Assembly: GCA_965207225.1 (NCBI GenBank)
Contig: CBDBLV010000005.1
Location: forward strand, 1,248,001-1,312,000
DNA: 64,000 nucleotides
Source: Dehalococcoidia bacterium
GTDB taxonomy: Bacteria; Chloroflexota; Dehalococcoidia; Plut-88900
Direction: 5' to 3'
Every line of letters starts with the position of its first letter. Within the stretch, counting starts at the first letter, position 1. The notes under the pieces were generated by a model. The model saw nothing but the letters and a program-made list of their open reading frames with translations. It was not told the DNA's origin and did not search any database. The translations under genes were made by a program, and so were the position numbers. Positions 1 through 64,000 of this stretch are shown here, piece by piece.

Positions 1-165
1 AAACCCGAAGCTCGTGCCTTCAGCTTCCCATATCCTCCCCTGATCCGTCTCAACCACCCTGGGCATCTGCGCCTTCAACGAGTCTGGCGCATTGGACACG
101 AATAAGTCCTCGGGCAGCCACACTATATCCATGTGGGTATCCGCAGATATCACTCTCTCTGCCAT
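1..165 (-). CDS. amidohydrolase family protein, N-terminus (runs off window)
   Basis: Hand translation MAERVISADTHMDIVWLPEDLFVSNAP...; ISADxH metal motif; GAGGAGG RBS upstream of the ATG at 165; too short for the ORF track. Confidence 0.75.
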   Translation of the reverse strand, partial: MAERVISADTHMDIVWLPEDLFVSNAPDSLKAQMPRVVETDQGRIWEAEGTSFGF

Positions 166-376
166 CACCGGACCCTCCTCTCTATCAGAGGTCATTTAGC
201 CAAGGCCCCGAGGCCCCACCCCCCACCCCTCTCAGTAAACCGGCATATTGTATTCCCAACGCGCACCAATGCAAATACTTTTTCCTGCCATTCCGAGGCT
301 CCACGAGGAATCTCTAGCGCACCACCCACCCTTCATCTACAACGATTCAGACTCACTCCAGACCCAGTCTCCTCCC

Positions 377-853
377 TCATACCGTAGTCGCGTCTGGAGG
401 CTGGGGTTCCCGTTCGATCAACTCCAGCATGTTCCCGTCCGGGTCGTACATGTAACACACCTTCTGCGCCCACGGGTACACTGCCTCTGGCCGTAGCGCC
501 GGCGGGTTCACAAACTCAATCCCTCGCCCCGACAACTCTTCATACAATGCATCCAGATCCTCCACGATAAATGCCAGATGGGCCGTACCCACCCTGTTCC
601 TCGGCGGTCTCTCCCAGGGCAGCACTCCCGGCTCCAGGAAATGCACCAGCTCGACGGCATGCCTCACATCCCCACACCCCAGGTAAACGACGTGCACCCT
701 GGCCCCCTCAATGCCCGTCAACTGGTTCACCATGTCCCCTTCCATAACCGCGCTCCGCTCCTCCTCCAGCCCCAGGACTTCCTTGTAGAAGGCCAACGAC
801 CTCTCCATATCCGAAACCACAAACCCCGTATGATTCATCCACTCAACTTTCAC
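377..853 (-). CDS. VOC/glyoxalase family protein
   Basis: NHTGFVVSDMERSLAFY, HLAFIVEDLD and YMYDPDGNMLELIE motifs. Confidence 0.9.
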   Translation of the reverse strand: MKVEWMNHTGFVVSDMERSLAFYKEVLGLEEERSAVMEGDMVNQLTGIEGARVHVVYLGCGDVRHAVELVHFLEPGVLPWERPPRNRVGTAHLAFIVEDLDALYEELSGRGIEFVNPPALRPEAVYPWAQKVCYMYDPDGNMLELIEREPQPPDATTV

Positions 854-911
854 CTATTCTTCTCCTTCTGATTCCAGTAGAGGCGACTGGCAGGTCTCCC
901 TATTTGACCAA

Positions 912-1802
912 TCACCCCACCCCCAGCACCCGACTCGCATTCCCCCCCATCATCATCCCCACCGCCTCCTCCGATATATCGCATCCGTACTTCTTCCCCA
1001 TATATGGCAGCTCTTGGCACAACTCCACGTACGCCTTCAGCGACATCTCCTTCCTGATCCCCGGAAAATCGCTCGCCCACATCACCCTTTCCGCACCGAC
1101 ACCCCTGATCATCTTATCAACAGCCCGCACCGTCCCCTCCCCATCCGACTTGAATTTCGCCTGCCACTCGCTTATCTCCAGGTACAGGTTCGGGTGAGCC
1201 TTAGCCACGACGATGCAGTCCTCCCACCAGTCCCCGCCCGCGTGCCCAAGGATCATATCCACCTTCGGAAAGTCCGCCGCCACCCGGTCGAACTCCAGCG
1301 GATGCGCCGACTTACCGATAAGCAGCGGATGGAACCCCGGCCCCGAGTGAAAAAGCACCGGCAGCCCGTTCGCAGCGCATATCTCGTACAACTCGTAGCA
1401 CGACTTGTCACCCGGATAATATCCCGTGGTCGGATGCAACTTGATACCCGACACCTTCCCCGCCTTCACTGCTGCCTCAAACTTCTTAGCCGCTTCCGGC
1501 CTCTGCGGATCTATCCCGTAGAACGCTATCAGCCGCTCCGGGTACATCTCCTGCGCCGACACCAGCATCTCGTTCTCTTCCTCAATCGAAACACTGGGCT
1601 CCCCGAACCTCTTCGCGAAGTCGGCCACGATGATCACGCTCACATCCACCGAGGCCCCATCCATCTCTTCCACTATCTCTCTCGCCGCCCGACGCCAGTC
1701 AAAGTCCGACGGCTCAGAACCCGCCCACCTCGGGTCCCCTGCAAACGTCTCCGGGTGCCTCTGGTCCGCCGACCACATATGCCGGTGCACATCAATAATC
1801 AT
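912..1802 (-). CDS. amidohydrolase_2 family metal-dependent hydrolase
   Basis: IIDVHRH, GIKLHP, ILGHAGG and MWASDFP motifs. Confidence 0.9.
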   Translation of the reverse strand: MIIDVHRHMWSADQRHPETFAGDPRWAGSEPSDFDWRRAAREIVEEMDGASVDVSVIIVADFAKRFGEPSVSIEEENEMLVSAQEMYPERLIAFYGIDPQRPEAAKKFEAAVKAGKVSGIKLHPTTGYYPGDKSCYELYEICAANGLPVLFHSGPGFHPLLIGKSAHPLEFDRVAADFPKVDMILGHAGGDWWEDCIVVAKAHPNLYLEISEWQAKFKSDGEGTVRAVDKMIRGVGAERVMWASDFPGIRKEMSLKAYVELCQELPYMGKKYGCDISEEAVGMMMGGNASRVLGVG

Positions 1803-1946
1803 CTTCCCGCTCCTGCTGTTTCCTTAACTTTGTAGGGCTAACGGGTTGGTCGCCCTGCCCAGGGTGGGGCCGCTCACCCTGAGGCGCTCGAAGGGTCGAG
1901 CGGGGGTGGCCCGCCCCTGCCATTCTGTCGCGTCCCATATCCCCCC

Positions 1947-3452
1947 TCATCCCAAAATCCCATCAATCGCCGCCTCCAACTTCCTCTCAGCCTCCCCCAA
2001 CCTCCACTCCCTTTCCGCAACCGACTCCTCATCCCCCCTCAACCGTGCCTGATACTCCGCCATACGACGCCTGCATTCCTCCGGCGCCGGTCCCCCGTAC
2101 AGCGTCCGGCGCTCTACGAAAACCATTGGGTCCAGCGCCCTGGCCAGAGTCTCCTTGCTCAACCCAACCTTCTCTCCCATATATTCCACCGACGCCTCAT
2201 CCACCAAGTCGGGCGTCACCTCCCGAGGCCGTATCCCTCGCGCCTCCGTGATCCTCACCAGTATCCCCACAATCTGGTGCGCCGTCCTCCACGGCAACCC
2301 ATTCTCCCTGACCAAAGCACCCGCCACGTCCGTCGCCTGTGCCCAGTGCTCACCTGCCATCTCCCTCATCCGATCCCGCTTCACCTCTAGCGCCGGCATC
2401 AGTTCGATGAACCATCCCAGGTTCCGGATCGCCATGTCAAAGGAGCCGAAGAGGGCGTCGTCCATGTAGCGCAGGTCCATCGTCGGGTCCCCGCTCGCCG
2501 CCTTCTGCACCGCAAACGACGCCACAAGCCCGCCCATCGCATCCGCCACCGCCCCCCGCACGTACTCCAGGCTGTCCGGGTTCTTCTTCTGCATCATTAT
2601 GCTGCTCGTCCCGCAGAAACGGTCCGGTACGTCGATGTATCCTGCCTCCGACGTGAACCAGAAGTTCAGGTCAGACGCCCACCTCGACAGATTTAAATGC
2701 ACCGACGCCACCGCCATAAAGCTGTCCAGCGGCGTGTCCTCGTTCAGGATGGCGTCATACGTATTCGGCAGAACCCCGTCGAAGCCCATCAGCTCCGCCG
2801 TCCGATGCCTGTTCAACGGGAAGTCCGACCCCGTCATAATCGCCGACCCCGCAGGGCTCTGATTAGCCCAGCTATAGGCAAACGCCGCCCGACCGAAGCA
2901 TCTCTCCAGGCTCGATGTCCAGGCCAAGAGTTGATGTCCCAACGTCGTCGGCTGTGCATGCTGGCTGTGCGTGTACGCCGGCATCACCGACTCCAGGTGC
3001 TCCCCCGCAACCTGCAGGAACACCCCACGAAGCCTGTTTATCTCCTTCATCAGCGTAAGCAGCGAGTCCCTCTGCCGGCACCTTCGCCACACCGCATGCA
3101 AGTCCCCCGAGCTTCGACCCAAATGCATCCGTCCCCCAACCTCCTCCCCCAGCCGCCTTATCAGAAGGTATTCCCCCGAGTGCATCGCACCCCCAGCCTC
3201 CAGCCTCGACTCCACGATATTGTCCGGCTCCGTTCCCCTCAACACCTCCAACATCGCCGCCACGTCGTCCCTCGGGATCAGGCTCTCCTCCGCCAGCATC
3301 ACAAGGTGGGCCTTATCGAACAAGTGATAAGGATAAAGCGCCGCCGCATCCTGCTCCTCCGCAAACGATGGAAGGCCCTCCAGCATCGGCTCCATCAACC
3401 GTATCCCCGCCGTCCGATACCCCTTGTACTCTTCCTGCTTCTGCTTCCTCAA
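1947..3452 (-). CDS. argininosuccinate lyase-like (fumarase/aspartase superfamily) lyase
   Basis: HLGRSS, YTHSQHAQP and GTSSIMMQKKNPD signature; TTG start at 3452 after AGGAGGAGG. Confidence 0.85.
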   Translation of the reverse strand: MRKQKQEEYKGYRTAGIRLMEPMLEGLPSFAEEQDAAALYPYHLFDKAHLVMLAEESLIPRDDVAAMLEVLRGTEPDNIVESRLEAGGAMHSGEYLLIRRLGEEVGGRMHLGRSSGDLHAVWRRCRQRDSLLTLMKEINRLRGVFLQVAGEHLESVMPAYTHSQHAQPTTLGHQLLAWTSSLERCFGRAAFAYSWANQSPAGSAIMTGSDFPLNRHRTAELMGFDGVLPNTYDAILNEDTPLDSFMAVASVHLNLSRWASDLNFWFTSEAGYIDVPDRFCGTSSIMMQKKNPDSLEYVRGAVADAMGGLVASFAVQKAASGDPTMDLRYMDDALFGSFDMAIRNLGWFIELMPALEVKRDRMREMAGEHWAQATDVAGALVRENGLPWRTAHQIVGILVRITEARGIRPREVTPDLVDEASVEYMGEKVGLSKETLARALDPMVFVERRTLYGGPAPEECRRRMAEYQARLRGDEESVAEREWRLGEAERKLEAAIDGILG

Positions 3453-3818
3453 TCCCCTCCTCCTTTCCCTCGACGTAGTAATTCGCAGCTCTCTCGATTC
3501 CCTACATTCTACCCCCTCCCTTTTCCCATTCTGATGCCCCGCGACAAATCTGGGGTGGGGCATTCCGCTCGCCCTGAGCAGGGTCGAAGGGTCTCAAGAG
3601 CGGAATGGGTGGGGCGTCCCACTCCCCTAACCCGCAGTTACGCAAAGGTCCCTGGACTGGAGAGGGTGAGGGATATCCCTCACCTGTCCCGGGGCCGCCT
3701 GTGCGGAGCCTCTCGAAGTATGAGCGGGGTTGTGATAGACCACCCCACCTTGACTCCCTGCCCCCACCCGACTACCTTTTCTCCCACAGCCCCCACCACC
3801 ACAACGGAGCCCGACACC

Positions 3819-5453
3819 ATGACCGACACCTCCTCAATCTTCAACCAGGACCTCGATCCCACCACCGCCAACCACCAGCCCCTAACCCCCCTCACCTTCC
3901 TCGAATGGGCCGAGACCGCCTACCCCGAGAAGACCGCCGTCATCCACGGTGACACCCGTTACACCTACCTCCAGTTCGCCCGGCGCTGCCGCCTCCTCGC
4001 CTCCGCCCTCTCTAAACGAGGCATTGGCCCTGGAGACACCGTCGCCATCATGGCCCCCAACACCCCCCCGATGCTCGAGGCCCATTTCGGCGTCCCCATG
4101 ATCGGCGCAGTCCTCAACGGCATCAACATCCGCCTCGACCCCCCGGCCATCGCCTTCATCCTCGAACACGGCGAGGCCAAGGTCCTCCTCACCGACCGCG
4201 AGTTCTCCCCCGTTATCAAGGAAGCTCTTTCCCAGGTCAAACGCCCTGTCACCGTAATTGACATAAACGACCCCCTCGCCCCTCCCAACGACCTGGTCGG
4301 CGAGACCGACTACGAGTCCCTCATCTCAGAAGGCGACGAGAACTTCTACCCTTCCCCCATCTCCGACGAATGGCAGGCCATTGCCCTCAACTACACCTCC
4401 GGCACCACCGGCAATCCCAAGGGCGCCGTATTTCACCACCGCGGCGCATTCCTCAACGCCATGGGCAACGCCATGATGTTCGGCATGAACAAGGACAGCG
4501 TCTATCTCTGGACCCTGCCCATGTTCCACTGCAACGGCTGGACTTACACCTGGGCCGTCACCGCCGTCGCCGGCACCCACGTCTGCCTCCGACGCATAGA
4601 CCCCGCCCTCATCTTCTCCCTGATTAAGGACCACCGCATAACCCACATGTGCGGCGCCCCCGTCGTACTCAGCATGCTCATCCACGCCCCTGAGGAGGCC
4701 AAGCAGAAGTGGGATCACGTCGTCGAAATTGCCACCGGCGGCGCAGCCCCGCCCAGCCCCGTCATCGCAGCCATGGAGGGTATGGGCTTCCGAGTCACTC
4801 ACCTCTACGGCCTTACCGAGACCTACGGCCCGGCCAGCATCTGCGCCTGGCAGGACGATTGGCTCGCCATGCCATCCGACGAAAAAGCCTCCATGCTAGC
4901 CCGACAGGGCGTCCGCTACCCGACCCTTTCCTACCTCACCGTCGCCAATCCCGCCACCCTAGCCCCTGTCCCCGAGGACGGCCGGACCATCGGCGAGATA
5001 ATGATGCGCGGCAACACCGTAATGAAGGGCTACCTCAAGAATCCCAACGCCACCGACGAGGCCTTCGCCGGCGGCTGGTTCCATTCCGGCGACCTCGCCG
5101 TCGTCCACCCCGACCACTACATTGAGATTAAGGACCGCTCCAAGGACATTATCATCTCCGGCGGCGAAAACATCTCCTCCCTGGAGGTCGAGGAAGTCCT
5201 CTACCGACACCCCAAGGTCATGGAGGCTGCCGTCGTCGCCAAGCACGACGAAAAATGGGGCGAGACCCCCTGCGCCTTCGTAACCCCCCGCCCCGACACC
5301 CCGGACATCTCCGAAGAAGAGCTCATCGCCTGGTGCCGTGACAACCTCGCCCACTTCAAAGCCCCCAGGAAAGTAGTTCTCGGCCCCCTCCCCAAGACCT
5401 CCACTGGCAAAATCCAGAAATTCGCCCTCCGAGAACGCGCCAACGCCCTCTAG
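3819..5453 (+). CDS. acyl-CoA synthetase (AMP-binding)
   Basis: YTSGTTGNPKG, YGLTETYGP, GWFHSGD, DRSKDIIISGGENI and PKTSTGKIQK; start MTDTSS after GGAG (the ORF-track 5' extension is antisense to the lyase). Confidence 0.92.
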   Translation: MTDTSSIFNQDLDPTTANHQPLTPLTFLEWAETAYPEKTAVIHGDTRYTYLQFARRCRLLASALSKRGIGPGDTVAIMAPNTPPMLEAHFGVPMIGAVLNGINIRLDPPAIAFILEHGEAKVLLTDREFSPVIKEALSQVKRPVTVIDINDPLAPPNDLVGETDYESLISEGDENFYPSPISDEWQAIALNYTSGTTGNPKGAVFHHRGAFLNAMGNAMMFGMNKDSVYLWTLPMFHCNGWTYTWAVTAVAGTHVCLRRIDPALIFSLIKDHRITHMCGAPVVLSMLIHAPEEAKQKWDHVVEIATGGAAPPSPVIAAMEGMGFRVTHLYGLTETYGPASICAWQDDWLAMPSDEKASMLARQGVRYPTLSYLTVANPATLAPVPEDGRTIGEIMMRGNTVMKGYLKNPNATDEAFAGGWFHSGDLAVVHPDHYIEIKDRSKDIIISGGENISSLEVEEVLYRHPKVMEAAVVAKHDEKWGETPCAFVTPRPDTPDISEEELIAWCRDNLAHFKAPRKVVLGPLPKTSTGKIQKFALRERANAL

Positions 5454-5646
5454 CAAGCTCCACGAACCCCTCACCATTTGACCCCACCCCAACCCCACGG
5501 GGTATTATTGTAGGGATTCCGATTGTCCGTCTCGGAGCCTGCTTCAGGTCATGCAGGACGCTGGGTGATCACGTTGTCACAGGTCGAGGCCAGGGCCCCG
5601 TACAGACGCCCTGCCTCCCCTAATCGAAGACGTCGCTGGGGGAAAA

Positions 5647-6774
5647 ATGATCATTGGAGTGCCTAAAGAGACCAAGGACCAGGAGAACCGCGTCGCCCTC
5701 ACCCCTGCCGGCGTCACCGCCCTCTCCCAACACTCCCATCGCGTGCTCGTCGAACACAACGCCGGTATGGGCAGTGGCTTTACCAACGCCGAATATGTAA
5801 GCCGCGGCGCCTCCATTGTCAGTGACCCCCAGGACATCTATTGGGCTTCCGACATGGTAGTCAAGGTCAAGGAGCCCCTCGAACCGGAGTACGACATGCT
5901 CCGCCCCGGCGTCATCCTCTTTACCTACCTCCACCTCGCCGCCGACCCCGAGCTCACCAGGTCCCTCCTCAAGCACCGCGTCACGTCCCTTGCCTACGAG
6001 ACCGTCCAGGACGAGTACCGTGGCCTCCCCCTTCTCGCCCCCATGAGCGAAATCGCCGGCAGGATCTCGGTCCAGATCGGCGCCCACTACCTCGAAAAGC
6101 AGCACGGCGGCATCGGCAAGCTCCTGGCAGGCGTCCCGGGAGTCCCCCCGGGGACCGTGACCATAATCGGGGCTGGCATGGTGGGCTCCAACGCCGCCCA
6201 GATGGCCCTCGGCTTCGGGGCTAAGGTCATTCTCATCGACACCAACATCGGGCGGCTCCGCGAGATGGAGCACATCCTTTCCGGCCATCTCGTAACCGTA
6301 GCCGCCGGCGTCGACGCCACATCCCAGGCCGTCGCCGAATCGGACCTCGTCATCGGCGGAGTCCTCATCCCCGGCGCCAAGGCCCCGAAAGTCGTCACCC
6401 GGGACATGATCTCCAATATGACACCCGGCGCCGTCGTCATCGATGTCGCCGTCGACCAGGGCGGCTGTATCGAGACTTGCAAGCCCACCACCCACTCAGA
6501 CCCGACCTACCTCGTCGACGGGGTTGTCCATTACTGCGTCACCAACATCCCCGGCGCCGTGCCCCGTACCTCCACCGAGGCCCTCTGCAACGTCTCCCTC
6601 CCCTACATCGAGGCAATTGCCAACTTCGGCCTCTCCGAGTCCCTCGGCCGCGACCCTGTCCTCGCCAAGGGCCTCAACACTTTCGAAGGTCAGGTAACCA
6701 ACGAGGCCGTCGCCGACTCTCTCTCCCTCCCCTTCGAGTCCGCCGAGTCCCTCGGCGCCTATTCGTCAAACTAG
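5647..6774 (+). CDS. ald: alanine dehydrogenase
   Basis: MIIGVPKETK..ENRVALTPAGV, VKVKEP, LFTYLHLAA, LLAPMSEIAGR and DVAVDQGGC. Confidence 0.96.
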   Translation: MIIGVPKETKDQENRVALTPAGVTALSQHSHRVLVEHNAGMGSGFTNAEYVSRGASIVSDPQDIYWASDMVVKVKEPLEPEYDMLRPGVILFTYLHLAADPELTRSLLKHRVTSLAYETVQDEYRGLPLLAPMSEIAGRISVQIGAHYLEKQHGGIGKLLAGVPGVPPGTVTIIGAGMVGSNAAQMALGFGAKVILIDTNIGRLREMEHILSGHLVTVAAGVDATSQAVAESDLVIGGVLIPGAKAPKVVTRDMISNMTPGAVVIDVAVDQGGCIETCKPTTHSDPTYLVDGVVHYCVTNIPGAVPRTSTEALCNVSLPYIEAIANFGLSESLGRDPVLAKGLNTFEGQVTNEAVADSLSLPFESAESLGAYSSN

Positions 6775-6798
6775 ACCGTTCCGGAAAGGCTGCATCCC

Positions 6799-6984
6799 AT
6801 GCCACCCACCCCCGACTTCCAGGCCCTCGCCCGTTCCGCCGGACTCGATAAGTTCGGTGACACCCTCAACCACGTTGAGCAGGTCTACAACAGCTACCGC
6901 CAGCAGCTGGACACCCTTTACGATGTCGACCTCCACGGCGAGGAAGTCCAGACCGCCTACCAGCATTTCTACAACGCCGACTAA
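6799..6984 (+). CDS. small protein, possible GatC/AtzG-like amidase partner
   Basis: 61 aa with typical + strand codon usage; ends 14 nt before the amidase ATG. Confidence 0.6.
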   Translation: MPPTPDFQALARSAGLDKFGDTLNHVEQVYNSYRQQLDTLYDVDLHGEEVQTAYQHFYNAD

Positions 6985-6998
6985 GGAGCCCATCTCCC

Positions 6999-8399
6999 AT
7001 GCCGCCAACAGACCTTCACTACCTCACCATCGAAGAGGCCTCTCAACTCATCCACAACCGTGAGCTCTCCTCCGTCGAGTTGACCCAGGCCCATGTCAGC
7101 CGCATCGACGCCCTCAATGACACCCTTCACGCCTTCCTTACACCCACCCCTGACCTCGCCCTCCAGCAAGCCGAGAATGCAGACCGTGAACTCGCCGAGG
7201 ACAAGTCCCGAGGCCCCCTCCACGGCATCCCCATCGCCCTCAAGGACCTCTGCGACACCAGCGGCATCCGCACCACCTATGGCAGCCTCGGTTTCAATGA
7301 CCGCATCCCCGACTCCGACGCTACCGTCACCGAACGTCTCCGCGAAGCCGGTACTGCCATGCTCGGCAAGCTCACCATGAGCGAGCTCGCAATGATGGGC
7401 CCGCCCAGCAACGGCCCTGAGGCCCGAAACCCCTGGAACACGGCCCACGCCCCCGCAGGGTCAAGCAGCGGCTCGGGTGTCGGCGTCTCCGCCGGTCTCT
7501 GCTTCGGCGCCCTGGGCTCCGATACCGGTGGCTCCATCCGCTTCCCCGCCTCCTGGAACGGCATCACCGGCATCCTCCCCTCCTACGGCAGGGTCAGCCG
7601 AACCGGTGTCATGCCCCTCAGTTGGACCATGGACAACATCGGCCCCATGTGCCGCACCGTCGAAGACACCGCCATCATGCTTAAGGCCATCGCTGGTGCC
7701 GACCCCCGGGACCCCACCGCCTCCCACGCCCCTGTCCCCGACTACCGCTCCCTCCTCACCGGGGATGTCCGCGGCCTCAGGGTCGGCGTACTACGCAGCT
7801 ACTTTGACCGCCACCCCGGCTCCGTCCAGCCCGACACCCAGGCCGCCGTTGACCAGGCGATCCTTGACCTTGGCGAAATGGGCGCCCAGGTCCTCGACGT
7901 CGACATCCCTCACCTCGAATACACTGGCGCCGCAGGCGCCCCCATCTACATAGTCGAGGGCTACAACATCTTCCAGGATGACTTCCAGGACCGCCCCGAC
8001 CAATTCGGCGAAATAGTCAAGTCCTTCCTCCTCGCCGGGGCCCTCTTCACCGCCAACGACTACGTCCAGGCCCAGCGCATGCGCAGCCGACTCAAGAGGG
8101 AAGTCGCCGAGGTCTTTGAGCAGGTCGACCTCATAGCCGGCCCCGCCACCATCCGCACCGCCGTAGCCCTCGCCGACTTCGATCCCCTCTCCCTCCTCGA
8201 TCCCGTCCGCGGCGATTCCTCCGTAATCTTCAACCTCACCGGCTGCCCCTCCATCTCCGTCCCCTGCGGCTTTGACAGCGCCGGCTTACCCATCGGACTC
8301 CAGCTCTCTGGCCGCCACCTCTCCGAGCCCACCGTCCTCAACGCCGCCTACGCCTACCAGCAGTCCAACCCCCTCCACAAACAACACCCACCCCTCTAA
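6999..8399 (+). CDS. amidase signature family protein (GatA/AtzE-like)
   Basis: LHGIPIALKD, GSSSGS, GSDTGGSIRFPA and GLPIGLQL; AAGGAG RBS. Confidence 0.92.
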   Translation: MPPTDLHYLTIEEASQLIHNRELSSVELTQAHVSRIDALNDTLHAFLTPTPDLALQQAENADRELAEDKSRGPLHGIPIALKDLCDTSGIRTTYGSLGFNDRIPDSDATVTERLREAGTAMLGKLTMSELAMMGPPSNGPEARNPWNTAHAPAGSSSGSGVGVSAGLCFGALGSDTGGSIRFPASWNGITGILPSYGRVSRTGVMPLSWTMDNIGPMCRTVEDTAIMLKAIAGADPRDPTASHAPVPDYRSLLTGDVRGLRVGVLRSYFDRHPGSVQPDTQAAVDQAILDLGEMGAQVLDVDIPHLEYTGAAGAPIYIVEGYNIFQDDFQDRPDQFGEIVKSFLLAGALFTANDYVQAQRMRSRLKREVAEVFEQVDLIAGPATIRTAVALADFDPLSLLDPVRGDSSVIFNLTGCPSISVPCGFDSAGLPIGLQLSGRHLSEPTVLNAAYAYQQSNPLHKQHPPL

Positions 8400-8570
8400 C
8401 TCGTAGGGGCAACCCTCCCTAGGACGTGGGCTGGGGGTCTGTCCCCTCTCCCTCGATGGGAGAGGGAGAGGGTGGTTCCTTCCAACGCCCCAGACCACAA
8501 CCCCACCCCTCTTCCCATCCCGATGCCCCGCGAGTAATCTGGGGCTGGCTCCCGTTCCATCTCTCTCTTC

Positions 8571-8690
8571 CCCAGTACTGAACTAGAGGCCCACGTGGGT
8601 GCACCGCACCCACGTGGGCCTCTGTTCTTTTCTCCCCCTCTCCCTTAAAGGCCCTAAGGGAGAGGGGGATTAAGGGGGTGAGGGTTCCCC
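8571..8690 (+). repeat. 120-bp two-hairpin element, copy A
   Basis: CCAGTACTGAACT-AGAGGCCCACGTGGGTGC acc GCACCCACGTGGGCCTCT-GTTC...CCCCCTCTCCCTTA..TAAGGGAGAGGGGG..AAGGGGGTGAGGGTTCCCC. Confidence 0.9.
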
Positions 8691-8760
8691 GTTGGGGTGG
8701 GGCCCTTCCCTCCACGCCTGCCTACGCGACGCCACCCCCGCCAAGCATCCAACTCTCAGC

Positions 8761-8799
8761 AAAAAGAAAAGGGCGAATGCGCAACGCGCATCCGCCCTC
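8761..8799 (-). terminator. probable intrinsic terminator of the XDH-family gene
   Basis: GGGCGAATGCGC...GCGCATCCGCCC hairpin with AAAAAGAAAA on the left (U-tract on the - strand). Confidence 0.7.
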
Positions 8800-8825
8800 A
8801 ATCATCCCTATGTGAAACCCGAAAC

Positions 8826-11084
8826 CTAAACCCCGTTCTTCCCCTTGATCCCCTTCAACACCGCCCCCGGCGACATCGGCAACTCCCGGAACCTCACACC
8901 CGTGGCCTTGTGAATCGCATTCGCCAGTGCAGCCAGCGCAGGCACGATATTCGACTCCCCCGCCCCCCTCACCCCGTACGGGTGCCCCGGATTCGCCTTC
9001 TCCACTATCACCGGATCGATCATCGGCATGTCCAGCGCCGTCGGCATCCGGTAGTCCAGAAGCGTGAAGTTCGCCATCTTCCCGTCATTGCCCATGAAGT
9101 ACTCTTCACTCAGCGCCCACCCGACTCCCTGTGTGCTCCCGCCCTGGATCTGCCCCTCCACATAGCTCGGGTGTATCGCCTTACCGACATCCTGGAACGC
9201 CGTGAACTTAAGGATGTCCACCTTCCCAGTCTCCGGGTCCACCTCCACGTCGATGATGTTCGCCGCGTATGAAGCCCCCGACCTCGTCGGGCTCACGTTC
9301 CCCCGACCCACCACCGGCCCTCCCGTCTGTCCCAGCTTCGACGCCATCTCCCTGAACGTCAGCCGCAGCTCCGGGTCCGACTTGTGTCTCACCGACCCAT
9401 CGACGTACTCCACCTGCTCCTCCTCCACCTCCCACAATATCGCCGCCCTCGAAATTAGCTGACGCCTCACGTCCATTCCTGCCTCGTAAGCCGCAATCCC
9501 CGACTTGTACGTAACCCCGCTCCCGCCCGTGGGAGACGTGAGTCCCACCTCATCCGTATCCCCGATAGTCGGGTTGACGTCCGTCACCGGTATCCCCAGC
9601 GTCTCCGCCAGCTGCTGCGCCAGAGAAGCCCTCGAACCCCCAATGTCCACCGACCCCTCAACCAGGCTCACCGTCCCGTCCGCCAGCACGTTGGCGATAG
9701 CGCACGCCGGCCCCGTGTTGTTCCGGCAGAACCCCATGCTCACCCCCCTGCCCCGGTTCTCCCCTTCTAGCGGCTCGCTGTAGTGGGGGTGGGCCATCAC
9801 CGCCTCCATCACTTCCTTCGCCCCGATGACCAGGTTCTTCACCCCGTCCGCCCTCCGGGTCCCCTCCGTCGCCACGTTCAGCAGCCGCAGCTCCATCGGG
9901 TCCATCTCCAGCTGCTCCGCTATCTCGTCCATCAGGTTCTCGACCGCCCACACCACGTTAGGCGCCCCCGGCGCCCGATAAGCTGCCGTCTTCGGCTTGT
10001 TGTCCACTATGTCGTAGGCGTCCACCAGCAGGTTCTCGATGTAGTACGGCGAAAATATCGCCGCCGCTGCCGCCGCCAATGGAGCCCCGGGAAACGCCCC
10101 CGCCTCGAACATGTACGTCGCCTTCGCCGCCGTTATCCGACCCTCCTTCGTGAACCCCAGCTTCAGCGACACCTTGCTCCCGCACGTCGGACCCGTGCTC
10201 TCGAACACCTCCGCCCGGCTCATCGTCATCTGCACCGGGTGCCCCGACTTCCTCGAAAGCACCGCCGCCACCGGCTCCAGGTACGCGCTCAGCTTCCCCC
10301 CGAACCCCCCGCCTATCTCCATCGGCACAATCTTTATCTTGGACAGCGGCAGCCCCAGTATCTGCGCCACCTGAGACTGGATAAGGAAATGTCCCTGGCT
10401 GCTGCACCAGATCGTCACCCGACCGTCCGCCGACCACGATGCCGTCGCATTCTGCGGTTCGATATACCCCTGGTGTACCGACTTGTTCCTGTATTCCCTC
10501 TCAATCACCGCGTCCGCCTCGGCAAACCCCTTCTCCATGTCCCCGAATGCGTGCTGGACGTGGTCCGCCACGTTCGGCCCGTCTAGCCCGTTCTCGCTCG
10601 CCCCGTTCTTCGGCCAGTGCTCGTGGAGTACCGGCGCCCCTTCCTTTATCGCCTCCTCCAGGCTTATAGTCCACGGTAGCTGCTCGTATTCAACCTCCAG
10701 CAGCGCCAGCGCCTCTTCCGCCGCCAGCGCGCTCGTCGCTGCCACCGCCGCCACCGGGTGCCCCTTGTACAGCGCCTTCCCCCGAGCCATTATGTTGTCC
10801 GAGACCGGCTTCGGGAACACGTTCTCCCGGGTCACGAGGCCCGGGTCCGGCAGGTCTCCCGACGTCGCCACCGACCTCACGTCCGGGTGCGCCTCGGCCT
10901 TCGACGTGTCAATCGAAATGATCCGGGCGTGGGGATGAGGACTCCTCAGCACCTTCCCGTACAGCATCCCCGGCAGCTTCAGGTCCGCCCCGTACATCGC
11001 CCTCCCGATAACCTTGTCCACCCCATCGTGCCTGATCGGCCTCGTGCCTATGACTTTGTATTCCGGCTCGGCGGTCGTCGTCAT
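8826..11084 (-). CDS. xanthine dehydrogenase family molybdopterin-binding (large) subunit
   Basis: IGGGFGGK, AYRAPG, EGQIQGG, DYRMPT and RGAGE motifs; start MTTTAEPE. Confidence 0.92.
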   Translation of the reverse strand: MTTTAEPEYKVIGTRPIRHDGVDKVIGRAMYGADLKLPGMLYGKVLRSPHPHARIISIDTSKAEAHPDVRSVATSGDLPDPGLVTRENVFPKPVSDNIMARGKALYKGHPVAAVAATSALAAEEALALLEVEYEQLPWTISLEEAIKEGAPVLHEHWPKNGASENGLDGPNVADHVQHAFGDMEKGFAEADAVIEREYRNKSVHQGYIEPQNATASWSADGRVTIWCSSQGHFLIQSQVAQILGLPLSKIKIVPMEIGGGFGGKLSAYLEPVAAVLSRKSGHPVQMTMSRAEVFESTGPTCGSKVSLKLGFTKEGRITAAKATYMFEAGAFPGAPLAAAAAAIFSPYYIENLLVDAYDIVDNKPKTAAYRAPGAPNVVWAVENLMDEIAEQLEMDPMELRLLNVATEGTRRADGVKNLVIGAKEVMEAVMAHPHYSEPLEGENRGRGVSMGFCRNNTGPACAIANVLADGTVSLVEGSVDIGGSRASLAQQLAETLGIPVTDVNPTIGDTDEVGLTSPTGGSGVTYKSGIAAYEAGMDVRRQLISRAAILWEVEEEQVEYVDGSVRHKSDPELRLTFREMASKLGQTGGPVVGRGNVSPTRSGASYAANIIDVEVDPETGKVDILKFTAFQDVGKAIHPSYVEGQIQGGSTQGVGWALSEEYFMGNDGKMANFTLLDYRMPTALDMPMIDPVIVEKANPGHPYGVRGAGESNIVPALAALANAIHKATGVRFRELPMSPGAVLKGIKGKNGV

Positions 11085-11267
11085 CTGGTAAACCTCGCTG
11101 AAATCGGGCCCCTCGGCCCTCTGCATAACGGCGCCCCCATTCTACCACGACTCCTTACCCCCTCCCCGGATCAGCGGGTACGCTCATGCTGAGGCTACTC
11201 GAAGTATGAGCGGGGGGAGGCCCGCACTCCTCAAATTCATCGCCTGGACTCAACCCCTCCCCCCCAC

Positions 11268-11296
11268 TTGACACCCCACCCCTCTGTAGCTACTCT
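11268..11296 (+). promoter_or_regulatory. sigma70-type promoter of the metal ABC operon
   Basis: TTGACA-N17-TACTCT. Confidence 0.65.
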
Positions 11297-11303
11297 TACG
11301 TCC

Positions 11304-11317
11304 TGCAATCTATTGCA
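11304..11317. promoter_or_regulatory. palindromic operator, putative Fur/Zur/Mur-family site
   Basis: TGCAAT-CT-ATTGCA at the predicted transcription start. Confidence 0.55.
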
Positions 11318-11349
11318 ACAGCAAGCTATCGCATCAAGGCGCGTCTCCA

Positions 11350-12357
11350 ATGCTCAAACTCCCCACACTAACAGCCCTGCTCGTCGCACTTCTCTCCCTC
11401 ATCCTCGCCTGCACCGACACCCCCACCCCACCCCCCGACCCCGCCAAACTCAACGTCGTCACCACCGTCGCACCCATCACCAGCATCGTCGAAAACATCG
11501 GCGGCGACCGCATCCTCCTCCAGGGCATCGTCCCCGAGGGCACCAACTCCCACACCTTCTCCCCCTCCCCCTCCGTGGCCGCCACCCTCGCCCAGGCCGA
11601 CCTCATCATCGCCAACGGACTCTTCCTCGAAGAGCCCACCCTCAACCTCGCCGAGAGCTCAAAGAAAGACAACACCCCCGTCCTCCTCCTCGGCGACAAC
11701 ACCATCTCCCGGGACCAGTGGGCCTTCGACTTCTCCTTCCCCGAGTCCGAAGGCCACCCAAACCCCCACCTCTGGCCCGACCCCATCCTCGCCCTCCGCT
11801 ACGCCCAGCTCGCCCGCGATGCCCTCGTAGACTTGGATTCATCCAACGAGACCTACTACGACACGAACCTCGCCGCCTTCACCGCGCGCATAGATGACCT
11901 TGACACTGCCATCCGACAGGCCGTCGAGACCATCCCCCCCGACAACCGCCGCCTCCTCACCTACCACGACTCCTGGGCCTACTTCGCCCGCACCTACGGC
12001 TTTGAGGTCATCGGCGCCATCCAGCCCTCCGACTTCAGCGAGCCCTCCCCCCAGGAAATGGGCCGCATCATCCTCCACATCCGCGAGCTTGAGGTTCCCG
12101 CCGTCTTCGGCTCCGAGGTCTTCCCCAGCGACGCCCTCGAGCAGATCGCCAGGGAGTCCGGCGCCCGGTACAGCGACGAACTCGCCGACGACGACCTACC
12201 CGGCGCCCCCGGAGACCCCGACCACTCCTATCTCGGCCTGATGATTCAGAATATGACCGTCATGGTTGGAGCCCTCGGCGGCGACGTGTTACCCTTCGAC
12301 GGCTTGGACCCGTCCCACGTCTTCGAAGGCGTTTCCACCGCCGTCTACCCCCAATAG
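11350..12357 (+). CDS. Zn/Mn ABC transporter substrate-binding lipoprotein
   Basis: Lipobox ILAC; NSHTF, NPHLW and TYHDSW metal-ligand motifs. Confidence 0.92.
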   Translation: MLKLPTLTALLVALLSLILACTDTPTPPPDPAKLNVVTTVAPITSIVENIGGDRILLQGIVPEGTNSHTFSPSPSVAATLAQADLIIANGLFLEEPTLNLAESSKKDNTPVLLLGDNTISRDQWAFDFSFPESEGHPNPHLWPDPILALRYAQLARDALVDLDSSNETYYDTNLAAFTARIDDLDTAIRQAVETIPPDNRRLLTYHDSWAYFARTYGFEVIGAIQPSDFSEPSPQEMGRIILHIRELEVPAVFGSEVFPSDALEQIARESGARYSDELADDDLPGAPGDPDHSYLGLMIQNMTVMVGALGGDVLPFDGLDPSHVFEGVSTAVYPQ

Positions 12358-12365
12358 GAGGCCGA

Positions 12366-13229
12366 TTGCTCCACCCCGGCGCCCCTCGCCCTGCCGCTGG
12401 TACGCCCATCGTGGCCTTGGACAACGTGACCTGCGGCTATGATGGTCAGCCCGTCCTCTCCGGGATGGACCTGCAGATCATGCCCGGCGACTTCGTCGGC
12501 TTCCTCGGCCCCAGCGGCACCGGCAAGAGCACCGTCCTCCGCGTCATCCTCGGCGCCGTCCGGCTCTTCTCCGGCACGGTCCTCATCGACGGCGTCCCCC
12601 TCGGCCCGAGAAGCCCCAACGTCGGCTACGTCCCCCAGCTGGAGACCATCAACTGGGACTTCCCCGTCATCGTCCGGGAAGTCGTCCTCATGGGCGCTTC
12701 CATGCGCAAGCCCCTCCTCCCGTGGCACTCCCCCCGGCAGGTCACCCACGCCGAGGAGATCATGTCTCGACTCGGTATCCGACATCTCGCCGGCAGGCAC
12801 ATCAGGCAGCTGTCCGGCGGCGAGCAGCAGCGCGCCTTCCTGGCCCGGGCCCTCATCAGCAACCCCAGGCTCCTTCTCCTCGACGAACCCGCCGCCGGAG
12901 TCGACATCAAGACCCGAGACGAGGTCATGCACCTCCTCCACGAGCTTAATCATCAGGGCGTCACCATCCTCATGACCACCCATGAGATTAACTCCGTCGC
13001 CGCCCACCTCCCCCGGGTCGTGTGTCTCAACGGCGGCATCGTCGCCCAGGGCCCTCCCTCCGAGGTCTTCACACCCGACATCCTCAGCCGCACCTACGGC
13101 GCCGACTTGCCCATCATTTCCTACCAGGGCCTCACCCTCGTCGCCGAGCGCCCCCACGCCTACGGGGCCACCCGGGAAGAGCACACCATGAAGGAACCCC
13201 ACCTCCCCACCCCCACCCCCGATGCTTGA
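12366..13229 (+). CDS. Zn/Mn ABC transporter ATP-binding protein
   Basis: GPSGTGKST, LSGGEQQR and LLLLDEP. Confidence 0.93.
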   Translation: MLHPGAPRPAAGTPIVALDNVTCGYDGQPVLSGMDLQIMPGDFVGFLGPSGTGKSTVLRVILGAVRLFSGTVLIDGVPLGPRSPNVGYVPQLETINWDFPVIVREVVLMGASMRKPLLPWHSPRQVTHAEEIMSRLGIRHLAGRHIRQLSGGEQQRAFLARALISNPRLLLLDEPAAGVDIKTRDEVMHLLHELNHQGVTILMTTHEINSVAAHLPRVVCLNGGIVAQGPPSEVFTPDILSRTYGADLPIISYQGLTLVAERPHAYGATREEHTMKEPHLPTPTPDA

Positions 13230-14058
13230 GCCCTTCCAGTTCGAATTCTTCATCAAGGGCCTCGTAGCCGCCACCCTTGCCGGTGGCCTCTGCGGTCTCA
13301 TCGGCGTCTACATCGTCCTCCGCGGCATGGCCTACATCGGACACGGCCTCTCCCACGCCGTCTTCGGCGGCGCCGTCGTCAGCTACATCATGTCCATCAA
13401 CTTCTTCGTCGGCGCCAGCCTCTGGGGGTTCCTTTCCGCCCTCCTCATCTCCCTGACGACCCGAAAACGTGTCATAGGCGCCGACGCTGCAATAGGCATT
13501 ATCACCACCGCCAGCTTCGCCCTCGGCATCGCCATCATCAGCACCCAGCGCACCTTCACCCGCAGCTTCGAAGCCGCCCTCATCGGCGATATCCTAGGCG
13601 TCCAGCGCGGCGACCTCATCGCCCTCGTTGCCGTCTCCCTTGGCACCGTCTTTCTCGTCCTCGTCGGCTACAAGCTCATCCTATTCACCACCTTCGACCC
13701 CGAGGTCGCCCGCTTTTACGGCGTCCCCACCCCCTGGGTCGACACCGCCTTCTCCCTCGTACTCGCCGGCGTCATCGTCGTCTCCATGCAGATTCTCGGC
13801 GTAACCATGATCGCCGCCGCCATCGTCATCCCCCCCATCGTCGCCCGACTCATCACTAACAAGTTCTCCCACATGCTCCTCCTCTCCACAGCCATCGGCA
13901 CCTTCTGCGGCTTCTTCGGCATCTACATCAGCTACTGGGTCGACGTCTCCTCCGGCGCAACCATAGTCCTCTTCGCCGCCGCCCTATTCATGTTCGCCAT
14001 GGCCTGGAGCGCCCTACGCCCGAAACTCCCCTTCCCCCGCCGCCCCCGCACCCCCTGA
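13222..14058 (+). CDS. Zn/Mn ABC transporter permease (ZnuB/MntB-like)
   Basis: Hydrophobic; GHGLSHAVFGG and DVSSGATIV. Confidence 0.92.
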   Translation: MLEPFQFEFFIKGLVAATLAGGLCGLIGVYIVLRGMAYIGHGLSHAVFGGAVVSYIMSINFFVGASLWGFLSALLISLTTRKRVIGADAAIGIITTASFALGIAIISTQRTFTRSFEAALIGDILGVQRGDLIALVAVSLGTVFLVLVGYKLILFTTFDPEVARFYGVPTPWVDTAFSLVLAGVIVVSMQILGVTMIAAAIVIPPIVARLITNKFSHMLLLSTAIGTFCGFFGIYISYWVDVSSGATIVLFAAALFMFAMAWSALRPKLPFPRRPRTP

Positions 14059-14070
14059 CCTTTCCCATAC

Positions 14071-14190
14071 CCCAGTATTGAACTAGAGGCCCACGTGGGT
14101 GCGATGCACCCACGTGGGCCTCTGTTCTTCTCTCCCCCTCTCCCTTAATGGCCCTAAGGGAGAGGGGGATCAAGGGGGTGAGGGTTCCCC
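14071..14190 (+). repeat. 120-bp two-hairpin element, copy B
   Basis: Near-identical to 8571-8690 (loop gat instead of acc). Confidence 0.9.
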
Positions 14191-14342
14191 TGTGGGGTTG
14201 GGAGGATATCCTTCCCGGAATCAGGCCGCTCATCCTGAGCAGAGTCAAAGGATCGCCCGTGGGCGGGTCCGGGTCTGGTCATCCACCCCCCATTGGTGTA
14301 ACTTGACCCCAACACCCCTCCCCTCGGGACCAGGAGACCCAC

Positions 14343-15089
14343 ATGAAACTCAAAGACAAGGTCGCCATAATCACCGGCAGCAGCAGGGGCATCGGCAAGG
14401 GCCTCGCCATCGGCTTCGCCAAGGAAGGCGCAAAGGTCGTAGTCATGGCCCGCACCGACGCCCCCGGCCAGAGCCGGCTTCCCGGCACCATCCATGAGAC
14501 CGCCGACCAGATCCGCGCCGACGGCGGCGAGTGCCTACCCATCCGCTGCGACCTCACCAGCCCCGACGACCGCGCAGCCCTCATCCAGCAGGTCATCGAC
14601 ACCTACGGCCGCATCGACGTCCTCGTCAACAACGCCGCCATCATCCTTCACACCAGCGTCGCCGACACCACCGTCAAGCGCTGGGGCCTCATGGCCGAAA
14701 TCAACGTCCGCGCCCCCATCGAACTCTGCATGCTGGCCATCCAGCCCATGATGAAGCAGAAATCCGGCTCCATCATCAACATCAGCTCCTCCGCCGCCCA
14801 TGACCTCGACTCCCTCACCCTCTACGGCGCATCCGACGCCGCCCTCGACCGCTTCACCCAGGGCCTCGCCCTCGAAATGAAGGAGCACAACATCGCCGTA
14901 AACAGCCTCGACCCCGGCCAGGTCAAGACCGAGGGCGCCCTCTTCACCTACCCCCCCGACACCGACTGGTCGACTTGGAAGGAGCCTTCCGCAGTAGTCC
15001 CCTCTGCCGCTTACCTTGCAGGCCTTTCAGACACTTCTTTCACCGGTCGCATCGTTCAGACCGACTTCTTCGGCCAGTCCTGGCCCTAG
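14343..15089 (+). CDS. SDR family oxidoreductase
   Basis: TGSSRGIG and LVNNA; catalytic motif reads YGASD. Confidence 0.9.
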   Translation: MKLKDKVAIITGSSRGIGKGLAIGFAKEGAKVVVMARTDAPGQSRLPGTIHETADQIRADGGECLPIRCDLTSPDDRAALIQQVIDTYGRIDVLVNNAAIILHTSVADTTVKRWGLMAEINVRAPIELCMLAIQPMMKQKSGSIINISSSAAHDLDSLTLYGASDAALDRFTQGLALEMKEHNIAVNSLDPGQVKTEGALFTYPPDTDWSTWKEPSAVVPSAAYLAGLSDTSFTGRIVQTDFFGQSWP

Positions 15090-15091
15090 CC

Positions 15092-16015
15092 ATGTCTCTC
15101 CCAAATCCCGTTAGGACCGTCGTCGTCCCAGCCGCCGGATGGGGCACCCGCTTCCTGCCCGCTACCAAGTCTGTCCCCAAAGAGCTCCTGCCCATCATTG
15201 ACAAGCCCGTCATCCAGTACGGCCTTGAGGAGGCTTTGGACTCTGGCCTCTCACGCGCTATCCTCGTCAACTCTCCCGGGAAGGCTGTGCTGGACGGCTA
15301 CTTCCAACCCCGACCCGACCTCAACCACTTCCTCGCCTCGAAGCAAAAGCTGGACCTCATCTCCGGCCTCGACCGCATCACCGATAACCTCGAAATCTCC
15401 TCAGTCATTCAGCATCAGCAACTTGGCCTCGGCCACGCCGTCCTCACCGCCCGACAAGCCATCGGCCCCGAGCCCTTCGCCGTCCTCCTCCCCGACGATG
15501 TCATCACATCCAATACCCCGGCCCTTCGCCAGCTATTCGATGTCTACGACGCCCGCCAGGCCTCGGTCCTAGCAGTGCAGAAAGTCCCCAGGGACCGCAT
15601 CTCGGGCTACGGAGTAATCGACAGCGAACAGGTCGGGCCTGGTCTCCACCGGGTCAAAGCATTAGTCGAGAAGCCCGTCCCCGATGACGCCCCCTCCGAC
15701 CTCGGCATCGTCGGTCGCTACGTCCTCACCCCCGGCATCCTCCACGCCCTCGCCAGCACCCAGCCCGGCGCCCTCGGAGAAATCCAACTCACCGACGCCA
15801 TCGCCAACCTCCTCGACTCCGAACCCGTCTACGCCTTGGAGTTCGAGGGCACACGCTACGACGCAGGCAATCCCTTGGGTCTTATCCAGGCCTCGGTCTC
15901 CATCGGACTCACCCACCCTCACCTTGGCTCCGCCCTCCGGGCATTCCTCGCCAACCTTGACCTGTCTACCGGCCAGACCCGTTCCCCGACTTCCCCACCT
16001 TCAACACCGCCATGA
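15092..16015 (+). CDS. galU: UTP--glucose-1-phosphate uridylyltransferase
   Basis: [33 protein letters not shown] and GEIQLTDA. Confidence 0.95.
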
Positions 16016-17816
16016 ACGCCTCCTGCGGGATCTCCACGTTCCCCACCCGTTTCATCCGCCTCTTCCCCTCCGCCTGCTTCTGCAGCAGCTTCCTCTTTCG
16101 CGTCACGTCCCCGCCATAGCATTTCGCCAGCACGTTCTTCCGCAGTGCCTTGATCGTCTCCCGTGCAATAACCCGGCTCCCAATCGCCGCCTGTATCGGC
16201 ACGTCGAACAGCTGCCTCGGAATGATCCCCCTCAACGACTGCACCAGCGCCCGACCCCTCCGGTACGCATGATCAGAGTGTACGATGAGAGACAGCGCAT
16301 CCACCGGCTGCTCGTTCACCAGCAGGTCCAGCTTCACCAGCGGCGCCGCCTCGTAGCCCGTCAAAGCATAGTCCAGCGACGCATATCCCTTCGTCCGGGA
16401 CTTGAGCTGGTCGTAGAACTCCACCAGCATCTCAGCCAGCGGCATCTGGAACTCCAGCGACACCCTTCCATGCCCACCCGACGTCCCGTTCCCCTGCCCC
16501 GAGTGCAGGTACTCCATCTTCGAATACTTCCCTCGATGCTCCTGCACCAGCTCCATCACCGCCCCTATGAACGTGTCCGGCGTGATTATCGTCAGGTCCA
16601 GCCACGGCTCCTCTATCGACTCGACCTCGCCGCCGTGCGGCAGGTCCGTCGGCCTCTCCACCAGCACGAGTCCTCCGTTCCTCAAATTCACCCTGTACTC
16701 CACGCTCGGGGAGGTCGTGATTAGGTCCAGACCGTACTCCCTCTCCAGCCGCTCCTGCACGATGTCCATGTGCAGAAGCCCTAGGAACCCGCACCGGAAC
16801 CCGGGCCCCAGCGCCGCACTCTCTTCCGGCTCGTATGCCAGCGAAGCATCATTCAGGGTCAGCTTCTCCAACGCATCCCTCAACGACGTGTACTCCCGCG
16901 TGTCCACCGGGTACAGCCCTGAGAACACCATCGGCTTCAATGGCCTGTACCCCGGCAGCGGCTCCGACGCCGAACTCTTCGCACTCGTCAACGTATCCCC
17001 CACCCTGCACCTGCTTACCTGCTTCAACCCCGTGGCTATCCCTCCCACCTCCCCGCTCCCCAGCCGCTCCACCGCCTTGGGCCACGGGGTGAACACCGTT
17101 ACCTCCTGCCCCTCGAACCCCACCCCGTTCGACATCAGCTTCAGGTCTTCCCCGCTCCTGACCTCTCCATCGAACACCCTGACGTATGCAATAACGCCCT
17201 TGTATGAGTCATATTTCGAATCGAAGATCAACGCCCTCAAAGCCCCCGACCCATCCCTGCTCGGCGGAGGCACCCGTTCCACTATCGCATCCAGCACTTC
17301 CTTCGTCCCCAGCCCCTCCTTCGCCGACACCTGCACCACCTCCGACGGCCGGAACCCCAGCGCGTCGCACATCTCACCAATGACCCTCTCCGGCTCTGCG
17401 TTGGGCAGGTCTATCTTGTTCACTACGGGGATCAGTTCCAGGTCCTGGTCCAGCGCCATGTACACGTTGGCCAGCGTCTGCGCCTGTATCCCCTGCGAAG
17501 CATCCACCACCAGCACCGCACCCTCGCAGGCGCTCAGGCTTCGGGAGACTTCATACGTGAAGTCCACGTGCCCCGGCGTATCGATCAGGTTCAGTTCGTA
17601 GGTTTCCCCATCCTCATACCCGTAGTGGAGCCGTACCGCCTTGGCCTTGATCGTGATGCCCCGCTCCCGCTCCAGGTCCATGTCGTCCAGGAGCTGCTCC
17701 TTCATCTCCCTCTCGGATATCGTACCCGTGTACTCCAGCAGGCGGTCCGCCAGCGTGGACTTGCCGTGGTCAATGTGCGCGATGATGCAGAAATTGCGTA
17801 TATACTCGGGGTCCAT
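15966..17816 (-). CDS. lepA: translation elongation factor 4
   Basis: [31 protein letters not shown] and [14 protein letters not shown]. Confidence 0.98.
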
Positions 17817-17825
17817 TGCCCTATC

Positions 17826-18209
17826 TTACCCTTGCGTCACTCCGACCGCTTTCAGCCTCACCGCCGGCAGTTTCTTCAGACTCTCGTTGCGCGGGTCCAC
17901 CTCAATGCCTGCCGACTCCAACGCCGTCACCCCTAGCAGCGGCTCGGTATCTTCATCCCCGATTATGATAGTCGCCCCTACGAATTCTCCCATGAACTCT
18001 ACCTGGGCTGTCGTGGCATCCATGCGGATTTTACTGCCGTCAGCCATCTCGTATACCCTTTTGCCCTTGGGCTCTAGCCCAATGGACTCAAGGTGCTTCC
18101 GTGGAACCATGCAGTCCATCGCACCCGTGTCCACCAGAAACACACCTTCCCATGCCCTGTCTGGCTCAGCAGGGTTCCGAACTATGGCCGTTACGTATGT
18201 CGCTCCCAT
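17826..18209 (-). CDS. clan AA (retropepsin-like) aspartic protease
   Basis: FLVDTGA, YEMADG and EPLLGVTALE. Confidence 0.85.
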   Translation of the reverse strand: MGATYVTAIVRNPAEPDRAWEGVFLVDTGAMDCMVPRKHLESIGLEPKGKRVYEMADGSKIRMDATTAQVEFMGEFVGATIIIGDEDTEPLLGVTALESAGIEVDPRNESLKKLPAVRLKAVGVTQG

Positions 18210-18344
18210 GTCGGACGAGTTCTCCTGAACCCTTGTATGTTTCTTGTGCATGATTCCCGCTCGGCAATCAAACTAATGCCGACTCGTGACTCTGCGATGT
18301 CTCCGTTATACCACATCCGCCTCTGAGATGAGTCCCTGCGCCCA

Positions 18345-19136
18345 CTACCCCCCTCCCGTCACCTCGATCGTCGCCCCCGACACAAAGCTCGCCCCCTCCG
18401 AACACAGGAACCCGATCACCGACGCCACCTCATCCGCCCTCCCCGCCCTCCCCAGCGGTATCGACCCTATTATCCCTTCTTGCTCTTCTTCGGAAAGCGC
18501 CTTGAACCGCTCCGATACCCGTGCCCCGGGCTCAGTCACTATCACCCCCGGCATCACCGCATTCACCGTGATACCCCACGGGCCCAGGTCCTTCGCCAGC
18601 TGGTTTGTCAGCCCGATGATCCCGGCCTTCGCACCCGCATACGGGAGCCTCGCCGCCGACGGCCCCCTCGCCCCGAACGCCCCCTTCGCCGATATCGATG
18701 ACAGGTTCACTATCCTCCCAAACCTTCGCTCCTTCATCACCGGCGCCACCGCCCGACTGCATAGAAACGCACTCTTCAAATTCCCATCCGTAACCCGTTC
18801 AAAGATCTCATCCGTAACATCCTCAATATGATCGATGCCGATATGACCGCTCCCGCCCGCGTTGTTCACCAGGATATCCAGACCCCCGAATCGTTCCACC
18901 GTTCGTGCCACCATCTCCTCAACCTGCTCCGTGGAAGTCACATCAGTCTCCAGGGCCATCGTCATCTCACCCCCCGGGTCCAGCTCCGCCACCGAGGCCC
19001 GTACCTTCTTCCCCTGAACATCCGACGCGCACACCCGGCATCCCCGCCCCAGCAGCTCCGCAACCGTCGCCTTCCCGATCCCCTGGGCGCCTCCTGTAAC
19101 TATCGCTGTTTTTCCCTCTAGGTCTCTGGTCTTCAT
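18345..19136 (-). CDS. SDR family oxidoreductase
   Basis: TGGAQGIG, LVNNAG and YAGAK; start MKTRDLEGK. Confidence 0.92.
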   Translation of the reverse strand: MKTRDLEGKTAIVTGGAQGIGKATVAELLGRGCRVCASDVQGKKVRASVAELDPGGEMTMALETDVTSTEQVEEMVARTVERFGGLDILVNNAGGSGHIGIDHIEDVTDEIFERVTDGNLKSAFLCSRAVAPVMKERRFGRIVNLSSISAKGAFGARGPSAARLPYAGAKAGIIGLTNQLAKDLGPWGITVNAVMPGVIVTEPGARVSERFKALSEEEQEGIIGSIPLGRAGRADEVASVIGFLCSEGASFVSGATIEVTGGG

Positions 19137-19213
19137 TGCCACGACTGTAACCTCTCTGTAAGCCTCTCGATCAATGGGCCAACTATAATGTACCCCTAGC
19201 AGAGGGGGTAGCC

Positions 19214-20014
19214 TTGCGAGTAGACGTCCACACCCATGTCTGGCCCGACTCCATCGCCCCAATAGTGGAAAAGCACGCTACCTGCGACCTGAAGCTGGAC
19301 ATGCCCCTGCCCAACACCGTGGCTGGCCTGAAAGCCCACATGCAGGACTCGGGCTGGGATAAATCTGTCGTCGTGGGCATCGCCGAACGCCCCGACCAGG
19401 TGCAGGGTGTCAACGATTGGCTCATCGGTATCCAGGACTCAACCATCGTCTCCTTCGGCGCCATCCACCCACTCCTCGAAGACAAACCCGCCGAAATCCG
19501 ACGCATCCGCTCCCGGGGCCTAAAGGGCATCAAGCTTCACCCCGTCCTCAACCGCTTCCACCCCGACGACCCGTCAATGTTCCCCCTCTACGAGGAAATC
19601 GGCGACTCCATGGTCGTCGCAATCCACTGTGGCTCCATGCCCCACCTCCGAGACAAACGCCCCGACTTCGCTGCCCCCAGCCGCATAGCCAGCGTGGCCC
19701 GGCAGTTCCCCCGTCTGAAGATTATCGCCTTCCACCTCGGCGGCTTCTACATGCTCGATGAGGCCGAGAAACATCTCGTCGGCCTCCCCAATGTCCTAAT
19801 CGACACCTCCTGGCCCCCGACCGTCAACGAAATCGCCCCCGACACCCTAATGAACATCGTCAACAACCACGGCGCCGACAAAATCACCTTCGGCACCGAC
19901 TATCCCTTCGCCTCCCAGACCGCAGACGCCGAGTTCCTCTCCTCCCTTCCCCTCACCTCCACCCAACTGGACATGCTCCTCGGCAGCAACGCCGCCGCCT
20001 TCATCGGCCTGTAG
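19214..20014 (+). CDS. amidohydrolase_2 family protein
   Basis: DVHTH, GIKLHP, HLGG and FGTDYPF. Confidence 0.9.
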   Translation: MRVDVHTHVWPDSIAPIVEKHATCDLKLDMPLPNTVAGLKAHMQDSGWDKSVVVGIAERPDQVQGVNDWLIGIQDSTIVSFGAIHPLLEDKPAEIRRIRSRGLKGIKLHPVLNRFHPDDPSMFPLYEEIGDSMVVAIHCGSMPHLRDKRPDFAAPSRIASVARQFPRLKIIAFHLGGFYMLDEAEKHLVGLPNVLIDTSWPPTVNEIAPDTLMNIVNNHGADKITFGTDYPFASQTADAEFLSSLPLTSTQLDMLLGSNAAAFIGL

Positions 20015-20042
20015 TCTCTTGTGCTGGCCCTTGTAAAAGGCA

Positions 20043-20076
20043 AGAGGCCCGACCCCAAATATAGGGTCGGGCCTCT
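20043..20076. terminator. hairpin terminator between convergent genes
   Basis: AGAGGCCCGACCC...GGGTCGGGCCTCT. Confidence 0.7.
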
Positions 20077-20128
20077 CCATTCCTTCGGCTTATCAGTTTC
20101 TGATTAAGCTATGCCTTGAGCCGGAGCT

Positions 20129-21517
20129 CTAGTTCCCCACGCTCTGGAGGTAGCCCAGCCAGAGGTCGTTCCACTCGCTGTTCTTTTCTCCGCTGTACTT
20201 CTCGTTCTCGAAGATGGCGTAGGGCACGTTGGCGGGCGATACCGGCAGTGCGGGAAGCACGTGCTCAAACTCGGGGCCCGTGAGGTATTCCGCGGACTTC
20301 AGGTTCAGAGGTCCGTAGGAGATGTACTTCGACTGCTCTGCGTTGATCTGCGGATGTCCCGTCCAGGCAACCCACAGCTGCGCAATCTCAAACGCCTCGG
20401 GGTTGGCCTCTTTGAAACCGTTTGCAAATACCAGCGCTCCCGTACCGACCAGGTGTCCGCACTCCCAGCAGATGCCGAGGGGCTCGCCCTCCTGCTGGGC
20501 GTTGAAGATCCGGCCGTTCCAGGCCGTGCACATCACATTGTCACCCGAAATCAGGAACTGCGGGCAGTCCGATCCCGTCGTCCAGAAGTTGTCCGGAGGG
20601 AAGGCGCTCCAGTGCGCCAGTGCCGCCTGTACGTCTTCATCCGTCGGCGCACCCAGGGCAGTCCTGCCTTCTTGCGTTTCCAGTCTGCTCGGGTCGAGGT
20701 CCAGGAGGGCCGAGAACCAGCTGCCTCTGTAGGAGTCTCTCACGCTCCGCGGGCCAGGGTAGCTGTCCCTGTCGAAGAAAGCATCCCAGCCTGTGATCTC
20801 TCCCTCTGGGAATGCGTCGGTGTTGTAGGCCAGCACCGTGGACCAGGTGATTCCACCGCCGCCGCCGTAGCGGGTACGAACGGTCTCTACGTGGTTCCGG
20901 TTGTCAACCACGGTCATGTCGAGCTCTTCCAGGTTGCCAAGTCCGATCTGCGCCCACAGTTCGCGGCCGCCCACGTCCATTACGTGCCAGCTGAAGTTGC
21001 CCGTCTCCACCATCGCCGGAATCCTGGCGTAGGACATCGGGCTCTCTTCAACTATCTCGATTCCGAACTTCGCCACGAACGGCTCGATGTAAGCCTGTCG
21101 CTGGGCAGCCTGGTACGCGCCGCCCCAGGAGGTGAACACGAAGCTGGCGCCGCGGTACTTCTCTATCTCCGCTTCCAGCTCCTCGAAAGTAGCCGGGTTC
21201 TCTTCCGTCCACTCGGACCGGGGCCTTAGGCCCGTGCCGGTGTCATCGTCGTCTTCCATCGCTTCCGGAGTTGCCGTGGGTTCCGGCATTGCATCATCCG
21301 GCTCATCCGGCATCGCCGTCGGCTCCATCGCGTCATCCGGCTCGTCCGGCATTGCCGTCGGCTCCGGCATCGCGGTGGGCTCCTCCATGGCCTCTGGCGT
21401 CGCCGTTGCCGCTTCGCCGCAGGCCGCGAGGACCATTAGTGCTACTAGAAGAATGCTCAGCCCGGCGAAGATGCCTCGCCTGGAGAGCTTTCCTCTCCTC
21501 ATTCCTTTCTCTCTCAT
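20129..21517 (-). CDS. PotD/PotF-like extracellular solute-binding lipoprotein, paralog 1
   Basis: SWGGAYQAAQ, WSTVLAYN and AWNGR; lipobox LAAC; acidic EPTAMP/DEPDDAM linker. Confidence 0.9.
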   Translation of the reverse strand: MREKGMRRGKLSRRGIFAGLSILLVALMVLAACGEAATATPEAMEEPTAMPEPTAMPDEPDDAMEPTAMPDEPDDAMPEPTATPEAMEDDDDTGTGLRPRSEWTEENPATFEELEAEIEKYRGASFVFTSWGGAYQAAQRQAYIEPFVAKFGIEIVEESPMSYARIPAMVETGNFSWHVMDVGGRELWAQIGLGNLEELDMTVVDNRNHVETVRTRYGGGGGITWSTVLAYNTDAFPEGEITGWDAFFDRDSYPGPRSVRDSYRGSWFSALLDLDPSRLETQEGRTALGAPTDEDVQAALAHWSAFPPDNFWTTGSDCPQFLISGDNVMCTAWNGRIFNAQQEGEPLGICWECGHLVGTGALVFANGFKEANPEAFEIAQLWVAWTGHPQINAEQSKYISYGPLNLKSAEYLTGPEFEHVLPALPVSPANVPYAIFENEKYSGEKNSEWNDLWLGYLQSVGN

Positions 21518-21773
21518 GTTCTCTCCTTGAATTATCCCTTGGGCCTCGGTTTTGGGTCCGACCTATCGCAAGTCGCAGGCCGACTCCACGTACTGTCTCA
21601 TCTATGTTGTTATCTCACCTCCAAAGTCCTGAGAATATCTTGGGTTGCTGAACAAGTGTGGAAGGGCAGTTGAATAGGGGCAGGGCGCCCCTTAAAGAAA
21701 AGCACAACGTCGCAGCGTTTCGTGCCTCGCTGCGGCGTTAATCAAGCTGCCACGATTATGAAAATTTTGTCGA

Positions 21774-21801
21774 ATTATAGTGGAGTCTCCCTCTTTGTCA
21801 A
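21774..21801 (-). promoter_or_regulatory. sigma70-type promoter of SBP paralog 1
   Basis: TTGACA-N16-TATAAT on the - strand. Confidence 0.7.
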
Positions 21802-21902
21802 TAGCTGGCAACCTTACCCTTAAAAGCTCCCTGAGCCCGACAGCCCCCGTTTCAAGCTGTCACTCATTTCACCTGCTATGGAGTCCTTCATGCACCAAAA
21901 GC

Positions 21903-21936
21903 AAGAGGCCCGGCGCCAACAGGCGCCGGGCCTCTT
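21903..21936 (-). terminator. terminator of SBP paralog 2
   Basis: AAGAGGCCCGGCGCC aaca GGCGCCGGGCCTCTT perfect hairpin. Confidence 0.75.
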
Positions 21937-21983
21937 CATTTCTACAGGTCGTCTCGGACCCTTTTGGTTCGCTCCACTAACCC

Positions 21984-23369
21984 CTAGTTCGCTGCCAATC
22001 CCTGCTGGTATTCCAGCCACAGCTCGGTCCACTCGGGGTTCTTCTCTCCGCTGTACAGCTCATTCTCAATAATCGAATACGGCGCATTATCCGGTGAAGT
22101 CGGCAGGGCTGGCCGTACTGCGTCGAATTCCGAACCACCTTGGAACTCAGCTGACCTCAGGTTCAGAGCGCCATAGGTGATGTACCTGGAGATGTTGGCG
22201 TTAATCTCCGGCAGTCCCGTCCAGGCAATGAACAACTGTCCGAGGTCAAAGGCCTCGGGGTTCGATTCATCCAGGCCCTTGGCCATAACAAAAGCGCCTG
22301 TGCCGATGAGGTGTCCGCACTCCCAGCAGATCGCCAGGGGCTCACCCTCTATCTGGGCGTTGTATATCCTGCCGTTCCACGCCGTGCACATGTCGTAGTC
22401 GCCCGAGATTAGCGTCTGCGGGCAGTCCGACCCGGTGTGCCAGAAACCGTCTGGGGGACTGGCTTCCCAGAGCGCTAGCGCTTCCTGGACGTCCTCGTCC
22501 GTTGGGGCGCCAAGTCGTGCTCTCCATTCGGCGTTTTCCAGCCTGCTGTGATCGTTCGCCAGCAGCGCCGAGAACCAGCTGCCTCTGTAAGCGTCCCTAA
22601 CGCTTCGTCTCCCGGGGAAATTCTCCCGGTCGAAGAAGTCGCCCCACGTAGTGATGCTTCCCTCGGGGTATACGTCCGAGTTGTACGCCAGTACCGTGGA
22701 CCAGGTGATTCCGCCGCCGCCGCCGTATGGCGTGCTCACAGTCTCAACGTGGTTCCGGTTGTCCACTACGCTGAGGTCTAGCTCCGCCAGCGCATCAATG
22801 TTGATGTGGTTCCAGAGCTCCCGGCCGCCTACGTCCATTACGTGCCACTTGTAGTTGCCCGTGTCTACCATTACGCGTATCACCGCGTACTCCATCGGGC
22901 TCTCTTCCACGACCTCGATTCCGAACTGACTGGAGAACGGCTCTATGTAAGCTTGCCGCTGGGCCGCCTGGTAAGCGCCGCCCCAGGAAGTGAACACGAA
23001 GCTCGAACCCCTGTACTTTTCGATCTCGGCTTCCAGTTCTGCCCGGTTCGCCGGGTTCTCTTCCGTCCACTCGGACCTGGGCCTCACGCCCGTATCCGGC
23101 ATCGCTGTCGGCTCAGGCATCGCCGTCGGTTCCATCGCATCGTCCGGTTCGTCCATCGCATCGTCCGGTTCGTCCATCGCGTCATCCGGCTCGTCCGGCA
23201 CCGCCGTCGGCTCCGGCATGGCCGTCGGCTCTTCTTCCATCGCTTCCGGTGTAGCAGTCGCAGCTTCGCCACAAGCGGCTAGCACCATCAGCGCAATCAG
23301 GAGGATGCTCAGCCCAGCAAGGACCCCCCTCCTTTTCGTAAACTTCCTTCTCCTATAACCGTGCGTCAT
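21984..23369 (-). CDS. PotD/PotF-like extracellular solute-binding lipoprotein, paralog 2
   Basis: Clearly paralogous to 20129-21517, with the same motifs and linker. Confidence 0.9.
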   Translation of the reverse strand: MTHGYRRRKFTKRRGVLAGLSILLIALMVLAACGEAATATPEAMEEEPTAMPEPTAVPDEPDDAMDEPDDAMDEPDDAMEPTAMPEPTAMPDTGVRPRSEWTEENPANRAELEAEIEKYRGSSFVFTSWGGAYQAAQRQAYIEPFSSQFGIEVVEESPMEYAVIRVMVDTGNYKWHVMDVGGRELWNHINIDALAELDLSVVDNRNHVETVSTPYGGGGGITWSTVLAYNSDVYPEGSITTWGDFFDRENFPGRRSVRDAYRGSWFSALLANDHSRLENAEWRARLGAPTDEDVQEALALWEASPPDGFWHTGSDCPQTLISGDYDMCTAWNGRIYNAQIEGEPLAICWECGHLIGTGAFVMAKGLDESNPEAFDLGQLFIAWTGLPEINANISRYITYGALNLRSAEFQGGSEFDAVRPALPTSPDNAPYSIIENELYSGEKNPEWTELWLEYQQGLAAN

Positions 23370-23645
23370 TGTGCGTGCTCCTTGCTATTCCTTGGGCCAT
23401 GTCAAATTGTTCGCATTGAAACAGGTCTTCATTGACCTGTCATTGATCGAGTCCGCCAATTGAAAAGACTTACCTCCAAAAGTCCAGCGGTACGGCCGAA
23501 AAATTGAAATTCAACCACAAAGATTAACGGGTAAGCCCCCGACCTGTGTCGATGGGACGGCTTATAAACATATAACGTCGCAGTGTCAGAAATGTTATCT
23601 GCGGCGTTATGCTGCCTTGCGGTTAAACTATTTCCCCAAGGTACC

Positions 23646-23673
23646 ATTCTACTTGCAAGAGGCTTCCTGTCAA
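23646..23673 (-). promoter_or_regulatory. sigma70-type promoter of SBP paralog 2
   Basis: TTGACA-N16-TAGAAT on the - strand. Confidence 0.65.
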
Positions 23674-23755
23674 GTCGGATTTCATTGCCCTGGAATTGCA
23701 CAGCCGGACATGCCCCCCCTGCCTCTGTTCTCCCCTCCCCCCTCTCTCCCATTCC

Positions 23756-24505
23756 GTCATTCCAGACCCCGATCGGGAATCCATCCCTCCTCGGCGGTGG
23801 GGCCGCTCATGCTGAGGCCCTCGAAGTGCGAGCGGTGGGGTGGCCCACGCATCTTCAGCCCCTCACATAACTCCACTGACAACCCACGTCCCTCACTGTC
23901 ATTCCGAACGGCAATGAGGAATCTGGGGAGGGGCGGTGCAGGTCTCCCAACCCACCTCGCCATTCACCGACCCCCCTTCCCATTCCGATGCCCCGCGAGG
24001 AATCTAACGCGCAACTCCCCCAACTCACCTCGTCCATAGCCCTTCACACCCCTCCCATCCCATTTCCCCATCTCCGCCATCCCCGACCTCGATCGGGAAT
24101 CCATCCCCGGCGGTGAGGCCGCTCGTGCTGAGCCCCTCTTAAGCATGCCCCGAGTCCCTCGAGGGGTACGAGCGTGGGGCGGCCCACGCATCTTCAGGCC
24201 CTCGCATACCCCCACTGACAACCCACGCCCCTCACTGTCATTCCGAACGGCAGTGAGGAATCTGGGGAATGGCGGTGCAGGTCCCGCAACTCACCTGACT
24301 CCCCCGTCATTCCCGACCCCAATCAGGAATCCAGAGGTGCGCTGGGAGGCGTCCAGTCCCCTCTCCCTCGACGGGAGAGGGCTAGGGTGAGGGTGATACG
24401 AGTGCCAGGAGACCAGCTATTCAGAGCCCTCTCGAAGGCAGAGGGCTAGATCCTGTCCCAACCCCCCACGCCCCTTTCCCATTCCGATGCCCCGCGAGGA
24501 ATCTC
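23756..24505 (+). repeat. mosaic cluster of REP-like palindromes (BIME-like)
   Basis: Alternating CATTCCGA...GAGGAATCT, CATTCCCGACCCCGATCGGGAATCC, GGCCGCTC...CGAGCGG and CCCTCTCCC..GGGAGAGGG units; ~23835-23955 recurs at ~24173-24293. Confidence 0.85.
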
Positions 24506-24678
24506 CAGCACCCCTCCCTAAACCCACCCCCTGCCTAACCTCGCGCACCCATCCCTGGCATCCCCCTTGGTAAAGACACATCAAAAATGCACCGCATTTT
24601 TGATGTGTCAATAAAACAGGGCGGGCGGGTGGGACTCATATCACTCCCCGGGGGTCGGGGAGGAGCATCCCCCTCCCT

Positions 24679-24821
24679 CCAGTACTGAACTAGGGGCCCA
24701 GGTGCGTGCAGAGCACGCACCTGGGCTTCTGTTCTTCTCTCCCCCTCTCCCTTACAGGCCCTAAGAGCCTGCCCCGAGTCCCTCGAGGGGGAGAGGGGGA
24801 CCAAGGCGGAGAGGGTTCCCC
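24679..24821 (+). repeat. two-hairpin element, copy C (different stem sequence; insertion in hairpin 2)
   Basis: AGGGGCCCAGGTGCGTGC aga GCACGCACCTGGGCTTCT; same flanks as copy A. Confidence 0.85.
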
Positions 24822-24865
24822 AGGGGGCCGGGGAGAAAATCCCCCCAAAATGCTCCCAAAGCCTC

Positions 24866-24893
24866 TTGACATCTGCCATATACGTTCTATACT
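24866..24893 (+). promoter_or_regulatory. sigma70-type promoter upstream of the 60-bp array
   Basis: TTGACA-N16-TATACT, overlapped by three ACGT(T)C direct repeats (24882-24912). Confidence 0.65.
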
Positions 24894-25038
24894 AACGTTC
24901 AGACCTAACGTCTACACCCAAATCTCACAACAAAACACTGTCAAACAGGGGGCCCGCCAGACCGGGCCCCCGACGCCCCCAAAAAGGGGCGCCTGCTCAA
25001 GAGGCGGTTGGTCTGCTGACCCAGCCCGACCCCCTCGC

Positions 25039-25398
25039 GGATGCCCTCGGCCGCAGACCGCGGAAGAACCCCCGTACCCGGGCTGCCTGCCAGGGTGTGG
25101 ATGCCCGCGGCACAACGCCGCGGAAGAGTCCCCGCTCCGCCTCACCGGGCGTAGAAGCGGATGCCTGCGGCACCGGGCCGCGGAAGAGTCCCCGCTCCGC
25201 CTCACCGGGCGTAGAAGCGGATGCCTGCGGCATTGCGCCGCGGAAGAACCCCCGCTCCGCCTTACCGGGCGTAGAAGCGGATGCCTGCGGTGCTGCACCG
25301 CGGAAGAATCCCCGTGCCCGGGCTACCTACCAGGGCACGGATGCCCGCGGCTCCAGGCCGCGGAAGACTTCCCGCCCCGTCGGGCGCGGTAGAAGGCC
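25039..25398 (+). repeat. tandem array of six 60-bp double-hairpin units
   Basis: GGATGCC starts at 25039, 25099, 25159, 25219, 25279 and 25339; each unit contains CCGCGGAAGA. Confidence 0.92.
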
Positions 25399-26305
25399 CA
25401 GGGGCCGACGCCCCAACCGTCGCCGCTCCCTGTCCCATGTCCCCGCCTCCCTGCCCCGGCTGTCCCCCGACAGCCCGGACATCGGAGGCGAAATCGCCCT
25501 CCTCCGCTCGTTGACCAACCGCCTCTTGAGCATGCGTCCCCTCGACTACACCCAGATCAACCGATGCCTCCGACTCATCATCCGCGCTTACTCCGCCCAG
25601 GCCAAGGCCCCCAAACAGCTCACCGACGAAGAGCAAATCGACAACCTCATCAAGAAAGTCTTCCAGGACAACGTAGACAGGGGTGACCTCGACTTCCGCG
25701 ACCTCATCCCCGTCCGCATGGCCCGGCCTGGCGACAAGTGGTGGCCCTGGAGAATGCTCCTCCCCCTGAAGGACCGCTGGCGCTACGGCCTCATCGACCC
25801 CGACGAACCCTGGCCCCAGGAAGAAAACCAAAGGCTCGCGGAGAGCGAGGCCATGCAGAAGTTCATCGCCGAAGCCTACCTCAACCCCGACTTACTCAAA
25901 GGCCTCGACACCGAAGACGAGGACCCAGACCCCGATGACGAAGACGACTATGACCCCGATGATGACAATCCCGACGACGAAGACGACGACTATGACCCAG
26001 ACCCGGACGACGACGAGGCCCCACCCCACCTAACCGTCATTCCCGACCCCGATCGGGAATCCATCCCCGCCCCTCATCCCATTCCGATGCCCCGCGAGGA
26101 ATCTCTCACGCCCATAACTGAATCCACACCCTTACCCGTAGGAGCGTCCTTCGTGGACACCCTCCCCGTCGGCGTGGCCGCTCGTGCTGAGGCCCTCGAA
26201 GCGCGAGCGGCGGTCGGCCCGCATACCACCGACCCGTCACCCCATGACGAAGACCCACCCCCACCTCCCCAACCCCGCATCGCCCGAGGCCGCCCCCCTC
26301 CCTGA
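25097..26305 (+). CDS. hypothetical protein (basic 20-aa repeats, helical core, D/E-rich tract, REP-derived tail); start uncertain
   Basis: Core ~25470-26020 has strong C-ending codon bias like other + strand genes; an in-frame CTG at 25013 follows GAGG. Confidence 0.6.
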   Translation: MDARGTTPRKSPRSASPGVEADACGTGPRKSPRSASPGVEADACGIAPRKNPRSALPGVEADACGAAPRKNPRARATYQGTDARGSRPRKTSRPVGRGRRPRGRRPNRRRSLSHVPASLPRLSPDSPDIGGEIALLRSLTNRLLSMRPLDYTQINRCLRLIIRAYSAQAKAPKQLTDEEQIDNLIKKVFQDNVDRGDLDFRDLIPVRMARPGDKWWPWRMLLPLKDRWRYGLIDPDEPWPQEENQRLAESEAMQKFIAEAYLNPDLLKGLDTEDEDPDPDDEDDYDPDDDNPDDEDDDYDPDPDDDEAPPHLTVIPDPDRESIPAPHPIPMPREESLTPITESTPLPVGASFVDTLPVGVAARAEALEARAAVGPHTTDPSPHDEDPPPPPQPRIARGRPPP

Positions 26306-26464
26306 CCCCCTCCGTCATCCCGAACGCCGCCCATGTCATTCCGAACGGCAGTGAGGAATCTGGGGAGGGGTGGTGCAGGTCTCCCAACTCACCTGGATTT
26401 GCACCCTCCCCGCACGGGCGTCCCTCGTCGGTGCCCCGGGGAAGCGAGGCGCAGGTCTATCAAT

Positions 26465-27865
26465 TCACTCTGCCCCCCACCCCGGCCCCGCATCAATCCC
26501 CAGCCGCCCCGCCCGCGCAGCCACCGACTCGGACACCTTCCTGTACACCTCCCCCTCGTCCACTCGCGTAGAATGCCCATCCTTGAAAACGACCTCCCCG
26601 TTCACCATCACGGTATCGACACTACCAGCCCCCATCGTCAACGTCAGCAGGTGGATCGGATTGTTCGACGGATACGCCTCAGCCGCCCCTGCACTCCTCA
26701 CGACGATATCCGCCCGCTTCCCCGGCTCCAGGCTTCCCAGCTCTGTCTCCATCCCAGCCGCCGCCGCTCCATTGACCGTCTGCATCTCCAGCAACGCTTC
26801 CGGCGACACCGCGTCCGAGTAGCTCTGGCTTGCAAAGTGCCCGGCCAGCATCACGTGCCCCGGCGTACACCCGACCGCACCGTCCGTCCCCAATGCCACG
26901 CGTGTCCCGTTCCGGTACCTCTCCGCCATCTTGAACTTCGCACTCCCCCCGAACCCCAGCGCGAAGAACGCCGCCGGGCACCACACGATTTTGCAGCCAC
27001 TTTCTCTTATAGCGGCTTCCTCTTCATCATCCACCACATTTGCATGAACTATGACCGTGTTCTCGTCCAGTACCCCTAAATCTTGCAAATGAACAATATG
27101 GCTCTTGCCATTGAGCGCCCGGTATATGGGCCCCTCTCCCGGCACGAAACCCGCGTGCAGCTGAAACGGAACGCCGTTGTCTCGGGCGCACGCATGTGCC
27201 GCCTGCAGAAGCTCTGGAGAGGCCGTTCCCGCTCCGTACACGAACACGAAACCGCGCACCGGCGCCTCCGAGTCTTCGTTCCGGTGCAGCTCCGACCCAA
27301 TCAGCGTCATTGCCCGCCCATGATCGATCGGCGCCCGGGCCGCCAGGCTCGGACTCATCAGCGACGGTACCGCATCGAAGCACTCCTGCCTGTCCCAGAG
27401 GTACAGCGGGGCAAAAAGCGCCCTCATCCCCACCCGACTCACCGCCTCCGCTCCGGCCTCCGTCGAGAACAAGGACCCGGGCTCAATGAACATCGTAAAG
27501 CCTGCCCGAAGCATCTCAAGGCTCGCCATTTCCGTAGCGAAAGCTTCATCCTGCTCCGTGACCCCTGCCTTCCACGTCGCAAAATTCACCGAGGATGGGT
27601 TGTGGCTTCGAACATCCCCCACCCCCCGACAGGACGTGTGTACAACATGATTGTGAGCATCAATGAACCCGGGATGAACAATGCCACCCCCGGCATCCAC
27701 AATCTCCCTCGCCTCGAACTCCCCTCCCATTTCTGTATCCGTTCCAACCCCCACTATTCGCCCTCCCGCCACCGCTACCGCTCCGCACCTGTATATCCGC
27801 CTCTCCGAGTCTATTGTCACTATCAACCCATTGCGAATGAGGACGTCACACTTGACCTTTTCCAT
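26465..27865 (-). CDS. amidohydrolase, MtaD/SsnA-like deaminase family
   Basis: PGFIDAHNH, VHAN, ALGTDG and GSLEPGKRADIV. Confidence 0.9.
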   Translation of the reverse strand: MEKVKCDVLIRNGLIVTIDSERRIYRCGAVAVAGGRIVGVGTDTEMGGEFEAREIVDAGGGIVHPGFIDAHNHVVHTSCRGVGDVRSHNPSSVNFATWKAGVTEQDEAFATEMASLEMLRAGFTMFIEPGSLFSTEAGAEAVSRVGMRALFAPLYLWDRQECFDAVPSLMSPSLAARAPIDHGRAMTLIGSELHRNEDSEAPVRGFVFVYGAGTASPELLQAAHACARDNGVPFQLHAGFVPGEGPIYRALNGKSHIVHLQDLGVLDENTVIVHANVVDDEEEAAIRESGCKIVWCPAAFFALGFGGSAKFKMAERYRNGTRVALGTDGAVGCTPGHVMLAGHFASQSYSDAVSPEALLEMQTVNGAAAAGMETELGSLEPGKRADIVVRSAGAAEAYPSNNPIHLLTLTMGAGSVDTVMVNGEVVFKDGHSTRVDEGEVYRKVSESVAARAGRLGIDAGPGWGAE

Positions 27866-28006
27866 TGCCCTGCACTCCGTTCTAACTTGGGTGGTTTCGC
27901 CAAACGACGCCCACCCGAGTATCAAACACTATTCAAGGTGCGTATAGTGGCTTCGCCGCCCAGTCGACTATGACACCTATCCCCGTGATTCAAAAGAGAC
28001 AGCGAC

Positions 28007-28870
28007 ATGATAGCTGACAGCGTGATTATGGGCCTCCTGTCAGCCCTGGGCTTCGGATTGGCCGAATTCGCCAGTGCGCTGCTCGCCCGACGGACCAGTC
28101 ACTTCAGGTTGATCTTCGGGGTCAACCTGGCATCCGTCATCTCAGCCGCCGCCTACGCCCCCATCGATGGCCAAATAGTCCACGCCTCCGCTGTCTACTG
28201 GCTAACCGCCGTCGGCCTCGGCGTCCTCTACACCGCCACCTACTTCCTCTATTACGCCGCCCTTCAGCGTGGGCCCGTGTCCCTGGTCAGCCCCATCATG
28301 TCCGTATACAAGGGCGTCGTCATCATCCTCGCCGTCATCATTCTCGCTGAACGCATGTCTCTCGGCCAGTCCGCGGGCGCCACTGCCGCCCTTCTGGGAG
28401 TCTTCCTTGCGTCCACTAACGTCGCTGACTTGAAGGACGGACGCGTTATCATCGGGAGAGGTATCATCTTCGGACTTCTGGCCATGCTCGCCTTCGGAGT
28501 CTTCTACTACTCTATCGCCGCCCTCTCAAGAGACCTTGGCTGGTTCCTGCCCGTCTTCATGATCAGGATGTTCACCGCCCTCTTTGCCGCCCCCATAGCC
28601 TTCAAACATCCTGGTTCCTCCGCCCAACCCCTCACCCCGAAACTCGTGCTCGCAATCTTCGCCGTCGGCGCCATCGAAATCGCCGCCATGTTCGCTTTCG
28701 CCAGGGGCGCTCAGGTGGGCATCGTGGCCATCGTTGCCGCCGTCTCCTCCTCTTACACCCTCGTACCCGTCATCGGCGCCATTATCCTCCTCCGCGAACG
28801 ACTCCGCCCCATTCAGGTTGTTGGCGTCATCTCAGTGGTGACTGGGGTGACTCTCCTCAGCGCCGCCTGA
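28007..28870 (+). CDS. DMT/EamA family transporter
   Basis: About 10 hydrophobic segments; GPVSLVSPI and LLRERL. Confidence 0.88.
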   Translation: MIADSVIMGLLSALGFGLAEFASALLARRTSHFRLIFGVNLASVISAAAYAPIDGQIVHASAVYWLTAVGLGVLYTATYFLYYAALQRGPVSLVSPIMSVYKGVVIILAVIILAERMSLGQSAGATAALLGVFLASTNVADLKDGRVIIGRGIIFGLLAMLAFGVFYYSIAALSRDLGWFLPVFMIRMFTALFAAPIAFKHPGSSAQPLTPKLVLAIFAVGAIEIAAMFAFARGAQVGIVAIVAAVSSSYTLVPVIGAIILLRERLRPIQVVGVISVVTGVTLLSAA

Positions 28871-28884
28871 CCCCTACCAGACTC

Positions 28885-31341
28885 CTACGCCTTCACCCTC
28901 TCACTCTTGGGATCGTATGGCGGACTGAGCCTCACCTTGGCCGCATATCGCTCCGTAGCCACCTCGATCTCATAAGACCCCGACCGTATCCAATTCGGAG
29001 TCGCCCCCTCTTCGTTTTCCAGGTACCCCACCCCCACCGACCTCCCCAGTGCATGACCGTAGTTCCCCGAGGTCGTCCTACCGACCATCTCCCCGTCCCG
29101 ATAAATAGGCTCTTCGCCCAGCAGCAGCGGCTCGGGGTCATCAAGCACGAATATCGCCAGCCGCCTCCCCACCCCCGACTCCCTTTGCTGCAGCAGCGCG
29201 TCCCTGCCAATGAACTCCACGCCCTTGTCAAAAGCCACGGCAAATCCCAGTCCCGCCTCCAGCGGAGTATCGACACCCGTGATGTCGTGACCCCAGCTCC
29301 TGTACGCCTTCTCCAGCCTCAGCGAGTCAAGTGCGTGATAGCCCGCGTGCATCAGCCCGAACCGGCTCCCCTCTTCGACAATGGAGTCGTATACGTTTCC
29401 GGCAAACTCCGTCGGCACGTAAAGCTCCCACCCCAGCTCGCCTACGTATGTGATCCTGGACGCACGTACCGGTGCATACCCGACGTATATCTCCCTGGAC
29501 GTGAGGAACGGAAACCCCTCATTCGACAGGTTCGCGTCCGTTAGCCCCGACAACAACTCCCGGGACCTCGGGCCCATCACGCTTAGCGTCGCATAGGAGG
29601 ACGAAACATCCGTCAAAGTCACCCTCGCGTTATCGGGAATATGCCTCTTTATCCACGCATAGTCCCTCGTCACAGACCCTGCAGACGTAACTATCATGTA
29701 GCTGTCTTCCGATATCCTGTTCACGGTCAGGTCCGAGACTATTCCACCCCGAGCATTCAGCATCGCCGTATAGACCAGCCTGCCCGGCTCCACGGCTACA
29801 TCGTTTGCCATCACCCGCTGCAGGACGGCTTCCGCGTCCGGGCCCTGCACGAGCAGCTTGGCGAAAGAAGTCTGGTCGAATAAACCGACGCCCTCTCTCA
29901 CCGCCATATGCTCCTGTGCAGAGTAGGGGAACCAGTTCTGCTTTCCCCATGAATATCCGTATTCGGGCTCGACTCCCTCGGGCGCGTACCAGTTCGGCCT
30001 CTCCCACCCCGCCACCACCCCGAAGCACGCGCCCCGAGCCGCCAGCCGGTCGTGTAAAGGCGACTGACGCACGATACGCGCAGACTCCGGCTGCCTGTGC
30101 GGCCAGTGCATCGCGTACAGCAAGCCCAGCGCCTCCCCCGTGCGATCACGCAGGTATGTGGGATTGTTTGCCCAGGCTTGGAACCGACTGATGTCCACCT
30201 CCGCCAGGTCCATCGTCATCTCCCCCTCCGTGATCCACTCCGCCATCGCCTTCCCTGCCCCCGCCGCCGACGCCACACCGCTCGAGTTGAAACCCGCCGC
30301 CACGAAGAAGTTCCGCAGCTCTGGCGCCTCGCCCATTATGTACCGCGTATCCGGCGTAAAGCTCTCCGGTCCCACTAGCCTGATCCTGACCCCTACCTCC
30401 CCGATCGCCGGCACACGCTCCAGGGCGCTCTCTATGAACACGTCATAGTGACTCCACTCCCGGTTCAGCATGTGCAGTGAAAAATCGTCCGGTATCCCGT
30501 CCATCCCCCACGGCACCCCCATAGGCTCAAACCCGCCCACCATTATCCCTCCGCCCTCGAAGGGGTAGCGCCGTATATAAATGTACCCGTCCGGGTCCCG
30601 GATCGAAGGCATGTCCTCCGAGGCCCCCGGCACCGGTTCAGTGACAAAATATGCGTGGTCCGCAGCGTGCAGTGGAATTGCAACTCCGCACTTCAGGCCG
30701 ATCTCCCGGGCCCACATCCCCGCACAGTTGACTACCACTTCACACCTTATCTCCCCGCGCGCCGTCCCTACCCCCGACACCGCACCCCCGCTCGTCAGGA
30801 CGTCGGTCACCGGCGTATTCTCGATTATCCTCACTCCCCTGTTGGTCGCACCCGTTGCCAGGGCATTCGCCGTGCTGTCAGGCACCGTTTCTCCATCCAA
30901 TGGTAGGTGTACCGCTCCGACCAGCCCTTCTGTGCTCAGCAGTGGCCAGATCTCCTTCGCCTCCTCCAGCCCGACCTCGTTCATCTCCACCCCGAAGCTC
31001 TTGGCCATCGATATCATCCGTCGCAGCTCGTCCATCCGGCCCTGAGTCCGCGCAACGCTTATGCTCCCTGTCTGCCGAAACCCTGTGTCCTGCCCCGTCT
31101 CTTCCTTTAGCTCTTCGTAAAGCCGGACACCGTAACGGGATATATCCGTCAATGACCGCGTATGCCGCAGCTGCGTCACCAGTCCCGCCGAGTGAGCCGT
31201 GGTCCCGCTGACCTTGGCGCCGAGTTCCAGCACCACCACGTCTTTCCACCCCATCTTGGCGAGATGGTACGCAACGCTGCACCCGACGATGCCCGCCCCA
31301 ATGATTACAACCCTTGCGTGTTCTGGAAACTGGTTGACCAT
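28885..31341 (-). CDS. GcvT-family FAD-dependent oxidoreductase (sarcosine/dimethylglycine dehydrogenase-like)
   Basis: IIGAGIVG, GPESFTPD, GWERPNWY, GELGWELY and SLRLEK; start MVNQFPEH. Confidence 0.93.
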   Translation of the reverse strand: MVNQFPEHARVVIIGAGIVGCSVAYHLAKMGWKDVVVLELGAKVSGTTAHSAGLVTQLRHTRSLTDISRYGVRLYEELKEETGQDTGFRQTGSISVARTQGRMDELRRMISMAKSFGVEMNEVGLEEAKEIWPLLSTEGLVGAVHLPLDGETVPDSTANALATGATNRGVRIIENTPVTDVLTSGGAVSGVGTARGEIRCEVVVNCAGMWAREIGLKCGVAIPLHAADHAYFVTEPVPGASEDMPSIRDPDGYIYIRRYPFEGGGIMVGGFEPMGVPWGMDGIPDDFSLHMLNREWSHYDVFIESALERVPAIGEVGVRIRLVGPESFTPDTRYIMGEAPELRNFFVAAGFNSSGVASAAGAGKAMAEWITEGEMTMDLAEVDISRFQAWANNPTYLRDRTGEALGLLYAMHWPHRQPESARIVRQSPLHDRLAARGACFGVVAGWERPNWYAPEGVEPEYGYSWGKQNWFPYSAQEHMAVREGVGLFDQTSFAKLLVQGPDAEAVLQRVMANDVAVEPGRLVYTAMLNARGGIVSDLTVNRISEDSYMIVTSAGSVTRDYAWIKRHIPDNARVTLTDVSSSYATLSVMGPRSRELLSGLTDANLSNEGFPFLTSREIYVGYAPVRASRITYVGELGWELYVPTEFAGNVYDSIVEEGSRFGLMHAGYHALDSLRLEKAYRSWGHDITGVDTPLEAGLGFAVAFDKGVEFIGRDALLQQRESGVGRRLAIFVLDDPEPLLLGEEPIYRDGEMVGRTTSGNYGHALGRSVGVGYLENEEGATPNWIRSGSYEIEVATERYAAKVRLSPPYDPKSERVKA

Positions 31342-31454
31342 GACCCGGCTGGGTAGGCTAGCATCCCCCCTGAGGCCGGTCAAACCCGTCTTTTCATTTC
31401 TCCAGTGATAGAATCCCATCAACATCATCATTTGCCTGCTGCCTGTGAACGCCA

Positions 31455-32075
31455 ATGACCTCCCAATTCGACATCCACGACCTGAGAAACGCAGCCACCC
31501 TCGACGACCTCGAAAAAGCCTATGACGCCCTTGGCGAGGAGTACGAGGGGGAGGTCAACCGATACGGCTGGCTCGGCCCCCGGCTCGCCGCTGAAAAGGC
31601 TGCGTCGCTAATCGATTCAACCTCCGTGGTACTGGATGCAGGTGCTGGCTCGGGATTGGTCGGCCTGGAGCTGGCAAAGCTAGGCTTTGAGACCATCGAC
31701 GGATTCGATATCTCAAGAGTCCAACTGGCGCATGCTGAAGCGAAAAGAGCGTATCGCCGTCTCTTCCACGCCCGGCTCGGCCAGCCCCTCCCACTCCCCA
31801 CAGACTCCTATGACGCCATGGTCTCCGCCGGTACCTTCACATTCGGCCATGCACCCGCGTCCGGATTCGACGAAATTGTCAGGGTTGTCCGTGCCGGTGG
31901 CTATCTCGTATTCACCCTACCCGCCGAAGGTGATCCCGAAGGCTACCGTGAGAAATACGAAGAACTATCCGCTACAGGACGATGGTCGTTGATCGAATGG
32001 GGCGACCCTTTCCACTCTGTCCCTGACGTCGAGCCGGAAACTCAGCATCGCATTGCGGTATTTCGCGTACTCTGA
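31455..32075 (+). CDS. class I SAM-dependent methyltransferase
   Basis: VLDAGAGSGLVG, GFDIS and RVVRAGG. Confidence 0.88.
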   Translation: MTSQFDIHDLRNAATLDDLEKAYDALGEEYEGEVNRYGWLGPRLAAEKAASLIDSTSVVLDAGAGSGLVGLELAKLGFETIDGFDISRVQLAHAEAKRAYRRLFHARLGQPLPLPTDSYDAMVSAGTFTFGHAPASGFDEIVRVVRAGGYLVFTLPAEGDPEGYREKYEELSATGRWSLIEWGDPFHSVPDVEPETQHRIAVFRVL

Positions 32076-32119
32076 GTCCTCTATACACTGGGAAAACTGA
32101 GTCCGCCTCAAGGGGCCCA

Positions 32120-32950
32120 ATGAATCAAGACGAGATCCAGCGTTTCAACAATGAGCTGAAAGCTATGTACGATGACCCCATGTACCGGTCGATGGTCCGG
32201 ATGTGGGGAGAGAACATCAATCTCGGCTATTTCGCGACCCCTGACGATGACCTCGCCATCGCCACCGAGCGTGCCAACGCCCGACTCGCAAAGGCGGCAG
32301 GCCTGGGGGACGGTATGGAAATGCTGGAGGTAGCTTGCGGAGTCGGCGGTGCGGCCCGTTACGTCGCCCGACGTTTCGACGCACGTATCGTCGCCACCAA
32401 CCTTTCGTGCGACCAGCTCGCTATCGCTAAAGACCGCACCGAACCTGCAATCAGCAACCGCATCTCTTACGAATACGCCGACTTTCACGACCTCCCCTAC
32501 CCGGACAACAGGTTTCATGTCTGGTGGTGCGCTTTATCTGTGCTGCACGCCGTCGACAAACCCAGGGTTATCGGCGAAGCCTTCCGGGTCCTCAAGCCCG
32601 GAGGTCGGATGGTTTTGACCGAGCTGACCGCAGCCGAAGGCTTGGCTCCTGAAATCCTCAAGAGGTTCTCCGCCGACGCTCACTCTCCCGGACTTTGGTC
32701 AATGTCACAGTATGACCGGGGGTTCAATGAAGCGGGTTTCGCCGTCCTCGAACGCGAGGATTGGAGCGAACGTGCCCTGTGGGCCTGGCGCCGGCTCCCG
32801 CATGAGCTCGAAAGTCGCCGCACTGAAATTGAATCGGACGTTGGCGCTCAGCCGCTCAACGATACCCTTGACCGCTATCGCATGTGGGAGCGGGCGGCTT
32901 CTGCCGGTATCGTTGGATGCGCCTTCTACGCCCTGGAAAAACCGTCCTGA
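32120..32950 (+). CDS. class I SAM-dependent methyltransferase (sarcosine/dimethylglycine N-MTase or tocopherol MTase-like)
   Basis: WGENINLGYF, LEVACGVGG, DFHDLPYPD and FRVLKPGG. Confidence 0.85.
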   Translation: MNQDEIQRFNNELKAMYDDPMYRSMVRMWGENINLGYFATPDDDLAIATERANARLAKAAGLGDGMEMLEVACGVGGAARYVARRFDARIVATNLSCDQLAIAKDRTEPAISNRISYEYADFHDLPYPDNRFHVWWCALSVLHAVDKPRVIGEAFRVLKPGGRMVLTELTAAEGLAPEILKRFSADAHSPGLWSMSQYDRGFNEAGFAVLEREDWSERALWAWRRLPHELESRRTEIESDVGAQPLNDTLDRYRMWERAASAGIVGCAFYALEKPS

Positions 32951-33067
32951 GATCTCCTCTACCTTCAGCACTTGCCGCTAAGCCTTAACTCAGCTCGGAC
33001 TCCCTTGGACGGTTATTGGCAGTAAAAGACCCGCTCTGGGTCGGGGAGTGATGGATACCATGCGCGC

Positions 33068-33142
33068 TGGTGAGCCGTGTGGGATTCGAACCCACGACAC
33101 CCGGATTAAAAGTCCGGTGCTCTTCCGCTGAGCTAACGGCTC
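33068..33142 (-). tRNA. tRNA-Lys(TTT)
   Basis: Reverse complement GAGCCGT...CCGGA CTTTTAA TCCGG...GTTCGAATC...ACGGCTCA-CCA; cloverleaf, TTT anticodon, encoded CCA. Confidence 0.97.
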
Positions 33143-33197
33143 CCGACCTAAATCTTGTCACCCGACCCTATCCCTGTCAATTGAGTCGGCCAGGCCT

Positions 33198-33785
33198 TCA
33201 CCCGCCACCCGGACGTGCCAATGCTTTCCCTTCTCGACACGCCGGACACTCCTCCGGCCTGTAGGTTGGCACCTCCACCGTGTGACAACAGTAAAGCGGC
33301 GCCCCCACCTCCACCCCACCCCCCGATCTGTCGATCAGCACCCCCACGCCCACTACCTCCCCACCGGCTTCCTTGACCGCCTCGAGCACATCCACCACCG
33401 ACCCGCCCGTAGTCAAAATATCGTCTACTATGAGCGTCTTCTCCCCCGACTCAATGCTCAACCCCCTCCGGAAGCCTCTCCCATCCCCAACCCGCTCCGC
33501 ATACACCGCCCTGACCCCCAGAAGCCGCGCCACTTCATAAGCGAGAATCACCCCGCCCAGCGCAGGCCCGGCAACCACCTCCACCCCTTCCCCTCTGAAA
33601 CGGTCCGCCACCATCTTGCACATCCGGCCCGTATACTCAGGGAACTGCAATAGCCGGAACTTCTCCAGGTACCTCGGCGAATGCAGCCCAGAGGTCAGCA
33701 GAAAATGACCATCCATCACCACTTCTGCCCTGACCAGCATCTCTTCCACGCTTTCCCCTTGACCCGAGTCGTATTCCTTCATCAT
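33198..33785 (-). CDS. pyrE: orotate phosphoribosyltransferase
   Basis: GHFLLTSGLHS, GPALGG and IVDDILTTGGS. Confidence 0.93.
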   Translation of the reverse strand: MMKEYDSGQGESVEEMLVRAEVVMDGHFLLTSGLHSPRYLEKFRLLQFPEYTGRMCKMVADRFRGEGVEVVAGPALGGVILAYEVARLLGVRAVYAERVGDGRGFRRGLSIESGEKTLIVDDILTTGGSVVDVLEAVKEAGGEVVGVGVLIDRSGGGVEVGAPLYCCHTVEVPTYRPEECPACREGKALARPGGG

Positions 33786-34381
33786 TCCATCTCTGGATCA
33801 GTTGTATAGCTGTCCACCGTCCCGAAATCTTCCGGCGGCCAGTAGGCCAGCCACGCCTTGCCAACAATCTGGCTCCTGTGCACCGGCCCAAAGCTGTTCG
33901 AATCGTTGCTCTGTGGTCGGTTGTCCCCTAGCACGAAATAGTGGTCCGCGGGAATCATCAACGGACCCCTATCCCTGGGAATGCCCAATACATAGGGCTC
34001 AGTCATCGTGCGCCCATTGACCTTCAACATCCCGCCTTCAATCTCAATAGTATCCCCGGGCAACCCGACCACCCTCTTCACCAGCCTCTTCCTGGAAGGT
34101 TGCGGAGACACGATTACCACTACATCTCCCCGCTGCGGCTCCCCGAACAGATGCAATTCAGACCCCTTATCAACTTCGTAGAATGGGATAAACTTGGAGA
34201 GCCTGTCCACGTCCACAGACATATAGGCGGCCTTGTTCACGATAACATGCTGTCCCGAATGTAGATTTGGCTCCATGCTCTGTCCCAGCACCTGGTAGTT
34301 CTGGAGCACGGCCTGCACTACAAAGAAGAAGAACGCTGCCAGGGCCAGTGCCTTTGCTATGTCAACTAGCGCTTTCGTCAT
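33782..34381 (-). CDS. lepB: signal peptidase I (start may lie further upstream)
   Basis: GQSMEPNL, RGDVVV, VKRVVGLPGD and LGDNRPQSNDS. Confidence 0.92.
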   Translation of the reverse strand: MTKALVDIAKALALAAFFFFVVQAVLQNYQVLGQSMEPNLHSGQHVIVNKAAYMSVDVDRLSKFIPFYEVDKGSELHLFGEPQRGDVVVIVSPQPSRKRLVKRVVGLPGDTIEIEGGMLKVNGRTMTEPYVLGIPRDRGPLMIPADHYFVLGDNRPQSNDSNSFGPVHRSQIVGKAWLAYWPPEDFGTVDSYTTDPEME

Positions 34382-34560
34382 CTCAGCCCAGGCCCGTCCG
34401 AAGGCCCCACTCTGGACAACAATTATATCCGAGCCATTTTCCCCTCGCCCTTCACACAGCCCAGCCGGAACAAAGGCACTGGGTTCTACGTCTGGATTAA
34501 AGTGGGGAAAACAACTAACCCCTCTTGTGCAAAGAAGACAAGATCTCAAGGAGGTCGAAA

Positions 34561-35295
34561 ATGAAGAAGTCCAGGAGCGTCCCGGTGCTGATTGTCGCAC
34601 TCCTAGTAGGGCTGCTTGCCAGCTTCGCCTGCGGGACATCGATGGAATCTCCCGACTCTGCCACCGGAGGCGGCATCTCCGTATCCGGCACCGCTTCCAT
34701 CTCCCTCGCACCCGACATTGTCACCCTCGTCCTGGGCGTTGAGGCCCTTGACGAGTCCGTCGCCCAGGCCCGAGCCGACGCCGCCGAGGCCATGGCCGGT
34801 ATCGTGGATGTCCTGAGCGCCGCTGGGATCGAAGACAAGGACATCCAGACACAGCGACTCTCAATCCAACCCCAGTACGACTACAGCAGCGAGACCCGCC
34901 AGCTAATCGGCTTCAGCGTGAACAACATCGTCAACGTGACCATCAGGAATATCGACTCGGTCGGTTCCATAATTGACCGGTCCGTCGAAGCCGGCGGAGA
35001 CCTCACCCGTGTCCAGTCCATCTACTTCTCCGTAGACGACACTTCCTCCTACGAAAATAAACTCGTTGCAGACGCTGTCCAGGACGCCACCGACAAAGCC
35101 CAGCACCTCGCCGACCTCACCGGTGTAGCTCTCGGCAAACCAATCTCCATCAACTACGGCAGCGGTGTCCCGTACCCCGTACTTAACCGTTCCTTCGCCG
35201 TAGCCATGGAAGAATCAGCGGCCTTCGACACTTCTGTAAGCCCCGGGGAAATAGAGACCTCCGTCACCGTCAACATCCTATTCTCAATCGAATAG
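34561..35295 (+). CDS. SIMPL/DUF541 domain lipoprotein
   Basis: Lipobox-like SFAC; ISVSGTASISLAPD, IQTQRLSIQPQY and KAQHLADLTGVALG. Confidence 0.88.
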   Translation: MKKSRSVPVLIVALLVGLLASFACGTSMESPDSATGGGISVSGTASISLAPDIVTLVLGVEALDESVAQARADAAEAMAGIVDVLSAAGIEDKDIQTQRLSIQPQYDYSSETRQLIGFSVNNIVNVTIRNIDSVGSIIDRSVEAGGDLTRVQSIYFSVDDTSSYENKLVADAVQDATDKAQHLADLTGVALGKPISINYGSGVPYPVLNRSFAVAMEESAAFDTSVSPGEIETSVTVNILFSIE

Positions 35296-35319
35296 CTCCC
35301 CAAATCTCCCACCTTCTTG

Positions 35320-35354
35320 AAGAGGCGCCGGAGCAATTGCCCCGGCGCCTCTTC
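35320..35354 (+). terminator. hairpin after the SIMPL gene
   Basis: AAGAGGCGCCGG...CCGGCGCCTCTT. Confidence 0.6.
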
Positions 35355-35482
35355 ACTCGCCTCACCCCGAAACATCAATATCAATCCAGAGACGCCCAAC
35401 TCCACTGGAATCTCCACTCCCGTATTGCTAATATATCCCCTCCAATCCCCACCCCTCCCGCATACAAACATAGGACGAGAGC

Positions 35483-36073
35483 GTGGTACTTAGCGACAGA
35501 ACAATAAGAGAAGAAATCGCCCAAGGGCGCATAGTCATTGAACCCCTTGACCCCTCCGACATCCAGCCCGCCAGTATCGACGTGCACCTCGACGATACCG
35601 TCCTCGTCTTCCGCAACTCCCGCAAACCCTACATAGACGTCCGCCAGGACACGTCTGACCTCACCGACATGGAGCAGATCTCTGACGATAACCCATTTAT
35701 CCTCCACCCCGGCGAGTTCGTCCTGGCCAGCACCTCCGAGCACATCGAAATCCCCGACGACATCGTCGCCCGACTCGAAGGCAAGAGCTCCCTCGGCCGC
35801 ATCGGCCTCCTCATCCACTCTACCGCCGGCTACGTCGACCCGGGCTGGAAAGGTCACCTCACACTGGAGTTGAGCAACGTCGCCAACCTCCCCGTGACCC
35901 TCTATTCCGGCATGAAAATAGGCCAGATCTCCTTCCTTCGCCTCTCCAGCCCCGTCGAGAACCCCTACGGCTCCAAGGCTCTCGGCAGCAAGTATCAGGG
36001 CCAGACCCAGCCGACAGCCAGCAGGATTCATGTAGACTTCAAGTCCCGTCCCGCGGGGGACGAGCCCTGTTGA
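35483..36073 (+). CDS. dcd: dCTP deaminase
   Basis: IQPASIDV, EGKSSLGRIG, AGYVDPGW, TLELSN and YQGQ. Confidence 0.96.
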   Translation: MVLSDRTIREEIAQGRIVIEPLDPSDIQPASIDVHLDDTVLVFRNSRKPYIDVRQDTSDLTDMEQISDDNPFILHPGEFVLASTSEHIEIPDDIVARLEGKSSLGRIGLLIHSTAGYVDPGWKGHLTLELSNVANLPVTLYSGMKIGQISFLRLSSPVENPYGSKALGSKYQGQTQPTASRIHVDFKSRPAGDEPC

Positions 36074-37197
36074 GTCCCTCGCCCTCCCCCCGCCCCGCCG
36101 CAAGCTACATGGAGCATTGCCTCTCCCTCGCTCGTCGCTCCCTCGGACTCTCTTCACCCAACCCCGCGGTCGGCGCGGTTGTGGTCAAGGATGGAGAAGT
36201 CATCGGCGAAGGCAGCACCCGTCCCCCGGGTCAGTCCCACGCCGAGATTGTTGCATTGCAGCAGGCCGGTTCCGCAGCCCGCGGCGCCGAAGTCTATGTA
36301 ACCCTTGAGCCCTGCTGCTTCGCCGGCCGCACCCCTCCCTGCACCACCGCCATCATTGAAAGCGGGATCACCAGGGTTCACGTCGCCACCCTTGACCCCA
36401 ACCCTCGGGTCTCCGGCAAGGGAGTACGTGAGATGCAAAACGCTGGCATCGAGGTGGTCTTGGGAGAGTGCCGCACTGCCGCCGACCGCATCGTCGAAGG
36501 TTACGCCAAGTACATTTCCACCGGCAGACCCTTCGTCACCGCCAAGTTCGCCGCCAGCCTCGATGGAAAGATTGCTACCCGCTCCGGCGACTCCCGCTGG
36601 ATCACCGGCCCCGAGGCCCGCGCCCATGCCCATCGCATCCGACGTAGCGTCGACGGCATCATCGTCGGCTCCGGTACGGTCAACGCCGACAACCCAAGGC
36701 TCACTGCTCGTGACCCCAGCGGCGCCCTCCTCGACCGTCAGCCCGCACGCATCATCGTTGCCGGTGCCCGACCCATCTCCCCCGATTCCCACGTCTTTGA
36801 AAACCAGGGTCGCGCCATATTCGCATCACCCCATATCTCCCAAGACCTTCGCGACAGCTTGGAACAAAAGAATGTTGAGGTGCTCCAGGTTCCACCCTCG
36901 TCAAATGGTGTAGACCTCGAAGCCCTCCTCAAGCTGCTCGGCGACCGAGAGATCACTACCGTCCTCGTAGAGGGGGGAGGCGCTCTCCTCGGCTCCTTCT
37001 TCGATTGCCGCCTCGTCGAAAAAGTTGTTGCATTCATTGCTCCGGTTATAATAGGCGGAGAGGATGGCATCGGGGCGGTCGGTGGCAGAGGCCCGAGCGC
37101 CGTGGCGGAGGCGTTCAAGCTCAGCGAAGTCCACGTCGAGACCCTAAACCCCGATATCATCGTCACCGGGTACCTCAAAGGGCAGCCGAATAGCTAG
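36070..37197 (+). CDS. ribD: riboflavin biosynthesis deaminase/reductase
   Basis: PNPAVG, HAE, TLEPC...PC, SLDGKIA and VEGG. Confidence 0.96.
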   Translation: MSPSPSPRPAASYMEHCLSLARRSLGLSSPNPAVGAVVVKDGEVIGEGSTRPPGQSHAEIVALQQAGSAARGAEVYVTLEPCCFAGRTPPCTTAIIESGITRVHVATLDPNPRVSGKGVREMQNAGIEVVLGECRTAADRIVEGYAKYISTGRPFVTAKFAASLDGKIATRSGDSRWITGPEARAHAHRIRRSVDGIIVGSGTVNADNPRLTARDPSGALLDRQPARIIVAGARPISPDSHVFENQGRAIFASPHISQDLRDSLEQKNVEVLQVPPSSNGVDLEALLKLLGDREITTVLVEGGGALLGSFFDCRLVEKVVAFIAPVIIGGEDGIGAVGGRGPSAVAEAFKLSEVHVETLNPDIIVTGYLKGQPNS

Positions 37198-37210
37198 ACA
37201 AGCTGGACCA

Positions 37211-37834
37211 TTGTTTACTGGCATAGTCGAAGAGCTCGGCCAAACCGTTTCCATGGAGAGTTCCAGGCTCTCCATTTCCGCATCAGCCGTGCTGGACGAC
37301 TCCCGCATCGGCGACAGTATTTCCGTCAACGGGACCTGCCTCACCATCACCGAAATAGATGCTGGCCGCATCTCGTTCGACGTTATGCCCGAGACCCTCC
37401 GCCGGACCAACCTCGGCGACCTGCAGCCCGGCTCCGCCGTCAACCTGGAAAGGGCCCTTACGCTCAGTGCTCGGCTCGGTGGCCACGTAATGCAGGGCCA
37501 CGTCGATGGTCGCGGCACGGTCGTCTCTGTCACCCCCGACCAGGACGCCTGGATTATGGAAATCCGCCCCCCCGCCGACCTACTCCCCTACATCGTCTCT
37601 AAAGGCTTCATCGGCGTCGATGGCGCAAGCCTCACCGTTGCTGAGCGCCTTCCGGATACCTTCACCGTCTCCCTGGTAATCTATACTTGGGAGCACACTA
37701 CCCTCAGCCGGCGTGCCGTTGGTCAAGCCGTTAACCTTGAGGTCGACATCCTAGCCAAGTACGTCGAGCAGTTGGTCAAGAGCGGTGACCTTTCCGCGTC
37801 TCCCCTCTCCGCCATTGCGAGTCCCCAGCACTGA
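37211..37834 (+). CDS. ribE: riboflavin synthase (alpha)
   Basis: [24 protein letters not shown] and [10 protein letters not shown]. Confidence 0.96.
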
Positions 37835-37860
37835 GGCCCTGGATTACCGGAGGATACTGG

Positions 37861-39054
37861 ATGCAATTCGCCACCATCCCCGAAGCCATCGCCGACTTCC
37901 AGGAAGGCAAGATGGTGATCATCGTAGACGACGAGGACCGGGAGAACGAAGGCGACCTCACCGTTGCCGCTGATAAGTGTACCCCCGAGATTATCAACTT
38001 CATGGCCACCCACGGCCGTGGTCTCATCTGCATTTCCATGACCGGAGAGCGTCTGGAAGAGCTCCGCATCCCCATGATGGTCCAGGACAACACCGCCCCC
38101 TTCGAGACCGCATTCACCGTCTCCGTCGAAGCACGACGCGAAGTCACCACCGGCATCTCCGCCTTCGACCGCGCCCGTACCGTTGCCACCCTCATTGACC
38201 CCGATGCCCGCCCCGAAGACCTCACCCGTCCCGGCCACATGTTTCCCCTTCGCGCCCGGGAAGGTGGCGTCCTGGTCCGGGCAGGCCAGACCGAGGCCGC
38301 AGTCGACCTCGCCAAACTCTCAGGACTCTACCCCGCAGGCGTCATCTGCGAGATCATGAACACAGATGGCTCCATGGCCCGACTTCCCAACCTAAGAAAG
38401 TTCGCCAACGAGCACGACCTCAAGATTATCACCGTCGCAGACCTCATCTCCTTCCGCATGCGCAATGACAAGCTCGTCAAGCGCTTCGCCGAGTCCCGCC
38501 TTCCCACCGGCTACGGTGAGTTCCAGGCCATCGCCTACTCCACTTCCATCAATCAGGATGAACACATTGCCCTCGTCAAAGGCGAAATCACCGGCGATAA
38601 GCCCGTCCTGGTTCGTGTCCATAGCCAGTGCCTCACCGGCGACGTCTTCTCCAGCTCCCGCTGCGACTGCGGCGAGCAGATGGGCCTCGCCCTTAAAGCC
38701 ATCGAACAAGAAGGACGAGGGGTCTTTGTCTATATGCGCCAGGAAGGCCGCGGAATTGGCCTCCACAACAAGATCAGGGCCTACGCCCTCCAGGACCACG
38801 GCATGGACACCGTCGAGGCCAACGAGGCCCTCGGTTTCCCCGCCGACCGCCGAGACTACGGCATCGGCATGCAGATCCTCGTCGACCTCGGCGTCCGCGA
38901 GATGCGCCTCCTCACCAACAATCCTGCCAAGCGTGCAGGTCTCGAAGGCTATAACCTTCACGTTGTCGAAAGAGTCCCAATCCACCCCACAGTCAACGAG
39001 CACAACAAGCACTACCTCGAGACCAAGAAGCAGAAGTTGGGCCACCTGATCTAA
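37861..39054 (+). CDS. ribBA: DHBP synthase / GTP cyclohydrolase II
   Basis: [25 protein letters not shown] and RQEGRGIGL. Confidence 0.97.
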
Positions 39055-39073
39055 CCGGCAGGGCAAACTTCCT

Positions 39074-39553
39074 ATGACCAAGACCTACACGGGCGACACC
39101 CTCGGCCAGGGCCTCCGCATCGGCATTGCCGTCTCCCGCTTCAACGAGTCAGTCACAACCAGGCTCCTAGACGGCGCCATCGAGGGCCTCACCGCTAATG
39201 GCGTATCCAGGCAGGAAATAGACGTGGCCTGGACGCCCGGCGCCCTTGAACTCCCCGTCGTCGCCAAGCAGATGGCCGACAGCGGCCGCTACGATGCCAT
39301 TATCTGCGTCGGCGCGGTCATAAGAGGTGAGACCGCCCACTTCGACTACGTCTCAGCCGGTGCCCAGCAGGGAGTAGTTCAGGCAGCCCTCGAAACAGGC
39401 GTACCCATCATGTTCGGGGTCCTGACCACCGACAACGTAGAGCAGGCCATGGCACGCTCCGGCGGCAAGAAAGGCAACAAGGGCTTCGACGCCGCTGCTG
39501 GTGCCATAGAAATGGCCAACCTCCTCAAGTCCCTCCCCGGCAGCTACTCCTAG
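39074..39553 (+). CDS. ribH: 6,7-dimethyl-8-ribityllumazine synthase
   Basis: SRFN, PGALELP, GAVIRGETAHFDY and GNKG. Confidence 0.97.
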   Translation: MTKTYTGDTLGQGLRIGIAVSRFNESVTTRLLDGAIEGLTANGVSRQEIDVAWTPGALELPVVAKQMADSGRYDAIICVGAVIRGETAHFDYVSAGAQQGVVQAALETGVPIMFGVLTTDNVEQAMARSGGKKGNKGFDAAAGAIEMANLLKSLPGSYS

Positions 39554-39567
39554 CCACACCCCTTCCC

Positions 39568-40047
39568 CTACCTCACCGCAAATACCCGATACCCTACACT
39601 GGGATTCGGCATGTCCTCCGGTATGAACCCCCGGGCCACACCCAAAATCCCGTTCAACCACCTGTACCTCTCCGACGCAGTCTCAAACAGCACCGACACG
39701 TAGAAGTAGGTATCCTCCTCCGGCCCCGGGTCTACCCACTTCCCTTCTTTGCCTGACCTATCCCTGTATCGGAATACCCCCCTGTAATTCATCATTATCA
39801 AGTCCCCGTCTTCCGATTCAAGCGTGATTCTGGCATCTATTTCCACAACTCCGTCGCTTCTCATCAGAAACGGGTCCCCACCCCCAGCCAACACCGTCCC
39901 CTTGAGCGCCGGCCCCTCCACCCATGCCCCTGCCCGAGGGTACGTGAACCTGCGATATCCCAGCGGCCCTTGCCCTATCACATGGTGCTTGCCCTGTGGA
40001 ATCTTCACCTCGAACAGGAACTCGGTCTCTATCTCTTTCGGCGCCAT
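39568..40047 (-). CDS. DUF3237-like protein, copy 1
   Basis: GP.L.GTVL.GGGD, DARITL and FETASERYRWLN. Confidence 0.8.
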   Translation of the reverse strand: MAPKEIETEFLFEVKIPQGKHHVIGQGPLGYRRFTYPRAGAWVEGPALKGTVLAGGGDPFLMRSDGVVEIDARITLESEDGDLIMMNYRGVFRYRDRSGKEGKWVDPGPEEDTYFYVSVLFETASERYRWLNGILGVARGFIPEDMPNPSVGYRVFAVR

Positions 40048-40279
40048 ATCCCACTCCTTACACTAAAATCACTGCCATCCCATTCTAACTCCCTGGATAT
40101 TCGCCCCCTCTCATCCCCAAGCCTCTTCTCCCTGTCATTCCGATGCCCCGCGAGGAATCTGGCGCGGGCGTTCCCTTCCCTCTGGGCCCTGCCGCAACAC
40201 ATCCCGAGTACCTCAAGGGCTTGAACAGGGACTCCCCCGCAAGGCCCCTTACATCACATCCGGCCCCCGACACACCTCC

Positions 40280-40747
40280 CTACCTGACTGCAAACACCTG
40301 GTACCCTATGCACGGCCTCGGAAAGTCCTCCGGGTTGAACCCCCTCGCCACCCCCACTATCCCGTTTAGCCACTTGTAGTTCTCCGACGCAGTCTCAAAC
40401 AGGACCGACACGTAGAAATACGCATATTGCCGTGTCACCTGGTCTTTCCCCGCTCCACCCTCTTCATAGCGCACTAGGCCCTTGTATTCCATCATTATCA
40501 GGTCACCGGCTTCTGACTGGATTGTAATCCTGGCGTCCACCAAGCCGACTCCATCATGACGCATGAGCAGCGGATCCCCACCCCCCGCCAGGACGGTCCC
40601 ATTCAAGGCCGGCCCCTCAACTATGGCCCCTTCCAGTGGATACGTTATCCTCCTGTTCCCCAGTGGTCCGTCTCCAATCAAGTGGTGCGGCCCCTGCGGA
40701 ATCCTTACCTCAAACAAGAACTCAGTCTCTATATCTTTCGGCGCCAT
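40280..40747 (-). CDS. DUF3237-like protein, copy 2
   Basis: Paralog of 39568-40047 (MAPK.IETEFLFEV...FETASENYKWLN). Confidence 0.8.
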   Translation of the reverse strand: MAPKDIETEFLFEVRIPQGPHHLIGDGPLGNRRITYPLEGAIVEGPALNGTVLAGGGDPLLMRHDGVGLVDARITIQSEAGDLIMMEYKGLVRYEEGGAGKDQVTRQYAYFYVSVLFETASENYKWLNGIVGVARGFNPEDFPRPCIGYQVFAVR

Positions 40748-40942
40748 CTCTTACTCCCTACGCATTGATTGTTGCCTTTCATTCTAACCCCGAGCTCCCA
40801 TATCCCCTTCCCATCCCGAGGCCCCGCGAGATGCCTGAAGCGTCCTGCATTCCTTCCACATCAATCGCCGCACCCCACCCCCTTGCCCCCTCCTCCCTTC
40901 CCCGATACCATCAATCCCAACCATTCCCCACAAGGAGCCCCC

Positions 40943-41818
40943 ATGCCCAAAGCCAACGTAAACGGCATCAACCTACACTACGAGACCCGCGGCCAGGGTT
41001 TCCCCATAGTCTTCGTCCACGAATACGCCGGCAGCTGGGAGAGCTGGAATTCCCAGGTCGCCTTCTTCTCCCGCAGCTACTCTACCGTCGCCTACAACGC
41101 CCGCGGCTATCCCCCCTCAGACGTCCCCTCCGACCCCGACTCCTACTCCCAGCAGCATGCCGTCGATGACCTCTACGGTCTCCTATGCCATCTGGATATC
41201 AAGGAGGCCTACGTTTGCGGCCTCTCTATGGGTGGCAACGTCGCTCTACATTTCGCCTTCCAGCATCCCGCAATGGCCCGGGGCATCGTCGTCGCTGGCA
41301 CGGGCTCCGGCAGCACCGACTCATCGCGCTGGGGCCATCAGATTGACGACCTCGCCACCAGGATGGAGACCCAGGGCATGGACTCCATGGCCTTTTACAC
41401 CAGGACCCAGACCCGCACCCAGCTCCTTCGCAAGGACCCCGACGCCTGGGAGGAGTTCAACCGACTCTTCCTTACCCACTCCGCCATAGGCTCCGCCCTC
41501 ACCTTCCGCGGCGTCCAGGGCAAAAGACCCTCGATTTTCGACCTCGGTGATCAGTGCCGCCGGCTAACCGTACCCACTATCATCATGGTCGGCGACGAAG
41601 ATGCCCCCTGCATCGAGCCCTCCCTCTTCATGAAGCGCAACATCGCCCCCTCCGGCCTCCTCGTATTCCCCCAGACCGGCCATACCATGAATCTCGAAGA
41701 GCCCATGCTCTTCAACCACTCCGTCCAGATGTTCATCAACGCTGTCGAAGAAGGTCGCTGGGCAACCCAGGACATCACTCAGGACCCCGACTTCCTCGTC
41801 ACCCCCGACTCCCGATAA
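40943..41818 (+). CDS. alpha/beta hydrolase
   Basis: GLSMGG nucleophile elbow, GDED and GHTMNLE; AAGGAG RBS before MPKANV. Confidence 0.92.
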   Translation: MPKANVNGINLHYETRGQGFPIVFVHEYAGSWESWNSQVAFFSRSYSTVAYNARGYPPSDVPSDPDSYSQQHAVDDLYGLLCHLDIKEAYVCGLSMGGNVALHFAFQHPAMARGIVVAGTGSGSTDSSRWGHQIDDLATRMETQGMDSMAFYTRTQTRTQLLRKDPDAWEEFNRLFLTHSAIGSALTFRGVQGKRPSIFDLGDQCRRLTVPTIIMVGDEDAPCIEPSLFMKRNIAPSGLLVFPQTGHTMNLEEPMLFNHSVQMFINAVEEGRWATQDITQDPDFLVTPDSR

Positions 41819-41921
41819 ACCAACAACAAGGCTGCCCGGAACTCCTGGCCAAGGGTTGTGGGAGGGGTCCGGCCCCCTCTCCTTTGACGGGAGAGGGCTG
41901 GGGTGAGGGTGGCCCCACCCC

Positions 41922-43001
41922 CTACAACGAATAGTGCTCCCGCGCCGCCAAATGCGTCGGATCATCCAACCGGAAGGTATCCGGGTTCCGACCCCTCTCC
42001 AGCGCCAGCCAGTACGTGAACAGCTGCAACGGCACCAGGTACACTACCGGCGACAACGCCTCCACGACCCCCGGCAGCCTAATCACATTGTCCGCCACCG
42101 ACGCCATATCCCCATCCCCCTCAGAAACCAGGGCGGTCAACCCCGCACCCGTGGCTTTTGCCGCCTTCCCTATCTCCACCGATCTCTCGTACCCGGGCCC
42201 CGGGGGTGAGATCAGCGTCACCGAGCACCCCGGCCCCGTCGCCACGAACGGCCCGTGCAAGAACTGCTCCAACTGAAAGGCAGTGGTTACGTCGTAGGCC
42301 GCCTCGTTTATCTTCAACGCCACCTCGTACGCCGTCGACGCATTGGGCCCCCATCCCGCAAAGCAATACCACGCGAAGTCCCTTACTTTCCCAACTAGCT
42401 CCCTTACCTGCTCCTCCGTCCTCAGCGCCGACGCCACGGCCCCTGGTAGTCCCTCCATCTCCCGACCCAACCCCTCCCCACCATCGACCCGGGAAGCGAT
42501 CATCGCCAGCGCAGTCATCGCACCCGTATGGCTAATCGTGAATGCGGAAGACCGGTCCCGGTACGTAGTTCTCACCACCACGTCTGCCTGGTCCAGCTTC
42601 GCCTCCGAAGTCTGACAGGTTACAAGGGCCGTAGACGCCCCCGACGCCTTCGCCAGTGCTAGCGCCTCCCCCGAGTAGTGCTTCGTCCCGCTATGGGCCA
42701 TCACTATAACCAGGTCGTCACTAGAGAGTTGCGGGGGATAGGAGGCAAACTCGAAAGAATGCCACGCCCTCGCCTCAGACAACCCCACAGATCTGAAAAG
42801 ATGTTCCCCCACTAGAGACGCATGCCAGGACGTCCCGATTCCGCACACATGCACTTTTCTTACCCTCGACACCAGGTCCGCAACCTCGTTCGCCGCCGAG
42901 CCCTGACTGCTCAAAATCTGAGCAATCGCCTCAGGCTGGTCCTGGATGCAATCGTGCATATAATACGGGTGCTTTTCCCGGGGAGGTGGTCTCTTCGCCA
43001 T
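41922..43001 (-). CDS. SIS-domain sugar isomerase/deglycase (GlmS C-terminal/FrlB-like)
   Basis: GIGTSWHA, HSGT, EVALKINE, EQFLHGP and GRNPD. Confidence 0.88.
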   Translation of the reverse strand: MAKRPPPREKHPYYMHDCIQDQPEAIAQILSSQGSAANEVADLVSRVRKVHVCGIGTSWHASLVGEHLFRSVGLSEARAWHSFEFASYPPQLSSDDLVIVMAHSGTKHYSGEALALAKASGASTALVTCQTSEAKLDQADVVVRTTYRDRSSAFTISHTGAMTALAMIASRVDGGEGLGREMEGLPGAVASALRTEEQVRELVGKVRDFAWYCFAGWGPNASTAYEVALKINEAAYDVTTAFQLEQFLHGPFVATGPGCSVTLISPPGPGYERSVEIGKAAKATGAGLTALVSEGDGDMASVADNVIRLPGVVEALSPVVYLVPLQLFTYWLALERGRNPDTFRLDDPTHLAAREHYSL

Positions 43002-43032
43002 CTGTTATCTCCTGGTTGATATGGAAGTCGGG

Positions 43033-43063
43033 AGTATAACTCCGAGTCTACGGCCAGACAAAC
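43033..43063 (-). promoter_or_regulatory. possible promoter of the SIS gene
   Basis: TTGTCT-N17-TATACT on the - strand; the -10 lies inside a GGAGT-ATA-ACTCC palindrome. Confidence 0.4.
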
Positions 43064-43197
43064 GTCCCGCTTAAACTAGTTAGACTGACCGCGCAAACTT
43101 TCTGTGTAATGGTTATTGAAAAGCGTTCCAGTACCAACCAGAGATTACATGGCCTGAGGCCCAAGACCGTAGTGCAGACTATCCGCAGACCTCAAGA

Positions 43198-43749
43198 CTA
43201 CAAAGGCAGCAGTGGCCTGTCCCCCGACTCCAGCGGCACCTCGAACGTGTTCAGCGCCCCGGCTAGCATCGCGTAATACCCCGTCGTCGCCGTCAGGTCA
43301 ACCGCCCCCCGTGCCCCGAATCTCCCCAACACTGCTCCTCGGGCCTCATTCGACGCCTTGTGCTCCCGTATCGTCTCCTGCACGTACCTGACAACCAGCG
43401 CCTCCACCTCATCCAATCCCGACGGTGCGGTCCGGTCTCTCACCGCCGCAATTGCCTCCTCCCTGACCCCCGCCTCCCGGGCCAGCGGCTCATGATACGT
43501 CCACTCGTACTGGCAGTCCCACTCCCGTGCCGTTACCAGTATCGCCAGCTCCGTGACCTCTCCCGGCAGGCTCGATTCGAACCTGATGTAAGCTCCCAGG
43601 TGCCCCACCCGACGTCCAGCTTCCGGGCTGTTCAGCAAAACCGAAAACGGTCCCGACACCCCACCCCTGCTCCCCACAATCTCGTCATACGCCTCCCACC
43701 CTTCTTCCGGCAGGTCTTCCCTGCTTTTGATTCTCGGCACATTTGTCAT
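43198..43749 (-). CDS. carboxymuconolactone decarboxylase (CMD/AhpD) family protein
   Basis: GPFSVLLNSP and ELAILVTAREWDCQYEWTYH. Confidence 0.85.
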   Translation of the reverse strand: MTNVPRIKSREDLPEEGWEAYDEIVGSRGGVSGPFSVLLNSPEAGRRVGHLGAYIRFESSLPGEVTELAILVTAREWDCQYEWTYHEPLAREAGVREEAIAAVRDRTAPSGLDEVEALVVRYVQETIREHKASNEARGAVLGRFGARGAVDLTATTGYYAMLAGALNTFEVPLESGDRPLLPL

Positions 43750-43769
43750 GAATTCATCACGCCTTTCAG

Positions 43770-45143
43770 TTAGTCCGCCGGTCCTCTCTTGAACAGCGAC
43801 ACCACCACCAAACCTCCACCTATAATCATGATGATTATCGTCGGCATAATCAGGCTATTCGTCACGTCCGTTATCATCGATGTCCCCACATCCACTGCCA
43901 GCTGGCACAGCGCCGGTTCTACCTCTGCCGCCCTCCCCACCAGCCCGTCGCACCCTACGTGCCCCACCTCCAGGAAAGACGCAAACATCCCTGTCAGTTG
44001 ACTCTTCAAGATGAGAGCCAACCCCAGGAACGCAAGCCCCGACAGCAATATCGCCAGACCCGGCCACCCGATGAATCCTTTCAAACCCGGCAACTGGAAC
44101 AGCCCTAGGAGAACACTGAACCCCACTATTGCCAGTATCCCTACCCAGGACCCGGCCGTGCCACCCCACGTCAACCACCCCCTGTATCCATCCACCTCCC
44201 GAAGCACCTCGTCCTTGCCCACCCCCCGATTCTTCGCAATCTTGCCTAGTGGATCAAACCGGTCCTCTCTGTCCAGCTGGTTGTCCCGGAATTCGTCCAG
44301 ACCGCTCTGGATCAAAGGCCCGACCAACGGCTCCACCGCCACGACTAGCACCTCCGTCAACGCTTCCCGAGAGTCAGGTAGTCCAAACGCTGTATGAATC
44401 TCGTCATCCACCTCATCCAGAAATCCGAGAATCTCCGGCGAAAGACCCCTCTCCCTCGCCAATTCCTTCGCCCGGGCATACGCCTCCGGCCTCTCATCCG
44501 CCGCCACACCTACCAGCGAAGGCGCAGTAATTGGGAACCGCGGGTCCTGCAGCTGGATTAATGTATCCGCCAGCCCTTCACTCAGGGCTTCGGCTCTCTG
44601 CACGTCCGTGCCCTCCACCGGCGGCAGGATCGTCAGGTTGTCTTCTATCTCCTGCGCTAGGAACCGTATCAGCGCCGGCTTGGCTGTACCTTCCACCGGC
44701 TCGACTCCCTCGGGAGCAGGTACCCCTGTCCCGATAATTGGCCGGAAATAGATGTACACATTCGGTATCTCTATTGGCTCTCCCGTGGCGGGATCAATCT
44801 CCTCGTTGAGATACTCCACCGCCCCCCCCACCCCCGCTTCCACCTGCCTCCGCAACTCCGGTGGCGGCAGAATGTCCTTTATTAGCGGCTCAACGTCCTC
44901 TTCTTCCAGTTGAATGTTGCCTAAGAATGTCGCCCGCTCATCCCCTTGTATCTGCTTTATTACCTCGGGCACCAACACGGCATCGTATAGTTTGTTATAC
45001 GCGTCGTTCTCCGAAAAATGCTCGAAGTAGAACTCCTCGGATAGAAAATGGGAGTGCAGCGCATGGGTCGTCAGATAGCTCAACACCCCCAGGAAAATCA
45101 GCAGCCCCAGTATCAGGCTTATGACAATCCTAAGAGTGCCCAT
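43770..45143 (-). CDS. hypothetical membrane protein
   Basis: One N-terminal TM, a ~290-aa acidic soluble region, three C-terminal TMs; - strand codon bias. Confidence 0.75.
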   Translation of the reverse strand: MGTLRIVISLILGLLIFLGVLSYLTTHALHSHFLSEEFYFEHFSENDAYNKLYDAVLVPEVIKQIQGDERATFLGNIQLEEEDVEPLIKDILPPPELRRQVEAGVGGAVEYLNEEIDPATGEPIEIPNVYIYFRPIIGTGVPAPEGVEPVEGTAKPALIRFLAQEIEDNLTILPPVEGTDVQRAEALSEGLADTLIQLQDPRFPITAPSLVGVAADERPEAYARAKELARERGLSPEILGFLDEVDDEIHTAFGLPDSREALTEVLVVAVEPLVGPLIQSGLDEFRDNQLDREDRFDPLGKIAKNRGVGKDEVLREVDGYRGWLTWGGTAGSWVGILAIVGFSVLLGLFQLPGLKGFIGWPGLAILLSGLAFLGLALILKSQLTGMFASFLEVGHVGCDGLVGRAAEVEPALCQLAVDVGTSMITDVTNSLIMPTIIIMIIGGGLVVVSLFKRGPAD

Positions 45144-45201
45144 GCTTCACAATGACCGCTGCTCGAAATGGCCCCCTGGCCCCGACCCGCCGAGATTCGG
45201 C

Positions 45202-46122
45202 TCACCGCTCCTGCTTCCCGTCCCGAAACTCCCTTGGCAGGATAAAGGTGATGTTCTCCTCCGCGCCCTCCAGCGTGCTTACCCTTTCGGGGTTTAGCGC
45301 CTCGACAACCTGTTTCACCAGCAGTTCCGGCGTGGATGCCCCCGAGATTATCCCCACCCTTTTCACGTCCTCCCCTATCTCCAACCCGTCCAGGTCCTGC
45401 GCCCCGCTGATAAGGTACGCCGGCACCCCCAGCGCCTCCGCCACGTCCCTCAATCGGTTGCAGTTGGAGCTTTGCCGCGCCCCGATTACCAGCACCAGGT
45501 CCGACTTCTCTGCCAATCGCTGCACCGCTTCCTGTCGATTCGTCGTCGCGTAGCAGATGTCGTTCCTCACCAGTGAATTCGAAAAGCGTTCCTTTACCTT
45601 GTCAACGGCTTTGGACGTGTCCATCACTGACAAAGTTGTCTGCGTCAAGACCACCAGGGGGCTTTCTTCATCCCAATCAGGAAGGTTGATCTCCTCCCTT
45701 TCGTCAATCAGTTCCATGGACGTCTGCCCCATCGTCCCGATAACCTCCTGGTGTCCCGGATGGCCGATCAGGACAACCTTCCGACCCTCCTTGGCGTATT
45801 TCCGCGCTTCGTTATGTACCTTAGTCACCAGGGGGCAGGTGGCATCGATCACCCTGTGCCCCTTCTCCCGAGCTCTTTCGAAATCCTCGGGCGGAGACCC
45901 GTGCGCAGAGAACACAACCACCGCATCCTCAGGAACCTCGTCCACGTCCTCCACAGTTATCGCTCCCTTTGCCTCCAGCGACTCCACAACATAAGGGTTG
46001 TGCACTATCTCGTGCTTCACGTATACGGGTGGCCCGTACTTCTCCAGGGCCAACTCAACGATGTCTATCGCCCGCACCACCCCTGCACAGAAACCCCTCG
46101 GCGTCGCTAGAAAAACCTCCAA
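45202..46122 (-). CDS. ispH: 4-hydroxy-3-methylbut-2-enyl diphosphate reductase
   Basis: PRGFCAGV, HEIVHN, SAHG, DATCPLV, QTT, ICYATTNRQ and SSN; probable TTG start. Confidence 0.97.
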   Translation of the reverse strand: MEVFLATPRGFCAGVVRAIDIVELALEKYGPPVYVKHEIVHNPYVVESLEAKGAITVEDVDEVPEDAVVVFSAHGSPPEDFERAREKGHRVIDATCPLVTKVHNEARKYAKEGRKVVLIGHPGHQEVIGTMGQTSMELIDEREEINLPDWDEESPLVVLTQTTLSVMDTSKAVDKVKERFSNSLVRNDICYATTNRQEAVQRLAEKSDLVLVIGARQSSNCNRLRDVAEALGVPAYLISGAQDLDGLEIGEDVKRVGIISGASTPELLVKQVVEALNPERVSTLEGAEENITFILPREFRDGKQER

Positions 46123-46305
46123 AGTTGCATCTCCCTTTTTCCGCTCAGACTTGCTCCGCTTCAGCAATTATACATCCCAACCACCCTAACCCTTTTCCAA
46201 TTCCGACGCCCCGCTAGGAATCTGGGACTAGCCCGCACACGTTTCCTCTCCCAATGGACACCCTTCCCTCCTTTCACTAACATTACCCCCGTCTCCCACC
46301 CAACC

Positions 46306-47481
46306 ATGCACCAGCTCCTCCAAAACCTCAAGGTACTCGACCTCACCCACTACGTCGCTGGCCCCTACTGCACCAGGCTCCTCGCCGACTACGGCGCCGA
46401 CGTCCTAAAGGTCGAAAAACCCCATACCGGAGACCCCGCCCGACGCCTCTCTCCCTTCCAAAACGACATTCCCCAACCCGAGGAGAGTGGCCTCTTCTTC
46501 CACCTCAATGTCAACAAGCGCAGCATAACCATAAATCTACAGTCGAGGCTCGGTCGGCAAATTATCCAGCGACTCGTCCGCTGGGCCGACATCCTAGTCG
46601 AAAGTTTCCGACCCGGTACAATGGCCCGACTCGGCCTCCCATTCGACGCGCTCTCCAGCATCAATCCCTCCCTGCTCATGGTCTCAATCTCTAATTTCGG
46701 GCAGACCGGTCCCTACAGGGACTACTCCCTGGATGAAATCACCGGCTACGCTATGGGTGGCATGATGCACGCCAACGGTCTCCCGGAACGCGAGCCCCTA
46801 AAGTTGGGCGGACGCGTCGGCCTCTACCAGGCCGGGACCGTCGCCGCCGGCGCAGCCCTTACCGCCCTCTACGGCGCCCGGGCAACCGGCCGCGCCGACC
46901 ACGTCGACGTCTCTATTTTCGAGACCCAGGCTGGCAGCATCGATAGACGCGCCAACTGGATTCTCGCCTACCAGTACACCGGCGAAAACGCCCTCCGCCT
47001 TGGCCCTACCCTCTATTCCGCCCAGCGCCCGACCAGTGACGGCTACATCGAGATGTGGACCGTGGGCGCCATGCTCCCCCGACTCGCCAACGCCCTCGGA
47101 ATCAGCATCGACCACCCCGAGCGCCAGGCCGACCTACTTGAAGAACTAGAAGCCCGGGTCCTCGACTGGAGCCTCAGCCACACAAAGCAGGAACTCTGGT
47201 TCAAGGCCCAGGAGCAGCGCATACCCTCAGGCCCCCTCAACTACATAGACGAAGTCCTATCCGATCCCCAATTCCGGGCCATAGGCTTCTGGGATAACGC
47301 CGAACATCCCCATACCGGCAATATCCGCTTACCCGGCGGCCCCTTCGCCCCCCATACCGCCCCGAGACAGCTCCGCCGCCCCGCCCCCACCCTCGGCCAG
47401 CACAACCGAGAAGTCCTGTCCGGCCTCCTCGGCTTCACCACTTCCCAACTCTCTCGCCTGGCCCAACAGGGAGCCATCTAG
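46306..47481 (+). CDS. CoA transferase family III (CaiB/BaiF)
   Basis: VLDLTHYVAGPYCTRLLADYGA, NVNKRS and APTLGQH. Confidence 0.92.
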   Translation: MHQLLQNLKVLDLTHYVAGPYCTRLLADYGADVLKVEKPHTGDPARRLSPFQNDIPQPEESGLFFHLNVNKRSITINLQSRLGRQIIQRLVRWADILVESFRPGTMARLGLPFDALSSINPSLLMVSISNFGQTGPYRDYSLDEITGYAMGGMMHANGLPEREPLKLGGRVGLYQAGTVAAGAALTALYGARATGRADHVDVSIFETQAGSIDRRANWILAYQYTGENALRLGPTLYSAQRPTSDGYIEMWTVGAMLPRLANALGISIDHPERQADLLEELEARVLDWSLSHTKQELWFKAQEQRIPSGPLNYIDEVLSDPQFRAIGFWDNAEHPHTGNIRLPGGPFAPHTAPRQLRRPAPTLGQHNREVLSGLLGFTTSQLSRLAQQGAI

Positions 47482-47484
47482 AAA

Positions 47485-48789
47485 ATGACCGGCGAGGGTA
47501 TTGGCCGCTTTCCCCTTTCCAACACCCGCGTCCTCGACCTCTCCATTGTCTGGGCCGGACCCTACGCCACCCAACTCCTCGCCGATTGGGGCGCAGAGGT
47601 CATCCGCGTCGAACCCCTCTCCGTCTTCCAGCCCGTCACCCGTGGCGTCGTTCCGCGACCCCAAAAAGGCCAGTTCCTCTCAGCCCATAAGTTCCCCAAC
47701 AACGACCCCGAACCCCGGCCCTGGAACCGTGACTCCGCCTTCAACACTCACGCCCGTAACAAGCTCAGCATGTCCCTCAACTTGGACGAACAAGACGGTC
47801 GTTCAGTCTTCACCGACCTGGTCTCCATTAGCGATATCTTGCTGGAAAACAACCCCGTTTCCACCCTCGCCAAGCTCGGCATCGACTACCCCTGGCTCCG
47901 AAACATACGGGCCGATATCATAGTAGTCCGTATGCCTCCCTACGGCCTGCACGGCCCCTACCGCCATTTCCGCTCCGTTGGCTCATCCCTTGAAGCCGTT
48001 ATGGGCCACACCAGCATCCGCGGCTACCGCGATACCGACCCCTCAATGACCAGCACCGTCTACACCGCCGACGCCGCAGCCGGGGCCAACGCAGCCTTTG
48101 CTGCTGTTTCTGCGCTGCTCTTCCGCCAGGAATCGGGGCTCGGGGGCCTTATAGAGGTCGGCCAAGCTCAGGCCATGCTCCCCTACCTTGGAGAAGCCCT
48201 CGTAGACCACTCCATGAACTCCCGTGTCCAGTCCACCCTCGCCAACGCCGACTATTCGAAAGCGCCCCACGGCTGCTATCCCTGCGCTGGCGGGGATAAC
48301 TGGATAACGATCTCCATAAACTCCGATGCCCATTGGCAAGCCCTGTGCCAGCTAATCAACTCCCCTACCCTGTCCAACGACCCCCGCTACAACACAGTCC
48401 TCGGACGCTGGAGATGCCAGGAAGAAATCGACGCCCATATAGCCCGCTGGACTCGAGACAAGGCCCCCCACTCACTGATGACCCAACTCCAACGCGCAGG
48501 CATTCCCTCCGGCCCGGTAATGAAGGAGTCGGCGCTCCTGGCCGACTCCCACCTCGCCCACCGCGGCTTCTTCCAGACGTTGGACCACTCGGAAACGGGT
48601 GTCTACCGCTACCCCGGCCCCATGTGGCGCTCCCGGTCCCTCCCTAACCAACTTCGCACCCCGCCCTGCAACCTCGGTGAGCACAACCCCTACGTCTACA
48701 AAGACCTGCTAGGCTACGACAATACTAGATACGCCGACCTGGAGACCGCAGGCCACATCGGAACCGAATTCCATACCCACGTCACCTGA
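47485..48789 (+). CDS. CoA transferase family III (CaiB/BaiF)
   Basis: VLDLSIVWAGP..LADWGAEVIRVE, RNKLS and LGEHN. Confidence 0.92.
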   Translation: MTGEGIGRFPLSNTRVLDLSIVWAGPYATQLLADWGAEVIRVEPLSVFQPVTRGVVPRPQKGQFLSAHKFPNNDPEPRPWNRDSAFNTHARNKLSMSLNLDEQDGRSVFTDLVSISDILLENNPVSTLAKLGIDYPWLRNIRADIIVVRMPPYGLHGPYRHFRSVGSSLEAVMGHTSIRGYRDTDPSMTSTVYTADAAAGANAAFAAVSALLFRQESGLGGLIEVGQAQAMLPYLGEALVDHSMNSRVQSTLANADYSKAPHGCYPCAGGDNWITISINSDAHWQALCQLINSPTLSNDPRYNTVLGRWRCQEEIDAHIARWTRDKAPHSLMTQLQRAGIPSGPVMKESALLADSHLAHRGFFQTLDHSETGVYRYPGPMWRSRSLPNQLRTPPCNLGEHNPYVYKDLLGYDNTRYADLETAGHIGTEFHTHVT

Positions 48790-48832
48790 TGCTTCATTAG
48801 CATCCCCCCGCAGCGGCGATCGGTGGGTACCC

Positions 48833-50428
48833 CTACCACCCGATCGCACACCCATCCTTCCGAGGCTCCGACCCACCCCTCAACACCCCCGTCTCCGCAT
48901 CCCGCTCGATGATCTGTCCTCCACCGAACAGGCTCCGGTTTTCGTCTCCGTAGGTGACCACGTGGTGACCCCTCCTCATCAACTCCTGCAGCACCCCACC
49001 ATCGACCTCCTCCTCTAACGCCACCCCGTCCCCGATAATCGAACTGAACCTCAGCGCATCCAGCGCCTCCTGAGGCTCGAGGTCGAAGTCGACCATGTTC
49101 GCCATCACCTGCAGATGTCCCTGCGGCTGTTGGAACCCACCCATCACCCCGAACGACAACCACATCTCGTCCCCACGAGTCGCCATCGCCGGAATTATCG
49201 TGTGATACGGCCTCTTCCCCGGAGCCAGCGCATTTGGGTGCTCCGGGTCCAATGAGAACAGCGCCCCCCGGTTATGCAGCGCAATCCCCGTGCCCGGCAC
49301 CACCAGCCCGGTCCCGAAACTCTCGTAGAGGCTGTTAATGAATGAGCACGCGTTCCCCTCCCCGTCCACAACTGTCAAATACGCCGTATTCGCCGCCGCA
49401 TACACGTTCCCCGGCTTAGGATGCTGGATCACCCCGTCACAGGTAATCTCCCCCCGACGCTCTGCCGCATACCCCTTGTCCAGCAGCACCTTCACCGGCA
49501 CGTCGACCTTGGCCGGGTCCCCGATGTACCTCAGCGCATCCGCATAAGCCAGCCGCATCGACTCGATCAAATGGTGATACGTGTCAGCGCTTTGGAATCC
49601 CATTCCCCGGATGTCGAATCCCTCGGCGATGTTCATCGCCATTAACGCCGCCAGCCCGTGACCGTTGGGTGGACACTCCCACACGGTTACCCCGCGGTAG
49701 TCGCTGTGGATCGGCTCATCCCACGTAGACTCGTGGCTCTCCAGATCCTCCTTCTCCAGGCACCCTCCCATTTCTTGGACGTAATTCGCTATCTTTGCGG
49801 CCAGCTTCCCCTTGTAAAACGCTCCTGGCCCCCGCCTCGCGATTGTCTTCAGCACTTCCGCCATCTCCGGCACCCTCATTACCTCCCCCGCCCTCGGCGC
49901 CCGACCGTTCACCAACAGCTCGCCACCCGATGGACACCTCGCCAGCTTGGCCTCGTTGTTCTTCCACGACCGGCCGAGCACCTTCTGTACCACGAACCCA
50001 TCGCTGGCATACCCGATGGCCGGCTTAAGAAGTCGGGAAAGAGGCATCGTCCCATGTCTCTTGAGCAGCGCGTCCCACCCGTCCACTATGCCCGGCACCG
50101 TCACCGACTGCGCCCCCAGCTGCGGCATCTCCCTGTACCCTTCCCTCCTCAGTTCCTCCAGCGACGCCCTTCCCCCCGCCCTTCCACTCCCGTTCAGCGC
50201 CGTCACCTTCCGGTCCTTCGCCATCCAGGTCAGGGCGAACATGTCGCCCCCCAACCCCGTTGACATAGGCTCCGTAACGCACAGCGCCGCCGACGTAGCG
50301 ATCGCCGCATCTACCGCATTGCCTCCCTCTTCCAGCACCCGAAGCCCTGCCATCGCCGCCTGTGTCTCACTCGTGGCTACCATCCCGTGCCGGGCCACGA
50401 CTGACGGTCTTGTTGTGTAGAAGCTCAT
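48833..50428 (-). CDS. ggt: gamma-glutamyltransferase
   Basis: GGNAVDAA, TAYLTVVD, PGKRPYHTI, GVMGG and EPRKDG. Confidence 0.94.
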   Translation of the reverse strand: MSFYTTRPSVVARHGMVATSETQAAMAGLRVLEEGGNAVDAAIATSAALCVTEPMSTGLGGDMFALTWMAKDRKVTALNGSGRAGGRASLEELRREGYREMPQLGAQSVTVPGIVDGWDALLKRHGTMPLSRLLKPAIGYASDGFVVQKVLGRSWKNNEAKLARCPSGGELLVNGRAPRAGEVMRVPEMAEVLKTIARRGPGAFYKGKLAAKIANYVQEMGGCLEKEDLESHESTWDEPIHSDYRGVTVWECPPNGHGLAALMAMNIAEGFDIRGMGFQSADTYHHLIESMRLAYADALRYIGDPAKVDVPVKVLLDKGYAAERRGEITCDGVIQHPKPGNVYAAANTAYLTVVDGEGNACSFINSLYESFGTGLVVPGTGIALHNRGALFSLDPEHPNALAPGKRPYHTIIPAMATRGDEMWLSFGVMGGFQQPQGHLQVMANMVDFDLEPQEALDALRFSSIIGDGVALEEEVDGGVLQELMRRGHHVVTYGDENRSLFGGGQIIERDAETGVLRGGSEPRKDGCAIGW

Positions 50429-50457
50429 CTCTTCCTCCTGGTTATCGAAATGTCATA

Positions 50458-51252
50458 TTAGTTCGCCGCATCCCGCTCGTCGAACACTTCCTTGGCCACC
50501 CCTAGTGCGTTAAGGCACGCGGGAAGCCCGCAATAGTACACCAGGTGCATGAACAGCTCCCCCACTTCCTCCCGACTCCACCCCAGGTTCAGCGCGAAAT
50601 CTATGTGCCCCTTCAACTGCGGCAGCCGACCCAGCGCACACAGCGCCGACATCGTCGCTATGCTCCGCACCTTCTTCTCTAGGCCCGGCCTCCCCCACAC
50701 ATCCCCGAACAGGCTGGCCTTCACCCAGTCGCCCATTCCCTCCGCCAGTGCGTATTGCGGCAGGGACGCTGAATCCGCGTGCCCGAGGCTCAGCTCGTCC
50801 AACACATCATGGCCCCTGGCTATCCGCTCCTCCGTCGACTCCCCACCCTCCGCCTCCTCAAACCCATCCTCCATCAGACCCCGCTCCTCGAAAACAACTC
50901 TCGCCACCGACAAAGCGTTCAGCGTAGAAGGCAGCCCCGCATAGAAAACCAGGTGCATGAACATCTCTCCCAGCTCTTCCTTCGTCCACCCCAGGTTTAG
51001 CGCATACCCGATGTGCCCCTTCAGTTGCGGCTCCTTGCCAGTAACTGTCAGCACCGTCATCGTCGCAATGCTCCTGATCTTCTTAGGCAGCTGCGGCCTC
51101 CCCCACACCTCTCCGAACAGCGATGCCGTAACCCAGTCTCCCATACCCGGCACCAGGTCGTACTGCGGTAGCCCTGCCGCCGTCCTGCCCCCTAGGCTAA
51201 GCTCTTGATAGCTGGCTTCCCCTCGGTTTACCCTGTCCTCGAAATCCGACAT
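50458..51252 (-). CDS. double-domain CMD family protein
   Basis: Two internal repeats, each LFG.VWGRP.L...RSIATM...QLKGHI..ALNLGW. Confidence 0.88.
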   Translation of the reverse strand: MSDFEDRVNRGEASYQELSLGGRTAAGLPQYDLVPGMGDWVTASLFGEVWGRPQLPKKIRSIATMTVLTVTGKEPQLKGHIGYALNLGWTKEELGEMFMHLVFYAGLPSTLNALSVARVVFEERGLMEDGFEEAEGGESTEERIARGHDVLDELSLGHADSASLPQYALAEGMGDWVKASLFGDVWGRPGLEKKVRSIATMSALCALGRLPQLKGHIDFALNLGWSREEVGELFMHLVYYCGLPACLNALGVAKEVFDERDAAN

Positions 51253-51421
51253 ATCGCGTCCATTCTCCAAATTGTTGTTGGCCGGGCCCCATTATAGGCC
51301 ATCACAAGAGTCCTTTAGCATCCGACAATCGCAGGTGTCGATCCCCTCAAGGGAGAGGGCTGGGGTGAGGGTGAAAGAGAGATTGGAAGACTGGTTAGTC
51401 AACGTCCTCGCGAGGTAGTGC

Positions 51422-51700
51422 ATGAGCAAAAGAAAACGCAAGTCCCCACAGGAAGACTACTCCCCCAAGGATCGCTCCATGGCTGGAAACCTCGGCGTCG
51501 TATTTGGCCCCATCGGCGCCCACCGCTTCTACCTCGGCTACCCAATCCACGGCATCATTCAGATACTGCTCACCCTCACCATCGTCGGCGCCCTATGGGG
51601 CATCTACGAAGGCATTACCATCCTCTGGGGCAACGAATGGCGGGACGGCCAGGGCCGTCTCCTCCGCCCCTCCCCCCCGACTGGCAAACAAGCCAAGTAG
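51422..51700 (+). CDS. TM2 domain protein
   Basis: GPIGAHRFYLG motif, two TMs, RDGQGRLL. Confidence 0.85.
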   Translation: MSKRKRKSPQEDYSPKDRSMAGNLGVVFGPIGAHRFYLGYPIHGIIQILLTLTIVGALWGIYEGITILWGNEWRDGQGRLLRPSPPTGKQAK

Positions 51701-51724
51701 CCATCATTCCTTAGGAGCAACACC

Positions 51725-52489
51725 ATGTACGAAAGCCTGAACGGAAAGGTCGCTCTAGTCACCGGCGGCGGTTCCGGCATCGGACGCGCAGCCTCCCTCG
51801 CCTTTGCCCGACGTGGCTGCAAAGTAGTCGTCTCAGATGTGAACGGCCCGGGGGGCCTCGAGACTGTCAAGCTCATCCTCGAAACCGGCGCCGAGGCCAT
51901 ATTCGTCCCCACCAACGTCACCCTTGCCTCCCAGGTAGAGGCCCTTGTTCAGCGCACCGTTAACCGGTTCGGTAGCCTCGACTGCGCCGTAAACAACGCC
52001 GGCGTCAATGTCGCCTCCCGTAACCCCACCCACCTATACTCCGAAGATGACTGGGACCGAATCATAGACGTCAACCTGCGCGGGGTATGGCTCTCCATGA
52101 AGTACGAAATACCCGTAATGCTGGAACAGGGCCGCGGCTCGATAGTGAACCTTGCATCCATCTACGGCATCGTCGGCGCCCCCAACACCGCCGCCTATAC
52201 CGCCAGCAAGCATGGTGTCTCCGGCCTGACAAGGGTGGCCGCCCTTGAATATGCCCAGGAAGGTATACGGGTCAATGCCGTAGGCCCGGGCTACACCGAC
52301 ACCTCAATGGTCCGCCGGGTTATCGACACCAACCCCGGTTTGGAAGACTGGATGATTGGCAAAACTCCCACCGGCCGCATGGGCAACCCCGAGGAGATCG
52401 CCGAGGCAATCGTCTGGCTCTCCTCCGACGAAGCCTCCTTCGTCACAGGCGCCGTAGTCCCAATAGACGGCGGCATGACCGCCCGCTAG
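51725..52489 (+). CDS. SDR family oxidoreductase
   Basis: TGGGSGIG, NNAG, YTASK and IDGG. Confidence 0.93.
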   Translation: MYESLNGKVALVTGGGSGIGRAASLAFARRGCKVVVSDVNGPGGLETVKLILETGAEAIFVPTNVTLASQVEALVQRTVNRFGSLDCAVNNAGVNVASRNPTHLYSEDDWDRIIDVNLRGVWLSMKYEIPVMLEQGRGSIVNLASIYGIVGAPNTAAYTASKHGVSGLTRVAALEYAQEGIRVNAVGPGYTDTSMVRRVIDTNPGLEDWMIGKTPTGRMGNPEEIAEAIVWLSSDEASFVTGAVVPIDGGMTAR

Positions 52490-52493
52490 CTCC

Positions 52494-52906
52494 CTACCCT
52501 TGCCACAGCCGCCGCACCCCATACCGGTCAAACAACGCCTCCCCGGATACCATTACTAGATTATGTCCCATTGCCTGTGCAATCAACACTCTGTCAAACG
52601 GGTCTCGATGATACATGGGGAGCATTCCTGCCCGCACTCCATCATCCACAGATATGGCCAGATCTTCGAATCCTTCTCCTGCTATTGCACCCTGCATATC
52701 AGGTACTAGTCGACTCGCTTCTTCCAACTTCCCTATCCGGTACTTGGTCGCTATTTCCCAAGCCGATGCCGCACTTATCAGCTTGTCATTGCCTTCATCT
52801 TCTTGTCATTGCCTTCATCTTCGATAGCTTCACGGGCAGTGACTGGCAATCTGGTATTCCCTTCAATCCACCAGAGAAAAGCGTGGGTGTCCAGCAGAAG
52901 ACGCAG
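52494..52906 (-). pseudogene. vapC: VapC/PIN toxin, frameshifted by a 20-bp tandem duplication
   Basis: (L)RLLLDTHAFLWW...EGNDK | LISAASAWEIATK...HRDPFDRVLIAQA; CTTGTCATTGCCTTCATCTT x2 at 52782-52821; length 413 = 393+20. Confidence 0.88.
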
Positions 52907-53141
52907 CTATCCGCCCTCCCACAGCTTGAACTCTTCCTCCGGCAACGGGTCAAAGAAGCTGTCAGGAATCTTTATCTTGCCTTTCCAAGAGCCAAACTGC
53001 GGCTTTTCCCTTCGGCTTGCATTTCACCAACCGGGCCACCGGCCTCCCATTACGGGCAATCACCACTTCCTCCCCCGCTTCCACCTGCGCCAACAACTTC
53101 GATAGATTCGTCTTTGCTTCGCGCACATTCACCGTTGTCAT
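52907..53141 (-). pseudogene. Phd/YefM-type antitoxin with a +1 frameshift
   Basis: MTTVNVREAKTNLSKLLAQVEAGEEVVIARNGRPVARLV..KGK | PQFGSWKGKIKIPDSFFDPLPEEE; extra base in GGGAAAAG near 53004-53010; length 235 = 234+1. Confidence 0.85.
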
Positions 53142-53178
53142 TTGAGTTCCTCTACGTCTGTTTGTTTCAAATTATACA

Positions 53179-53194
53179 TGACAACTCAATGTCA
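53179..53194. promoter_or_regulatory. palindromic operator upstream of the TA pair
   Basis: TGACA-N6-TGTCA in an AT-rich region. Confidence 0.5.
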
Positions 53195-53228
53195 CAACAT
53201 GCACATAGCATTATGACACATAATTTTC

Positions 53229-54614
53229 CTACCCCCGATACTCCAGCCTCGGCCCCCGCAGCCGCTCCTCCAAGCCCGTGTCCCCCATGAACTTCACCAG
53301 GTACTCGTGCATGTCCCGTGCCACATCCTCCCTCTCCCTGACCACGTTATGCTCCTGCCCGGGGTCCGACGCCCGGTGATACAACTCCGACTTCCCGGCT
53401 TCTGCCGCATACAGCAGCGACCACTCGTCGGTCGTCACCACCGTATTTGAGTGCACCCTCGCCCGACGCAGGAAGTTGTCCACATGCCTCACCTCTGCCC
53501 CGGGATTCGCGAAGGGCTTCCCGCTTATCACAAACTCCCTCCCCGGCAACGACAGATCATGCATCCTCCCCAGCAAGCTGTTTCCCTCCACGTGTTCGGG
53601 TATCGGCTGCTCTAGGATCTGCATCACCGTCGGCATCACATCCACAGCCGCTGTTAGCTTGTCGTACACCCCCGCCTTTACGCCTGGCACATACATAAGC
53701 AACGGTATGCGGATAATCTCGTCATACAGCGGGTCGTGGCCCCACCCCGCCCCCGCCTGCATCCATCCCGCAGCCGCCGTACCCTCCTCGTTCGTATATA
53801 CCGACTTCCCGAAATGCCCCCCGTGCTCCCCGAACAGGAACCCGTGGTCCGTGGTGAAGATGATCGCCGTCTTTTCCATCAACCCCATGTTCTCGACACA
53901 CCGAAGCAGGTACCCGACCCACGTGTCCACCATCGTCACCTCTCCGCAGTACGAAGCATGGGCCTTTTTCACCTTCGCCTCCGTGAACCCTGGAACGTCC
54001 TGCCAGCGGTTGTACGGCGGGTCTATCACCTCGCCGTCATAGTCCGGCATGTAGAGTTCTGTGTAGTAGTTCGGCGCATCCCACGGCTCATGAGGGTCCC
54101 AGGTATCGATGTAAAGGAAGAAGTTCTCCTTGTAGTGTCGCTGGAGCCACTGTGCTGCCCAAGTAAACGTCTGCGGCGCCGCATGGTCCGCCTCCGTCCT
54201 CCACCCCGACCTCAGGTCCCCCGATTCAGTCCTGAATTTCCCGGGGATGAGCGTAGCATCCTGGCTCGGGTTGAAGAAAAACCCCTGGAACCCCCGGTCG
54301 AAGTTCATCCCGTCCCGGATGTAATAAGGCGTATCGACCACCGCCGCCGTCACATATCCCTTCTCTGACAGTATGTCTGCCAGCGTTATGGAATGCGAAG
54401 GCAGCGGCTCCCAACCCATGAACGACATCGTCCACTGGCCCGTCTGGTGGTCCGCCCGAGCCGGCACCGTCGGAAAAGAAGATACGTAGTGCCCGTCAAA
54501 CCTCACCGACTTCGCCGCCAGCGAGTCCAAAGCCGGCGTTTTTATCCAATCGTTCCCATACGCCCCCATCCGGTCCCACCTGAACGTATCCGCCACTATC
54601 CATATAACGTTCAT
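53229..54614 (-). CDS. sulfatase-like hydrolase (alkaline phosphatase superfamily)
   Basis: NVIWIVADTFR, WDPHEPW and FTTDHG; active-site motif reads TVPAR. Confidence 0.9.
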   Translation of the reverse strand: MNVIWIVADTFRWDRMGAYGNDWIKTPALDSLAAKSVRFDGHYVSSFPTVPARADHQTGQWTMSFMGWEPLPSHSITLADILSEKGYVTAAVVDTPYYIRDGMNFDRGFQGFFFNPSQDATLIPGKFRTESGDLRSGWRTEADHAAPQTFTWAAQWLQRHYKENFFLYIDTWDPHEPWDAPNYYTELYMPDYDGEVIDPPYNRWQDVPGFTEAKVKKAHASYCGEVTMVDTWVGYLLRCVENMGLMEKTAIIFTTDHGFLFGEHGGHFGKSVYTNEEGTAAAGWMQAGAGWGHDPLYDEIIRIPLLMYVPGVKAGVYDKLTAAVDVMPTVMQILEQPIPEHVEGNSLLGRMHDLSLPGREFVISGKPFANPGAEVRHVDNFLRRARVHSNTVVTTDEWSLLYAAEAGKSELYHRASDPGQEHNVVREREDVARDMHEYLVKFMGDTGLEERLRGPRLEYRG

Positions 54615-54778
54615 CTGTTAGCTTCTCCTAACTAAAAGTCAAAACCTGTATCCCACTGCCATTCCGAGGCTCCGCGAGGAATCTGGGGTGGGGAATCGCC
54701 TTCGGATAACACAATGCATATTTCCTCAACGTTATCCGACAAGAATGTCGGAAACCCCTTGATCGACAGTCTTCTTCC

Positions 54779-56098
54779 TCAAGACACCATTACCGGATGC
54801 GGAATCGGCTGGTTGAACAGGTACCCCTTCATGTTGAACGACACCCGGTCCGGCTGCCTGTTCCCCCCCGAGTCCGTCGCCCGGGTCATTATCTTATGCT
54901 CCCCAGGCCTCGCATACCACGTAAACTCAAACCGCACCCACGAGTATTGCACCTGCGCCCCGGATATATCCGCTTCTCGCCACGTACCCCCCGAGTCCTC
55001 ACTCCACTCCACCTTGGCAATTTTCCCATGAGGAGAATGCGCAAATCCGTAAAGCCGGTGCTCGCCCGAGGACAGTCTTGCCAGCCAGGGCAGCGCCAGG
55101 GCGCTATTCACAACCTGCGTCGTAATATTCTGTCCATCCGCGAGATCCTCCCGCGGATACTCGTCTCCAATCAGCACATAGTGAGTCGTATTGTTGCGCG
55201 TCCAAATCATCTCTCTGGAGACCACAATGCTCTGGAGCCACTTGATTGAAGACGACCCCACCCACCCCGGCACCAGGGCCCGAAGCGGATAACCATGGTC
55301 CCGAGGCAAAGCCTCGCCGTTCAAGCTATATGCCAGGAGCGTATCCGCATGCATCGCCTTCTCTACCGGCAGCACCCGCCTGAAACCTCCCTCCGGCGAC
55401 TTCGCATCCAACCCGACCAACAGCACGCTTCGCGCATCCGCCTTGATTACGGCTTCCGTCAACACATCCCGCAGTGGCACTCCCGTCCACTCCCCGCTCC
55501 CCACTGCCCCCAACCCCCACTGAGTGCCGGTCGTCGTCTGGCCGTTCAGCTTTTCGAACATGGAACGGTGATTGCCCGCACACTCGAGGTAAGAAACGAC
55601 CGTCCGAGACGGCATCCTCCGAATGTCGTCATAGCTGAGCTCAACCGCCCCCGACACCCCGTCTCCCTCTATGCTCAGCCTCCACCCCGTCACATCCACG
55701 TCCACGCTTTCCGAGTTGTTTCGTACAAAGAAATATCGATTCGGAGTCGTAACCCCTTGGACGTTCTCCAACCGCGCCTCAAGGCTGCCATTGTGCCGTA
55801 TAAACGGCCCAGGATCTTTGAACCAAACCCGAGCTTCGTCCGCCTCAACAGGAGCGCCCGGCGTCGGAGCCGGCGTTGCCGTTGGAATCGCTGTCGGCAT
55901 TACCCCGCACGCCGCCAGCGCAGCAACCCCGCCCCCCGCCGCGGTCAGCTGCAGGAATCGCCGTCTGCTTATCCCCGTGACCCTTGCCAAAGCCCCGGAG
56001 CTGTCCGTCTCCTGGGTCTTCGCATGTCCTGGTGCCCCCTTACTGTCGACTTCGGATGGGTCCACGCTTATTCCACCTTTGCCCGTTCTCGCGGTCAA
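54779..56098 (-). CDS. sulfite oxidase family molybdoenzyme with Tat/lipoprotein signal (start uncertain)
   Basis: SRRRFLQ..LAAC; FFVRN, LECAGN, HGYPLR, IKWL and RATD..GN.QP. Confidence 0.9.
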   Translation of the reverse strand: MTARTGKGGISVDPSEVDSKGAPGHAKTQETDSSGALARVTGISRRRFLQLTAAGGGVAALAACGVMPTAIPTATPAPTPGAPVEADEARVWFKDPGPFIRHNGSLEARLENVQGVTTPNRYFFVRNNSESVDVDVTGWRLSIEGDGVSGAVELSYDDIRRMPSRTVVSYLECAGNHRSMFEKLNGQTTTGTQWGLGAVGSGEWTGVPLRDVLTEAVIKADARSVLLVGLDAKSPEGGFRRVLPVEKAMHADTLLAYSLNGEALPRDHGYPLRALVPGWVGSSSIKWLQSIVVSREMIWTRNNTTHYVLIGDEYPREDLADGQNITTQVVNSALALPWLARLSSGEHRLYGFAHSPHGKIAKVEWSEDSGGTWREADISGAQVQYSWVRFEFTWYARPGEHKIMTRATDSGGNRQPDRVSFNMKGYLFNQPIPHPVMVS

Positions 56099-56269
56099 TC
56101 TTTGACAGGTTTTCTGGTACGTAACGCCCTAACGTTACCACCCCACCGACTCCCCATAAACCCCCACCCCCTAGACCCCCCCCGACCCCCCCACTCCATA
56201 TTGCACTATAATATCCGTCGCCCCAGCCCTGACACTACAGACGATATCCCCGACAAGGAGCAACCCCCG

Positions 56270-56482
56270 ATGGCAGCTGTTTCATGGAGCGAGGTCGCCA
56301 AGTATTTCGAAGACGCCTTCCCCCTCAAAGGCAGGGTCGAACGCCGGGACGTCATGGACCTCGCCGATGCAGACCTCGCCTCCGATGACGTAATAGACGC
56401 CATAGACGCCATTGGCTCCCGCGTCTTCCCCACCATAGAAGCCGCCAAAGACTTCCTCACCTCCCAGGGCTACATCTCCTAG
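56270..56482 (+). CDS. small acidic hypothetical protein (possibly DUF2795-like)
   Basis: AAGGAG RBS; MAAVSWSEVAKYFEDAFP...; C-ending codons. Confidence 0.7.
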   Translation: MAAVSWSEVAKYFEDAFPLKGRVERRDVMDLADADLASDDVIDAIDAIGSRVFPTIEAAKDFLTSQGYIS

Positions 56483-56740
56483 TCCCCTTACCTATTCTCC
56501 GTAGGCGCGACCGGCGGGTCGCCCTTCCCCTCTCCTTTTCCCTGTAGGGGCGATCCCTTATGGTTGCCCTGGGGAGGGGCCGCTCACCTTGAGGCACTCG
56601 AAGAGCCTGCCCCTGTGAAGGCAGGGGGTCGAGCGGGAGTGGCCCACGCATTTCCGAACCGTCACATACGTCTATGCAAAAGCAATCGAGGGCTGGCACA
56701 TGCCAGCCCCCGATGCTATTTCTCTCTATGAAACGCCAGC

Positions 56741-58774
56741 CTAAACAAACAGCGGCCCGAACACCACCGCCACTATCGCCATCAGCTTCAGCAGGATGTT
56801 CAGCGAAGGCCCCGACGTGTCCTTGAACGGGTCCCCGACCGTGTCCCCGACCACCGCCGCCTTGTGCGCATCCGACCCCTTGCCCCCGTGCTCGCCCTGC
56901 TCGATGAACTTCTTGGCGTTGTCCCAGGACCCGCCCGCGTTCGCCATCGTAATAGCAAGCAGGACTCCCGAGGCTATCGACCCAATCAGCAGCCCACCCA
57001 ACGCCTCGGGCCCCAGCACGATACCCACGATGATCGGCGTCACGATGGCTAGCAGGCCGGGCACGATCATCTCCCTGATCGCTCCCTGCGTGCTTATCGC
57101 CACCGCCCTGCCGTATTCGGGTCTCGCCGTCCCTTCCATGATTCCGGCGATTTCCCGGAACTGCCTCCGCACCTCGCTCACCATCGCATCCGCCGCCCGA
57201 CCCACCGCCTGCAGCGTCAGTGCCGAGAACAGGAACGGCATCAACCCTCCGACTATCAACCCGATCAACGAGCTTACGTCCAGCAGATCGATTATCGATA
57301 TGTCCACGGCCTCCGCGTAGGTCACCATCAGCGCCAGCGATGTCAGCACCGCCGACCCGATAGCGAAACCCTTGCCCGTCGCCGCCGTCGTGTTGCCCAG
57401 CGAGTCCAGCGAGTCCGTGCGCTCCCGAACCTCGGGCGGCAGGCCCGCCTGTTCGGCTATGCCTCCGGCGTTGTCTGCCACCGGCCCGTAGGCATCGGTG
57501 GCCAGCGTTATTCCAAGTGTCGAGAGCATTCCCACGGCTGCCAGCGCTATTCCGTATACACCCGCAAGCCAGTGCGCCAGCCAGATCGCCACTACTATCG
57601 AGACTATGGGAATGACCGCGCTCAGCATCCCCAGCCCCATCCCGCCGATTATCACCGTCGCTGGCCCGGTAAGCGCCTGCTTCGAAAGATTTCTGGTAAA
57701 TGGATACTCGTAGGATGTGAAGAACTCCGTGGCCGTGCCTATCACCTGGCCCGTCACCAGCCCCACCAGCACAACCCAGAACAGGTTGAAATCCATGTCC
57801 AAGACCGAAACCGCGATGCCCGTACCTATCAACACCAGCCCGCCCGACGTGAATATCCCCGTCCTAAGCGCCCACAGCAGCCTTCCCATCCCCGCACCCT
57901 CTCCGGTTCGTACCAGGAACGTCCCCAGCAACGAGGCAAATATCCCGATAGCAGCCACCAACAGAGGGAGCATGAAACCGTTGGAGTCGAAATCGCTAGT
58001 GTGCCCGACCAGCACCGCCGCCGTTGCAGCTAGTGAGAGTGTCGCTATCAGCGACCCGACATAAGACTCGAAAAGGTCTGCCCCCATCCCCGCCACGTCC
58101 CCAACGTTATCGCCCACGTTGTCTGCAATGGTCGCCGGGTTCCGGGGGTCGTCCTCCGGTATCCCCGCCTCCACCTTGCCCACCAGGTCCGCCCCGACAT
58201 CCGCAGCCTTCGTGTAGATGCCGCCCCCCACCCTCGCAAACAGCGCCACCGATGACGCCCCAAATCCGAATCCCGCCACGATGAACGGGTCCTTGAAAGT
58301 CCAGTACAGAGCCGTGACCCCGATCAGCCCGATCCCCACCACCGTGATCCCCATCACCGCCCCGCCCGAGAACGCCACTCGCAGCGCCGGGCCAAGCCCC
58401 TGCTGCGCTTTCGCCGTCGTCCTAGTGTTCGACCTCACCGCCACGTTCATCCCGATGAACCCCGCCAGCCCCGACGCCACCGCCCCCGCCAGGTACGAAA
58501 TCGCCGTCGCCGGCAACGTGCGTCCATCGCCCGCGATCCTGTCCAGCACATCCGCATCTATGAATATCCACAGGATGGCGAAGATGATCAGGCTGAAGAC
58601 CCCCAGGACGGCGTACTCCCTCTTGAGGAAGGCCATCGCCCCTTCCTGGATCGCCTTGCCGATCTCCCGCATCGTCTCGTTCCCCTCGTCCTGCCGAAGG
58701 ATATACATCACTAGGGCAATGGCGAACACCAGCGCGGTCGCGCCTGCAGCAAAGCTGATAACAATTGAAGTCAT
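56741..58774 (-). CDS. hppA: membrane-bound pyrophosphatase (K+-dependent type, probably Na+-pumping)
   Basis: GGGIYTKAADVGADLVGKVE, DNVGDNVGD, GNTTAATGKG and GDTVGDPFKD; start MTSIVISF. Confidence 0.95.
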   Translation of the reverse strand: MTSIVISFAAGATALVFAIALVMYILRQDEGNETMREIGKAIQEGAMAFLKREYAVLGVFSLIIFAILWIFIDADVLDRIAGDGRTLPATAISYLAGAVASGLAGFIGMNVAVRSNTRTTAKAQQGLGPALRVAFSGGAVMGITVVGIGLIGVTALYWTFKDPFIVAGFGFGASSVALFARVGGGIYTKAADVGADLVGKVEAGIPEDDPRNPATIADNVGDNVGDVAGMGADLFESYVGSLIATLSLAATAAVLVGHTSDFDSNGFMLPLLVAAIGIFASLLGTFLVRTGEGAGMGRLLWALRTGIFTSGGLVLIGTGIAVSVLDMDFNLFWVVLVGLVTGQVIGTATEFFTSYEYPFTRNLSKQALTGPATVIIGGMGLGMLSAVIPIVSIVVAIWLAHWLAGVYGIALAAVGMLSTLGITLATDAYGPVADNAGGIAEQAGLPPEVRERTDSLDSLGNTTAATGKGFAIGSAVLTSLALMVTYAEAVDISIIDLLDVSSLIGLIVGGLMPFLFSALTLQAVGRAADAMVSEVRRQFREIAGIMEGTARPEYGRAVAISTQGAIREMIVPGLLAIVTPIIVGIVLGPEALGGLLIGSIASGVLLAITMANAGGSWDNAKKFIEQGEHGGKGSDAHKAAVVGDTVGDPFKDTSGPSLNILLKLMAIVAVVFGPLFV

Positions 58775-58928
58775 TCGAAGAGGTCTCCTGACTGGAAATG
58801 ATTGAGGAGTCCGGGCCCCCCTGTCGGCAACGGATTGTATCGGCCCCCCGACCCCAGCGTCAACATTCCCCACCCCCAACCTCTCGTCATTACCGACTCC
58901 GAAGCGGCGGGGCCGGGTCCTATTCCCC

Positions 58929-59395
58929 GTAGGGGCAATCCCTCGTGGTTGCCCTGGGGCGGGGCCCCTCACCTTGAGCGGAGTCTACGGGTCGACCGAA
59001 CGGAACAGGATGGTGTCGATTCCCGTAGGGGCGACCGGCCGGTCGCCCTCCCCGGTGTGGAACCCCTCACCCTGAGCCGAGTCTGCGAGCCTGCCCCTGC
59101 AAAGGCAGGGGGTCGAGCGGGGGGTCTCGCCCCACCAATACGCCACCTCATTCTTCAGCCAGCCACACTCCTCACTGTCATTCCGATGCCCCGCGAGGAA
59201 TCTACAGCGCCTATCGAAAAAATACGCCCTTTCCTGTCCCTCAACCAGTTCATCTTTGTCCCTGCTGTTGGGCCGCTCACCCTGAGCTTAGTCGAAGTGC
59301 GAGCGGAGGGGTGGCCCTCGGCCCATCATTACTCCACCTCAGTCTACGACCAGCCCACACCCCTCACTGTCATTCCGATGCCCCGCGAGGAATCT
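58929..59395 (+). repeat. mosaic cluster of REP-like palindromes
   Basis: GTAGGGGC..GCCCT x2, CTCACCCTGAG..CGAGCGG x2 and CACTGTCATTCCGATGCCCCGCGAGGAATCT x2. Confidence 0.85.
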
Positions 59396-59440
59396 AGGAC
59401 TTGCCCACTCACGCCTTTTACCTCCTCTCCCCTCCCTCTT

Positions 59441-59560
59441 CCCAGTACTGAACAGAGGCGGAGGTTGGCGCTAAAGCGCCAACCTCCGCCTCTGTTCTTC
59501 TCTCCCCCTCTCCCTTAAAGGCCCTAAGGGAGAGGGGGACTAAGGGGGTGAGGGTTCCCC
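59441..59560 (+). repeat. 120-bp two-hairpin element, copy D
   Basis: AACAGAGGCGGAGGTTGGCGC taaa GCGCCAACCTCCGCCTCTGTT; flanks near-identical to copy A. Confidence 0.9.
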
Positions 59561-59593
59561 TGGGGCCCGGGGGGAACTCCCCCAATTGTACAT

Positions 59594-59622
59594 TTGCACT
59601 ATCTGAACTCCCGTGCTATACT
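59594..59622 (+). promoter_or_regulatory. sigma70-type promoter with extended -10
   Basis: TTGCAC-N17-TATACT with TG at 59614-59615. Confidence 0.6.
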
Positions 59623-59684
59623 ACACCCCAGGCCGCCGACCTCACACCTCGGCGCCCATCACAATGCAGGATCAAAGGAGTCCC

Positions 59685-61424
59685 ATGAGCCGCATAAGCC
59701 TACACAGGCCCCGTCTCAGCCGAGCAGTATTCCGCCGCCCGGCCCCCGGCACGCGCCTCCTCCCAGGCTCCTTTCTCTTTCCACACCCCGTCCTGCACCC
59801 CAACACCCACTACAAGCGCTGCCCAAAGGCCCAACGTCTCGGCCTTCGCAGCGATCAATCACCGCCCCGCCCCATGCAAGGAAGGTCCCCGGACAAATTA
59901 CGGCACGTCCTATTCAAGGGCCGTTGCCAGGTGCGCGCCCCACTCATAGGGCGCAACGGTTTCGCCCCGTCAGGCGACGCTAAGGAGCACGGTGTAATGT
60001 TGCTCCATCGGGCCATCGCGCCCTTCTCGGACTCCCCCGGCATACACCCTGCCGACCTGTCCGGGCAGTTGGACAACCCCCGACTCAAAACAAAGGCGAC
60101 CTTTTGGGATTCCACCGTCGTCACCTTCGGCAAGCTCCGGTCTACGAACGGCGGTCACGGGTCCTCGCTCTCAACCCTTGGGGTGGTAGAGCACTTCCGG
60201 TGGTCGAGGCTGCCCCAGAGCGAGAATTTCTCGCGTCTCGTCCACATCCTCTCGGAAGTATGGGGCTGTGATTCCACCGTCGTCACCATCGGCAAGTTCC
60301 GGTCTATGAACGGCGGTCACGGGTCCATGCTCTCACCCCTTGGGGTGCTAGAGCGCTTCCGGTGGACGAGGCTGCCCCAGAGCGAGAATGTCTCGCGTCT
60401 CGTCCACATCCCCTCGGAAGTGTGGGGCTGTCGCAGAATCGACGCTGATGTGGACCGTCCCCGGGGGCGGACACCCCGCATCGGTACAGGCGTCGCCGAC
60501 ATCCTGCGCAAACCGTCCGGGACCTTCCACCCCCTCCCCCGATTTGCTATGTCATCCCGAGGCCCCGCGAGGGATCTCAAGGGCCCGTCTCAAGACATGG
60601 CATTCACCGCCGTTCACCCCCATCCAACTTCAGTGAGTGTAAGGAGTACAGCCTCCCGTACCCTGAAAGAATGGGCTGGGATGAGGTTGATCCCCTCCCC
60701 GCCTACCAGTACCAAACTAGAGGGAAGCACCTGTGCCAGGGCGCAGGCGCTTGCCCCTGTTTTTCCTTCCCTCTCTCCCTTAAAGGCCCTGAGAGGCTGC
60801 CCCGAGTCCCTCGAGGGGGTCACAAGAGCGGAACGGGGTGGTGTCCCCTCCTCTGAGCGAGGGGAGGCCCATACCCTTCCAACCCGTCCCGTCAGCCTTC
60901 CAAAATTCCTTCCCCTAAGTACCAAACTAGAGGCGGGCAGATGCGCCTTAGCGCATCTGCCCGCCTCTGTTTTTAATCCCCCCCTCTCCCTTAAAGGCCC
61001 TAAGGGTCGAAGATGCGCCTATGGCGTGAGAGGGGGATCAAGGGGGAGAGGGTTCCTCCCTCCCCGCTCCTTAAACAATCAAAAACCCGCCCCTCTCTTC
61101 AATGGTGACATGTCCATAACTGTTTCCCATGACAACACCTTAACCAAGTGTTGCACTTCGTTTGTGAATTTAGAGAATCCATCCCTCCGAAACAACCACC
61201 TCCAGCTCTGCAACTCACCCCATCCCTCCCTTCCCCACCAGTACCAAACTAGAGGGATGCACCTGCGCCTTGGCGCAGGTGCATCCCTCTGTTTTTATCT
61301 CCCCCTCTCCCTTAAAGGCCCTAAGGGAGAGGGGGATAAAGGGGGAGAGGGTTCCCTTTCCGACCCCTGCGACACGCGAAATCCCCGGAAATCCCTTCAG
61401 GCGTCATTCAATCAAACCAGCTAG
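59685..61424 (+). CDS. hypothetical ORF with a duplicated 54-aa block; C-terminal half reads through repeats (coding status doubtful)
   Basis: AAGGAG then ATG at 59685 downstream of the promoter; no recognisable domain. Confidence 0.35.
   Translation: MSRISLHRPRLSRAVFRRPAPGTRLLPGSFLFPHPVLHPNTHYKRCPKAQRLGLRSDQSPPRPMQGRSPDKLRHVLFKGRCQVRAPLIGRNGFAPSGDAKEHGVMLLHRAIAPFSDSPGIHPADLSGQLDNPRLKTKATFWDSTVVTFGKLRSTNGGHGSSLSTLGVVEHFRWSRLPQSENFSRLVHILSEVWGCDSTVVTIGKFRSMNGGHGSMLSPLGVLERFRWTRLPQSENVSRLVHIPSEVWGCRRIDADVDRPRGRTPRIGTGVADILRKPSGTFHPLPRFAMSSRGPARDLKGPSQDMAFTAVHPHPTSVSVRSTASRTLKEWAGMRLIPSPPTSTKLEGSTCARAQALAPVFPSLSPLKALRGCPESLEGVTRAERGGVPSSERGEAHTLPTRPVSLPKFLPLSTKLEAGRCALAHLPASVFNPPLSLKGPKGRRCAYGVRGGSRGRGFLPPRSLNNQKPAPLFNGDMSITVSHDNTLTKCCTSFVNLENPSLRNNHLQLCNSPHPSLPHQYQTRGMHLRLGAGASLCFYLPLSLKGPKGEGDKGGEGSLSDPCDTRNPRKSLQASFNQTS
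60108..60431 (+). repeat. 2 x 162-bp tandem repeat
   Basis: GATTCCACCGTCGTCACC...TGGGGCTGT starts at 60108 and 60270; 12 substitutions by hand alignment. Confidence 0.92.
60706..61356 (+). repeat. two-hairpin element, copies E (60706-60818), F (60917-61056) and G (61238-61356)
   Basis: AGTACCAAACTAGAGG-stem-CC(T/C)CTGTTTTT..CTCTCCCTTAAAGGCCCT in each copy. Confidence 0.88.
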
Positions 61425-61470
61425 GAGTTCAATCAACCTTCAATCAAAACCCCACCCCCAACCGAGTCCC

Positions 61471-62127
61471 CTACCCCTTCAGCCTATCCTCCAGCTGTTG
61501 CAGCGACTTCTCAAGCTGGTGCTGCCGGTACGCCACCGTCAGATCTCCCCTTGTACGCTCCACCACACCCCGCACCATGTCCGTCGTCCGCCTCAAACCC
61601 GACGTGATCCCGTCCGGAAAATCAATCGTCGTCAGCGCAGTGTAGATCGCATCGATGTATTCCAGCTTCCGTTCGCACTCCTCAACATCCCCCTTGCGGA
61701 GCGTATCTAGGATGTGCCGGCGCATCTCCCCCACCGCCTCCCCCATCCCATTCAGGTATGCCGGATACCCGACCCTCAGCTCGTCAGGATCCGGCAGCCG
61801 CCGCTCCGAAGCCAACGCCAGGGTAAGTTGTCCCTCCGCGTACTCCTTTTGGGCATCATGAAGAAAACCCGCGTGGTACATCGACGGATGACCCTGCAGC
61901 GACTCTTCCGCCTCGTCCAGCAGTTCCCGTGCCTTGCCCAACAACCCTTCCGCCTCCTCAAATTCACCCCTGTGCGTAGCCCGAATCGAGTTGGCACAAT
62001 GCCGGATCGCGTCCCGTGACAGCCGCAGCCCCTCCTCCCTCGCCCCGTGCTTCTCCGAAAGCTGCGCCCTGACCCTCTCGATAATCTCGCCCAGATTATC
62101 CATCGGCCCCGACCTCTCACCCGCCAT
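61471..62127 (-). CDS. translin/TRAX-like protein
   Basis: RE..LRLSR..IR, QKEYAEG, YLNGMGEAVGEMRR and LRRTTDMVRGVVERTRGD; all-helical; alternative start at 62103. Confidence 0.8.
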   Translation of the reverse strand: MAGERSGPMDNLGEIIERVRAQLSEKHGAREEGLRLSRDAIRHCANSIRATHRGEFEEAEGLLGKARELLDEAEESLQGHPSMYHAGFLHDAQKEYAEGQLTLALASERRLPDPDELRVGYPAYLNGMGEAVGEMRRHILDTLRKGDVEECERKLEYIDAIYTALTTIDFPDGITSGLRRTTDMVRGVVERTRGDLTVAYRQHQLEKSLQQLEDRLKG

Positions 62128-62800
62128 TTCGCCCTCCCGACGAGGCCTCGATCGCCACGCTCAACTCCCTCGCTGCTTCTTCCAGGTCCGCCGCCGACAG
62201 CACCGCACTGATCACGCACGCCGAGTCCGCACCCGCCTCCATCACCGCCCCGACATTCCCCGCGTTGATTCCCCCAATCGCCACAACCGGCACAGTGACC
62301 GCTTTTGCGACCGCCTCCAAAGTCTCCAGTCCCGCCGGACGGGTCACAGACTTCGAACTCGTCGGATATATCGCCCCGACCGCAATATACGAAGCGCCCT
62401 CTCGCTGCGCCTGTAACGCCTCCTCAACCGTCGCCGTAGACACCCCGATTACCGCATCCCCAGGCATCAGTTTTCTCGCCTCCGCCAACGGCAGGTCCTT
62501 CTGTCCCAAATGCACCCCCGACGCCCCCGAAATCAGTGCCAGGTCCACATGATCGTTCATTATCGATACCACCCCCGCCTCCGCGCACAGCCGATTCACT
62601 TCCCTCACAATCGGCAGCTGATCCCCCTTGTTCCGACTCTTGTCCCGCCACTGGATCACCCTGGCGCCGCCCCGAATAATCGCTTCCGCCGCCGCCACCT
62701 CCGACATCCCCTTCAGAAAACTAGGATCGAGGATAACGTAAAGCCCTTTGACTTTGGCATTCATGAAATTAGCCGTGCGGACCCTAGCCCCCCTAGACAT
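62117..62800 (-). CDS. thiE: thiamine phosphate synthase
   Basis: QWRDK, MNDHVD, GVHLGQKD, YPTSSK and AIGGI. Confidence 0.93.
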   Translation of the reverse strand: MSRGARVRTANFMNAKVKGLYVILDPSFLKGMSEVAAAEAIIRGGARVIQWRDKSRNKGDQLPIVREVNRLCAEAGVVSIMNDHVDLALISGASGVHLGQKDLPLAEARKLMPGDAVIGVSTATVEEALQAQREGASYIAVGAIYPTSSKSVTRPAGLETLEAVAKAVTVPVVAIGGINAGNVGAVMEAGADSACVISAVLSAADLEEAARELSVAIEASSGGRNGG

Positions 62801-63137
62801 CCTTTATCGCCGGCGGCATCTCCCCCTCCCGGGCCGCGTCTATCATCTCCCGTGCCTGCTCAGGCATCTCCACCCCCATGTCGCCCAGCCTTTTCTCGGC
62901 CCAACGCCCGATATTGCTCGGGTCCTTGTAGTAGTCGTCCGTCGGGTTCATCTGAGGTGGCCCTGACGCATCCCACTTGTCCTGCATCGACCTGTGATAC
63001 GCCACCCTGGAGATAATGCGGCTCAGCTCAGTGCTCCCACAAGACTCGCAAACCGGATTGGCCGCCGACCCAATGCTCCGAAGGAACACGCTGGTCGTCC
63101 GATTACACTGTGTGCACCTGTATTCGTAGATCGGCAT
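62793..63137 (-). CDS. FmdB family zinc-ribbon protein
   Basis: MPIYEYRCTQC...CESCGS. Confidence 0.88.
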   Translation of the reverse strand: MPIYEYRCTQCNRTTSVFLRSIGSAANPVCESCGSTELSRIISRVAYHRSMQDKWDASGPPQMNPTDDYYKDPSNIGRWAEKRLGDMGVEMPEQAREMIDAAREGEMPPAIKDV

Positions 63138-63138
63138 A

Positions 63139-63492
63139 TCAGTCCAGGTCTCCGTAGTCATCCGAGTCGTCCGGAATCTCTCCCGACTCCAACCTGTCCA
63201 CCATCTCCCCGAACTCGGGGCCCATGTCTTCACCCATCGAGTCCCCCATTCGACGCATCATCTCCGCCATCCCCCTGGGGTCATTCTCATCAATCCCGCC
63301 CCACGCCGACGGGTCCGAAAGCTCCTCCAACTGACTCTCCCCCGACTTCAGCACCGCCACTCTCGACACCAGCCTCGAAAGCTCCCCTGACCCACATTTG
63401 GGGCAAGCCTTGTTCGGTGGGTCAACAAAGCCCCTAACCAGCAGGCTCACCCGACGCCTGCATCCTCCGCATCTATATTCATAAATGGGCAT
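63139..63492 (-). CDS. FmdB family zinc-ribbon protein
   Basis: MPIYEYRCGGC...CPKCGS; acidic/Met-rich tail DENDPRGMAEMMRRMG. Confidence 0.88.
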   Translation of the reverse strand: MPIYEYRCGGCRRRVSLLVRGFVDPPNKACPKCGSGELSRLVSRVAVLKSGESQLEELSDPSAWGGIDENDPRGMAEMMRRMGDSMGEDMGPEFGEMVDRLESGEIPDDSDDYGDLD

Positions 63493-63671
63493 ACCTACAT
63501 CCGCCTCGGCCCCGGATTCTAGCACACCAACTATTTCACCATGGCTCCCGGTGTCCTTCTTCTCGTAAGGGCGACCGGCCGGTCGCCCTCCGTAGGGAGG
63601 TGTCGCTCATTCTGAGCGTAGTTGAAGTGTGAGCAGGAGGGCGTCCCACGCTTGCCAACCCATCACACCCC

Positions 63672-64000
63672 TTATTCCATCCCCTCCCCCCACACCACCG
63701 CATTCTGCACCAACCGCACCCGCGTCCGAGACCCTCCGGCCTCTATACCCACCACGTCTATTCTCCACTCGTCCTCCTCCAGACCCTTCACCTGCATGTA
63801 CTCCAACGCAGCCTGAACCAGCTTCTGCTGTTTCGCCTCCGTCACCGACTCCTCAGGCCTCCCGAAAGCCCCAGTCCTCCGACTCTTCACCTCCACGAAC
63901 ACAAGGCACTCCCCCTCCCGCGCCACCAGATCAATCTCCCCATACTTGCTCCGATAGTTCGACTCCAGTATTGAGTAACCCTTCCCCTCCAGGAACCGAC
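63672..64000 (-). CDS. yraN: YraN family (UPF0102) nuclease, 5' end outside the window
   Basis: GYSILESNYRSKYGEIDLVAR...LVFVEVKSR...PEESVT..KQ...RIDVV. Confidence 0.9.
   Translation of the reverse strand, partial: RFLEGKGYSILESNYRSKYGEIDLVAREGECLVFVEVKSRRTGAFGRPEESVTEAKQQKLVQAALEYMQVKGLEEDEWRIDVVGIEAGGSRTRVRLVQNAVVWGEGME

Follow-up and report, generated by a model that had tools for sequence, protein, structure and literature searches.

The gene analyzed here lies in a window of 64,000 nt, by which we mean the whole stretch of DNA under analysis. It is one copy of a multi-copy family in the genome of a sponge-associated Dehalococcoidia bacterium (4.03 Mb, five contigs, 92.3% complete). Its features, with positions counted along the window, are listed in Table 1. 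The promoter is the only promoter-like site within 24500-26500, a region in which shuffled sequences contain 0.1 such sites on average, and a TTGAC...TAtACT block is conserved in position and sequence upstream of family members. The initial annotation had described this promoter together with two small hairpins, and both are present, the hairpins folding at the positions given in Table 1. Leader hairpin 1 is kept in the main subfamily, while the other subfamilies have a 33-nt in-frame gap in its place; at the position of leader hairpin 2, relatives retain a hairpin in which the loop or the partner sequence differs.

Table 1. Positions of the features of the family gene, and of the tRNA gene, in the window
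Feature	Position	Strand	Description
Sigma-70-type promoter	24866-24893	+	TTGACA-N16-TATACT; 11 of 12 positions matched
Reading frame of the family gene (frame A)	24908-26305	+	465 codons plus TGA; leader, array, basic linker, helical core and acidic tail
Start-codon position of the family	24908-24910	+	ACG in the window copy; ATG in 38 of 39 anchored members
A/C-rich stretch	24911-24947	+	Predicted unpaired; encodes the conserved N-terminus (MSTPKxHNKxLS in relatives)
Leader hairpin 1	24948-24971	+	9-bp stem GGGGGCCCG/CGGGCCCCC; 6-nt loop
Leader hairpin 2	24974-24991	+	CGCCCC/GGGGCG; 6-nt loop
Array of six 60-bp units	25040-25399	+	20 codons each; exact 60-bp period; units start at 25040, 25100, 25160, 25220, 25280 and 25340
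Basic linker	25400-25471	+	Reads, together with the last unit, RPVGRGRRPRGRRPNRRRSL...SLPRLSPD
All-helical core domain (predicted)	25472-25900	+	143 aa; conserved; pN/pS 0.41
Acidic tail	25901-26302	+	Asp/Pro-rich, low complexity; in-frame indels between copies; conserved C-terminus PRIARGRPPP
tRNA gene	33071-33142	-	Only Rfam match at gathering score in the window

The window copy has every part that defines family 1 (promoter, ATG and leader; an array in frame A; a basic linker; a helical core with EIxLLRS...KWWPWR; and an acidic tail) except for the ATG, which is replaced by ACG. Four of the five close copies in the window's genome carry an ATG at the equivalent position and in frame, and beyond the ACG the remainder of the 465-codon frame of the window copy is intact. 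Four sequencing runs compared with this copy gave only contig pieces of 46-129 nt, for which no alternative letters were reported. The ACG copy may represent a recent silencing event, a non-canonical start or an assembly error.

The gene is embedded in a ~2.7-kb island of short interspersed repeats (23700-24850 and 26000-26430). The island repeats include 'CATTCCGA...GGAATC' elements and, at 24691-24731, a terminator-like hairpin of 19 bp that has a T-run; for the segment 24700-24750, BLAST found up to ~78 matches in other parts of the genome. On the minus strand, two tandem paralogous genes (20129-21517 and 21984-23369), which are ~75% identical at the DNA level, code for proteins of ~461 aa that resemble solute-binding proteins and have a lipoprotein-like N-terminus as well as a repeat rich in Pro, Glu and Asp (PDDAMDE).

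Each of the six units encodes the peptide D-A-[C/R/L]-G-x-x-P-R-K-x-x-R followed by eight variable codons, and each has two hairpins. In hairpin 1, positions 6-12 pair with 18-24 around a 5-nt loop; in hairpin 2, an outer stem pairs 33-37 with 57-61 and an inner stem pairs 39-42 with 49-52. Tandem Repeats Finder reported a period of 60 at 25099-25314 (3.6 copies, 90% matches) and a period of 120 at 25057-25379, and a repeat search found a 96-nt block five times from 25039 onward at spacings of 60, 60, 60 and 60, which covers all six units. The six loops (cgcag, acaac, accgg, attgc, gctgc and tccag) are all different; hairpin 1 is closed by a C-G pair in units 2, 3, 4 and 6 and by T-A in unit 5, and unit 1 has C.A at this position. 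Thus, every feature of the array reported by the initial annotation (period, loops and closing pairs) was found in the sequence. Every hairpin has an invariant GGA on its 3' side, located at the foot of the stem such that both G's belong to the stem, and this GGA forms part of GGAUG or GGAAG tails. Compared with dinucleotide shuffles, the segment 24900-25420 folds better on both strands (z of -4.44 for the plus strand and -3.53 for the minus strand).

We found that the ~1.5-kb unit corresponding to 24811-26322 is present in five copies of 89-94% identity in the window's genome, and that the family occupies 11 loci there in total. Searching 61 related genomes with the 143-aa core gave 42 places in nine genomes; all eight other genomes of the same genus were matched, while none of the 52 genomes outside the genus was, including three from other genera of the same family. 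Individual genomes contain between 1 and 12 family copies, and the core tree comprises subfamilies common to several genomes as well as recent duplicates. Members have 2 to 7 units, and the number is 6 in one and 7 in another member although their cores are identical, arguing that the number of units changes fast. In a large protein collection, 92 relatives were identified, none of which has a name or a Pfam domain. A scan of species genomes gave matches only in Dehalococcoidia bacterium MAGs, and sponge metagenomes are among the 21 DNA sequencing runs listed as containing the stretch.

Frame A is the frame of the 402-aa ORF in the window's ORF list, and in each of the five close copies it stays open between a point 33 nt past the -35 box and the TGA at 26303-26305. 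Using the conserved N-terminus as an anchor, we could align 39 of the 42 members, the exceptions being L011, L027 and L041. In all 39, frame A is free of stops from the start to the core and the length of the N-terminal part is divisible by three, whereas stops interrupt frame B in 34 and frame C in 35 of these members. An ATG lies ~14 nt past the conserved -10 box in all anchored members but one, the exception being the window copy. The initial annotation had regarded the orphan protein as adjacent to the array. Rather, the array sits inside the frame of that protein: when only the array is considered, all 41 of 41 members have an open frame A, and the counts for the remaining frames are 11 and 6 members on the plus strand and 6, 14 and 18 on the minus strand. 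We also considered a conserved overlapping gene in another frame or on the other strand and rejected it, as no alternative frame is open in more than 18 of the 41 members. In L011 (G005:C1:414256-417678), an interspersed element located between the leader and the array brings in a stop codon; the N-terminus of this copy is lost and six perfect units are kept.

Between the array and the core, there is no conserved start codon. The linker has a pN/pS of 0.36 and an excess of variable sites at third positions (6/6/11 by codon position), indicating that it evolves as a coding sequence. Among nine members with six units, the core has a pS of 0.214, a pN of 0.088 and variable sites at 34/25/60 by codon position, while the array has a pS of 0.092, a pN of 0.078, a pN/pS of 0.85 and variable sites at 21/31/28. 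Because this pattern of substitutions in the array is not coding-like, we infer its translation from the conservation of the frame and of the start codon. On these grounds, the array is probably a translated tandem repeat of 20 amino acids at the start of a genus-specific orphan gene.

An AlphaFold2 model based on 33 aligned sequences has no secondary structure in residues 1-185 (pLDDT 35-46), a helical core (pLDDT 65-79) and a disordered acidic tail; folded alone, the core reached a pLDDT of 69 and a pTM of 0.34. The repeat peptide is predicted to be disordered and is weakly constrained. Foldseek found nothing in the PDB for the core model at E values up to 0.001, searches of Pfam, NCBIfam and PHROG to an E value of 1 gave no match for the family protein, and in the ESM Atlas only unnamed Chloroflexota clusters were recovered, at 0.90-0.91. 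The acidic tail contains an in-frame copy of an interspersed repeat at ~26060-26110. A 26-nt stretch of this palindromic element, at 26080-26105, recurs in the non-coding segment 24480-24505 and reads HPIPMPREES in the frame of the tail; other gene copies have different interspersed elements in frame at the equivalent position. These in-frame elements resemble the in-frame palindromic insertions of Rickettsia.

In the units, the constraint on the nucleotides exceeds that on the encoded protein. In 161 units from nine genomes, the motif codons are fixed or nearly so, and they differ from those in the cores of the same genes: Asp is GAT in 160 of 160 units (GAC in 77% of cases in the cores), Pro is CCG in 155 of 155 (CCC in 86%), Arg is CGG in 143 of 144 (CGG in 15%) and Lys is AAG in 140 of 140 (AAG in 72%). 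Among codons for the same amino acid, third-position agreement is 0.970 for the motif compared with 0.738 for the core, based on 669 between-genome member pairs; within one genome, gene conversion among paralogs, which acts on the 5' module, can imitate such constraint. The non-motif codons of the same units have diverged freely. Against synonymously recoded sequences, the minimum free energy of the array gave z values of -2.5 to -5.5 in eight of eight members, while that of the core gave values of -0.4 to +1.0. Two of the invariant synonymous sites, the T of GAT and the G of AAG, are unpaired, and pairing does not account for them. Altogether, the constraint on the nucleotides of the stems and of the GGAUG/GGAAG tails goes far past the demands of the amino acids.

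For the analysis of covariation, we used 79 distinct units with 500 shuffles, and as a further control the pairing partners were slid by 1-3 columns. Paired cells amount to 92.3% compared with 86.1% after shuffling, and the covariation score is 0.220 compared with 0.123 (in both cases, 0 of 500 shuffles was as high), although the units are related by duplication and these counts are, therefore, not independent events; in the slid controls, 28-57% of cells are paired. The pair 36-58, which connects the synonymous third position of an Arg codon with the first position of an Ala or Thr codon 22 nt away, is CG in 59, UA in 18 and UG in 2 of the 79 units and is never unpaired. Pair 40-51 changes from G-C to A-U (six units) via G.U (four units), and pair 12-18 is C-G in 57, U-A in 10 and U.G in 2 units and unpaired in 10. 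Wobble evidence on the strand is mixed. The U.G at pair 7-23, present in 79 of the 161 units, favors the plus strand, i.e. the mRNA, because the minus strand would have an unpaired A.C there; however, pair 12-18 has 30 C.A cells, which are pairable on the minus strand.

Hairpin 2 varies in sequence and register while its structure is kept. In a subfamily with two units, the cores of which are 34-63% identical to that of the window copy, the two-hairpin layout is unchanged, with outer stems of CCGAGG...CCUCGG versus CCGGGG...CCCCGG and three different inner stems. It appears, therefore, that selection on the mRNA itself maintains the two hairpins of each unit. The suggestion of the initial annotation that selection acts on nucleotides and structure and not only on the peptide is, accordingly, borne out by three lines of evidence: fixed atypical codons, covariation above the controls, and a loss of folding upon recoding in the array that is not seen in the core.

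The promoter, leader and array together are referred to here as the 5' module. Within genomes, 5' modules that are 93-97% identical are found on paralogous cores that are only 53-54% identical at the DNA level, as in L042 versus L034 (G008) and in C5:941k versus C5:673k and C5:487k of the window's genome (G000), arguing for recombination or conversion confined to the 5' part. With a covariance model of the unit, strong matches were confined to this genus, and 42 of the 49 matches in the window's genome fall within the 11 family loci. Outside the genus, 37 genomes had 1-4 weak matches each (E values of 2e-7 to 1e-3); we treat these as chance rather than as true arrays, the best six being single, gapped and non-tandem.

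Arrays are also present without a core, at nine loci in four other genomes (L084-L092 in G003, G006, G007 and G008) and at three in the window's genome (C4:63010-63263, C4:589470-589723 and C5:1625497-1625750). These coreless loci have in common a different conserved promoter as well as a hairpin-bearing 5' UTR. The start motif CCCATGAGTCGC is found in 10 of the 12, mostly preceded by AAGGAG; the resulting AAGGAG-N4-ATG is in frame with the array, and the length of the leader, which begins MSRxxLxWPRxxRSVWDRPA, is a multiple of three in 9 of 10. The coreless arrays have 3-5 units, some of them degenerate and one read in another frame, and in an alignment of four loci conservation stops ~35 nt past the array. 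As judged from these comparisons, the 5' module behaves as a cassette, and it is also present without a core.

The initial annotation compared the array with CRISPR, TIGR and CsrB, and the likeness lies in a series of hairpins that has a variable part and follows a promoter, and in the GGA near the hairpins. It also held that the loops are unique, which is correct for the six loops of the window copy but not for the family: among the 25 members with three or more units, the loops are all distinct in only 4 and identical throughout in 2, and the 161 units have 34 loop sequences, of which ACTGC occurs 33 times. CRISPR arrays are non-coding, consist of direct repeats of ~23-50 bp with unique spacers of similar length, and usually lie near cas genes. 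Here, in contrast, the units abut at 60 bp, the variable block is a 5-nt loop plus scattered codons, and the array is part of an open frame in all 41 members. Sponge RNAs of the CsrB/RsmZ type present GGA in hairpin loops and have the partner CsrA/RsmA encoded in the same genome, whereas the GGA described here is at the foot of the stem. Moreover, we found no gene for CsrA (PF02599) in the window's genome, which is 92.3% complete, while the same search found it in 3 of 14 reference genomes used as a control. TIGR-Tas systems combine repeats and paired short spacers with an adjacent Tas protein that has a Nop-type domain; by contrast, Pfam, NCBIfam and PHROG contain nothing that matches the array-bearing ORF at E values up to 1, and the array is coding. 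At the Rfam gathering score, the array had no match and the tRNA was the sole match in the whole window, and at E values up to 10 the region 23400-26500 gave only miRNA rows at chance level; the Rfam comparison proposed by the initial annotation thus connects the array with no Rfam family. No common neighbor recurs beside the 11 copies in the window's genome, where the flanks, read as ORF lists, contain long ORFs that are different at each copy. As the 11 copies lie among unrelated metabolic genes, an operon partner or conserved neighbor was rejected for this genome.

Rickettsia palindromic elements (RPEs) are hairpin-forming repeats that are tolerated in frame, typically in unstructured segments, and represent individual insertions of a mobile element scattered over unrelated genes. 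By contrast, the array described here is tandem and confined to one genus-specific family. The available part of the PARCEL report describes tandem repeats of variable number in multi-copy, genome-shuffled ORFs of unknown function, with a 25-residue amphipathic motif that is often found in membrane proteins, and raises the significance of their palindromy as an open matter (PMC2996958). With PARCEL, as far as it is described there, the array shares a coding tandem repeat with dyad symmetry at the repeat period, which is a likeness in kind and not membership: no Pfam or NCBIfam match (DUF285/TIGR02167) was found to an E value of 1. Compared with the same description, the motif here has 20 residues, is Arg/Pro-rich and is predicted to be disordered, and the array has covarying hairpins and frozen synonymous sites. 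In Borg proteins, according to the available part of that report, tandem repeats within ORFs come in multiples of three, add disordered segments, change rapidly in copy number, and are recently formed and rapidly evolving (PMC9879509); in contrast to the repeats portrayed there, the stems and the motif of the units analyzed here are conserved across nine genomes and several subfamilies. A palindromic coding repeat is, therefore, of a known kind (PARCEL and RPE), and the array is not a member of those families. What would be new is that the hairpins themselves appear to be maintained and that the module of promoter, leader and array appears to move as a unit.

We favor the interpretation, with a probability of roughly 0.6, that the array is an N-terminal protein repeat with palindromic DNA and that the mRNA hairpins, two per 60-nt unit, act in cis. 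According to this model, the conserved promoter at 24866 would drive the synthesis of an mRNA with a very short leader; given that the family ATG is 14 nt past the -10 box, the transcript would have almost no 5' UTR. Translation would pass through an unstructured A/C-rich start and then a chain of hairpins, two in the leader and twelve in the array, after which the Arg-rich linker, the helical core and the acidic tail would be translated. We propose that the hairpins would function in cis on the plus-strand mRNA as a module for stability and/or for throttling of ribosomes, and that the invariant single-stranded GGAWG tails are a likely candidate for a protein-binding site. Alternatively, the array could be only a protein repeat, with the dyad symmetry being the relic of a palindromic selfish element that was inserted in frame and amplified. 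In that case, the uniformity of the units would derive from concerted evolution, and the hairpins would have no function. Gene conversion, however, cannot keep third positions at 0.970 across nine genomes with the core at 0.738, and the variable codons of the same units diverged freely; likewise, compensation through a G.U intermediate and alternative stems with a conserved geometry are not expected of a decaying relic. In support of a relic, palindromic coding repeats are documented in the part of the PARCEL report cited above (PMC2996958), the genome is rich in interspersed palindromic repeats, one of which lies in frame in the tail of the ORF, 5' modules are homogenized between paralogs, and the number of units changes fast, with 6 versus 7 on identical cores. 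Altogether, we consider a functionless relic unlikely, if still deserving of attention.

A role of the palindromes at the level of DNA, as hairpins, cruciforms or inverted-repeat binding sites for a recombination that would shuffle the 5' cassette between genes or vary the number of units, could account for the presence of the same 5' module on unrelated cores and on no core, as well as for the 1-12 copies per genome and the 2-7 units per member. It is also consistent with the folding of the minus strand (z of -3.53) and the 30 C.A cells at pair 12-18. Yet the 11 copies have no recombinase or conserved neighbor beside them, hairpin 2 varies in sequence and register in a manner unlike a site for a sequence-specific protein, and the U.G of pair 7-23, present in 79 of 161 units, would not pair on the opposite strand; we regard such a role as decidedly improbable. 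The least probable of the interpretations, for which we see very little chance, is the promoter-driven non-coding array proposed by the initial annotation, i.e. a guide, decoy or sponge RNA processed into pieces of 30 or 60 nt, with the protein made from an internal start. While the substitutions in the array are not coding-like (pN/pS of 0.85), arrays without a core exist and the GGA after every hairpin is invariant, this proposal conflicts with the open frame of all 41 members and its conserved start codon in 38 of 39, with the AAGGAG-N4-ATG of the second family, which is in frame with the array, and with the lack of a conserved start between array and core. In addition, the loops are mostly not distinct (all distinct in 4 of 25 members), and no Rfam match, CsrA gene or nearby partner gene was found.

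A more far-reaching possibility is a dual use of the cassette, with the structured RNA and its encoded peptide working together: the hairpins of the mRNA would be bound by the peptide made from it, through either its Arg-rich repeats or its RGRRPRGRRPNRRR linker, resulting in autoregulation or in an RNA-protein particle. We put this forward as speculation and think it improbable. If correct, each unit would consist of a pair of hairpins with a GGAWG tail and one Arg/Pro-rich peptide repeat. This arrangement would account for a near-identical module on different cores or on none, and also for a frozen RNA, a weakly constrained peptide and invariant synonymous sites that are unpaired. It would then represent a new class of translated structured RNA, so far in one sponge-associated Dehalococcoidia genus.

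Regardless of this possibility, the array points to two overlapping codes in nine genomes and several paralogous subfamilies, a translated repeat and synonymous sites that would be frozen by the structure of the RNA (or of a single strand). The locus also illustrates that hairpin repeats with variable loops located behind a promoter can belong to the interior of a gene, which calls for caution in hunting for arrays. Moreover, the analysis defines an unnamed multi-copy gene family together with a 5' cassette that undergoes recombination, both from an uncultivated lineage associated with sponges.

Four proteins of 586-911 aa (P0127, P0130, P0143 and P0146) gave weak matches to the family profile, with E values of 1.5e-8 to 9e-4. 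They correspond to phrog_14065 and have a repeat of 20 residues, approximately V-E-T-D-x-A-x-x-x-x-R-R-K-x-R-x-x-x-x-A, in which the period and the D...RK..R spacing are as in the array peptide. This likeness may reflect homology or convergence.
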